Source of the DNA: Pelomyxa schiedti
Lineage: Eukaryota; Protista; Evosea
DNA: 64,000 nucleotides
Direction: 5' to 3'
Assembly (NCBI GenBank): GCA_020536535.1
Contig: JAHLWZ010000406.1
Location: 1-64,000 of the forward strand
Positions 1 to 64,000 of the stretch are shown here, piece by piece. The notes beneath the pieces are model-generated. The model worked only from the letters and a program-made list of their open reading frames with translations. It did no database searches and had not been told where the DNA came from. Position 1 is the first letter of the stretch. The number at the start of each line of letters is the position of its first letter. The translations under genes and the position numbers were made by a program.

Positions 1-14
1 GTGCAACAGTCACA

Positions 15-2233
15 GTGGCGCCGAAAAGCGAGTTGGGGGAGTGGTGTGAGAACCTTCGTTTGGCCCCTCCTGAGCTATCCTCCCAAGTGCTCAGTGCTCT
101 TGAAGCCAATGCAGTGGACAGTATGACTGTGCTACGTGAACTCACAGCTCAAGAGCAAGAGGAGCTTTGCAATGAAATGAGTTTCTTGAAAGTGGGAAAC
201 AAGAAGAAGGTCCAGGCAGCCCTGAAAGCGTTGGTTCCCAGCCCTGGACCACAACAACTGGTGCCACCACAACAAACCCCCCCAGTCACACTCTCACAGT
301 CAGAGATAAATACCATAGCCGAGTTTGTTGAAGCCGGGTACTCCTCTGAGCGAATCCTAACATTGCTTGGTGGTGACACACAGCCGGAAAAGGCACTTCT
401 CATTCGAAAGCAGATGTCTCTGCTCATCCGACCGCCAAAGGAGCCCCCAACGAAATGCAAAAAGCTCACTGTGAAGCGTCCAGGAGTATCTCACTTGCTG
501 CCACTTTTCCACTACCCCTCACATGAAATTCCATCCAAGAAGTACCACACGTTCTTGGTCATTGGTGAGACAGGCTCTGGGAAAACAACGCTGCTGGATG
601 CCTTTGTTAATTACCTTGCTGGTATGGAATTCAATGACGACTGGAGATGGAAGCTCGTGGATGAGGACTACATTGCCAACAAGCCGACATCTGAAAGCCA
701 GACTGACAGGATCACATCTTATTTCATCAATGACGAAAGGCTTCCAGAGAAGAAGAGAGCTCACGGTGGAGAATTCAATATTCAGATCATTGACTCGCCT
801 GGCTTCGGAGATACCGCGGGAGTTCTCAGGGACAATAAAATCGTTGCCCAGTTTGATGCTCTGTTCCGCACTCTTGACCAGTTGGACTACATCCTGATCA
901 CAGCCAACTCGCTTCAGCCTGGGCACTCGTTATGTATACGATCGCGTTCAGCAGCTATTTGGAAAGGATGCTGCCAGCAGGTTTATATTGATGTGCACAT
1001 TTGCGGAGGAGGGGATTCCACAAGTTGTTGCCACACTGAAGCCGCATTTACACTTTGAAAAGTTCTTCACCTTCAACAATTCCGCTCTGTATATATCCCT
1101 GCGTCGTTTTCCACACTCCAGACCAAGTTCTTTTGGAATATGGGAAACTCGAGCATTGTGAACTTTATTGAATTTGTGAATCAGGCAGCAGCACCCCCTC
1201 TCAGTCTCAAGCTGACTAAAGCTGTACTGGCCGATAGGGAAGCTCTTTACGCGCGCGTTGAGGTAACTCAGCAGAATATAAACTCCGGATTCGAAAAGTT
1301 GGAGTGCATGGGGAAGCTCATAGAGGAAATAAAGAAAAACAGAGGGAAGCTAGATGCACACGGGTCTTTCACGTATGAGACTGTGGAGGATGAATATGTC
1401 AGGACGCCTGCTCCAAAGGTAATCCAATTATGCACTGTCTGCAAAGTTTCCTGTTGCCAAATTTGTGCGTGGCCGGCAAATGCAACTGAATCGCAGTGCA
1501 CCTACTTCAACGGGGGACGAAACTGCCCAAAATGCCCCGGCCAATGTGCCAAGGATAAGCATGTCAGAACATCTGATATTGTGACTATCCGCCAAGTGAG
1601 GGTGACTAAGGAATACACAGCGTTGAGGCAGGAAGTTCAAAACGGGCTGAGTCTGTCGGAAAATGCTCTAAATGAAGAAAAAGAGAGGTTTAAGGCACTG
1701 GCACGTCAGATTTGTGAAGATATGAACAACGTGAAGGGTTTGTTGTCGGAGCTGCAGAGGATCGCGCTGAAGCCCATGGTGTTCACCAACACACAGTACT
1801 TTGAGGAGATGATCGAATATGAGAACAAGAACAAGAACCCTGGCTTTGCTGATCGCATTGAAGGCCTCAATGTAATGCTGGCTCAGGCCCAAGCTCTCAA
1901 CAAAGTCAACTCCGCTTCTACGCCTCTGGACTTGTTCCCAAAGTTTTCAGCTGTTATTGACGCAATTTCACAGAGAGACCCAGGTGCAAGGCAGGGTTGT
2001 TCCTNNNNNNNNNNNNNNNNNNNNNNNNNNNNNNNNNNNNNNNNNNNNNNNNNNNNNNNNNNNNNNNNNNNNNNNNNNNNNNNNNNNNNNNNNNNNNNNN
2101 NNNNCAGGCCCAAGCTCTCAACAAAGTCAACTCCGCTTCTACGCCTCTGGACTTGTTCCCAAAGTTTTCAGCTGTTATTGACGCAATTTCACAGAGAGAC
2201 CCAGGTGCAAGGCAGGGTTGTTCCTTGATGTAG
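15..2233 (+). pseudogene. SAM-like domain + septin/AIG1-related P-loop GTPase with Cys-rich C-terminal region; two frameshifts (pseudogene or consensus error); 5' end may lie upstream of the window
   Basis: G1 VIGETGSGKTT and G3 IIDSPGFGDT. SAM-like N-terminus (ELGEWCENL...LKVGNKKKVQAAL). Protein-like coding continues in the +1 frame from ~907 to ~1092 (TRYVYDRVQQLFGKDAASRFILMCTF...FTFNNSALY) and returns to the first frame at a TATATA run (~1090). Cys-rich CTVCKVSCCQIC...CPKCPGQC. C-terminus QGCSLM* lies after the gap. Confidence 0.75.
1884..2225. other. Scaffold gap (100 N, 2005-2104) flanked by an exact 121-bp duplication (1884-2004 = 2105-2225)
   Basis: The sequence caggcccaagctctc...gggttgttcct appears identically on both sides of the N run, typical of unmerged overlapping contig ends. 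Confidence 0.9.
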
Positions 2234-2711
2234 TGCGAACTAACAATGCACAAGTTAAACAATAAAAATTGATTTTCCAAAACCCCTGTGTTGAGCCTTT
2301 GCAAAGGTCGCTCGTACAACGAGATTCGGCAGTGGTTTTTTTTCCATTCGATGGGTCCCACTTTTCCGCCGAATTGCTTTTCCGTGTTGTTTAATGGATA
2401 GTGTGAAGTGCGTGTTGGTGGGGGACTATGGCGCGCATAAAACCAAATTGTTGATCACATATACAACGGGGGGATACCCAGGCGAATAGTCCCCAACCGT
2501 GTTTGATAATTACTCAGTTCATTATGAATCCCTCTGTTATCAAATCAATAACAAACAACAGATTCGTATGATGGCATGATCACAGGCATGTTCGTGGTAG
2601 ACTCCCTCAGAGTCTGTGGGGGTCATTCTCAGCAACAGATCTTGATCAGAGCCCGCACCACCCACCACGGCAGACATTGTGCCCTGGAATTTCTACTTGA
2701 ATCTCCAAGAG

Positions 2712-3774
2712 ATGGGGTGTTGGGTAGAGACGTGTCTCGTGGGTGTTCTGCTAGTGGTGTCACTTGTTAAAGCAGGGACGTTCGTGCCGCTCAATATAAC
2801 TACGTTTGTGCTGTCAAACAGGGACTACAACCAGTTGCCCGTCACGATTCAGCTCAGTGACGGTGCCTCGTTGTCAAAGTACCTGTATGCTGGCTCCCAG
2901 CTGGTTTTCACACTAAGTGTTGACCCCGTTTCTACTGTGGCCACTGTTTATTACGACGGCTCAAAGGTAAGTGCGTTCGTTTTTTGACTGTGCTTTTCTT
3001 TTGGTTCGACTTACTATCTCTTGTGGCTGCCATTGTATTGTACTTTCTGTGCAGATACGCGGTATGGACTTGAATTCGGGAGGAAACGGGGATGATTTGT
3101 ATGCCCCAGACACCAAGGATAACGATGTGAATACGTTGAGGTACATAGCCTCAAAGTCCGCAATGTCCGAGGTTATCTTTGATGCTGTGGACTTCTCTGC
3201 CGGCACATTCCTGGATGACTTTATTGATGAGGATGGAGTCAATGGGGGAAACTCTGTGGGGTTCCTTATGTCTGTCAGTGGAGAGTCTATTTACATGACA
3301 ATAGCCACGCAAGGATACTTCAACCGGTCCGCGGTTGACACATTTTGCCTATACAACAAGAACTACAACGCCCTGTCAGTGAAAATCCGGCTTGCAGATA
3401 CATCAGACCCCGACCCAATAGGGTTCTATGCTTCCTCGCTCATTTGTTTTGGCCTTGCTGTTGATCAGCAAACAGGAACAACACAGTTCACTTACGGCAA
3501 CTTCGTTGTGCAAATGATAGACCTGAACAATGGAGACACGGCTGATGACCTCAACACTCCCAACTCTGATTACAACAGCTACAACACTCTGCAGTATTTC
3601 GCTGGGCACAGCAACTTGTTTGATGACATTGTTGTAGAGGCAATTAACTTTGCTGCCGACACATACCTGCTGTCATTTGACGATTCGGATGGAATATCAG
3701 GTGGTGGGGCTGCTCATTTTAGTCAGTACCAGGAAGACAGTACCCTTTTTCTTTCACTTGAGGTTAAGTCATAG
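2712..3774 (+). CDS. Secreted protein of unknown function with two ~150-aa Asp/Asn-rich tandem repeats
   Basis: Signal-peptide-like MGCWVETCLVGVLLVVSLVKAG. GT-AG intron 2967-3054. Repeats MDLNSGGNGDDLYAP..NTLRY and IDLNNGDTADDLNTP..NTLQY. Confidence 0.7.
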
Positions 3775-3819
3775 TGGAAAAAAAATACATGTTTTTGTAG
3801 GGTTTGGGAATTTTTCCCC

Positions 3820-6800
3820 TCACTCAGTAGAACACATACAAGTCACTTCACAGAAGCACGTGACGGTACAGAAGTTTTGGCTTTTTGGTACAGTACAGGA
3901 CCCAATAAGCAATGACCTCGTGCCTGTTGTTGGTGGGGAAAACCACAGTGACACTGATTCGGTTGGAGAGCCATATACATCAACTGTGAGAACTTCTCCG
4001 TTGTCGGAAACCTCTTTGATGCGTGTTGGTGATACTGTGATGAACTTGTTCCTGGGTCCTGTTTAGTTTCTACTTTTACTGTATGGGTTTTTTTTGGAAG
4101 TCATACATGTCGCCGATGAAGCTCCATCCAGAGGAAAGGTCTGGAGCAATTATGTAGTACTTGAAAGGCACTTCGGTGTGATCAGGTACATAGCCTTGCT
4201 CAGAGAGTTTCAATGGTGAAGAGCTTGAAAATGCTGACACAGCATTTGGGTTATCAAAGTAGTCTATAGCTACACTTGTGGACTTCGCATCAATGCCAAT
4301 ATCCTGTGGATACAGTTCCATTGAATATGGTAACTCTGCACAGAAAACGAAATGCCAGCTAATACCTACCAGTGGTGAGCAAAAAAATAATTAGAAACAT
4401 AACTGGTAGACCTGACACAGTAGAAGTTGTTTGGCCCAAGTGAATGACTGTCGGAATGCTCAAATTGAACTGCCAGAAAGACCTGGAGGAAAGTCATTAC
4501 ATTAGTCAATTAATTCTTTTCCACTTGTCAATTGGTATAGCAGGAAAATCTGGTTTCAAAAGAGTTCCATCATTCATGCAAGTGCGCATCACTAAATTTT
4601 GGTCTGAGCCGTCAATCTGAAATTGACCAGTTGGGAAAAAAAACATTCCAATTATTTACCATATCACCAATAGCTACAGGACCTGCAGATAACGCAGAGA
4701 CAAGAGTTTGTAGTTTTGTATTTGGCTCTTTGCAGACAGTGTAACTTATGTGTGGTAACTTAAGACGTAATTTACTACTTAAAAGCTCACGGGCAACCCT
4801 CTTGAGGGGAAGAACTCCAGAAGTTGTCTTTGAAGGGAACCATCCCTAAAGCCCAAATAAGCATGCTGGAATGAAGAATCTGTGATTTTGTTGGCATTGC
4901 TTGGTGAGTAGAATAATACCTGCCACTGCTTATTTCCGGGTTGATAGTCATCGGAGGCTCTTGCCTGAGAAACGGCAGGTATTTCAGTACTCTCTAGAAG
5001 GAAGTTCGGTAACGGCATGCAATACTATTTTTCGTGAGTTGCGCAACCTTGAGGCTATACTTGAATAAAAACGCCAAGGTCTGAGGCAGCACTTCCCATA
5101 TTGAGCAACCACTGGCGGGCCAAGTCCACAGATGTGCGAGTAGCTTCCATCTTGGTATATGTTGTCACAAGCCAGTCTTGCTCATACCTTCAGGTGTTCA
5201 ACGGAAAATGGAAAACTACTTCTCGTACACAGTCATTCCCCAGGTGACTGCCTTGCCCATTATATAGTCAAATGTATCTCGGTCCAGGGGAAGTGCAGTG
5301 TAATCCTCAACGATGAAAGAAAAGTTCATCCCTATGTAATCGTTATCTGGGCTGAAGTACCTGTTCCCATATTAACTTGTTGTTTAGTGTTAATGCTGAC
5401 CTGTTATGGAGAACATAAGGTGGGTTGCCCATTTCACTGTCGAGGTATTGCATGCCATTTGGGAATATGTCAGAGCGAGGTTCCCACAACTTCACGCCAT
5501 TGTTCACACCTTTATAGTACCACCAGGAGTCTAACTAAATAATTTTCAGTTGACAACATAGAAGTATGAAGCCGGGAACACCTGGTAGTAGTTATCCGGA
5601 AGCACAGATGATTGATACAGAGCAATATTAATCATGGTGTCCTCATAATTTTCGTCATACTCGGTGAGATAGTAATAATAAGCACCGCTAAAGATAGATG
5701 TTTGAAAAACCTCTAAATGAAAAGATATACTTGTCTGTGTAGTACCCAAGAGTTGAGGTGGATAAATCTGCTTATAAATTACAAAGGCTATTTTCAGGCT
5801 ATCTTCTTCAAACCCGTTTCATATGTGGGAACTTTCCCAGAACTTTTCAGTAGGTATCCACCCCAGGAAGCCACTGCGTTAGTTACAGAAGTGCCAAATG
5901 AAAGAATTGTGGTGTGCCGGAATCCCACAGGTAAGGTTTCAACCTTGTGAAAGAGGGGTTACAAATATGCAAAAGAAATGCAACTAACTTTCCCCTGGAT
6001 TCCACATGCAAAAATATCTCCAAAGTGTGCAGAAATTGTTTGAGTCCCTGCCATAAAATTCGAGAGTGGGGAGAAAACCAAGGTGCGCAATTGGTCATCA
6101 TAGATAATCATAGGAACACCTCCTTGTTCTCCACCCTCCAGTTTTACATGAAACAATACGGAAGTTGATTAAAGGCATTACCTCGAATATTGGTTTGTCC
6201 CACCAGCCTATGTTTGGTTCTGCAAATGTGTGTTCATATGTAAGGAACATGAAGTCCGTTTCGACGTCAATGAAAGAGGGAAAACAGGAAACAAGCTCAA
6301 CAGTTGTTCCTGCGCTAGTGTCGTTGGCACCATTCGGGAAGTATTGTTCGAAAACAATCATTTCGGTGTCCAGGTACCTTAATGGTTTGAATAGAAAAAT
6401 AGCTTCAGAGTTAGAAGTACGATTTAAATGTGGCTTGCATTTCCAAATCATTGGCCCTATATATTGCATTCGTGAAGTCATAAATACCAAAAGTATCTGA
6501 GGACTGGCCACTAAAAGAAAGGGGTGAATTTTATAAGAGTAGCTACTAAGAAAGCAAAGCTCAAAAGAGAACGAAACCTGGAAACACCAGTAAGGGGGAA
6601 ATTATCGTCTTGGGTGGAGTGCCACTTCCTGTTATTCCTCACGCCAATAGGCCCACCATGGAACCAGTCCTCACCATCAACCTGCGGGTTTTTCTTCATT
6701 CTTAATTCCAGTATACAAAGGTAAGGCAAAAAACCGACAACAACGCACTCTGATCGTGTAGTCCACAGTGACGGGGTCCACTTCGATCGATAGCCTCGAC

Positions 6801-6868
6801 GTGGCCAACGCCCCACGGAGCACAGAAGCAAACACTAACGCCACAACAATGCACCTCAAACGCCACAT
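3820..6868 (-). CDS. Secreted multi-exon glycoside hydrolase-like protein (clan GH-D / GH36 raffinose-synthase-like fold, tentative)
   Basis: Signal peptide MWRLRCIVVALVFASVLRGALA. Exon motifs IVFEQYFPNG, GAYYYY, QARASDDYQP (compare raffinose synthase RASDDF) and LSAGPVAIGD (compare SGGPVYVSD). Stop at 3820-3822. Confidence 0.55.
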
Positions 6869-7137
6869 CTTGGGTGTGTTAAGCAGATCGCTCAAATCTA
6901 ACCACCGGCTGTTCGAAGGTTAGCCACGATTACGTGACGATCAGATCTTGTTTTTTCGGTCAAAATGGGAATGAAGGTTTTCTGGCAGAAAACCTGCGCA
7001 GGGGAATCAATGTGTCACACAATGTGGGTGCGAAGTGGAGGTTCCCAGCAATTACTCAAGTCAGATCCAATTCGGGCACTTGGATGTGAACACTTGGCCG
7101 TTTAAAAGTGGCACAACGAACCAAAAAGCAGCAAAAA

Positions 7138-10100
7138 ATGAAAAAGAAAGGAATACCGTCGCATGGGTTGTGGGTGGGACAGGCCGTAGTTCTGGACAGG
7201 ACCACCAACGAGCCAATATCCACCATCGAACTCACGTGGTCCCTATGCCTCACCCTGAGCCCCACTTTTCCCGCTGCCTTTGGTGCATCCCTTTTCATGC
7301 CCTCTTCGTCCCCGTCCCCCTCGCCCTCGCCCTCGTCCTCTTCTCTTTGTTCCTCTGCAGCCTCCTCCCCTCCGTCTCCGGACCAGGAGGCGGCCTCGAC
7401 CCCGAGCGCTCCCCCGCAGCGAGGCGGGCAGTTCGGGCTGCTCAGGGGGAAGTGCCAGCAGGCGACGGGGTGGGTGGGCCCGCTGGACGAGTACGTCGAC
7501 GGCGTGCTGGTGAGGACGTGGTCGGCGACGGCGCAGGCGGGCGACGACGGCGCCATCGAGCTCACCGGGGTGTGGCGCGCCGTCCCGCCAGGGGGCCCCG
7601 CGGCCTCCGAGGGCGCCGCCGCCGCGGCGGACCCGAGTGCTGCTGCTGCTGCTGCTGTTGTAACTGCAGGCGTCTTCGCGATGAGGAAGGAGGAAGAAGG
7701 CGAGAAGAGGAGGAAGGGAGAGGGCGAGGGAGCGGAGGAGGGGGAGCAGCAGGCTACTGGGGACGCGGCGGAGAAGCGGCACTTCTCGGGGCTGTGGCTG
7801 GGGCAGGCTGCTCCGGACCCGTCCTTGGAGGCGTTCTTCATCGCCACGAACCCAATTCGCTGGTCGCTGAGCATCGTGGACGACAGGGCCGCGCTCTCCG
7901 TCCCACAATTGCGGGAGAGGGCACGAGGGGGCAGTAGCAGTAGCAGTAGCAGTGGCGGCTCTTCTGGCCCTGGGGGGCTGGTGTTTGGCTGTGGATTCTT
8001 TGATGATGCTGCTGATGTGCCGAACCAGCCTTTGCTATTTTTCTCGCTGATTGGGACTTTCGACAGGCAGACATCTACGGTGTGTCTCATAAAGGAGTAC
8101 GAGGACAAGTCTGCTGGGTATACTGTGGAGTACACGGGAAAAGTACCTTTCCCTTTGTTTTTGCTTTTGGCACGATTAACTTTCAATCAGATAGAACAGG
8201 CTGAGGATAAGAGTGTCTGGTTCCGGGGTAGTTGGAACAATCCTGTTGCTGGAAGCTTTGGAAGCTTCAGTTGTATGCAACAAGCTGCCAGCGGGGTTGC
8301 TTCTATGCACATCTTCCAATGTGATGTCTGTAATGTACTTATAACACCTGGTGAGAGCAGGTGGAGTTGTGCTGATTGCCCAAAGCCCTGGTGCTGCTGT
8401 ACCAAGTGCTATGCTGCCGCCACGTCTTTGGGAAATCTGCACCCTCATAGCCTTAGACCAGAAGCTGTCCACGAAGCGGAATTTGCTCAAGGAGCTTGCA
8501 GTGCACAGTTGATTGTTGATGCATTCCGCCGGTTTCCCAAACGTGACTTCTTGGGTTTCCGTGCAACCGCGTCCCAGAAAGAACATGAGTGGCAGAGCTA
8601 TGCACAAGTCGCTGAGGATTGCTACAATGTTGCATGTGGCTTGCAGTCTGTTGGTGTCGAGGCTCGCAATGTAGTATTGTTTTGCTGTGACATTGATCAC
8701 ACCTATGTTGCCCCTCTACTGGCTTCAGTAGTCTTAGAATGTATTGTAGTTCCCGTTCATGGTGCACTAGATGCCGATTCTTTGACTCATATTTGTGCAA
8801 AAACCAAGCCAGCAGCGTGCTTTGTTTCACCTGAATACTGGCCTAAACTTAGTGAAATACTAGCATCTACTTCAGTTACGCCAAAGGCAATTATTATAAT
8901 GCCCCATTCTTCCACCACAGCCCCAACGGCACCTATTGCCTCACCCCAGTTTGCCTTCTTTGATACACGAACAAAGTTGATGGAAGTTGGTCAAGTGCAC
9001 CGTCAAGGTCCAGGGCATGAATTTTTCCAGTCAAAGATATTGCACCCACCTCGCCTCCCACTAAGTGAGATAACGGCGGTACTGTTCACGAGTGGTAGCA
9101 CTGGCAGGTTTTTCCTTCCTCAATCTACTCCTCAGTTGTTTACCACTTCACAGACCAAAAGGAGCAATGTTCAACGAAGAACTTCTTCTACCAAGTGAGG
9201 GTGTATCTGTTGTGCAGCCGTATATTCGCCTTGATTTTCAGGTGAAGCATTTTTCTTTCAAGTAAAATAACTAATCCACGCAAAAAGCCATTTGATCCCT
9301 CGTTTCTTCTCTCAGTGCTATCCACAATGCAGTGTGGCGGGTGCCGTGCCTTTGCACACTCACTGGCAACACTCATGGATGACTTCAAAATTGCACGCCC
9401 TACACATGTGGGAGCATCACCTGTTCTTTGGAACTCCTTACATACAGAGTTCTGTGCCAGAGTGGCAGAAGAAATGAAAAATGTGCTGAGTGACAGCACT
9501 ATCGACAAGAAGAAACAGCAAGAACTCGTTGAAGAGAACGTGGCCAAGCAAATGCGAGCACAACTTGGGAACAGGCTCAGTGTTGCCACAAGTGGTGGTG
9601 CCCCAATTTCCAACCAAGTCATTGAGTTTGCCAGGAGGTGGCTGTCTCTCTATATTGTGGACCTATATGGAAGTAGGGAGACTGGCGGGATTTCCCGTGA
9701 TGGAGTAGTCTATGCAGGTGTTGATGTCCAATTACTGAGCCATCCAGAGATGGGCTATTACGCCGATGGCGATCCTCCACAAGGAGAGATCTGTGTTGCA
9801 GTACGTAAAGACCTAAATTATCTTCGTTAAATGCAGAACTGATTGTGCTGTAAAAAGAGCCCAAGGCTTATACCAGGGTACTGGGGAGATGAGGAATTGA
9901 CAGCTGCTGCTTTCGTACAAATAAATGGAAAACGATACTACAGGACGGGTGATGTTGGGGAAATATGCAGACAAAGCGGCACCACTCGTGTGCGGGTTAT
10001 TGATAGGTGTTCTAATGTGTTCAAGCTTGCACAAGGAGGTAAGAACGATTTCACTTATTCCACTAAGTCTCTAATCGGAAACAGAGTGGCTAGCACCAGC

Positions 10101-12118
10101 CAAAATAGAGGCAGTTTTAGAAAAATGCCCGTACATTAAGCAAGCATTGGTGACTGGAAGTCCGGCGCAACCCGTAGCTATTGCTGTAGTAGTGCCAACA
10201 CCACTTTTTACCCAATTTTGGGGTTTGAAGCCCGCCGATGAGTCTGGGATGACAGCATGTGAAACAACCATCTTACGAGAGATCCGCTTTTGGGCCAAGC
10301 ATTGTAAGTTGCGCCCCATTGAGATCCCAGCTGCTGTGCACTTGGAAAGAGTAGAGTGGACTCCAGAGAACGGACTATTAACATCCACAGAGAAAAAGAG
10401 ACGCCAGGTTTTATGTGGCCATTATAAAGGCATTGTAGAAGGCTTGTATGCAAAGCTATCATCCAGCTCAACTTCAACTTCGGCTTCCAGTACTGTCCTT
10501 GATGAGGACAGGGGGGAGACCGTTTCGGCCAACTTTGAGCGAATTATCCGAAGTGTGCTTCCACCAGGTGTCTCCATCAGCCCTTCAGCAACTTTTACTG
10601 AGATAGGAGGAGATTCACTATCAGCGGCACGTCTGGTAAACACCCTTGCTCAGGAGGGGTTGTCAGTGGCTCCACAGATTGTATTTGAGTATCCCTTGTC
10701 ACACCTCTCAAGAATGCTTGAGCAAACAAAGAGCGGATCAGTGGTGGCTTCTGAGCAGTACGGTGGGAGTGTTGAAGTTAACTGGGCTGCGGAATGGAAC
10801 TTGCAGAGCTATGGGCTTAATACAAATTTGAGTGACACACACGTGGCCCCCAGTGGCAACCGCGATGGCGGCAGTGTATTTGTGACTGGGTGCACAGGGT
10901 TCCTGGGTCCTGTTCTGGTATCTGAAATTTTGGCGCAATATCCACCCACAGTTTCCGTGCATTGTTTGATGCGAGATCAAAATGAAACTGCAGCAATGAG
11001 TAGATTGTGTGATGGAATAAAGGATGCCGGCCTTTGGCGTGACGATTATGCCACTCGGTTACATGTGGTTCTTGGAGATTTATCAAAGGAAAATTATGGA
11101 TTATCACCTGAACAGTTCCAACTTTTGTCGAAAAACTTGATTGCTATATATCACAGGTACCACCTTTCGTTGTAATGTTGTTTACAAACTTTCATTGTAG
11201 TGGTGCTCGAGTGAATATGACAATGCCCTATTCCGCTCTGAAACCTGCCAATGTAGGCGGAACAGTTACTGCCATCAAATTGGCAGTTCTAGCGGGTCGT
11301 GGTACAACTCTCGCCTATGTATCATCTGTAGGTGCACTTCCACCTATTGTGTCTTCCTCAAGTAGTTCCACTCCCGACGAAGAAGCACTTCAATGCCGTG
11401 AACAGTGGCTCAAGCTTGATTCCCATACGATGGGGTTAAAGGGGGGCTATGGACAATCCAAAGCCGTGGCCGAGCGCCTACTGTGCCACGCACGTGAAAT
11501 TCTTGGAGTAGATGCACGTGCATTTAGGCCATCAGCTGTCAGTGCCCATACACAGACCGGCTGGTGCAACACACTCGACTTCACCACACTCATACTGCAT
11601 GCCTGCGTAGCCGCACGAGGCATTGTTGCTGATCCGGAAACAAAGCTCCGCTGGATTCCCGTGGATTTTGTAGCCTCAGCCATTGTTTCTCTCAGCCGGG
11701 CTCCCTGCTGTGCTGCAACTCATGGTGTCCACCACCTTGGAGGCAGTGGACCGCTTCTATCACATGTTGGCAAAGTTCTGGTTTCTGCCGGCTACACATT
11801 GGATGTATGTTCTCCCTCTGAATGGAGGACAAGAGTCACTGCAGCAATCACGCCAGAGAGTCCCACTTTTTCCGTATGGAATTACAAATTTGTCTTCACA
11901 AGTACTGACAACAAACAACCTAGGTGAAGCACCTGCTATCCAACTATCACTTTTCACCTGAGGGACAAGGGACAATACCGCCTGGGTCTGGCACTCTGGC
12001 TGCCCTTAAGCAAATTGGCTTGGCTTGGCCCAATGAAGAACAGGCATTTTGTCCAGAGGTCATCATGAAAGCAATCAATTTCCTTATCACCAAGAAATTC
12101 CTCCCCTCAACTCCCTGA
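7138..12118 (+). CDS. Carboxylic acid reductase-like NRPS-type protein (adenylation-thiolation-reductase) with N-terminal beta-rich domains and ZZ zinc finger
   Basis: A domain: FTSGSTGRPKGA (spliced), YGSRETG, YYRTGD, FKLAQGEWLAP, NGLLT. PCP: GGDSLSAARL. SDR reductase: VTGCTGFLG, GYGQSKAVAE, WIPVDFVA. ZZ-like CDVC..WSCADC..CTKCY..HPH. Introns are canonical. Confidence 0.88.
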
Positions 12119-13399
12119 ATAATGCCGGACAACTGACAAATATCATGTTTGTGAGAGTCACTTGGAGAAAATAAAACAGAGTCAATTTGGGTTTTTTCCC
12201 ATTCCAAGTGCATGGTTCTCTTTTGTCCAGGAAAGAGAATGTAATTTCCACCCCGACAATTGGCAATGTCTGTGGGTGGAGAACAACCACAGCAGAACAT
12301 GGGCAGCTAAAAAGTCAGGTGCGAACCAAACAAAGGTGGTGTGCTCGTCGTCGGAAAGGCCTTCAGGGGGAGCAGTGCATCGGAAATCAATCACGAACCA
12401 GTTATGCAATCTGGGATCAGACTCAACAGGGCCTGGTTGGGTATGGAACAATTAGTTAGAATGAGAGCAGAGAAATCAATCGAAATTTATGTGTCACACA
12501 CATTGTGTATTCAACCAGGTTCAAGTTGAATAGATGCATCCTGTTTCCATTCTTCAGGCAACACCTCATACAATGTACAAGTAGAAGCACCCCACATTGT
12601 TACTTACGGAAATATTTGAAATATATTGGCAAATGTGTAACCAAAGTGCTTTACGGCTCTGCTAAATAACAACTCTCCAAAGGATAGCCGTCAACTGTTT
12701 CGGCACTAGACCTGGGCATTAATGAGACCCCTGTTAAAGGGGGAGCACGGTGCCACTATTGGTTGGTGCTCTGTCAAGGAGTGCTATGAGAGGGGCAAAT
12801 GTATGGGAGTCCCAACAACGAGAGGTTCCTCTACATAGTGGTTGGGAAAATATAAATGGAACTATGTCTTCTGTGCCAGTTTCATCAGTAGATCCTTTCT
12901 TTTTTTTCTAAAACTAAAGAGAACTATCCCATTTCTATCTCCTCTTACAAAAATGGAGCCAGACCAATGGCCCACTTGAACCAGCAGGCAATAACCAAAA
13001 CAGACCTGCAACATCAGGGTAGCTATGTCAATGGAATCAGATGTAGCAACAATCTCCAAAAGTGGACTCACAGAAACAGCATGGGGAATCAAAACAATAG
13101 GGAATGGGTCTTCTACAGAAGTTAGCAACCAGCCAATCACAACAGTGCTTGGAACATGTACTTCCGGATGTAAAACAATGGCACATTCACACCTGCAACA
13201 AATACATCCACACTTGTACAAACAGGTGCACTTTGTTGCCACTGCAGCTGGGAAGTCTAATCGGAAGATCTTGGTCATGTATGGTTTCCAGAGTCTGTTG
13301 GGGAGAAAACTTCGAATCGGCATTGGTATTGGAGGATGGAGTGGGTGCAGATATTGGCGATTTTCCAATGGAAAAAATTTAGAAAAGACACCCAGACTT

Positions 13400-15376
13400 T
13401 AACACCTCATCAACCCTTGATAACAGGTGTAGTTGTTGCTGTTAGGGTCAGAGGAAGGAGGGGGAGTGAACCCAGAAAATGGGAACCCAGTCTCACAATA
13501 TGCATTGTCACCACTGCGGCAGACCCAAAACCACAAAGGCCTGTGGGGGAAAGTAAGAGTTTGCCAGTAATTTTGGTTTTTTTTACTCAACCTTCTGTCC
13601 TGCTCATAGCTACTTGTGATTGAACAACCAAAGTTGCGTTTGTTGGTTTGCCACTGCTTCCCTTCACTTTCAAAACTGACATACCAGTAGTCCCAGCAAC
13701 CTGAACCTACTCCAGTGGCATAGTACCGGACAAGCTGTTCAGTATTTTTGCCATCCTACAAACCGTTAAAAATTTGGTGTTTGCGGGACAGTCACACCAT
13801 AAGATGGGGAACATGGTATGCACAAATTGGAGTGCTACCATTTCCAGCCGTAAAGACCAAGCTGATATTGCAGATATCGTCACCCCACTTATTGCAGAAA
13901 ATTACACCGACTTCTTTGTATGTCACGTCAGTAATCCTTATGTAGCTCAACCCTTGATAACAGGTTTAGTTGTTGCTGTTAGGGTCAGAGGAAGGAGGGG
14001 GAGTGAACCCAGAAAATGGGAATCCAGTCTCGCAATATGCACTGCCACCACTGCGGCAGACCCAAAACCACAAAGGCCTGAATGGTAGGGGAAGAGAAGG
14101 GGAAATGGAGTTAGAGGGCTAAAAAGCCTCTTAGGTATCCCAAACCTGCCATCACAAGCACTTGTGATCGAGCAGGCGAAGTTTCGTTTGTTGGTTTGCC
14201 AGCGCATCCCCTCACTGTCAAAAGTGACATACCAGTAGTCCCACGAACCTGAGCCTACACCAATAGCATAATACCGAAGAAGCTCCATTGTCTTTTCATT
14301 CTCCTAGTTGTATGTTAGTACCTTCTTGTACGAGGGGGCCAAACCGCAAGAGAAGGAAAGTGGTAGGCACAGACAGGAAGGGCATTTGTACCTGGCGTGA
14401 AGACTAGACTGATGTTGGTTATATCACCACCCCACCGGTTGCAGAAAATAACAGCAATTTTTTTGTGTTGGCATCGGTCTACAGCAGTGACCTCATAACT
14501 ATCACTGCATTCAAATGGATCTGCACAGCCATCACCAGCTGGGGAGTGCATGAATTCCTCAAAGTCGCTAAAGTCATAGATCTGGTCACGCAGACCCAAA
14601 CGAGCATTGTCTCTTGGGGGCTGCCATTCACTAGTTGTAATGTTAGCACTAGTTCTGAGTAGTGGAAGCGAATCAAGAGGGACCTAAGAATAGTTATTTA
14701 TGTTGATTTGCAATAAGTCACACCTACATTTGGATGGAAGTTTGGATTCAGCCAGACACGAGTAATTCGACGATTTGCATCATACTCACGAGCTGAACGT
14801 ATATACTCCCGCTCAATGCCCCCAGCAAAAACAATCTCCCTTTGGTTCTCATATTGATGCTGACCCAGCACTCCATTCACATCAATGCCCCCTGGAGCAA
14901 ATATTTCATACAGAAATACATCCGCTCGATCTCGTGGCATCCAAAAGCAGATAATGCCATGGTCATTCCTGTAGCATCTAACATATACGCATTAACCTCA
15001 AAAACAGACACAACTGCCTCCTCCCTCCAGGGTATGTTTCATACCTCGTTGTGCCAACAAACACTGATGGAGCATTCGAGTTCACATAAGTCCTTAAATC
15101 ATAAGCAGCTGGTGCCGGTGTTTCATCCGTCACACGTGGTGCTAGCCCATGTTGAAATACAACATCAGGGCGCCTTCTGTCCCATCTGTACAACCTTTCA
15201 GCGTCGTTCTGAACGTAGTGTTGAAGAGTGGCGTCCCACAGCCTTGGTGGGCGCAAAAAGTCCGGCACAGCAAAATCAAAATGGTGGTCCGCCTCACCCC
15301 TGTCCATGTTTCGAAGATTCGGCAACATGGCAGCGGGGAACAACGGTCCTACGTGGTTGTTGCGGTTGTCGCACAT
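13400..15376 (-). CDS. Pierisin/Scabin/MTX-like mono-ADP-ribosyltransferase with two C-terminal tandem repeats; in-frame TAA at 13966-13968; 3' end uncertain
   Basis: LYRWDRRRPDVVFQHG, YVNSNAPSVFVGTTR (intron 14969-15044), YEIFAPGGIDVN, YENQREIVFAGGIEREYIRSAREY, WLNPNF. A pierisin-like linker is followed by two repeats offset by 537 bp. Confidence 0.8.
13411..14480 (-). repeat. Intragenic tandem duplication (~537-bp unit) encoding the two C-terminal repeats of the ART gene
   Basis: 13411-13542 is nearly identical to 13948-14079. Repeated peptides: IFCN(R/K)WG.DI.NISLVFT.G and RYYA.GVGSG.WDYWYV.F.SEG..WQTNKRNF.CSITS. Confidence 0.9.
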
Positions 15377-15515
15377 CGCTTTTCTTAAGAAAGAGGTAGA
15401 GCAGGTTCGTAAAATGGCAGACTCACAACAGCGAAAAACTGACTCCGGAAAACAAAGCACAAAATTGTTAAACCAACTCAGAATTTTTCAACCAACTTGC
15501 CATCACCGGGAGGCC

Positions 15516-15860
15516 TTACAGACATTGTGGTTCTCCCATCAGTCCTGCCTCCACCTCCACAACCCAGGTTGAAATACAGGCTCCACCAGATACAAGCACC
15601 CAATCACTCAGTAGCCGGAGGAAGTGAAGCACCCAAGCCCTCTGCGTTCAGATGCACGTGCACTCTCATCCCATTCATTGCGCCTCCCAGCTCCTCAAGT
15701 CTCAAGCTGGACTGTGATTGTAGAGGAAGCAGACCTTTTTTTTTTCCTCTTAAGGTGAGAAATCCGGCATCACCGGTGATGGGGGCAAACAGCTCCGCTT
15801 TGGGATGCGAATACAATGCCCCACTTCACCACCCACCGAACAGATCTAGCCTGAGGCTCA
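15516..15860 (-). pseudogene. Degenerate coding relic, probably a fragment of a lineage-expanded gene family
   Basis: Protein-like segments in different frames (LFAPITGDAGFLTL; ELGGAMNGMRVHVHLNA; WVLVSGGACISTWVVEVEAGLMGEPQCL*) broken by frameshifts and stops. The family link is an unverified recollection. Confidence 0.3.
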
Positions 15861-16118
15861 GTTCCGGACTTAGACTTTTAGGTTGAGCTTTCTATTGGTA
15901 AGTCTATTGGACAGATGCCTTGTCCGGACAAGACACTTCTCAGAGTTTTTTTCCCCCTGTGGGCAATGGGTATCAGGCCTGGGAGCAGTCCTTTTTTTTA
16001 GGTGGATTTTCTGACCGGGTTTAAACAGCTGCCCAGGTGACTGCCCAGAATCAATGATCTGGAGCCTTCAGAGACTTAGAACTTGTTTTGTCTGATCGAA
16101 TCCGAACACACAAGAAAC

Positions 16119-18763
16119 ATGTACGAGAGAACGACGCGAGGCACTTCTGCGCCCAGCAGCACACACGCAGACCCCCCAACCGCCACTGGTAGTGCTGCAG
16201 CCACGATCCCCACGACCACAGCGACGACATCAACCACGTCGAGCACCGCAACAACCGCAACGGTAACAGGTGCGGGAAGTGTCTCCCCCACTGGCGGCAG
16301 CGGCGGCGACGGCAGCGCGGAAATACGCAACGAGGCGCTGCGGCGGATCGCGGAGCTGCTGCACCTGGACGAAGAAGGCGGCGCGGGAGCCGAGACGGGG
16401 GTCGCGTGGGTGGCCGCAAAGGAAGTCGTCAAGACCGCAATGAAGCTGTTTGGCAATGACAAGTACAAGAAGGCTGTTGCTACTTTGTGCGGCGTCATAT
16501 CAGATTACCCTGATTATCCACGTATGTGTGCTTGAATGCCCCGTTCCCCTTCTGTACATTTTTTATTATTTATTTATTTATTTATTTCTCACGTGTGTGT
16601 CACAGCGGGGTATTTGGTACTGGGGGAGTTCTATCAACAGATGGGTCAGGTAGAACGAGCTTGCAGCATTTGGAAAGTAGGAATTGAACGCTGTGTCAGA
16701 AAGGTGTGGTGCTGTATAGTAAGCTATTCCCAATAATGAAAATATATTCTGTCTCAGGGTCGTGAGGTGCTGCTGATGTGCAAGTTTGTAGCTTCTACAA
16801 GGCTTCTCCAAGGGTATTTTCCATTTGATTGATAGTGGATGTGAGAGCTCTCCGTCATAGTTTCACTTCCACTTCTTCTCTCATCTTACCTTGACTCCTC
16901 CCTCAAGTGAGCAAGGAAGTGGCACGTTGATCACAATGGATGGAATGAGGCGTGGTGACCCTGTAACAGCATCTGCAACCGAAGAGAACACCTGGAGAAA
17001 TTCCAAATTGAAGTGTGCTGTTAATTGCTTTTAACTAGGTTTCATAACTTTTATTTTAAAAAGAGAAGCTGCCGAATACTATGGCATTGCTTCTTCAATT
17101 GTACCCCCAAAAGACTCCAGTCCATTTTTGGACAAACAGGCTGTTTGTTTTGTTGAATTAAAGGAATGGGATCTAGCTATTAAGTGCTACGAAAGTGGCA
17201 GAAAGGTTCTTTCTCTTCATTACTTTTTCCATCTAAACTGTGCTCCACCCTGGAAGCTATTCAGAGACTCCAAGTGGGCCATCAACAAAGCGAGCTGCTA
17301 CCTTGCCAAGGGAGGTGATGATGCCTTGCTTCAGTCAATTCCCTTGCTCGAAGAAGCTTTGGAATTGGACCCAAGGGCAAAAGATGCCTATGAAATGCTA
17401 GCAGACTTGTATTCCTTAGAAGGTTTGTATCAATTGTACTCAGGGGATATAAAGTAACACTCAAAAAGACCAGGTTGACAAAGTAACATTATATAAGGAC
17501 TACTCAAAATTCTACGCGTTCTTCCCTGAGTTTTGTAGAAGATCAGTGTGGTCACGTGCATACTCAGACTTAGTCAAAGTTTTAATCCCCACACCAACAT
17601 CTTCAGAACAACCTCCTACACTTCCAACCAACCCTGATGATCCTAGCCTTCATGTCATCCAAACTCTCAAGAGTCTTGCTGATGATCCTTCTGATACAGC
17701 AACCGAAATAGTTCTTGCCTTCTGTTGGAATCACTTCTTTCACGGACCAGCAGAGGTCTTCTGCCTATTGCTTCTTAAAGAAATGTCTTAGGCACTGTAG
17801 GATGCTGCGTATGAGATACTCCAGGCAAAAACAGTGGATGTGAACTCTTATGCGTTTTCTTTGCTTGATAATCTAATCCACTTCCATCAATGCACATGCA
17901 CAATCAAGGTAAATCCAGTTGGCAGGCAGAAAGTGTAACACTTTGCAGAATACTTGCCACGTAATGGCTGCAAATAAAGATCCTCGGTGCTACGACATCT
18001 GTATGTCTTTCTTGAAACAGGACTTAGAAGATAACAGCATGGGTAGAAATTAGAGCCGATAACAAATATTTAAAGTTAATATAATCACAGGAATTGTTGA
18101 AAGCTTGTCTCTATTGGGTGATGAACGTGCTGTGCCAGAGCTGGTTAAAGTAATGGAACTTGGTCTTGATGTTGATGGTGGGCATTTCTCTCTGCCTCTT
18201 TGTGTTCATTACTTAGCAATGAATAGATGTCAATTCAGATGACGATACACCACCAGAATCAGAGGTCACAACATCCACTACCTCCAGTGCAGCGGCACCT
18301 CCTACTTCCGAAACATCTGACCGCACAGGTATCATACTATTAATTATATTCAGTTGAATAATAATCTATGCGAACAACTGAAGCTCCCTCAGAGGAGGAA
18401 GACGAAGACGAGGAAGAAGAAGAAGAAGAAGTGGAAGAGGAACCAGAGGAGAAGGAGGAAGATTCAGACGAGGAGGAGGATGATGACGACTCTGACGAAG
18501 ATAGAGACAACGAGCAAGCGCGGCAGAGGATGGCGAGCCTTCCCCACGACGACGCGGACGAGCACAACGGCACACCGCCATCGGCGGCCAGCAAAGAAGA
18601 GGCCCTTCACAGCGTGAGGCAGAGGTGCAGCGCCGCACTATCGGCTACATTCCCAACCCACTCCCTCACTCGAGAAGCACTGACAGCACTGCATGAACAA
18701 CACGAAGAAGAAGAAGCTACTGGTGCGACTATTACCTCACCACAGGCATCAGAATCACATTAA
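16119..18763 (+). CDS. Multi-exon TPR-repeat protein with Thr/Ser-rich N-terminus and poly-Glu/Asp C-terminus
   Basis: TPR-like helices (YLVLGEFYQQMGQVERACSIWKVGI; KQAVCFVELKEWDLAIKCYE; EEALELDPRAKDAYEMLADLY). Acidic tract at ~18390-18510. Confidence 0.6.
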
Positions 18764-18834
18764 TAGAAAATTCTAAAGTTCTTTTTTGGTGTTTGGCCTG
18801 AAAACAAAGAACAGATAAAAAAAAATAGAGGGTG

Positions 18835-19748
18835 ATGCCGAAGTATGCGATACCTCCCTTCTTTTCGAAAATTTTGTTTGGTGCTAAAGTGAAGTAGTTT
18901 TGTTTTGATATGTTGACAACAAAGTGTACGTGTTCGCATTTTTTTTATTTGATAATATAAAATTACCCGTTTTAAATATCTTCTGCCGCACACTTTTTTC
19001 CCCCCCCCTTTAAATAGGTATTACTGTGATTATTGCGACATTTTCTTGACCCATGACTCCCCGTCTGTTCGAAAATCACACAACGATGGGTGGAAACACA
19101 AACAGGCGGTAAGGATGTACTACGCACAATTTGAGGAGAATCAGACACAAACTTACATTGACATGAAAGTCAAAGAATACGAATCTCGTGCTGGTATTGT
19201 CTTTTTTCCTTTCCTTTCCTTTCTTTTGGCATTTTGTTGGCAAATTAAGCTCACCTTGGAACTAGCTGCATTAGCTGCTGGAATTCCTTACTTTCCTCCT
19301 ACTAGTCTAATGCCTCCAAGTAACGACCACTTTTTTCTTCCCTTGTTCCTAATTCTCTCCTTTTCAGTGCTTCCTCCAATGTCTGTTCCAGGCTTCCGAC
19401 CAGGTTTTATTTTTTTCCTTACCTTAATGTGTGAGCTTGCTATTATTAACTTTACCTTTAGGTGGGCCTACTCCGCCTGGTACCCCTGGGCAGCCACCCG
19501 GAATGTTGCACCCCTCAATGCCACCCGGGATGATGTTTCCGCCTGGTAAACGCCCTTTGATACTTCTCAACTCGAATTCACAGACCCAAGGTATGATGCC
19601 GCCACCCGGAATGATGCCCCCTGGGATGATGCCACCTGGAGTGATGCCGCCACCCGGAATGATGCCCCCACCTGGAATGGGTTTGATGCCACCACCTGGC
19701 ATGAATCCCCCATGGCCAAGACCACCACAGCAACCTCAACAACCTTGA
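18835..19748 (+). CDS. SNRPC: U1 snRNP protein C
   Basis: Spliced MPK|[27 protein letters not shown] matrin-type zinc finger and a Pro/Met-rich PPGMM tail. Confidence 0.93.
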
Positions 19749-19908
19749 GTATCCTGTTGAGACCCCCCGTCTTCCCACTTTGTGTCTCTAGTCCTCCACC
19801 TTAGTTTTACTATCACCTCATCCTTCACAAGGGAATAAAATGTTTGCATTTTGTTTCTTGGTTTTCGTCACAGAACTATTCTATTTTTTCACACTGTACA
19901 AAACATTA

Positions 19909-21535
19909 TTATCTTCTCTTAGATTGTGGTGCAGCAGAGGTATTTTGGGGATGAAGTGCTGCTCGTGGGGCATATTGAACTGGTGATGGGCCAAAAATGC
20001 TATTTGGAGGCTAGTTAGCTTATGGAATTTAGTATTTGTTTTGTTTGCACACTTGGCAATTGGCTTCGGGAGTACTTGGAAGTATTGGTGATCAAGCGCA
20101 TCGGCTGCTGTTATTCTAGTCATTGGGTTGTAGTCAAACAACCTCCCAAGCAATTCAAAGTCGGGTGTGCCCACAAGCATTCGTGGAGTCATCACTTTAG
20201 CAAGTGTGGGTTGGAAATTATTCCTAGTGAGAAAAATAAGGTGGAGGGAAATTAAAAAAAACTCATCACTGAACGCACTTGGCCCAGTCGTATTCGCGAT
20301 ATCTGGGCATCATTTGTAGTAAGGGGTATTGAACAACATCCGGCATTCCTAGGACTTTGAATATCTTGTCCACCTAAATGCAAACAGGAAAATTTCTGTC
20401 AGAAGCTAAAACAAAAGAAAAGAAAAAGTACCTGGTCTTCTTGGAATAGACTTGGATTAAGTTGATCTTTTTCTTTACCTTGGAAGATTGGCCTCAAGTT
20501 CACAAGCTCAGCAAATATACAACCAATAGCCCATATATCTGTTTGTGTCAGAAAAAGAAAAAGGGTTCATATCAAGTTCGCTTACCTACAGCAGGTGTAT
20601 AATGTTTGGATTGGAAGAGCAGTTCTGGTGCCCGGTACCAAATGGTAACCACAACCCCTTGACAAATCGAAAAAAGGAGAGTGGATATTATGTAAACATA
20701 GAAACTGAAGGTTGTACCATTATCATTCAAAATTTTGAGTGGGTCCTGATAAACCCTTGCAAGACCGAAGTCACCTATTTTTACACGCCCTTGATCTAAA
20801 CCAGGTCCCATAACCAGAATATCTATGTAAGTCAGCATGGGAGGTTTTTTTTAAGTTGCACAATACTGCTTGGTTTCAGATCTCTACAAGGAATTAGAAT
20901 TGGGCATGAACTGCCGATGTTACCGGTGAATGATCCAATTTAAGTGCAGATAATTGATTCCATTTAACATTTGCCACATTACACTTTTAATCACTTGTGC
21001 TGATAAGGGAATGTCACGTTCCCTGTGATGCCTAATTATTCCCTTGAACATGCCAATTAAATATCATCAGCCACAACCAAAGTCACGTACCCATAGGTCA
21101 TACTCGGCATATTCAAAAACAAGGTAAAGTGCTCTATCACGGACTGTACTAGTAAGAACTACCTCGGTTAGTCTCACAATATTCTCGTGATTCAGTTCCC
21201 TTAGCAACTTGAATAAGCAGTCAGGATCACATATGAACATAACAGACAGTACATACGCCAATCTCTCTACAAGCAGTTAGTGATATACCCTCACCATCTT
21301 TCGTGGCTTTGAATTTCTTGATTGCAACAAAAGCTCCAGTTATTTTATCTTCAGCCTTGGATACCACCCCATATGTACCCTCACCAACGTCAAATATAAC
21401 TCGATACTTCTGAGAAATATTATCACACGGAGGGGAGTACTTCGGCGGAGTATCTTCACCCATAATGTAAGCACCAATATGCATTACACAAAACAATATA
21501 TTCATGTATCTATCTCAGAAACATCGAGATTAAAA

Positions 21536-21576
<41 letters not shown>

Positions 21577-21872
21577 ACAAACAAACCAGGAGGAGCAGAG
21601 AGCATCACAGTGGAGTGATGATGCCCCGAGGACGACGACGAGGACGACGTGGAGGAGGACATCGCGCCGCCTCCGCCTCCTCCCCCGCCCCCACCGCCGC
21701 CGTAGTGCATCGTAGACGTAGTCGCCGTGGTGGTCGCGTGCCGGTACGACGAGGCACCACCGAAAGAGCCCCCCGGAGCGACGACACCGCATGACGACGA
21801 CGCCGAGGGCGGCGCCGACGACGTAGACCCGAACGAGTTCGCAAACGCAGCACCGTAGCCACCCAGCGACAT
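19909..21872 (-). CDS. CDK8: Cyclin-dependent kinase 8 (Mediator kinase)
   Basis: [24 protein letters not shown] (CDK8 SMSACREI-type helix), [53 protein letters not shown]. Low-complexity first exon. Confidence 0.88.
21537..21575. repeat. Poly-A run (~39 nt), poly-T in the first CDK8 intron
   Basis: Seen directly in the sequence. Confidence 0.9.
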
Positions 21873-22063
21873 CAACTTGGTTTCTGGTGATGGAATTACG
21901 GGAATCCTTGGGGTTAGGAATAAGGCAACAATGGAGTGAATGACGACAGCTTGGCAGTCAAACATGGAGACAACAGTTTGTGGGAATTTAATTTATTAGA
22001 GAACCAAAGAATGGGCAGACGTGCCCATTTTGTTTAAATTAGGTGTTGTCGAAACTGCAGTGC

Positions 22064-23585
22064 TCAGTGCCCGTGGAAGTTCTTCTGGTGTGCGATGTGG
22101 TGTCTCCTCTTGTCGAGGAGCACAAGACCAACGTAGCAGACCATGATTAGGGCTGCATCAACGTTGGCTGGGATCACAATATTGGTATCTAGAGAGAACT
22201 GCTTTGGCCGTGAAAATGTGGCAATCAGTGCCCCGGCTGGTTTGGTCACAACTTAATAATGAAGATCAGTAATGCTGCAGTGGAGAAAGAACATACATTT
22301 GAATTCGGAGTCAAAGAATTGGCCCTGCATCCGGACTTTGTCCCCGTTGTTAAGAGTAATCTTTCCCTTTCCACCCTGGCCTTTACCAAAGTGGGCTCTT
22401 CCTAGTTCTTTGCCATTTCTCACAATCGTCATGGACACAGATGTTGCGCCACCGCCTTCCTCCTGTTTGTTGTTTTCCCCACCCAAGAATATGTGAGAAT
22501 GTTTTGCTACAACGAAAACGCACAGATTCCGTAGAAATGAGTGCGGTCTTCGTTTTGGCATCAATAAGATCAACAACGACATTATGCAGATTTCCTCTAG
22601 TCTTGACAAGATAGATTTTGCTTTCTAAGGGAAAACCATTAAAATAGAAAAGCCACAATAGGATCATACTCTTGTCTTCCGCCAAGAATTTAATCTGAGT
22701 AACACCAGCAGAGAAGAAGAGCCGGAGTGGTTCTGCCTATTTGAGAAGTTATACAAAAGAAAGTGCTAAGTGCCAACCAGAGGACTGACTACAGCCACGT
22801 GATCAAATTTCATGGGATAAGGTGAAACTGCTGTTGCCACGACTTGTGGAGGAGTGGCGACCACTGGTGGTGCAATTGCTGCGGTGTGAGTAGGAGTCAT
22901 TGCCATAAGGCGGGGTCCAGTTCTAGGCTTGGTAATGGCGGCAACCCATCCTCTTGCACATTGTTATAACGGAAGGACCGAAAAGAGCCTACGAGAATGA
23001 CACGGTCACTGTGAGAGTGCCTTTTTCCACCCCTTCCAATACAAGTACATGTTCAGTGGGCGTATTTGTCACTTCTGATAGTGGTATCTAATTAAAAAGA
23101 ACCTCTGTCAGGCTCCCCGGTGAGTAATGATTGGACATACGGAACAAGACCCCAGGAAGTTGTTGCTCGCCGACACATTGAAATCCCAAACCTTGGAATT
23201 ACCTTGGTGTTACAAAAGAAAAACAAACTGGGAGGAAGATTACAGAGAAACAGATCACAGATGAAGTCTTACACTGCTTGCTGAACGCCAAGTTCCATAC
23301 CGGATCTGACGTATTGTGCACCACAGGTGTTCTTTGCTCATCCTCCGTATCCACCTTTATTTAAATTTGTAATTTTAGCCTAAAGTAATGTTTGACATGT
23401 GCCAGCTGCCTAAGCCCTGCGGCCCCAAATTTTTTTTTTCCCCTCGAAGAAGGGAGAAACGGTACCCTGAAAACAACCATTGGGTCGTTACAATCGTCCC
23501 TGATAACCAAATCAGAGGCTTTGGCGATACAACAATTGAGGGTGACTGTTCCTTTGGTTACTGCTGGCGTGGTGGTAGCGGCCAT
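22064..23585 (-). CDS. C2-domain protein with C-terminal LURP-one/tubby-like domain
   Basis: C2-like CIAKASDLVIRDDCNDPMVVF..RTPVVHNTSDPVWN. C-terminal MQGQFFDSEF..FSLDTNIVIPANVDAALIMVCYVGL resembles the LURP/tubby C-terminal fold. Confidence 0.55.
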
Positions 23586-23826
23586 TCTTGTTGGGTTGGT
23601 TTTTTTTGGTGTTGGATTTTTCTTCAAACCAACGGCATGATGAGGAATCTTTTCGCAGTTGACCGCTAGTTAGGAGAAAAACCGCTGCTCCAAAAAAGGT
23701 TACTGAGTACCCCAAGTCATCCTCTGGCACCGGGTGCAACACATCAACTGTGGGCCTATTGATGACAACCAAGGCAGTCACTACCAAGCCAAACTTCTAC
23801 CAGCAGAAAGTTTTTTTTCCCCATCG

Positions 23827-25050
23827 ATGTCCGCTGAAACGACACAAGTGGTGCCGGTTGAGCCGGGAAGTAGTGTCAAAGTGGCGTGTGTGCAGGAGAG
23901 CTCGGATCTCCAGGCCACCGACCACAACTGCGACAAATTCGAGGCCCAGGTCCGCATCGCTGCCGCCAACGGCGCCAAGATCGTCGTACTGCCCGAGATG
24001 TGCCTTACCGTATGTGTTGTTGCTACTTATTACTGTTACTCTATTCGTTCTTTTGTTTTGGTTTTTTCTCTTTTTTTCCTTTTTTTCTTTTTAAAAAGCA
24101 AAAGGGATACCTGTCGCAGGACTTGAAAAAATCATGGCACGTTCCAGGGAAACCTTTGAACCGCAGTCCAACGTTATTATAGCTTCGATTTGTGTTGATA
24201 TTCTCAATGGGAAATGATAGAACCAATTCCACATTTGAGGGAGTTGATCCTACCGAGTTTGCAGAACCTGTCCCAGGAAAGACTACAAATCGATTTTGTG
24301 CTCTTGCCAGAGAACTTCAGGTTGCATAGTATAGTAATCGTAAAAAGTCACAAATATTAGATTTACCTCACTATTCCCTTTTGCGAGAAAGTTGTACCCC
24401 CACCTCTCTCAACTGCAAAGTTTCTGTTTTATAACACTGTTGGTTTCTGTTTAATATATTTATGTGATACCAATTTGAAGCAGGTTGTTGTTGCAAACCC
24501 AGCAGGGACTATTTGTGCTCATTACCGAAAGAATAACTTATGGCCCTACATTGACCTTGCATGGCAATCCCGAGGAACAGAAAATGTTTGCTTTGAGGTT
24601 TCAACTGAACTTCCTTCCCATACTAATCGAAACTAAACTTTACATTAGACAGAATATGGAAAAGTTGCTCTTGCAGTCTGCTTCGACATACATATCATGT
24701 TTGAACGCTACTCTAACGTAGGTGATGTGTGGGCCCTACTGTATTCTATAGCATGGGTTGACACGGACACACGGTTGACCTATAACTTGGAGAAACCCGA
24801 AATTAACATTCAGATAACACACAGATATTGGTTTACCTATGGTCTACCTGAATTTATTCAACAGCACCCCCCAGCCAAGTACGTTCTCGGTGCAAACTGG
24901 AGTATTGATAAACCTGAGTCTGGCGAAGGCTGGAATGGGTATGGCTACAGTAGCATTTATGGCCCTAGTGGAGTTCTCCTGGCCCAAGCTAAAACTCAAA
25001 TCGGACCCGAGATTGTCTACGCCGATATACCTGTGGATAAACACCCCTGA
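23827..25050 (+). CDS. Carbon-nitrogen hydrolase (nitrilase superfamily)
   Basis: VKVACVQ, GAKIVVLPEM (Glu), HYRKNNLW (Lys), VCFDIH (Cys), GYSSIYGPSG..EIVYADI. Confidence 0.9.
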
Positions 25051-25246
25051 TTTCGTGGTTCCTGAACTGAGTCCCAATACACTTTTAACAAAGTGAAGAA
25101 GGTGCATTTTTGTTGTTATTTGAGGAACTAATTACACGTTGGTTTTTCCCAAAGGCTTCTTTTTGTATTTACATAAGAAATTGCCTTGATAAGACTTACA
25201 GAGAGTTGTTGGTTGGCAAGGTCCTGACAAGGTGAAGCATTACTGG

Positions 25247-28200
25247 CTAGAAAAGGGAGAAAGTCGCTTCCGTGTTTTTGGATAACCACGGCCTCTGATC
25301 TGAGCGAGCCCGCATTAGTCCCATTGTGTCATTAACAATCTGATCAAATGAGGTACAGGGTGGTGCTGTCTCCACAACTGTGTTTCAAGCTTTAGTATTT
25401 GGGGAATGCTGTTTTTAGGGAGGTAGAACCGTCCAAGAAACATCCGGTAAAAAGACCGTTGTCGGGACGCCTGGCACCACCGTCAGCTGCTGACATTCCT
25501 GCAAAACAGTCAGTATCTTATGTGTACATAGTTGATGCAGAGAAGAAATTACCTGGGCTTGTGGGATAGAAAATTATGCACCCATCTAATTGCACCGCTG
25601 CCAGGCCCGGCTTCGCCACGGCAGCAACTCCGGCACCACGTGGCTTGTGGAAAAATTTGTCATCAGTATTTCTTGACTGGAAGGAAGTTCATACCAGTGC
25701 TTCATTAGGGTCACGTGATGCGCGGCAGCAATCTAAAATGACAATAACCAGGTCTGACTCCGCTTTTATTTCATTTATGACTGCTCCAAGGATTGGTGCC
25801 TTGGCTTCGAGTTCGGTAAATTTTTCGTCTTTTGAGCCTACTGGAGGAGTATACTCCGTCATCAACAAAAAGTTCTGCCCTTTTTTCTGGAGTCCATGCC
25901 CAGCAAAGTAAAGAAGGCAGGCATTCTATAGACATTAGAGTAAACCAGGTTGTTTGAAGCCAGCTTTTTTGTAAAAACCTTTTTCCCTGACGATTTACTT
26001 TTAGCTTTCATATCTGCTCTCAATTTTGATAAGTGCAAATAAAACGCTTCCCGAGAGGGTACATCCGTGAGGTGTGTCACATCAAACTTGCATTTACTAC
26101 TTAAAAACTAGAGTGTGAATTACAAGATATTCACATTCGAAAAAAGAGAACCTCTGCAATGCATTTGGCGTCATTGAGTGCATTTTGAAGTAGGCCTGCC
26201 ATGTACGTCTGATTACCTATAACAAAAGCAAAGCAATTGAAATCTAGTTCTGGTCCCCAAAGAGGAGTGATAGCCCGGTGTTCAGGTGCTGCTTGTATAG
26301 CTGCTGAATTAAGTGCCAGTGGAACTGACTGGTTCATCTGGGATCGGGAACCATTTCGTTCATCAAACCAATGCCAAGTTAAGTTATACAGCATGTTGGA
26401 AGGTGCGATGAACTGCACATCTGAACCATTTGTTGTGGAACTTGTGGGATTGTGGGCAATTCTCCTCAGGACAGAGCTGGCAGAAAAGAGCATTTGAACA
26501 ACTGGAAGGGGCTCAATGATGCCATTTGAGCCCTTTCTCCTTGGTGTGTCTCGCACAGCCTGATGGAGAGCATGGAAAAGAAGTGTGCCACTATAGTCCC
26601 TATATGAGACACTGTCTGCTAGTGTAGAGTGCACCAGAACCATATCTCCTTCCTCCACTGTGATATCACAGCTTTTGGAACTTGAAGCCCCCAGCTCCCG
26701 TGAAATAATTTCCACAGCAGGTGTTTTTTGTGGACCTCTGCACGCGGCAATCAAGAAAAACTTTGCCTTCCCTTGCAGTGTGGGGCTTCTCGTGCAGGTA
26801 AAAATACCTAAAGAGAAAAGATTTATTATCTGCAAGTATTTTAAGGGCGAAATACTCATTATATCTTCATGTACGGATATCTTTTGCCCATCTACATCAA
26901 GGAGACAGTCTTTGCCGCCTACTTCTTTGCCGCCATGTGAACCACTTACAAATACAAACGAGTTGGCAAGGCTATTATCAGTTGCTGCAGAAATTTTGGT
27001 AAGAGCCCGAATGAGATTCTCTTTGATTGGGTTCTCCATGTAGAGAATGTGAAAGAAAGACCCAAATGCTTTTTGAATGATAGCCAGGTCATTCTCAGCT
27101 CCACTTCTGTCCTTTGTCGTATTGGCAAATAGAAGATACCCGTTCTTTCCATGCTGCAGCTACAAATTCCAGTAAATTTTGGAGTGGTTAGAAGTATTGG
27201 GCCTACTCTGGGAAGAAAAGAATCCACGCTCAGGGTATCAATGGATGGGCTCTAAGAAATGCAATTAGGGTTGACAAAGGCCAAGAAACCCACCTTGATA
27301 GTGACTGGTGCAAGAGACAGAGAGGCTGTCGAGCGGGGGATAGAGGCTTCAGAGGGTGCTGATGTGGCAGAGGGCGTCGAGGGTACAGAGGGTGTGGAGG
27401 CCGAAGAGACTTGAGATGTTGGACTTGTGGTATCACTCTCCTCTGGAAATTGGCATAAAGAGGATAAAGACACAATTTCAGGTGAAGCTCCCCTCACAGC
27501 AGTTGTGTAGTTTCTTGGTGCCGTGAGACAAGAGGAATCAAGCTCACTAGTGTCACTTCCATCCTTGTGGGTAACTAGAAACTTGTACAAAAGAGGGCTG
27601 CCCATGTAGCGTCTCAAGTTGGCAATCCAGTACCCACTAGCGGAGTTAAACGTCATAGGAATAGGTTCCCAGCTGTTGAGATTACATGTAATTGATACAG
27701 AAATTACGTCCGTGCGGTTAGAGTAACAGAGTGTTGTTGTTACTTGTTTTTTGGGTTGAGTGGCAGAGTTATCAGGTTGCAGACTCCTTTTGGCTGGAGT
27801 GGGAGTAACTCTGATAATTTCGAACTGAGGTTGGCCGGAATTTTCTGAAAGGGTCATCCTATCTCCATACTTTGCCATAAGATAGTGCGTGGGGAATCTG
27901 TACATTCCCAGTCTACCCTTTGGATGTGTGCCTGTTGTATCATCCCCAACGTGAAACCACCAATAGTCGTCTGCACAGTTCCCCTGTTCCCATGCACCTA
28001 CCCAATGTTTGCCCGAATTTTTGCAGTCCAAGAGCCTTGGCCGGCCCTTGGAGTCCGTTTTGTCTGGAATCATGATTCTGTAAGTGGAAGGCGAAACTTC
28101 ACAGAACTCAAATATAGTGGACTTTGATTCTATTGCCGTCCTCCTCAGCCACAAATTTGAATTAAGTCGCAGGAATTCCCCATTAACCAGTCTAATCCTT

Positions 28201-31200
28201 GCACTGAATGTCACATTTACTGATGGACTTTTATAATGCGGCGAGCCTGTATGGTGAGCGATATATTCTGAAGCAAGGAAATGCTGTTTCAAAACAAAGT
28301 CTTTAGTCCTTTCAATTGCAAATTGTCTTGGACGAGAAACTGGCTGTACGTCTAGCAGCAAAGTCTTCAGTTCTTCATCCACCTTCATTTCCCAAAATGA
28401 CTTAAATAAGGTTACAAAACCATAAAGTAAGCCCAATCCCTCTGGTTTCTTTGCCTTCCAGGATCGCATGTCTTCTTTTATAAGTTGCACCAGTTTGGGC
28501 TTGATATTGGTACAGTAGAATAGAGCATAGAGCCATGTTGCAAGCCGAGTGAGTGCCAATCGTCCATTGATTTGTCCTCTGTCCCTGTCACATGGGGACT
28601 CACGTGTTGGCTCCCAGACTTCATATCTCTTCTCCTTGTCGGTAAAATCAACTACAGATTCCTCATCAGCATTCCATCCTCTGCGGTTTGCATGTGTCCA
28701 GTAAAGTGAATATGTACTTAGGGAGCCCAATGGGTTATAGTGACGCACGACTGTCACGAATTCATCAGCATGGGCAAATACATCTTGTAATGGGTGGAGG
28801 CCTTTCCCAAGGTTTTTTGCAGCCTCTCTACGGACAGATTTCCCAAGTGCTTTTCGTAGCTGTTGGAGGCAATGTTGCAACCTCGAGTCAGAGTCATGTC
28901 CACCTTCCACAGTATGGTTAATATTGAAGTGCCACGATTGTGCATATGCTGAAAAGATATTCGACGGCGTTGTGGAGAGCGCATCATCAACCTTTTGGAA
29001 AAATTGTTGGTTAACGAGGGACGTATAGGAGTCTACAACCTTTTGGCAAGACTTGCTCACATGGGAGCTCCACTCTTCATCAAACCCTGCCTCACAAAGC
29101 CATTTCCAGGTATTACCTTTGTGCACAGTCTCACCCCAATCAACCATGAAAGCGCGAGGTTGGAACAGTGCTCGATCCCCGCTGTCATAATCATGGACAT
29201 TGGAACTTGGGTCAAAGTTTAAAAAACTGTCAAGTACTTGCTGAGCAGTGGTGTTTCGGCCATCTTTGCATTGTTTGATAATTTCTACTAAAGAACGAGG
29301 TATTTTCTCAGATAAAGGCAAGCTTGAGGCATTACGTATAAGGCTGGGCTTAGGAGTCATTTCAGCAAGCATTACCCCAAATGAGACAATATCTTTCGCA
29401 CAGGAGATAGTAGCCTGTCCAAGTTCTGCACTCAGTCCATAGCCTGCAATTGCGAGATCTGTAACCTTCGTTCCCAGAACATTGACAAGTATATTCTCGA
29501 GTCTAATATCACCATGCACAATACCGAACTTGTGTATGTCCCGAATTCCAGATATCACACGCTGAGCAATGAAGGCCACGTCAGTCAGTGAGAGGATGGA
29601 TATGTACTTGAGAAGGTAATCCTTAAGTGAACAGCTGAATCGTGGGCAAATCATGAACCACTTGTCTGCCTGCTTGAAAAGCAGCTGAAATGGGAGGATA
29701 TTTAATGCTGTATCTTCTACTGTGTGCCGAAAAAATGCATCCTCAAAGAATTGACATTGCACAGCTTTTGTAGCAACTGCCATGTCCAATTCTCTCCCCA
29801 TCATGTGACGATTTTCCCATACTACCTCCAGTGCTGAAGTACCCCTACCTCCTGTGTCAATATCAAGTCGGGGAGAAACACCAGATAAAATCTCGCTTGG
29901 GGGATCAATTTCTCTATGTTTTGCCTGGAGGGCTAAGATTTCTGCAATGAGCTGCCCAATCAAATGTCTCATCTCTGTGAGATTTGTACTGTGTTTTTGA
30001 AAATGTGGTATCATATCTGCCCTCAGCTTGCGCCGTTGCTCTAGAATTGTCTTAAGATCGGAGGTAAATCTTTTCAATGTTCGGCGCGTTACTTCAAAGA
30101 AGAAGGTTGCATCAGATGATAGACAATCGTTTTGAAAAGCAAGAACTGATCTTAGCATTGCCTCCAAAATACTGGATTGACGAACCTTTTCGTCAATCAC
30201 TCGCGCGTCGAATACTTGACGAAGTTTTTCCTCAATCACTCGCGTGTCGAATAGTTGACTGAAGTGGTCGTCCATTAAGCGATTGACGAATGGTGGGACA
30301 CGTGGACCCGCGTCTGTTTGACTCGAATAGCAATCCAAGCAATATCTGAGATGAGAAATAATATTAAGTTCAGCTATCTGCACTATCTCCCTCAGGGTAT
30401 CGTCTTCCACAAGTTTTTGGAGGCTTTTATGTATACTCTCTTTGAAAAAGCAACAGAGATCGTTCACAATGGGGTAGGTGAGTTTTTCTGCCAGTGGCTC
30501 TCTATATTTACTGAGATATTCAAGGGGGATAATCCTTTCATCCTCAGAGAACTCTTTTCTTACTTTTTGCATTTTCCTGGCAATGATAGAGGGGATTGGT
30601 GTCAGTTTGCTCCGTAGTTCTTGTTCACAAGCAGTTTGAAAATTATCAATCATCCCAACGATGTCACGATACCATTTTTCAGTCCCAGCTGGAGTACTGA
30701 GGCGTAATGTATTGAAGTTTCTGAAGAAGCAGCCCAGCGCATCAACCATATACTCCAATGCCTGGTTGCACCTCTTTTTTTGACTGGCAATAATCCAGAT
30801 TAAGAACCATAAATAGTCCAAAGGAAAAGTCACTTGGACAGTCACCAGCCAAGAAATCTTGGGCACTGACACAGCAGAAGCAATTACAAAAATCAAAGCG
30901 TCCCACCTGATCTGCAAGTTGCATCCTATTCAGAAGGGTACTGAGCCTGTCACTGTTGAATTTTTCAACATCTATCCTTGTGGTCGAGCTTGGCCTCTTG
31001 TTCAGTTCTATGGCAATGCGTTGCAGCTCAACATGAGTATTGGCAAAAAAGATTTCTGGTATGTTGTCACTGGCGGAGTGTGAAAGGATTTGTTTCAGCT
31101 GGGCGCAAGCCTTAAGCTCAGTGGGACCAAATGGAAGAGTTGTAAAGGAGAAAACAACTCCATGAGGAAGGTATGCCGATAAAAACGTTGTGAGGAAGGG

Positions 31201-32164
31201 GGCCAGAATGTCACCAAATTGTTCAAAATAAGTAGAACCTGGCAAATTAGCCAATTCTATCCCCGTTTCAAGAAGTGGCAGGGGGACTTCAGCAATAATA
31301 AATTCTTTTAACCATGCCTGGAGCTCTGTCACTCCTGGGTTTTAATTTGTCAGTTACATGAACAAATGAGCTAGGCCTTACCGTTTGGAAGACTTGCATT
31401 CGAAAGGTGGACAGCTAGATGGGTACCAATTTCAGAAGCAGAAGAACAGTCTTGCAGACGTTCCAAAACTTCACCTGCAACGATTGTGCCATTAAGGATT
31501 CGCCCAATCCGAACGCAGGCATTTGACTGCTTTGCAAATCTCAACAAGCAAACTTTGTATGAACAAAGTGAATGTCCAGGAGGGAGAATAGTACCGCCAC
31601 ATAGACAGTCAAGAAGAGCAGATTTGCCTTATTAAAGGCCGTTGTTATCAACTGTGAACAAAGAAGATGGGGTAGGTACCAGAACCCTCGGGACCAAAAA
31701 AGGCAATGCGCAGAGGATGAGGCTGGCAAATATTTTCAACATACTTCTGAATCGTTGTAGACATGAGCGCAGCCTCCTCTGTACCTCCAAGAAATTCCAG
31801 AACCTCACCGTGCAGTGTTTTAAATCCTTCAAAGCACAGTGCTGTTGGTGCGAATAGGTGTTCTGGTAAAGAAGCAAGACATTTCCCCAGTTTTTGTCGG
31901 GAAGTGTCGTCCTGGGCTGTGTGCCGTGTGATAAACTTATGGGAAGCCGCCACATAGTCCTGGAAGGTGAGTGCATTTTTGCGTGCTCCAGTGCAACGAT
32001 ACATTTTGAGGTAGAAAAGTTGGTTTGCTTTATTCGTATCAAGATTAGTTAGACATTCCGCTTTTCAAAAGTTGGGCGTTGAGACAAACTTGGCTTGGTT
32101 CCTCTGCACAGAAAAAGTCCTCCTTGATGGTTTGGGAGCCTTCCTCTAGGAGTTGTGGCGGCAT
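25247..32164 (-). CDS. Giant multidomain protein: dynamin-like G domain - helical region - pseudokinase - HET-C/Zn-PLC-like domain - beta-rich domain - CBM48-like - caspase (p20+p10) - paracaspase-type C14 domain
   Basis: Spliced GPEGSGKSALLDCLCGGTILP. Kinase-like HGDIRLENILV..IAGYGLS..DIVSFG. WGETVH..WHFN..LGKGLHPLQDVFAH. VSITCNLNSWEPIPM..YKFLV. Caspase: RSGAEND..SHG..GKAKFFLIAACRG..STLADSVSYRD. Second C14: VIGNQTY..LQNALNDA..YFAGHG..ILDCCR..NGLFT..QRPW. The ORF segments join through canonical GT-AG introns. Confidence 0.8.
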
Positions 32165-32299
32165 GGTAGTTGAGGACAAGGTTTTCACTCCCTTTTGCGT
32201 TGTGACTGCGGGATGGTACAAAGATAGAACATACAGTTTTGATCGGCAATCCGGTTTTAGGAAAAGACCTTCCACAAACAGCGAAAGGGTACAACAACA

Positions 32300-34129
32300 A
32301 TGAGGGGTTGTTTTTGCTCGCCAGGGCACGTGGTTGGGAGTGGGTTGGCTTTGTTGTTGTTACTTGTGGGTACCACAAATGGTGAGAGTGCCAAGAATGC
32401 TGATAAAATGATGGAAAGGCTGAGGCACTATGCTCGAGCGTATGAGCAAACAACAACATGGACTCCCTCCGAGCTTATTAGTGATGCTGGGTTTGTGTCC
32501 TCTTACAGAATAAAAGTTGTTTGGCTTACTTTTTTTTTCTGACAGGTATGATCCAGAGTTGTGGTATGTAAGGACCCCTGACCAATTTCAAATTGGAGTC
32601 CATAGAATCCCCAACGAGGGGAAACAACCTGTGCTGTTTGTTCATGGGTTTGTGATGAATGCTGGGTGTTTTGTGGCCAACATGCCAGAAAATACTTTGG
32701 CCTTCTTGATGCACGATGCCGGCTTCGATGTCTGGCTCAGTTGGGTTCTTTTTTCCCTTGTACTGCTACTAATGTTCTGCCTAGTTAATCTTCGAGGCAC
32801 AAAGTCGTCCTTCACGAATTATGTGTACGATTCACACGAACCAGAATTCTGGAATTGGAGGTAATTAGTAGCCACCGCCTTTCATGGTCCAACTGGTTCA
32901 TGCAGTTTCCTTGAGCCTGGTCTCCAAGATGTCTCATCCACCATTGATTTCATTTTGGCAAAGGTACGGCTAATGCAGTTAGGTACACAACATCACCTCC
33001 TCTAGACAGGTTTCCCAGATTTGCCAATTGTCTCTCATAGTGAGGGTGGAGCAACAGTATACGCCATGCTTGCAGACACTCCCAGTATGTTTTATGACAG
33101 GTTGTCCAACTTAATAACATTGTCACATAGAATTGGCAGAGAAGATCTCTTTCCATCTTGCTCTTGGTGTGCTATTGTACATAAAATCATAACATCTAAT
33201 TCTTCCCAGCACCATGCCTATACCTCACATATAGCACTTGTCCTGTTCTAGTCCTCTCCGACTACATTGGTAAGAAGTGTGTTGTGCACTACAGGCGACT
33301 CATACTCTTAGATTTTCCCTACTGGTTTGACTACCTTAATGCAAGCCATACCCCAATACCCGGGCCAATGATTGGTATAGTGCCGTCTCACAATAAGCGT
33401 TTTAAAACAACGGGAAAAGATTGGGCCTTGTACGAGATGTGCACTGTACTTCCTATATTGTGTGAGACTGTTGTCAACTGGCTTGCTGGATGGGATATGT
33501 CCAACATGAATGCTTCCCGGGTGGATATTTATGTCCAATGTGTTGATGCAACTTCAGTTATGGTGAGCTGAGAATAAATTTCCCACGAGTTTCTTTTCAA
33601 TCTTATTACTGTTAGAATGTTGACCACCTATTACAACTAAGGCACACCGCCACATTTGGGTATTTTGATTATGGAGAGGTTCGTCACCCTACAAAAACAG
33701 ATGAGTAAGAGAACCATAGGAAGAGAACTTGGTGCATTATAACCAAACTGTTCCACCTGTATTCCCAATAGACACAGTCATGGTTCCAACCAAGCTATAC
33801 TATGGCGGTGAAGATGTGATGGTTTCTCAGAAGGCAAGCATTCATTAATCTAATACTGTCTACTCCATAATAGCAAACAAAAAACCTAACTGAGCCTCTA
33901 TTTAATGAAAAACAAATCTCCAGGATGTAGAAGAACTATTGATTCCTTCACTCAACAGTGCAAGCTTTGTTGAACCTCCGACATTTGTTCCATCATGGAG
34001 CCATGCGGTACATCCAAGATCCAAGCCAAGACAATCTCTCTAACCCACTGCACACAACAGGATTTTATATGGTCAATTGATGGAGAACTCTACAAGGAAA
34101 TGGTAGCCATTGTGAAGGCATTCTCTTAA
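32300..34129 (+). CDS. Lysosomal acid lipase-like alpha/beta hydrolase
   Basis: Signal peptide; VRTPDQFQIGVHRIP, PVLFVHG, LAFLMHDAGFDVWL.NLRG, nucleophile SHSEGG, FGYFDYG, WSHADF. Confidence 0.9.
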
Positions 34130-34268
34130 CTAATTATGTCAAATGAAACCCCGGACTGAGTGTCACTTGGCCCAAGTAAAAACGTATCAACGAGATTTAG
34201 ATCTGAAGAAAAACAAAGGTGTCAACAAATCTGCGATTTATTTATTCTTTTTTATAAATTACTCGCGA

Positions 34269-37200
34269 ATGGGCAACACGCCAGCGGCGGCGAATGGGCA
34301 GCGTCAAAATGACTCGTACGAGGAAGAAGCGACACAGCCGCAATCACAGCAGTCCGAGTCACACTATTCACAACAATCTCAGTCACTCGAGACGCAGGCG
34401 CCGGTTTTGTCCAACACCACTGAAACGACGGCGACTTCGTCACAGCCACTCACGCAACAGCCCCCGCCGTTTTCTACTACTACGCAGCTGAGCGCAGATT
34501 TGCAGGAGTCGCAGCCTCTGGATTTCGGCTGGACTCCTGCATCCCAGACCTTCAGTTCCCAGCCGCAATCACAGTCACAATCACAGTCGCAGTCGCAGCT
34601 GGCATCCGAGCCCCAGTCGCAACCGCAGCCACAGTTTCAGACGTTCCCGTCCCAGCTTGATGGCGACGTGATCGTGACCGACGCCGGCGATGACCAGGCG
34701 ACCCAGGCCCCTCCATTTGCCTTGCTGCAGCCTCCTGCTCCTACTCCTAATTCGACCCCTGCCCCTACACCTCCTGCACCTGACACTGTGTCTACACTCA
34801 CTCCCGCACCCACCATCACCCCCACATCAACATCAGCACTGGCACTTGTACCAGCACCAGCTACGCTGCCGTCGCCATCACCAATGCTGACACCCACACC
34901 TGCACTAACGCCCACATCAACACTGGAACCCACACCCACACCTGTGTGTGTGCTGGCAACGGCCAACTCATACACCGGCGTACACCAAGTAGATTGTATC
35001 ACCACCTCTGCAAGCACTGCAGAGACACCATCACATATTCCCACAGAAAATACTACCTGGAATGACCCTACAATCCATATGGGCTCCACTCTCACAACTG
35101 CTGACATCTCTGTTACAAACAGTAGAACCAACCCTCTGCCACCCAACCCTGTTTCTCCTCTACCCCCCAATCCTGCCAAAATCTCTCACACGTCCAATAC
35201 AGTAACCAAAAGGAGAGTAAAACACACAACTCATCCAAAAAAGAAGACCAACACTGTTGACAATACCAAACCGAGTGACACTCCCCAAACTACTAATAGT
35301 GCCACACCCAGTTGTCCCTCCATCCTTGGTCCCTCTATATTTGACTATGGTACAATTAACAAGGAGGGGCTGCACTGTGGTGTGGGAAACAGTACTACCA
35401 GTACGAACCACACAATTATTGACACTGGACTCCCCACTGATACACAAACACGTGATGCACAAATGGAAAGTCAGCATACCATTGAAGTTTACAGGAGAGA
35501 TTCTGGTGACTTTAGCACCCCAGTTCATATCAAAAAAGAGCCATCGCCTGACGACACAACTGGTAGCAGTCCAATGCAAAATGTTACCTCGTCAGTATCA
35601 GCCTCCAGTTCAAGTGTGTCTAGCAGTGGGAAGAAAAAAAGGACAAGACTGTTGGAAAATGGGAAAATTAATTTCCCAAAGGAAACTCCTCTTGGCCCTG
35701 TGCCCAAGCATATGCGAATAGGTAGACCCAGCCAACTAATACAGTAACTCTAACCCCATTTCAGTTGGATCCACCAATACCCACTGTTGTGCCTGTTTTC
35801 AGCCCTGCATCAATGCCATATTCCCTGGAGCCGACAAGTCACTTTCGGCAAACCCACCCCCTCTTCGGCAGCCGACACCCGATTGCATGGGTGTCACATG
35901 GAATACTCACCAAAATAGAATATTAACTACCCCAACTGCCTCTGCCAGGCCAGTAGATGGGTGTTCATGTGTGCGTCCCTGGCAAGGAAAATTTGATTGG
36001 ATCCTGAGTGTGTGTGGCGGGGATCAGGAGTGCTCCCCGGAGCACACTGCCTCAAGCAGCGTTACCCCGGCCTTGACCCCACCATTAAGGAAAGAAATGT
36101 TAGCAGTCAAAAAAGTTATTCAAAACCTGTGGATCACACTGCATTCCCTTAGTAAGGAAACCATGCCAGCCTACCCTGTAGATAATTTGAAAGTATTACT
36201 GCACCAGTACTACGATAATAAGGATACAGCTTTATATCGGCAAGTCATTGTCAATGCTGGGGAAGTATTGCTGGATGCCTTAGACAAATCAACTATTTCA
36301 AGAATAGCAAAAGAGTTGAGAGTTGGTGTTGAAAGTGTGCCGATGCTCTTTTTACCTATCAGCAATGATTTACAGCACCTTTGGCAGACTGAGAACTTAC
36401 TTCTTCATTTGTCTTTATTAAGGTACTCCCTTAAAACTGAATGTCATTTCACACTAAATTTGAAGCGAGTCATCCATTCAAGCAATTAAACGAATTCTCT
36501 GTGCTGAGGTAATCCAACCAGCGCATATCTGATGTAACTAATGTTCCATAACCAAAAGCACCCTGGCCTCTCTATGGAAATCACTCTTCCAGATAACCAT
36601 GTGATGCCCTTTTTGCTGAAACCGATCCCGAGTTTGCGCCTGTTCTGTTTAGAGGTTGGGAATTATGCAAATCTACCAGGAGAGGATTTGGAGGTGGTTT
36701 TGACCAAGGTGAATGGGGAAAGCTGTGATATTCCGCTAGACTCAGAAGCTGCCTTCAACGCCTTGCACTTATTTACTGGGAAAAAAGTTGCTCTCCCATA
36801 TCGAATTTTCATTACAAACACACTCAAGGTTTCCGTCACAATGCGAAACAGAGATAAAACTCTCACCCCAGACAATCAAGAAGAAACTCCTGCCCCAGAA
36901 AAATCTAGCCACAATCCTTACATTAATGTTTATCGACACTTGATTGCTTATAGCATCTCACGGATTTTGTCTCAATTTGACAAATATCTACTTGATGCAT
37001 TATTGACGGCATTATCAAAAGCCCCACCATGTGTGTGAAGTTCACAAAGCGACCACTTTACTTACAGAATTAAAAAATAGTTAAACATGCAAAGCAAACG
37101 TTACACGCAATTGTCAAGTGTCTATTTCCAACAGTACACCCTGTGGTGCATTACGGCTTGGATTGCGTTATGTGCAAAACAAAACCAATTATAGGCCCGC

Positions 37201-40200
37201 GGTACACGTTACGGAAGGATGCTATTTGGCATTTATGTCATAGCTGTCAAGTAAATCAAGGTTTTGCTTTCTTGATCTATCTTACAACTAATTTTTTTTC
37301 CCATAGAAAAATTTGATGTAGCTCTTGGGGAAGTTGTATCTGTGTTTGCTGAAGACTCAGCGTTAGATGTCTTGTCCTTTGACACACCTCCTGCTGCACC
37401 TTCACTTGCAGAGCTCCCCAAAACCACTGATGTGGTCACTCATTTGATTGATGAGATCCAGACTCCTTTAGAACAGGGTCTATGTGGAAATGTGTGCATC
37501 TAACAACAATTTCCTACTCTCACAATTTCAGACTTTTTGGGAAACAAGCTGGAAGAAACGATTTGAGGTTATACGTAAGTTTCACCTAGCTTTTAAAAAA
37601 TTCTCACTCCTTTTTTAGGAGAAATCTCCCGAAAGGATTCTTTTTCCATTGCATTTGTTGGTTCAACTGGCTCAGGTGCCACAATTACTGTAACAGTAAA
37701 GTCAATGACTTGTATTAGGTAAATCCAAGTTGATCAATGCTATTCTTGGTTGTCCTGTGTTACCGGTGGGTGGAGAAGGAACGGCTGTAACTTCCGCTGC
37801 GGTGGAGATTTCACATTCACCAGATGTAAGAGTTGTCTTGCTATTTATCTCATATATCTTAGGGCAAATTTTGTGCAGAGATCCTTTTCCAATCACCTCT
37901 TTCTTTTTTGAGGGACATTACCGATACTAGACATCTTGAATCGCAAAACGTTGACTTCTCCATGTTCTACACCATACATACCTCGATTGCAACCCTACAG
38001 GGTGTTCTGAAAGATAGATTCTACGGTAAATATATTACTAATAATCCTCATAACAAGCATCAAAGATGAATTCTTTCAGTATGAGAGTCTTACATATCAT
38101 GCTGATTCGTCAGAACACCTGCGAAAGCTACTTATAAAACTTTTGACTCCTCATACTGGTGTAAACCATACAATCTGGCCAATTGTGAAATGTGCTAAAG
38201 TTATCATATCTCTTTTTATTTTACTTTTTTAACGCATTTGCCTACTCAAGATTCATGGACCATTTGAAGATTTACAGACAGGATGCACCTTGGTTGATTT
38301 GCCAGGGGGTAATGATACCTGCTCAGCCCGCAGTAGCATACTTGACAGTTATATGACCAAAGCTGATCAAATCTGGTACCTCCTTCTCAGGTGCATCCCT
38401 GTGTAAAAGTGGCACCAAGGTTTGTTACGACAGCAAAAAGAGCAGCCTCCTGCAAAACTCTACAAACACTGATCCTTGAATCACTTGGGGAACGAATGAA
38501 AGCTCATGTCCAAGTAGGTGGAAGGCTTGACGAGTATGAGCAAGTGGAAATGATACTTCAAAACATTATTTTTTCCTCAGAAAACTGACGGTCATTGTGA
38601 CGAAACTTGATGATTTTGCACTTTATGAGACATGTGAGATACTTGGTCTCCCCAAGACTACTAAAAGACATGATGTTGCATTAGCACACAAGCAGTTATT
38701 ACCTGCTTAACATTTGCATTTGAACTTACACCTTCAGGAAAATTGAAGAATCTGTTCTAGCAGCTATTTGCAATGTGAGTGCCCGACTTGGAAAAATAGT
38801 CCAGGCGGCACCACAGGTAGTTGCCGTATCCGCACAGGCCTACCTAGACCATGTGACTGGACAATCGACAGGTCTGAAAAGAACGACCTCTGCTTCAATC
38901 TAACCCAAATGTAGATTCCCGACTTACATTCAAGGATTTGTCAGAGACGGGAATACCATCACTCAAACAAAACATTCGAACATTTTGTCAGTCAGATTTC
39001 TCCAGGCTAACAGCAACTTGTGGACGCCTGAAAGAACTACTCTCAGCAATGTCTGGAGATTTAGAGACTGCTGAACAAAATATGGAAATCAAGGTACTAA
39101 GAAACTGCCACCACCTTATACTGACCAAGCTAGCTTACAGAGGCTGTAACAACAGAAATAGGACTGCTCCGTGATAATTTGGTATCTGGGATTGTCTGGT
39201 TCATTTCTTTAATACTCTCATAGAAACAATACACGATCCGAGAGAATGAAACTTTTGGATTTGACAACCAGAAATTACTTTACAAAAATAAAAAGTGTGA
39301 CTTTACCAATAAGTAAAAACCTCACAACGATGTCAAGATCCCAATTGGAAGCCAATTTCACTGGGCCGAGATTATATGCCTCTACATGCAAAGCAATCGT
39401 TGCTCGTGACGGCGTATTTCGCGAACATAATTGGAACTTGTGCATCTCTTCCCATTTTCATGCGTGTGCATGTGTTGTGTGTTTTTACTTGTGCCTGCGT
39501 TCTCTGCCTGTCCAGGCATGTATCTTACACCAGATAGAGCTATAGATTGGTCCAAATTCTTCGAAAATGTTGAAATGGGTCTGCACACAATCCAAGAAAA
39601 GATGCTTGAGGTATTGAAAAACTATACAATTCGCATGACAAATTTGCTGGACTCCTTTAAGGTGTGAGGTTTTTTGAACAACTACTTGCCCACATTTGAG
39701 ACAGAGCAAGGTCAAATTTGATTCTAAACCGGTTGAAGCAGTTCTTCACAACAGCTTTTCTGAAATTAACAAATTTGTGAAACATAAACAACGGTTTGGT
39801 TAGTACTTTTTAAAACCCTGTCTAACAGCATGCAGATTTATGCTGCCAGACACAGAGGTAACAGTGAAGCAAGCCCTTGCACATGATTATGCCCACGCCA
39901 AAGGAATTACCGGTACTGGTATGGTGAAGGCTATTGTTGGGCATATGGCAACAGCTGCTACTGCTGATGTTCCAGTCGTTAGTACTTTATGTAGTATGGT
40001 CGACCCCCCTGGTCTTGTCAGTAGCCTGAGGCAGTTTATTGAAAATCTTATTGATGTACTGTGATAATCTTTTTGCTACATTTGACCAGTAAAAACCCAG
40101 GATATGATGGGCCTGGTTCATACTCAGTTTTGCTCTCTGTTCCAGGATGCAGAATCCAAAAGAAAGAATGTACCAACATTAAAGAACCTTATTGAGGCAC

Positions 40201-40568
40201 AGAGGAAGAACCTTGACGATACATTCAAGAAGCTGGAACCCCTTTGCCAGGTCTTCAATACAGTTATTTGCTTTTCCATTACTCACCCCTTTCCCTAGTT
40301 CATCAATGAAGTGGACCAGAAACCCTGCATTCCAGTGTGTCTGGACGTTTCCAAAACACCAGTGTCTGTATGGACCACAGAACAAGTCTCGGCTTATCTC
40401 CTGCAACGCAACATCTCACAGATGGCCTGTATCATTCTCTCGGAACAAGGCATTGACGGCGGTGTGCTTCTCACCCTTACCGATGAGGAACTTGCTGAGA
40501 TTGGTGTTCGGCTTGGTGACCGCAAGAAACTGGCAAGAATCATTGGGGAACTCAAGAAATCTGCTTAA
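34269..40568 (+). CDS. Low-complexity N-terminus + dynamin-superfamily (SLIP-GC/NUGGC-like) GTPase + C-terminal SAM domain; may be two genes split near 37040-37300
   Basis: IAFVGSTGSGKSKLINAILG..VLPVGGEGTAVTS, TLVDLPGGND, VIVTKLDD. C-terminal SAM: WTTEQVSAYL..QGIDGGVLLTLTDEELAEIGVRLGDRKKL. Q/S/T/P-rich region 34269-35700. Confidence 0.7.
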
Positions 40569-40774
40569 CACACTTCACAAAATTGCTTGTGTGCCACTAG
40601 CACAAGCAAACAATTTCCATTGGGGAACCACACTCTGTCCACCCACAACTAATGCAACAACTATCTAAGAAGATACAGTATGTTTGGCTTACAGAATAGC
40701 TTTTTTTTCCAAATGGGTGAATAAAACAAACAAAAAAAAAGGGTGAAACTTTGTGCCATCGAGGGTTTGTTTAT

Positions 40775-43700
40775 TCACCAGGGGGTTACTGTGCATCCAG
40801 CCAAATTCCAACGGTAGAATGGAACTTTATTTGGTTCTAGAGCCCACTGCATAGTTTCGGGGTTCATTGTGTACATAGCGTCACCTTCCCCAAACAATAC
40901 CACCTTATTTCCGATTGTGAGGTTTTGTTGAATTTGAGAGGAAATGTGAAGAACCTTGTTCAGCTTGTCCAGGTACGTGACGACGCGGCCAGTAGAAATC
41001 CCGTGGTTCTCAAAAAACGGGACATATTCCCAGGAGTTGCTGTTCAAGTCCAGTATTTCCACCGGCGAATCGTCTGGAGAATTACCTCCTCCACACATAA
41101 TGACTTTGCCCTCTGCGCAAATTCCCCTCTCTCTCAACAGTCTATTCCGTAGAACCGGATCCGGCGAGAACATAATAGTGTATGATGTGTGGCCATATCT
41201 AGACTTAGGAAGCGAGGGCAGGTCTCTCCACACACCCTCGCCGACGAGGAACATTGAACAGCTGAGATGGTAGATATTCCTGCCTGATTGCCCGCCGGCT
41301 ATCACTATGGCGTGGTCCTTGACCTCAGTGCCGTGCTTCCATAGAGTAACGGGAACGATGGTGGCAGAATGACCGGCCAGTGGTTCCGGCATAGGAGGAA
41401 GCGGTTCCCAACGCATTTTGACAGTGTCAAATACCTCGGCGGAATCGAGGTACCCACTCCCACAGGAAGTAGTGCCCCCGAAGACAAATACTGAGTTTGG
41501 CGTGGCACATGACGCGTGCGCGCACCTCGGCGTGCTCATCGGGGGTAGTTCATACCACGCCAATTCATGTAGGGAGCTTTGCTCACAAGCGGCGAGAGTG
41601 GCCGATGTTATTGGCAAAGCATATGCACAATCTATGGCAGAAGCTCCGGTAAAGCCCCCAGTCACAAACACGGTTGAGCAGCCAAGAGCGCAACATGCAC
41701 AATGACCGCGGACTCGATATTGTAAGTTGGGAAGGGAAACCCAAGTTCCCTGCTGAGGGTTGTAGAGTTGTACAGTTCGGCCGCACATATTAGTGGCGCG
41801 CGTCAGCCCACCGGAAGCAAGGATATCTTTAAAACAACTAAGTTTGCATCTAGATACAATGGAGTTGAAAACAATTAGACGGTTGGATGAAGCTGAATAT
41901 GTAACGTAAGATGTCCACAGGTAATTGGGATATGGTTAGCGCTTCAAATAGTTATACCAAAGAAAGTAAGTGCAAATAATACTATGCATTGGATATGCTG
42001 CTACTTTTGGGAGTCCATAGGTTACACCAACAAGGAAAGTCAAAAGTGCACGTTTCCATTTTTCATCTGTTGTAGAATGATCCGTCACTAGGGTTGAACG
42101 GTTTGGACCTGTGAGGAATAAGTGTTTACTTTAACAATATAAGTAAATTACCAAGTGATTGAAAGAAGGGGGATAAGAGATGTGGGAGACTTGACAGGGA
42201 TAATTTTATGTCATAGAGAATGTCAGGGTCATCAGCACCAGGATCAAAAAAGTTGATCACTGTTCCTTCTAAAAAAATATGGCCTGCGTAACCAGCATTC
42301 TCTGCGTAACAGCTCATATCTTGTTATGTTAAAAAAAGGACTATTGCTGAGACTTACTTTCTGGAAGATCATAATTAATAACACAAGGAGTTGTCGTCAT
42401 GGTATCTTCATTTGAAACCAGAACATAGAATCCCTTGACAGTGCGCTGCCTAACTGGCAGCGTGGCATTCATACGTCTATTCCTGCAGAATTTCTGGATA
42501 TTATAGTGAAAAGCACTGCTCCAGTCAACTGTTTCAAGGAAGTGGGCCACTTGATCCGCCCCCTCTATACTGCTAGTATATACCAATGCCGGTATGTTTT
42601 TACCTGAAAATGAGATGCTTTTTACATGGTGTATCAGGTACCATTTTGAAGGATTTGACTCAGTTTCGATTCTTTGGAGTTTCCCCCTGTAAAGATGATG
42701 TCATGATGCGCTTGTTTTATACGCCCAAATATGTCCAGTGATATAAGAAGAGCTTTTTGAGGTAGCACCTCTTGAATGATAGCCTCCACTTGCCTGGTAC
42801 AAGGAGGTTTGCAAGAAAGTATCTTTCTTGCGTGGTTTTGGGTCAAAATTTTGCATGTATTTTCTACGTCTTGATCGGAAAACCTGGGAGCATTAGCAAT
42901 CACGTAGAGAGATAAGTGGAAAGACCTATCGATATCGTGTACTATTATGTAGCGTAACTGTTTAAGGGAGACATTTCCTCTCTCAAAAATATTCAGAACT
43001 ACGTCTGCACACGAGACAATAACCACAGGGTAACCATGCCCAATTGCTGAGATCAAACTCTTCTTATGTTCCCATAGAACTTGGCCAGCAAGTTCGATTA
43101 CAGTAATAGGGAGGTCAAGAAAACCAGAAAAATCCCGCAAGTGCAAAGCCACTCCTGGCACCATTGCCTCTGATTCAACCAATATCAGAGCCTGAATTGA
43201 TGGACGTGAACGTAACATGGATAGCTTCACAAGCAAAAACAAATCCTATTGGTTTCCGAGGTTATTAGGGGTACTGGCAACACACGATACATACATATAC
43301 GTTTGAAGAAATAACAAAAGAAGAAGCTAACAAGATATCATTTTCATATAGAAGTAACGCCGGCAGAATAGCCTGCTGCATGACCGATAGCTCAGTCCCA
43401 TAACGCATGACGATCCTCTTTACAACCGAGGGAGGCAACCCCAAATGATCCCAGGAGCGAGCAGGCAATGGCAGGTCATCATCAAGCTGATGTTGATCCC
43501 ACCAGACAGTCCCAGGAACTGAAAGTGCGCCCGAATACCATTGCATCCTGTCAGACAAGTCATTGACCTCGCGAGGCTGCAGCCAATTTTCGACTCCTTT
43601 TGGTGGAAGGTGGGTGATGGTGATTCTTCTTTGGTCCATGTAAATCAGCCAGTCTCTTTTGGTCATAGTCTCGGGAACGGAGTATATCTGGTCTAATTCT

Positions 43701-43837
43701 GGCAGGTCGACATTTTTATTCGTACTCAACTCGCTGCGTGTCGCGGTCTCTTCCCCCAATATTACCTCAACCGGGGGCCACATCCCAAGTTCAGCCACAG
43801 ACGGCGACGCCGGGGCGGAGTTGGGCTCGTCACCCAT
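40775..43837 (-). CDS. Degenerate DEAD-box helicase-like domain fused to an F-box-like motif and a Kelch beta-propeller
   Basis: Q-motif-like [29 protein letters not shown] replaced by [27 protein letters not shown]. Kelch repeats (VFVTGG, VFVFGG..SAEVFD..WEPLPPM, IVIAGG). Junctions are spliceable in frame. Confidence 0.6.
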
Positions 43838-43941
43838 GTCGACCGTGGTGTGGCTTGAACAAAATAATCAACGGACCGGAACGCTGTCATTTCGAATCCG
43901 GCATGGTAGCTTCGGTGAAACCTCAATTTATTTTTTTGGGA

Positions 43942-45535
43942 ATGAGCGACGAAGAGGTAACGGCTCCCATAACGGCCGAAGGCAGCGACTCCCCTGCTGC
44001 AGCGACATCGACAGCGACCACATCAACGACTACCAGTACCACAACGACTGCTGCACCCACAATTGATTCCAGCGGGGGAGGCAGCGCCGCATCCGACGGC
44101 GGTGGGGCCGCAGACAGCGACAAAAAGAGCAAGGACTCCACCGAAGAGATTGAAGAGGACGAGGCCGCCGTGAACAAAAAGGCCAAGGCGCTAGCCAACG
44201 CCATCATGGACGCCAAGCACTTGGTGGTGTTCACCGGCGCCGGGATATCAACCAGCGCGGCGATACCTGACTTCAGGGGTCCAAAGGGTGTCTGGACCCT
44301 CAGGGTGTGTTGATGAAACTTAGTCTTTGTTCTAATTTTGGTTTTGGTTTGGTTTTTTTTTTATTTTTTTGGTTTTTGCTTTTGGTTGTGGGCGTTAATA
44401 TGTTGTTGTTGTTGGTGGTGGGGTTTTCCTTTTTTTTAGGATAAAGGGGAAGCAATGCCGGATTGTGTCTCCATGGAGGAAGTAACCCCAACTTTAACCC
44501 ACATGGCAATTGTTGCTTTGAGGAATGCTGGGATTATGAAATACCTTGTATCCCAAAATGTAGATGGATTGCATAGGAGGTATAGTATACTCTTTGTTTA
44601 TAAACTTAATTCAATTTCATATGAAACTTATACATCTACAAAGGAGTGGAATCCTCGAAACGGAGATGTCCGAGCTTCATGGTAATTGTTTCCTGGAACA
44701 GTGTAGCAAGTGCCATACACAGTATCTTCGGGACTTCGATGTTTGCTCGAATGGGGGGACAGAATATACCCCTCCTCAGAGGGCTTCATTCAAAAGTATC
44801 AAGCACATGACTGGAAGAAGATGTGATGATGTCAGCTGCTGTGCCCCGCTAACAGACTCCATAATCAATTTTGGTGAGAGTTTGCCTGAGGATTCGTTGA
44901 ACAGGGCATACCATCACTCAGAACAAGCAGTATGATTGGTTTGTCATTACAAAGAATGTTAACGAACTCTAGGATTTATATTTGTGCCTGGGTAGCTCTC
45001 TTCGTGTGCGTCCAGCATGTAAACTACCTCTTATTTCAAGGAAAGCGGGCCATGAATGCAGATTAGTTATTGTAAACTTACAAAGAACACCCCTGGATGA
45101 CAAATGTGACATACGAATCTTTGCAAAAATCGATGTCATTATGTCTAAAGTAATGCAACGTCTAAGGTTCCTACAACCATCAAGCGGTCCTGACCTGTTG
45201 ATCTAAAACTTCGAAGGATAGATATTCCATTGCCTAGGCCAGCCCGCACCAAAGAGGAAGCCAAAGCTGAATATAAAAAATGGGTGCAAGATAGAGACAA
45301 AGCCTTACCTCAGCTAAAACTTAAGGATAAGGAGGAGCTTGCCATCGATGCACCTCCAGCTGAAGCACCCACAAGTAAGCTTCCAACAAGAAACTTTTCC
45401 GACCTAAAAACCCCACCACAGAGCCATCTGGAGGTTGCTATGTATCATAACACTTTGGCTTGCTCTGGAGATGGTAACTTTCAGAAGAGGAAATTAAAAA
45501 GTCTTGTTTTGTTGAGAAAAAGCCATGTCTTCTAA
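43942..45535 (+). CDS. NAD-dependent deacylase, class IV sirtuin (SIRT6/SIRT7-like); 3' end uncertain
   Basis: [84 protein letters not shown]. Confidence 0.92.
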
Positions 45536-46602
45536 AAACCAAGAATAGACTTTGACTAGCCAAATCCTTCATCTTCTCGAGCTTCGCAGTTTGTTGTGCA
45601 GCTGTACCTAGCTTCGCGGGAATCGGTTTGGCGGGTCAACTCCCCCTTCAACTTGTAAATATCCAAATTTTGTTGTGCAACTGTACCGTCAAAGTCGTGT
45701 ATGCGAGTACTTTGGCTTGCAGATATTTCTTTCAGCTGATATAATTCCTGTGCGCTGGATTTGAGTTGAGAACGGCCCAAGTTCTTTCATGGCGTTTGTG
45801 AAGGCTATGCACAGAGTGCTCATGGAAGAGCACCGCCTTTCGCTTTCTCAACAACTAATTGATGTTGGCAATCAGGCCAATAAGGCCGACATGGAAAAGG
45901 ATTTCGACTGCTCTATTGTGCTCAATTGAACATGCAGCAGTTCGGTGATATTTCTCATTCGACATACTAGATGACGTGGAAGTGAATTGGAGAACTGGGT
46001 CCTTGCTCTCCGATGTTCCCGTGTGGATTTATATCTGCTGACTCCGTTGGAGTTGGAACACGGGACAGGTGGGTATATTCTATCATAATCTGATACAAGT
46101 CGGAATTGCTGCAGCCTGCCAGAGACTCGAGGAAAAAGGAACGGAAATAGCCCCCAAGTAGTAGTGCTCGTCGCCGACCCATCAGCGCCGTCACGTTCCC
46201 CTCGTGCGGGTCAACGACGCGCTTAACTCCCACACTACCTACACCACCTCCTGGTGTCTGCACTTTCCTCATGTTCTTCATCCGCAACTTGCCCGCTCCC
46301 CAGAACGTAATCGTACACTACAACAACTACAACGAACATTACTACGGGCGCGCTTCATTGCCAGCAACAAGACTGTGCACCACTCTGGGAGAAAACTTTC
46401 GGCGCCAAAATTTTTACGGTTTTTAAGGGAAAATCTGTTTTAAAAAATTAAAATTAAAAAAAAAGGTGAAGGGGAGGCGGGAAGAACGACCGGCAAACAT
46501 ACAGAGGCGGCATGCATACAGCACAATAATGAGTGGGGCAGTTGGGAGTATCAGTGGGTGCATAGTGCATAAGTAGTGGTGCTGTAAGGCACATTTGCCG
46601 TT

Positions 46603-46703
46603 GCATTTGGAGCAGCAAGGAGCATTTGGAGCAGCAAAGAGTGGGCATTTGAGAGCGCGGGTGGTGTGCATTTGGGAGCATTTGGAGCGGTGCATTTGGA
46701 GCT
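46603..46703. repeat. Degenerate short repeat cluster, core GCATTTGGAGC (~6 copies)
   Basis: gcatttggagcagc / gcatttgagagc / gcatttgggagc recur with variable spacers. Confidence 0.6.
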
Positions 46704-47153
46704 GGGAGTTTGGGGTGGGGTGCAGGCAGCATCAGTCATTTGGTGGGGATAGCAAGCACAGCAAGCAAGCAGCATGGGCATAGTACAACAGAGCTCTATT
46801 ATTACAATTGCAAACGCCTTCTTTCTGATAGATAATACAGGCGGGGGTTCAATTACGTAGTTGGGACACTCACAAACCGGCGTGTGTTTTTCTCAATGTG
46901 ATTTTTGGTTGGAGGGGTTGGTGTTTTGGTGCCGGTTCGTACCCTGAAACGGCATCTACTACGCCTGCAGCGACAGTGAGCACTTCCTTTAAAATCAATT
47001 TGTTCTGACTATCAGCTATGAGGAGAGATCTTTGAACTCGTAGTTCTGGTGCGGCAGTGTACAGGAGAGTGCAGTTTTCTTACATTAGGGAATCGGAACC
47101 GGAACACCATTCTGCCTAACTCTCTCCCATCTGCTAAGGGGATCTTGGAAACA

Positions 47154-49993
47154 ATGAACGACGGCGACAGCGGAAGCGGGAGGCCGACGGGTGCCGTCGG
47201 CGCACAGCAGGCAGCCCCAACGAGCACCGCGTCGTCGTCGTCCTCGGGAGTTGGCGGCGTGGCCCTGCCTTGCGCCCCGGCCGCGCCGCCTCCCACAATG
47301 GTGTCCGGCGGCGCCCTCCCAACCATGAGCACATCCTCATCCTCCTCCTCCTCCTCTTCCGTGACTTCGCTGCCCCCTCCGTCCACCCAAACCACAACCA
47401 TGATGATGATGCCCTCAGTCATCCCGATGCAGCAACAGCAACAGCAGCCGCAGATGCAGATGCAACAACAACAGCAACAGCAACAGCAACAGCAGAGCGC
47501 CGTCGGTGGAGCGCAACAAGAGGCTGTGGAGGACTACGTGCTGGCGTATTTGACGCAAAAGGGGTACAAGCGGGCCGAGCACGCCATGAGGCAGGAGATA
47601 CAACTCATGACCGTCGAGAAGGCAGCAGCCGCCATGTCCGTCGACGAGTATGTGTACTGTTGGTTGCTTTAGCTTTTCGGCCTCTTTTTTTCTTTCCTCC
47701 TTTACCATCTTGGAATAACTGTTTGTTGGGGTTTTTTTTTGTTTTGTTTTGTTTTGTTTTGCTTTTGTGGTTTGTTTTTTTTTCTTCTCTGGTACAGTGA
47801 TGCAAGTAAGGCAAAGCTTATATCGGCAATAAATGACATCACGGACTCAAATCCACACAAATTGATGGAGAACTTCAACTCACTCAAAGATTGGGCAACC
47901 ACAAGCCTTGATTTGTACAAAGTTCCGGATCATCTTTTTATTATTATTCCTATTGCATTGCATTACTTTTCTTTACGTTCACTATAGGCAGAATTGGAAC
48001 TGATTTTGTTTCCCCTCTTTGTGCATTGCTTTCTTGATCTCGTTATGAAGGGGTGCTCTGATGAAGGTTTGTGTGGTATTATCATGCCTTTATTTCACTC
48101 TTACTTCGTTAGCTCGTGCTTTTATGGACCAAAATCGCGATTTTGAGAACTTGAACAGTTCCGATATACATAAACTCCAATCCATTTCCACTCCTCAGCA
48201 GCTCCTCGAAAATGAAACAGCACGCTTGTTCCGTGAGAATAGATACATTGTAAAGATGACTAGTTTGTCTTTCGAACTTCTTGTCAATTTCTTGCACACC
48301 CACAAGTTGATGCAACTTGTGGCAATGATAAGTCAGCATATCACCATAAAAAGTGCTTCTCCTTATTCCCTGCCTTTCCCTCATCTCAATTTCTTTCAAA
48401 GTTACCTCTGGTAAACCATCCTCTACACCTCATGAAGACTATCAACCAATGACTGGCCCTGACATACCTGATAAGATTAATAGTAAGCATCGAATATGCT
48501 GGGGATCCACCTACAGTCAAACAGACGAATTGACAGTTTGTTCCAACTCCTGTTACCACTGAGCCACCTTTCAATAGAAATCTAAAAAAATTCCTGGTGT
48601 TGAGGATACTCCCCTTCCAAAGCCCGTATCACCGCCAAAACTGTGTGTAGTACATTTTTATTTAATGCAATTCTTTATGTTCTCCCTCAAATGTTAGCAC
48701 AGTCACTGCTGAAAAGCTTCTCAGTGACGACGAGGCAAGAAAAATAGCACTGAGTTCCACAGCTCTTCCTTCAATTTGCTTTTTTTCGTTCCTTTATACA
48801 CACTCTGGGTATACAGTCCTTTATTTTGTTGAATGTTTATTTTTTGTGCAGGTTGAATCACGTTGGTTTCAGTAGTGAAGCTAACTTGGCTGTTGGTAGC
48901 TTCTCGGACTCCTCTATCCGGATTTGGGATTTCAAATCACCAAGTGCTGCCTCTGCCATTGCATCGAATGCTACCGAGTCACTTTACGGGCACTACGGCC
49001 CAGTGTATGCGACAAGCTTTACACCCGATAATAAATGGCTACTTTCGTGCTCCGAGGATAACACAGGTACTTTCCAACTCAGAATCCAGTTAACCTTGCA
49101 TCTTAGTTCGATTGTGGAGTTTGGCTACACACACAAATGTGGTGTGCTATAAAGGTCATCAGGCCCCGGTGTGGGATGTGCAATTTAGTCCACTTGGTTT
49201 CTACTTCGCAACAGCGTCACATGATAGGACGGCACGGTTATGGACAACAAACCAATATGCGCCAATCAGAATTTTTGTTGGTCACTTGAGTGATGTAAAT
49301 GTATGATCCCGTTAATCCAATTGAATGCTGAGAAACTTTAAGATTGTCAGATTCCACCCAAACGTGAACTATGTACTCACCGGTTCCAGTGATAAGACCA
49401 TCAGAATGTGGGAAGTCAGCACAGGAACCTGTGTTCGCATTATGGCAGCACACACGCACTCTGTTGGTGCCCTGGCAGTTTCACCCGAGGGAAGGATTAT
49501 AGCATCCGCTGGTGTGGACCCAGATTATGCCAATTTGAAGTAACCAGACATACATACATACAACAACTAGCTGACGACGGAGACATTATCCTGTGGGACT
49601 TAGGAACAAGCCAGAGGATAAAAACACTGCACAGCGGATCAAACACCCCAGTATATTCACTCGACTTCAGCGCGGAGGGGACACTACTTGCCAGCGGGGG
49701 AGCTGACGGCGCCGTGCGATTATGGGATGTGAACAAGGCATTGACTGCAGCTTCTGCCGACGTACCAATGCACTACGCATCGTCGACGACTTCGGCAACA
49801 GGCACACAATCACGAACGTGCGTTTCCCCCCTTCAGCTCCCTTACAGGTCCCATAACTCAATTGGCAATTCCCCTCACTAGGTCACCTGAGCTACTGGAG
49901 ACATTTTATACCAAGAAAACACCTGTTTTCCAGGTGAATTTCACCAGACGAAATCTTCTCCTTGCTGCTGGGCCGTTCCTCCCAAAAAGATAA
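47154..49993 (+). CDS. TAF5: TFIID subunit 5 (LisH + NTD2 + WD40) with N-terminal polyQ
   Basis: [14 protein letters not shown] (LisH), [21 protein letters not shown] (NTD2), [63 protein letters not shown]. Confidence 0.93.
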
Positions 49994-50150
49994 AAAACAA
50001 AACACAAACCACGGTTCCCTTTGTTGTTCTCTCGCTTTTTTTCTCCAACACAGGCCAGATTACAACCCCGGATCAATGTCGCTTTGTACCTTGAGATCTG
50101 AAGAACTCACTGTTGTTCATCGTAACCAAAAAAAAAAAGGCCGATTAAAC

Positions 50151-64000: not shown

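Follow-up and report, generated by a model that had tools for sequence, protein, structure and literature searches.

A candidate protease-armed hydrolase cassette in a frameshifted, caspase-bearing gene of Pelomyxa schiedti

In the caspase-gasdermin pair, cleavage at an Asp in a site with a hydrophobic P4 residue unmasks an effector. Zinc-dependent phospholipases C (Zn-PLC) and P1/S1 nucleases share a common fold and its metal ligands, and zymogens of this kind, including B. cereus PC-PLC, Listeria PlcB and Tox-HET-C (PMC3482391), depend on proteolysis to free the residue Trp1. Polymorphic toxins with caspase-like releasing peptidases likewise use a protease in cis to free a toxic domain (PMC3482391). 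The dyads of family C14 are common to metazoan caspase-8 and -3, MALT1-type paracaspases and, outside animals, the caspase-like enzymes of Reticulomyxa (PMC5982838). A literature search found no paper on caspases of Pelomyxa. Dynamin-like proteins of the BDLP, LeoA and mitofusin type, together with animal DSTYK, serve as the comparison for a Dynamin_N G-domain and helical stalk, which in Pelomyxa are followed by a kinase in a family of paralogs.

Here we analyze a gene of Pelomyxa schiedti with parts comparable to these systems. It lies on the minus strand of the window, by which we mean the whole 64,000-nucleotide stretch of contig JAHLWZ010000406.1 that was analyzed. Searching the gene exon by exon and comparing the NCBI model for the choice of exons, we obtained the order dynamin-like GTPase, helical stalk, pseudokinase, Zn-phospholipase-C/P1-nuclease fold, beta domain, CBM48-like module, animal-type caspase and paracaspase (Table 1). 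The domains, their order and the protist source given in an earlier note on this DNA were thus borne out, with Dynamin_N, Pkinase, the Zn-PLC fold, the CBM48-like module and two C14 domains with His-Cys dyads all recovered. At NCBI, the locus is the model "caspase 8 [Pelomyxa schiedti]" (2008 aa), whose domain annotation is limited to Pkinase and Peptidase_C14. Among 5.8 billion proteins, the long open reading frame has a full-length match only to this model, and the whole layout is absent from the 58 other phmmer hits among 1.84 billion representatives, nearly all of which are to the hydrolase domain. The note's statement that no such architecture has been described agrees with these searches, which found no second protein with this layout. 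We conclude that the chimera is real, transcribed and apparently unique. We propose that the tail of this paralog of the dynamin-like GTPase/kinase family is a protease-armed hydrolase cassette, a reading that we consider about as likely to be right as wrong. Other genes in the window are an adenylation, phosphopantetheine carrier and NAD-binding reductase gene resembling carboxylic acid reductases (7108-11927, plus strand), a P-loop NTPase with weak septin/nSTAND-like hits (15-2225, plus strand) and a Kelch-repeat gene (40778-41788, minus strand).

Table 1. Features of the gene, with positions in the window.
Feature	Position	Strand	Evidence
Putative first exon (ATG 32164)	32090..32164	-	similarity to paralogs begins at acceptor 31959
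Exon ending in first half of P-loop (G1)	31680..31959	-	GxxxxGKS split by intron 31679-31628
GTPase exon, end of G1 and G2 region	31382..31627	-	Dynamin_N E 0.0038; RNA contig, spliced loose end at 31384
GTPase exon in frame A, G3, G4 and segment taken as intron by NCBI and the earlier note	30811..31334	-	paralog alignment; RNA contig 30983-31150
Frame break, 5 nt shorter than in paralogs	30807..30811	-	DNA alignment to two nearest paralogs
Helical stalk	29850..30806	-	hydrophobic hairpin of 7/7 paralogs missing
TKL-like pseudokinase	29202..29849	-	Pkinase E 7.5e-10
Predicted arming site F-M-V-D/W (slash, proposed cut)	29136..29150	-	Asp codon 29141-29139, Trp1-equivalent 29138-29136
Zn-phospholipase C / P1-S1 nuclease-fold hydrolase	28496..29138	-	family-conserved His/Asp ligands all present; RNA contig 29059-29177
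Beta-rich domain	27800..28230	-	also after hydrolase in homolog P0003
CBM48/CBM20-like carbohydrate-binding module	27520..27750	-	Pfam E 0.15; E 2e-13 to CBM48-repeat protein
Ser/Thr/Pro linker, intron 27293-27252 and micro-exon 27251-27207	27207..27500	-	
Caspase, C14A-like	26400..27159	-	best PDB matches caspase-8 and -3; RNA contig 26381-26608
Paracaspase-type C14	25247..26240	-	His 25898, Cys 25727, acidic S1 residues; stop 25249-25247

By analogy, the protein would work like a protease-released toxin or a caspase-gasdermin pair, while being a member of neither family. In contrast to the Zn-PLC zymogens, it is not secreted, its "propeptide" is a GTPase-kinase chain, and the caspase proposed to mature it resides in the same chain. 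It differs from polymorphic toxins in that the gene is eukaryotic and spliced and the proteases, two with opposite predicted specificity, lie downstream of the effector; a secretion module and an immunity gene were not seen. Asp cleavage after a hydrophobic P4 residue is also what we propose here, but unlike gasdermin the putative effector is an enzyme in need of a new N-terminus and not a pore, and protease and substrate belong to one gene. The S1 pockets resemble the metazoan caspase/MALT1 pair, basic in the first C14 domain and acidic in the second, whereas a death-fold prodomain and Ig domains are lacking, the two domains stand in tandem in one exon, and the host is an amoebozoan. Compared with the BDLP/LeoA/mitofusin type, the window copy has lost the G2, G3 and G4 residues, the hairpin and the reading frame.

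The introns between 31959 and the stop codon at 25247 all measure 42-54 nt and keep the frame. The intron after the putative first exon is unusually long (130 nt) and doubtful; NCBI instead places the start at 32004. Introns 26151-26108 and 25978-25926 are confirmed by contigs from a single-cell RNA run, which also support a third one through a 12-nt spliced loose end at 31384. RNA contigs touch the GTPase, hydrolase (29059-29177) and caspase (26381-26608) regions. They are found at either end of the gene and in between, and three cross splice junctions. Coverage is sparse (8% of words), and no contig of this run spans 30810 or 27294. The junction at 27294 is best modelled as two short introns flanking a 45-nt micro-exon, and the end of the caspase shares one exon with the start of the paracaspase. 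Within the hydrolase, an in-frame 48-nt intron (29039-28992), also found in the NCBI model, is probable, since all homologs shown have a gap of 16 residues at this place. The in-frame kinase intron of the NCBI model (about 29336-29286) is probably false, as paralogs carry sequence there. A separate caspase gene is unlikely: the first in-frame Met (27039) comes after the S1 Arg, and the stop of the long open reading frame falls on a splice acceptor. RNA run X1 differs from the window by one base at 26472, changing Val to Ile at the end of the caspase, and the RNA sample may therefore carry another allele.

Between GTPase and stalk, a boundary motif conserved in the paralogs is split across two frames, and without rescue frame A reaches a stop at 30744-30742. 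The segment skipped by NCBI and by the earlier note (30906-30774, 133 nt) shares 51% amino acid identity with the paralogs, is as well conserved as its flanks and differs from the paralogs at codon positions 1/2/3 by 0.31/0.27/0.66. Because of this conservation and the concentration of differences in third positions, it must have been coding until recently; an ordinary intron is ruled out by conserved coding sequence in comparison with the intronless paralogs. Downstream of the break, 1171 codons are open (chance about 1e-29). The exons sum to 3n+1 nt, so that a single chain of ~2,000 aa requires a rescue splice, which is unproven. The earlier claim of one ~2,000-aa protein consequently stands for the short introns that keep the frame, but not for the junction near 30900-30775, which is homologous coding sequence with a frameshift at ~30810. 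An assembly error at this site is not favored: contig X3 from the DNA run is letter-identical at the break, yet the assembly may itself derive from this run, and minor alleles are lost from contigs. The frameshift in the reference copy is recent and separates the GTPase from the rest. With 5 nt deleted, only a rescue by splicing would keep the GTPase attached, and the copy is therefore a null allele, an allele rescued by splicing or a form without the GTPase; the downstream part may be left untranslated in the sequenced isolate. The public gene model, which presents the lesion as an intron, calls for caution.

If a new intron skipped the deletion, the product would be an intact full-length protein of ~2,000-2,080 aa in which a short stretch is damaged where GTPase and stalk meet. 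Frame-restoring GT..AG pairs exist, among them pairs of normal intron size at 30906-30858 (49 nt), 30887-30833 (55 nt) and 30807-30762 (46 nt), splice signals in this gene are weak anyway, and reading is open on either side of the lesion. However, the skipped DNA bears the full coding signature, the NCBI intron of 133 nt compares with 42-54 nt for the others and bypasses a nearer CAG, the normal-sized pairs have poor signals, and the 3' end of the 46-nt candidate is rich in purines (pyrimidines 0.18 versus 0.41-0.71). We regard such a rescue as unlikely; it concerns expression and is therefore compatible with the arming mechanism proposed below. Closer to an even chance, if slightly short of it, is that this copy, a member of a birth-and-death family, recently became a pseudogene or null allele and would no longer make the effector, whatever its ancestor did. 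The premature stop at 30744, the degenerate GTPase motifs, the sparse RNA and decayed GTPase-kinase family fragments at two other contigs (C495 and C602) fit this explanation, whereas a single lesion in 6.3 kb of exons and the presence of spliced RNA in another sample argue against it.

About ten paralogs carry the GTPase-stalk-kinase core, and in the seven that were aligned the reading frame runs uninterrupted from G3 through the whole kinase. One paralog is matched by Dynamin_N with an E value of 1.3e-14, against 0.0038 for the G2 exon of the window gene. The latter has an intact P-loop, but Ser replaces the G2 Thr, Asn the G3 Asp and Glu the G4 Asp; both Asp residues are retained in all seven paralogs, and the G2 Thr was seen in one. 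Its stalk has a maximal 19-aa hydropathy of 0.87, compared with 2.0-2.5 in the paralogs. In the pseudokinase, which clusters on a long branch with two active-kinase paralogs, the beta3 Lys is changed to Arg, HRD to HGD and DFG to AGY, and the activation segment and APE are lost. Judged by motif, GTPase and kinase are dead, the front half would be at best a scaffold, and the GTPase was degenerate already before the frameshift. An active GTPase sensor or membrane oligomeriser, as envisaged in the earlier note, is not supported, given the three substitutions and the missing hairpin. Language-model features place the paralogs near bacterial dynamin-like proteins and mitofusin (0.88-0.89, a lead only), and a paralog stalk model (pLDDT 54) matches MxB, LeoA, BDLP and Drp1 with Z 8.0-8.8, within the chance range of helical bundles. 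A paralog-profile search outside Pelomyxa gave no result. DSTYK, to which the earlier note likened the core, was absent among the matches to the GTPase-kinase core in word-index and low-confidence-model searches of limited sensitivity, and a literature search found no paper on its GTPase domain. Elsewhere in the genome, GTPase-hairpin-pseudokinase genes form tandem arrays (L013-L014 at C602:1-19000, L017-L018 on C882), some of them broken. Kinase motifs are largely active in paralogs L015 and L021, and in NCBI model P0063 the G-domain comes only late in the protein.

The structural model of the hydrolase has a pLDDT of mostly 85-96. In structural comparison, the top six hits (Z 9.6-6.0, next 4.1) comprise three P1/S1 nucleases, two phospholipases C and alpha-toxin, with Z 8.6-9.6 for the Zn-PLC fold. 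Model residue 21/22 pairs with residue 1 of mature B. cereus PLC, Listeria PLC and alpha-toxin, and the metal ligands are complete, including the Trp1-equivalent and a Trp1-His14-type start. We therefore predict a phospholipase C or nuclease from sequence and model. Foldseek with this model returned only weak PLC rows, and Pfam scores stayed under the cut-off (VWA7_N 0.0048, Zn_dep_PLPC 0.025). The "HET-C" call of the earlier note holds at the level of the fold only: Het-C (PF07217) gave no Pfam hit in the window, although two hydrolase homologs show weak Het-C hits, and Het-C is predicted to have the same fold as Zn-PLC (PMC3482391). In only one of the 58 phmmer hits, homolog P0003, does the match extend into the beta domain.

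The caspase carries its Arg179-equivalent at 27108, His at 26937, Cys at 26742 and Arg341-equivalent at 26601, interrupted by intron 26855-26808. Dyad and both S1 arginines are thus present, while the Gln283 position (the S1 Gln, QACxG) is Ala. Based on these residues, we predict an Asp-type caspase with a basic S1 pocket. No close paralog of the caspase exons was found, though the genome has other C14 loci (see below), and a homolog search with the caspase region gave no result. The best PDB match of the paracaspase, MALT1, is weak (E 0.17, one exon), and the death and Ig domains of MALT1 and type 1 paracaspases were absent in exon scans. This paracaspase module is mobile: there are at least 26 copies, which elsewhere follow Sel1 or LRR repeats plus a SAM-like segment. 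Examples are L048 (C495, LRR and SAM-like, with the decayed GTPase-kinase fragments upstream), L049 (C423, Sel1 and SAM-like) and L050 (C2001, an unknown and a SAM-like part, catalytic Cys missing). Further C14 loci occur on C511, C165 and upstream on C694; at G000:C694:53651-57874, partly covered by L047, a C14 match lies ~2.5 kb upstream of a SAM-like segment and paracaspase on the same strand, making it a possible second two-protease gene.

In Listeria PLC, the main chain of W1 is a metal ligand, and a single extra N-terminal residue abolishes activity (PMC10576769). Because one extra residue inactivates this enzyme, an internal hydrolase domain needs a cut exactly before its Trp. Among 40 homologs, this Trp is preceded by Gly-Gly in 28, by an RHS-type autocleavage motif in about eight, by a signal-peptide site in one and by a Met-Leu start in one. 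An Asp is found in none of the 40 but in the window protein alone, where Gly-Gly, RHS motif and signal site are all absent. The earlier note had overlooked this Asp/Trp site, which supplies a concrete mechanism: the caspase in the same chain may cleave F-M-V-D/W and thereby arm the hydrolase, a proposal whose chances we see as evenly balanced. It rests on one sequence, with no ortholog in which to follow conservation of the Asp. Farther along the chain, two homologs with Gly-Gly/Trp, P0018 and P0056, have a deubiquitinase of the CE clan or OTU type, one with sub-threshold scores, so that judged by architecture site and cis-protease fit there too; one such homolog is from an uncultured gammaproteobacterium.

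Alternatively, the Asp could be coincidental, with the hydrolase latent or armed by another protease and the C14 domains acting as signalling proteases on other substrates, like the LRR/Sel1-SAM-paracaspase fusions of this genome. An Asp is expected at the site by chance in 6% of cases from exon composition and nearer 1 in 6 in the Asp-rich linker. Caspases favor small P1' residues, for which Trp is atypical, and the mobility of the paracaspase module points in the same direction. On the other side, Trp1 stands nearly always right behind a processing site in this family, the three other signals are missing and the ligands are all retained, and we consider coincidence possible but rather unlikely. 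Independently of the Pelomyxa gene, P0004, P0006, P0007, P0009, P0013, P0018, P0029 and P0056 form an unannotated, apparently bacterial family. Its front domain of ~85-100 aa, without a Pfam hit, ends in a ubiquitin-like Arg-x-x-Gly-Gly sequence that abuts the PLC-fold Trp1, and some members include an OTU or CE-clan deubiquitinase of their own, WD40 repeats or ankyrin repeats. By sequence, these proteins are candidate deubiquitinase-armed effectors.

Behind the hydrolase, a ricin-type beta-trefoil is a lead only for the beta domain (atlas score 0.76, below chance level; model pLDDT < 50), and comparison with PDB sequences gave no result. The micro-exon in the Ser/Thr/Pro linker holds a second candidate Asp site, L-S-V-D/S. 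Pelomyxa contains glycogen stores and prokaryotic endosymbionts. Together with the CBM48-like module and the lack of a known immunity partner, this would suit a lipid-remodelling enzyme targeted to glycogen or to endosymbiont vacuoles, which undergoes regulated proteolytic maturation and is no death or defence effector. A single lineage-specific chimera on a long branch, the turnover of the family and the resemblance of the hydrolase relatives to RHS toxin tips and effectors make such a housekeeping role improbable.

For the arming mechanism, we envisage the following steps. Clustering by stalk and pseudokinase or by the carbohydrate modules would gather caspase domains and activate them. As the fit of the sequence suggests, the Asp-type caspase would then cleave F-M-V-D/W and free Trp1, which, as established for the PLC fold, would complete the metal site and switch on the phospholipase C or nuclease. 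The freed hydrolase-beta-CBM fragment would damage nucleic acid or membranes as part of defence or of regulated cell death, roles that hold as a plausible reading of the earlier note, while the paracaspase would cut Arg-type substrates. More tentatively, and in our view rather improbably, the gene could by itself encode a switch for death or defence that a caspase executes outside animals and that is expressed in nature through an intact allele, a rescue splice or an internal start, its lock re-keyed from a bacterial Gly-Gly/deubiquitinase to an Asp/caspase type.

The value of the locus is its intact hydrolase-caspase-paracaspase half together with a precise activation hypothesis. The hydrolase family appears to swap its activation key together with the protease, and the Pelomyxa gene points to an effector that is gated by a caspase yet is not a pore. 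For an amoebozoan caspase of the animal type, a specific substrate, site and readout can now be named; to our knowledge, such caspases have hardly been described in amoebozoans.

Follow-up and report, generated by a model that had tools for sequence, protein, structure and literature searches.

We found a caspase-type protease domain (domain 1) in an expressed gene of Pelomyxa schiedti (Archamoebae), a free-living anaerobic amoeba. The window analyzed comprises the first 64,000 nucleotides of contig JAHLWZ010000406.1, and the gene within it is predicted to encode a multidomain protein of 2008 aa. Our preferred explanation, to which we assign a probability of about 0.6, joins two parts: domain 1 is a genuine caspase-type domain of this expressed protein, and it would act as an active head for acidic P1 residues on a GTPase scaffold. 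Textbooks and recent reviews restrict caspases to animals and leave protists with meta- or paracaspases. The first-pass annotation of this DNA had started from the same premise and had read the region as a caspase-3-like domain in an apparent nonmetazoan. The caspase-type domain and the nonanimal host were borne out, whereas the strictly metazoan premise and a stand-alone caspase-3-like enzyme were not. That premise was overstated, because an exception in Reticulomyxa has already been published (PMC5982838).

Gene Structure and Upstream Modules

The gene, deposited as KAH3763173.1 (P0001) and automatically named "caspase 8" in GenBank, is organized as follows.

25199-32004, minus strand: whole gene, 2008 aa (tblastn map of the protein; exact cluster look-up)
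30910-31710, minus strand: N-terminal dynamin-like GTPase, residues ~100-330 (Pfam Dynamin_N, paralogue alignment)
29412-29702, minus strand: partial degenerate protein-kinase domain, residues 691-787 (Pfam Pkinase, E 2e-10)
27417-29147, minus strand: middle region without a recognized fold, residues ~860-1420
27252-27293, minus strand: predicted GT..AG intron of 42 nt where the long open reading frame ends (sequence and deposited model; outside the RNA contigs)
27160-27206, minus strand: predicted 47-nt GT..AG intron directly before domain 1 (sequence and deposited model; outside the RNA contigs)
26380-27156, minus strand: domain 1, caspase-type (C14A-like), residues 1478-1720 (Pfam, PDB and AF2)
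25250-26232, minus strand: domain 2, paracaspase-like C14, residues ~1770-2001 (Pfam, E 1e-20)

The modules are therefore ordered as a dynamin-like GTPase, a degenerate kinase, a region of ~560 residues, the caspase domain and the paracaspase-like C14 domain, and the 3' end of the gene lies at 25199 in the deposited model or at 25247 if the unspliced stop is taken. The Dynamin_N match (E 8e-6, 26.4 bits) is slightly below the 27-bit cut-off, while one paralogue reaches E 1e-14. The GTPase has an intact P-loop (G-x4-G-K-S), and its G3 motif is N-L-P-G, with Asn in place of the G3 Asp of the D-L-P-G seen in three paralogues. Paralogues of this GTPase with 35-47% identity were found on at least six other contigs (C882, C602 with an array, C824, C1748, C492, and C733), and the family is expanded, partly in tandem, in the Pelomyxa genome. 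A long reading frame on C882 holds both Dynamin_N and Pkinase, and three other paralogue frames match Pkinase. The kinase match in our protein covers profile positions 59-151 only, whereas the paralogues match the full profile. Its catalytic loop reads H-G-D-I-R and its DFG position D-L-A, leaving the H-R-D, catalytic-loop Lys and D-F-G core incomplete, and these motifs suggest a pseudokinase. The middle region has no paralogue in the P. schiedti genome, and residues 860-1470 matched nothing in the PDB by sequence and nothing in the Atlas. It gave only hints under the cut-offs (E 0.009-0.044), to Zn-dependent phospholipase C (HET-C)/VWA7_N and to CBM_48.

The first strand of domain 1 starts two codons past an in-frame stop, which is formed by the last three bases of the 47-nt intron, and no in-frame ATG lies ahead of it. 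Domain 1 thus requires splicing to the long reading frame upstream, a predicted join that lies outside the RNA contigs. On this predicted structure, domain 1 is one module of a multidomain protein and not a free caspase-3-like enzyme.

Conserved Residues of Domain 1

The four peptide stretches quoted in the first-pass annotation all lie in one minus-strand reading frame, which matches Pfam Peptidase_C14 (PF00656) at E 9.3e-18. At 65 bits against a cut-off of 21.4 bits, this match is not a product of chance. The following features were located within the domain.

27106-27108, minus strand: Arg17, equivalent of caspase-1 Arg179, S1 pocket (alignments; Arg in 105 of 107 caspase relatives)
26935-26937, minus strand: catalytic His74 (invariant alignment column)
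26808-26855, minus strand: in-frame 48-nt GT..AG intron (from the sequence; absent from the deposited protein)
26746-26748, minus strand: Ala121, where caspases carry Gln (caspase-1 Gln283; Gln in 105 of 107 relatives)
26740-26742, minus strand: catalytic Cys123 (Cys in 105 of 107 relatives)
26599-26601, minus strand: Arg170, equivalent of caspase-1 Arg341, S1 pocket (Arg in 94 of 107 relatives; PDB alignments)

The 48-nt intron sits just ahead of the third quoted stretch. The search query read through it is 338 aa long versus 322 aa in the deposited protein, and the alignment of the domain with animal caspases is gap-free after the intron has been taken out. The His-Cys dyad is intact, with both codons where the annotation had placed them, and His74-Gly75 and Cys123-Arg124-Gly125 occupy invariant or near-invariant columns. 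Its claim that both S1 arginines are retained also holds, as PDB alignments with caspase-3 and caspase-8 likewise indicate for Arg17 and Arg170. The replacement of the Gln of the QACRG motif by Ala was noted correctly as well. This Gln hydrogen-bonds the P1 carboxylate in caspases, and the two exceptions among the relatives carry Ser (a caspase-8-like match from Lingula, which thus also does without the pocket Gln) and Asp. Altogether, four of the five hallmark columns are conserved in domain 1, the pocket Gln being the loss.

Similarity to Animal Caspases

An exhaustive phmmer search of domain 1 against 1.84 billion representative proteins returned 18 non-self matches. Every named one was a metazoan caspase, with E values no better than 1.5e-8 and identities of 30-36%, and every named match among the 108 of a profile search was metazoan too. 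The 60 best PDB sequence matches were all caspases (best E 2e-6), and no paracaspase or metacaspase occurred among them or among the named phmmer matches. Atlas searches by protein-language-model features and by predicted shape led to animal caspase clusters only, plus one nameless cluster from Parabasalia. The best matches were caspase-8-like and effector-like caspases alike. Of the "caspase-3-like" description, the animal caspase type is thus retained, but neither caspase-3 in particular nor a free enzyme. Scanned with caspase-profile patterns, neither the IMG/VR viral contigs nor 185,579 prokaryotic genomes revealed a relative at the limited sensitivity of the method, and a word-indexed protein search with the 341-aa translation of the domain 1 region, a method too insensitive at such divergence, gave no match. 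No orthologue of the gene was found by phmmer on domain 1 or by a word-indexed search with protein residues 1-1470, which returned only the protein itself.

The AF2 model of domain 1 reached pLDDT 79.3 and pTM 0.79, on a 66-sequence alignment of animal caspases that biases it toward a caspase fold. It superseded a model from 12 sequences (pLDDT 66), whose MAFFT alignment had misplaced the C-terminal helix and strand. The order of strands and helices in the model is that of caspases, including the last helix, with a short final strand of low confidence; residues 135-151 are modeled as disordered, and the loops shaping S2-S4 are poorly conserved. All of the 50 best Foldseek matches in the PDB were caspases. 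In VIA-align the model scored Z 24.2 with caspase-8, 23.6 with caspase-9 and 23.6 with caspase-3, over 207-212 residues, versus 18.7 with the protease-like domain of c-FLIP, 18.1 with MALT1 (11% identity), 12-16 with metacaspases, and 12.8 with SAVED-CHAT. Moreover, where C14B enzymes have Asp in the pocket, domain 1 has Arg and Ala, its pocket reading Arg/Ala/Arg overall. Our results demonstrated that domain 1 resembles animal caspases more than it does any paracaspase, metacaspase or prokaryotic protein that was found, and the sequence, language-model features, predicted shape and structure ranking support a caspase-type (C14A-like) rather than a meta- or paracaspase-like domain. In the model and alignments, the domain combines a predicted caspase fold and a disordered linker between the large and small subunit with the catalytic dyad and the two S1 arginines.

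The first-pass annotation had proposed a phylogeny as a check. In a quick maximum-likelihood tree (LG+C20 PMSF), a branch with 99% SH-aLRT united domain 1 and a canonical caspase-type copy from contig C511 with 59 caspases; canonical paracaspase and metacaspase sequences lay outside the sampled set, and the two exons of the C511 caspase entered unjoined. Five other Pelomyxa C14 domains fell apart from this group. The branch of domain 1 was very long (2.0 changes per site). An AU test under the site-heterogeneous PMSF model did not reject a position of Pelomyxa outside all animal caspases (p 0.34), so that neither a nested nor a sister position, that is, neither transfer from animals nor old ancestry, was favored. 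The p value of 0.02 from another AU test was discounted, because it came from the site-homogeneous LG+F+G4 model with FastTree topologies and was not reproduced under PMSF.

Second C14 Domain and Other Caspase-Type Loci

Domain 2 also carries a His and a Cys, and the Asp two residues before its Cys aligns to MALT1 Asp462. MALT1 was its only PDB sequence match, a weak one (E 0.2), and paralogues of domain 2 occur on C423, C448, C238, C694, and C511. A complex prediction for domains 1 and 2, made on the idea of an intramolecular pseudo-dimer, scored 0.00 and counts neither way. An own-genome protein search with domain 1 revealed no paralogue. Three other caspase-type loci of the genome had an animal caspase as best PDB match, at ~41.9-42.6 kb of C511 (E 7e-17, with a canonical Q-A-C-R-G), at 3.4-4.2 kb of C511 (E 3e-8), and at 21.6-22.3 kb of C165 (E 8e-7, Cys lost). 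None of them is a close paralogue of domain 1 (phmmer best E 0.0016). The canonical C511 copy, unlike domain 1, keeps the pocket Gln, and it alone of the three joins domain 1 within the caspase clade.

Expression and Splicing

RNA contigs from Pelomyxa single cells cover 26247-26608, inside domain 1, and four downstream GT..AG introns have been removed in such contigs.

26108-26151, minus strand: 44-nt intron, spliced out in one RNA contig
25926-25978, minus strand: 53-nt intron, removed in RNA contigs from two runs
25498-25551, minus strand: 54-nt intron, removed in RNA contigs from two runs
25378-25429, minus strand: 52-nt intron, removed in RNA contigs from two runs

In Logan, a DNA run that belongs to the study of the assembly, and that may be the assembly's own source, has a separate contig spanning all 6 kb of the stretch unbroken and with zero differences. 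The separate contig, the spliced RNA over the 3' part and the GTPase paralogues elsewhere support that the scaffold is not a chimera and favor an amoeba gene, in agreement with the nonmetazoan host assumed at first.

Proposed Activity and Alternative Explanations

We hypothesized that domain 1 works as an endopeptidase with a preference for acidic P1 residues, their binding being perhaps weakened or altered by the replacement of the pocket Gln by Ala. The scaffold would then bear two protease heads, domain 1 and domain 2, of which domain 2 would probably be directed to Arg/Lys by its acidic pocket residue. The N-terminus of the scaffold appears to belong to a Pelomyxa-expanded family of dynamin-like GTPases with a kinase. 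Platforms activate initiator caspases by induced proximity. By analogy, self-association of the GTPase, driven by a nucleotide or a ligand, may bring caspase domains together and activate them in this way, and the likely setting would be cell-autonomous defense or regulated cell death, not the apoptosis network of animals.

Two objections concern what the sequence is. Domain 1 might be DNA of an animal, or the stretch an assembly chimera, since the assembly was made from whole-genome-amplified single cells (PMC8887013) and every named relative is an animal protein. However, the closest animal protein is at most 36% identical; domain 1 depends on upstream exons from a GTPase-kinase family with paralogues on six or more further contigs; every intron is 42-54 nt long, and Pelomyxa single-cell RNA shows four of them removed; and the Logan contig reproduces the stretch exactly. 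The assembly also gave no BIR, CARD, Death or Bcl-2 domain in six-frame searches, a weak test for such short domains in an intron-rich genome, run without a positive control. We consider animal DNA or a chimera in the assembly extremely improbable. Hardly more credible is the proposal that domain 1 is an Arg/Lys-specific paracaspase, metacaspase or orthocaspase (C14B) with a superficial likeness to caspases. Protists normally carry C14B enzymes, and the same protein has a paracaspase-like domain; yet the named sequence matches and the 60 best from the PDB contain no para- or metacaspase, structures of C14B enzymes score 6-12 Z units lower, and the Asp pocket positions of that class are Arg and Ala here.

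Two other objections accept the caspase fold and concern its function. Domain 1 could be a pseudo-caspase with a docking or regulatory role, any proteolysis being left to domain 2. c-FLIP, a caspase-fold regulator of caspase-8, sets a precedent of this kind, and its protease-like domain fits the domain 1 model at Z 18.7. An almost invariant pocket Gln is replaced by Ala, the branch is long, the C165 locus has no Cys, and degeneration also affects the G3 Asp of the GTPase and the catalytic motifs of the kinase, so that the whole protein could be a nonenzymatic scaffold. On the other hand, a decaying domain would not be expected to retain its His and Cys, the two S1 arginines and the conserved Gly beside each of the catalytic residues, and the Lingula match likewise has no Gln. 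This is the most serious of the alternatives, though we hold it to be considerably less probable than an active enzyme. It is quite unlikely that domain 1 is an active protease caspase-like by ancestry only, with a preference for Glu, a broad one or another P1 residue. The exchange at Ala121 removes a contact to the P1 carboxylate, and the poorly conserved S2-S4 loops and the disordered residues 135-151 of the model would suit such a change; against it, both arginines that provide positive charge for an acidic P1 residue are kept. The active acid-P1 head on a GTPase scaffold thus remains our preferred explanation, and what speaks against it includes the Ala at the pocket Gln, the identity of at most 36%, the branch of 2.0 changes per site, the degenerate GTPase and kinase motifs and the Cys-less C165 locus.

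Significance

Reticulomyxa is the only published nonanimal exception that we found in the literature. Domain 1 is a second nonanimal caspase-type case, in an independent supergroup and in an expressed gene, and the caspase-type protease domain is not confined to animals. The Pelomyxa protein offers a concrete case for asking if nonanimals have Asp-directed caspase chemistry, and it bears on whether the Amorphea ancestor had caspases or gene transfer moved them. No comparable context was found for a caspase with this succession of GTPase, degenerate kinase, middle region, caspase and paracaspase-like modules. The unusual architecture and the expanded, partly tandem GTPase family suggest a protist device for cell-autonomous immunity or death. 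The value of the finding is lowered by the existing GenBank name and by the more canonical Q-A-C-R-G caspase on C511 of the same genome. A fuller scenario would have an acid-directed caspase head in a GTPase-assembled defense or death protein whose two heads have opposite P1 preferences, one Asp-type and one Arg-type, and a caspase descent that is pre-metazoan and not animal-derived. In all its parts together we consider it unlikely. If pre-metazoan descent and a GTPase-driven head were true, caspase-based regulated proteolysis would predate animals, and the coupling of caspases to oligomerizing NTPases would have arisen more than once.

Comparison with Known Systems

Metazoan caspases (C14A) share with domain 1 the modeled fold, the order of large and small parts, the disordered linker, the His-Gly motif, the Cys-Arg-Gly motif, the two S1 arginines and a conserved Asp before the small-subunit strand. 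They differ in sequence (20-36% identity) and in their pocket Gln, which is Ala in domain 1. They carry a CARD, a DED or a short prodomain, whereas domain 1 is preceded by ~1470 residues (GTPase, degenerate kinase and middle region) and followed by a C14 domain. The host differs as well, being an amoebozoan in which the weak six-frame test detected no BIR, CARD, Death or Bcl-2 domains.

In Reticulomyxa filosa (Rhizaria), the caspase-like proteins, for example ETO10778.1, are reported to branch with animal caspases at 92-95% bootstrap (Klim et al. 2018, PMC5982838), and PMC10959488 has them as outgroup in metazoan caspase trees. They belong to a different eukaryotic supergroup from Pelomyxa and are set beside domain 1 by their published description, which in the sections of PMC5982838 at hand mentions no GTPase-kinase fusion. 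No Reticulomyxa protein was among the named matches of the phmmer and profile searches with domain 1.

Paracaspases (C14B; MALT1 and the Dictyostelium paracaspase) share the clan CD fold, and domain 2 resembles MALT1 around the His and Cys. Their pocket is acidic versus Arg/Ala/Arg in domain 1, in line with the lower MALT1 score. Apoptosome-type platforms, and the STAND or SAVED NTPases of bacteria and fungi that bear CHAT or caspase-like heads, may follow a shared logic, in which an oligomerizing nucleotide-binding module is combined with a clan CD protease. Compared with the STAND and SAVED fusions, the Pelomyxa protein has a dynamin-like NTPase, predicted to be fused in cis to a caspase-type head and to a second protease head.

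Gene Structure, Identity, and Expression

The four peptide stretches quoted in the first-pass annotation were all found in a single minus-strand reading frame, which contains a caspase-type domain (26380-27156, hereafter domain 1) matching Pfam Peptidase_C14 with an E value of 9.3e-18 (65 bits vs. a cut-off of 21.4 bits). The protein itself was recovered by exhaustive search: KAH3763173.1, with 2008 residues and a 133.5-kb contig, is titled "caspase 8 [Pelomyxa schiedti]" at NCBI, and domain 1 corresponds to its residues 1478-1720. The assembly (52.4 Mb, 5337 scaffolds) was derived from seven micromanipulated cells (PMC8887013).

Introns of the caspase gene (minus strand, all GT..AG)
27252-27293, short intron upstream of domain 1, as in the deposited model
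27160-27206, short intron upstream of domain 1, as in the deposited model
26808-26855, in-frame intron of 48 nt within domain 1, seen in the DNA and absent from the deposited protein model
26108-26151, skipped by RNA contigs
25926-25978, skipped by RNA contigs
25498-25551, skipped by RNA contigs
25378-25429, skipped by RNA contigs

Once the intron within domain 1 was taken out, the alignment with animal caspases became gap-free at that point. Considering that an in-frame stop lies two codons before the first strand of the domain and that the earliest in-frame ATG lies 3' of the first S1 arginine, domain 1 is not a separate gene and requires splicing to exons farther 5'; the two upstream introns link it to a 1221-codon open frame. 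RNA contigs from two single-cell RNA-seq runs of the same study as the assembly mapped to the 3' third of the gene, where they skipped four introns of 44-54 nt, and were also found on 26247-26608 (inside domain 1) and on two pieces farther upstream. None of the contigs of these two runs crossed the junction at 27.1-27.3 kb, and the evidence for the predicted fusion with the upstream frame is the stop and ATG argument together with the gene model. The entire 6-kb stretch was present in one Logan contig of a DNA run, whose data may also underlie the source assembly. At 26472, in the C-terminal part of domain 1, a contig of one RNA-seq run had T vs. C in the genome (G to A on the coding strand); seen in this contig only, the mismatch may be allelic, a variation between cells, or an error.

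The scaffold taxonomy indicated an amoeba gene. An animal contaminant is very unlikely as its source, because no animal protein was more than 36% identical to it and at least six other contigs of this assembly carry paralogues of its N-terminal GTPase module (35-47% identity).

Two other regions of the window, both on the plus strand, were noted. At 15-2228 there are two adjoining long open frames, the first with a P-loop NTPase signature (AAA_29, E 8e-7; Septin and nSTAND_NTPase5 weak and sub-threshold) and the second Cys-rich with a string of N in the assembly; the caspase gene may have a further NTPase-type signalling gene in its vicinity here. At 7108-11927 lies a carboxylic-acid-reductase-like gene with AMP-binding, phosphopantetheine attachment site, and NAD_binding_4 reductase domains, preceded by an N-terminal stretch very rich in GC and in Ala/Ser.

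Class and Active Site of Domain 1

The earlier reading of an animal-type caspase domain in a non-animal was supported by sequence matches, Atlas neighbours, and structural ranking. The best 60 PDB sequence matches were all caspases (caspase-8, E 2e-6; caspase-3, E 2e-5). Only 18 non-self proteins fell below E 1e-3 in a phmmer search of 1.84 billion representatives (best E 1.5e-8); the named ones were metazoan caspases without exception, the organisms including Lingula, Batillaria, Haliotis, corals, insects, a mite, and amphioxus. Searching with a profile of these matches collected 108 proteins, all the named ones metazoan, sponge and tardigrade among them. Neither viral nor prokaryotic relatives turned up in pattern scans. 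By features and shape, the Atlas neighbours were animal caspase clusters and one unnamed Parabasalia cluster. A structure model built from a 66-sequence alignment (pLDDT 79.3, pTM 0.79) was compared with 48,161 representative solved chains.

Structural matches of the domain 1 model
Caspase-8, -9, and -3: Z 23.6-24.2
Other caspases and c-FLIP: Z 18-19
MALT1 paracaspase: Z 18.1
Metacaspases: Z 16.3, 16.2, 13.4, and 12.2
Bacterial GSU0716: Z 15.5
Legumain: Z 13.7

This ranking agreed with the sequence evidence, the model being biased by its caspase alignment. Clustering with metacaspases or paracaspases was seen neither among the named sequence matches nor in structure, where both groups had lower Z scores than caspase-8, -9, and -3.

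The Parabasalia-dominated cluster (72 members, about 293 aa, language-model features 0.93 to domain 1) was among the nearest neighbours and points to possible caspase-like proteins in a further group of protists. Two unnamed metagenomic relatives, P0032 (401 aa, ENA metagenome) and P0056 (389 aa), have unusual partner domains, one combining MORN repeats and the other ubiquitin with Peptidase_C14, and might be further non-animal caspases.

Hallmark columns across 107 caspase relatives aligned to the profile (Arg and Gln in caspase-1 numbering)
Arg179: Arg in 105 of 107; Arg17 in domain 1
Catalytic His: His in 106 of 107; His74 in domain 1
Gln283: Gln in 105 of 107; Ala121 in domain 1
Catalytic Cys: Cys in 105 of 107; Cys123 in domain 1
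Arg341: Arg in 94 of 107; Arg170 in domain 1

The His-Cys dyad was intact, as had been proposed, with both residues in near-invariant columns, and the pocket description was exact: the two arginines were retained and the Gln of QACRG was replaced. In caspase structures, the two S1 arginines give the Asp-selecting charge and the Gln contributes a hydrogen bond. Based on these roles, an acidic P1 preference, possibly weakened by the loss of Gln, is predicted for domain 1. In the model, residues 135-151 were disordered; this stretch, which separates the Cys strand from that of the small subunit, occupies the place of the caspase intersubunit linker and contains Asp plus Arg/Lys.

Other Domains of the Protein

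Pfam domains of KAH3763173.1 outside domain 1
Residues 100-225, Dynamin_N (E 8e-6; 26.4 bits, slightly below the 27-bit cut-off)
Residues 691-787, partial kinase
Residues 1770-2001, second of two C14 domains (domain 2)

The GTPase family has many genomic copies, which are partly arrayed: paralogues lie at about 1.5, 7.6, 11.5, 15.4, and 52.6 kb of contig C602, as two tandem genes on C882, and on C824, C1748, C492, and C733. Dynamin_N and Pkinase occur together in one long C882 reading frame, and Pkinase was matched by three other paralogue frames. The G3 motif of the caspase gene is N-L-P-G, vs. D-L-P-G with the usual Asp in three aligned paralogues, and its kinase has altered catalytic motifs and matched the profile only in part; thus, the GTPase and the kinase may both lack catalytic activity. 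Residues about 860-1420 had no paralogue in the genome and no PDB sequence or Atlas match; sub-threshold hints suggested one part resembling Zn-phospholipase C/HET-C and another resembling CBM48.

Domain 2 has His and Cys, and its only PDB sequence matches, weak ones (E 0.2), were to MALT1. In MALT1, an Asp two residues before the Cys lies in the acidic Arg-binding pocket, and the equivalent Asp is kept in domain 2, which has paralogues on five other contigs. Judged by sequence, the gene product therefore combines a caspase-type head with a paracaspase-type one, both of clan CD.

Other Caspase-Type Loci and Phylogeny

Three further loci among the 18 Peptidase_C14 matches of a six-frame search of the assembly had an animal caspase as best PDB sequence match.

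Further caspase-type loci
C511, about 41952-42630, minus strand, zebrafish caspase-3 (E 7e-17), canonical Q-A-C-R-G
C511, 3452-4195, CED-3 (E 3e-8), His and Cys contexts present in translation
C165, 21659-22336, caspase-8 (E 8e-7), catalytic Cys lost

None of the three was a close paralogue of domain 1. The canonical C511 caspase has two exons, the S-H-G context of the His, and the small-subunit W-R motif; it is much nearer to animal caspases than domain 1 and probably the better enzymology target. The other C511 locus matched CED-3/caspase-1 best in PDB, and the C165 copy is a pseudo-caspase because it has no catalytic Cys.

The phylogeny comprised 59 caspases (32 named animal proteins) and 7 Pelomyxa C14 domains (66 rows, 247 columns; LG+C20+F+G4 by PMSF, quick search), without canonical paracaspases, metacaspases, or the Reticulomyxa sequence. 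A branch with 99% SH-aLRT united all 59 caspases, domain 1, and the canonical C511 exon; outside it were the paracaspase-like domains and the two other Pelomyxa caspase-like loci (C511 3452-4195 and C165), which grouped together outside the animal caspase clade. Domain 1 adjoined a Lingula caspase-8-like protein (94%), a pairing that we do not trust because both are long-branched and lack the Gln.

Two origins were considered, transfer from an animal to the amoeba and descent from a pre-metazoan caspase. Constraining all non-Pelomyxa rows to one clade, which places the amoebal domains outside animal caspases, cost 8.3 log-likelihood units under PMSF (AU p 0.34). The cost was 22 units (p 0.02) when the comparison was made more crudely, with FastTree topologies and LG+F+G4. 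The data thus favour neither origin.

Significance and Comparison with Known Systems

The premise that true caspases are essentially metazoan is stated in reviews (PMC5756287, PMC10896300) and has an exception: Klim et al. (2018) described caspase-like proteins of Reticulomyxa filosa that branch with animal caspases (92-95% bootstrap), and argued that caspases are older than animals (PMC5982838). The Reticulomyxa sequence has since been used as outgroup for metazoan caspases (PMC10959488). Our literature search found no paper linking Pelomyxa schiedti with caspases, and none that describes a caspase-type domain from Amoebozoa or such an architecture. Domain 1 bears on the evolution of cell death. 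Three points limit its weight there: Reticulomyxa is a precedent, GenBank already labels the protein a caspase, and this genome encodes a more canonical caspase at another locus. Six-frame genome searches, run without positive control, found no BIR, CARD, Death, or Bcl-2 domain.

By analogy, the gene product would most likely be a two-headed protease protein, in which the GTPase part would serve as scaffold and the protease heads would be switched on by proximity. Such activation would resemble that on initiator-caspase platforms, and the make-up of GTPase plus protease heads, known here from sequence, may be likened to NTPase-protease conflict systems.
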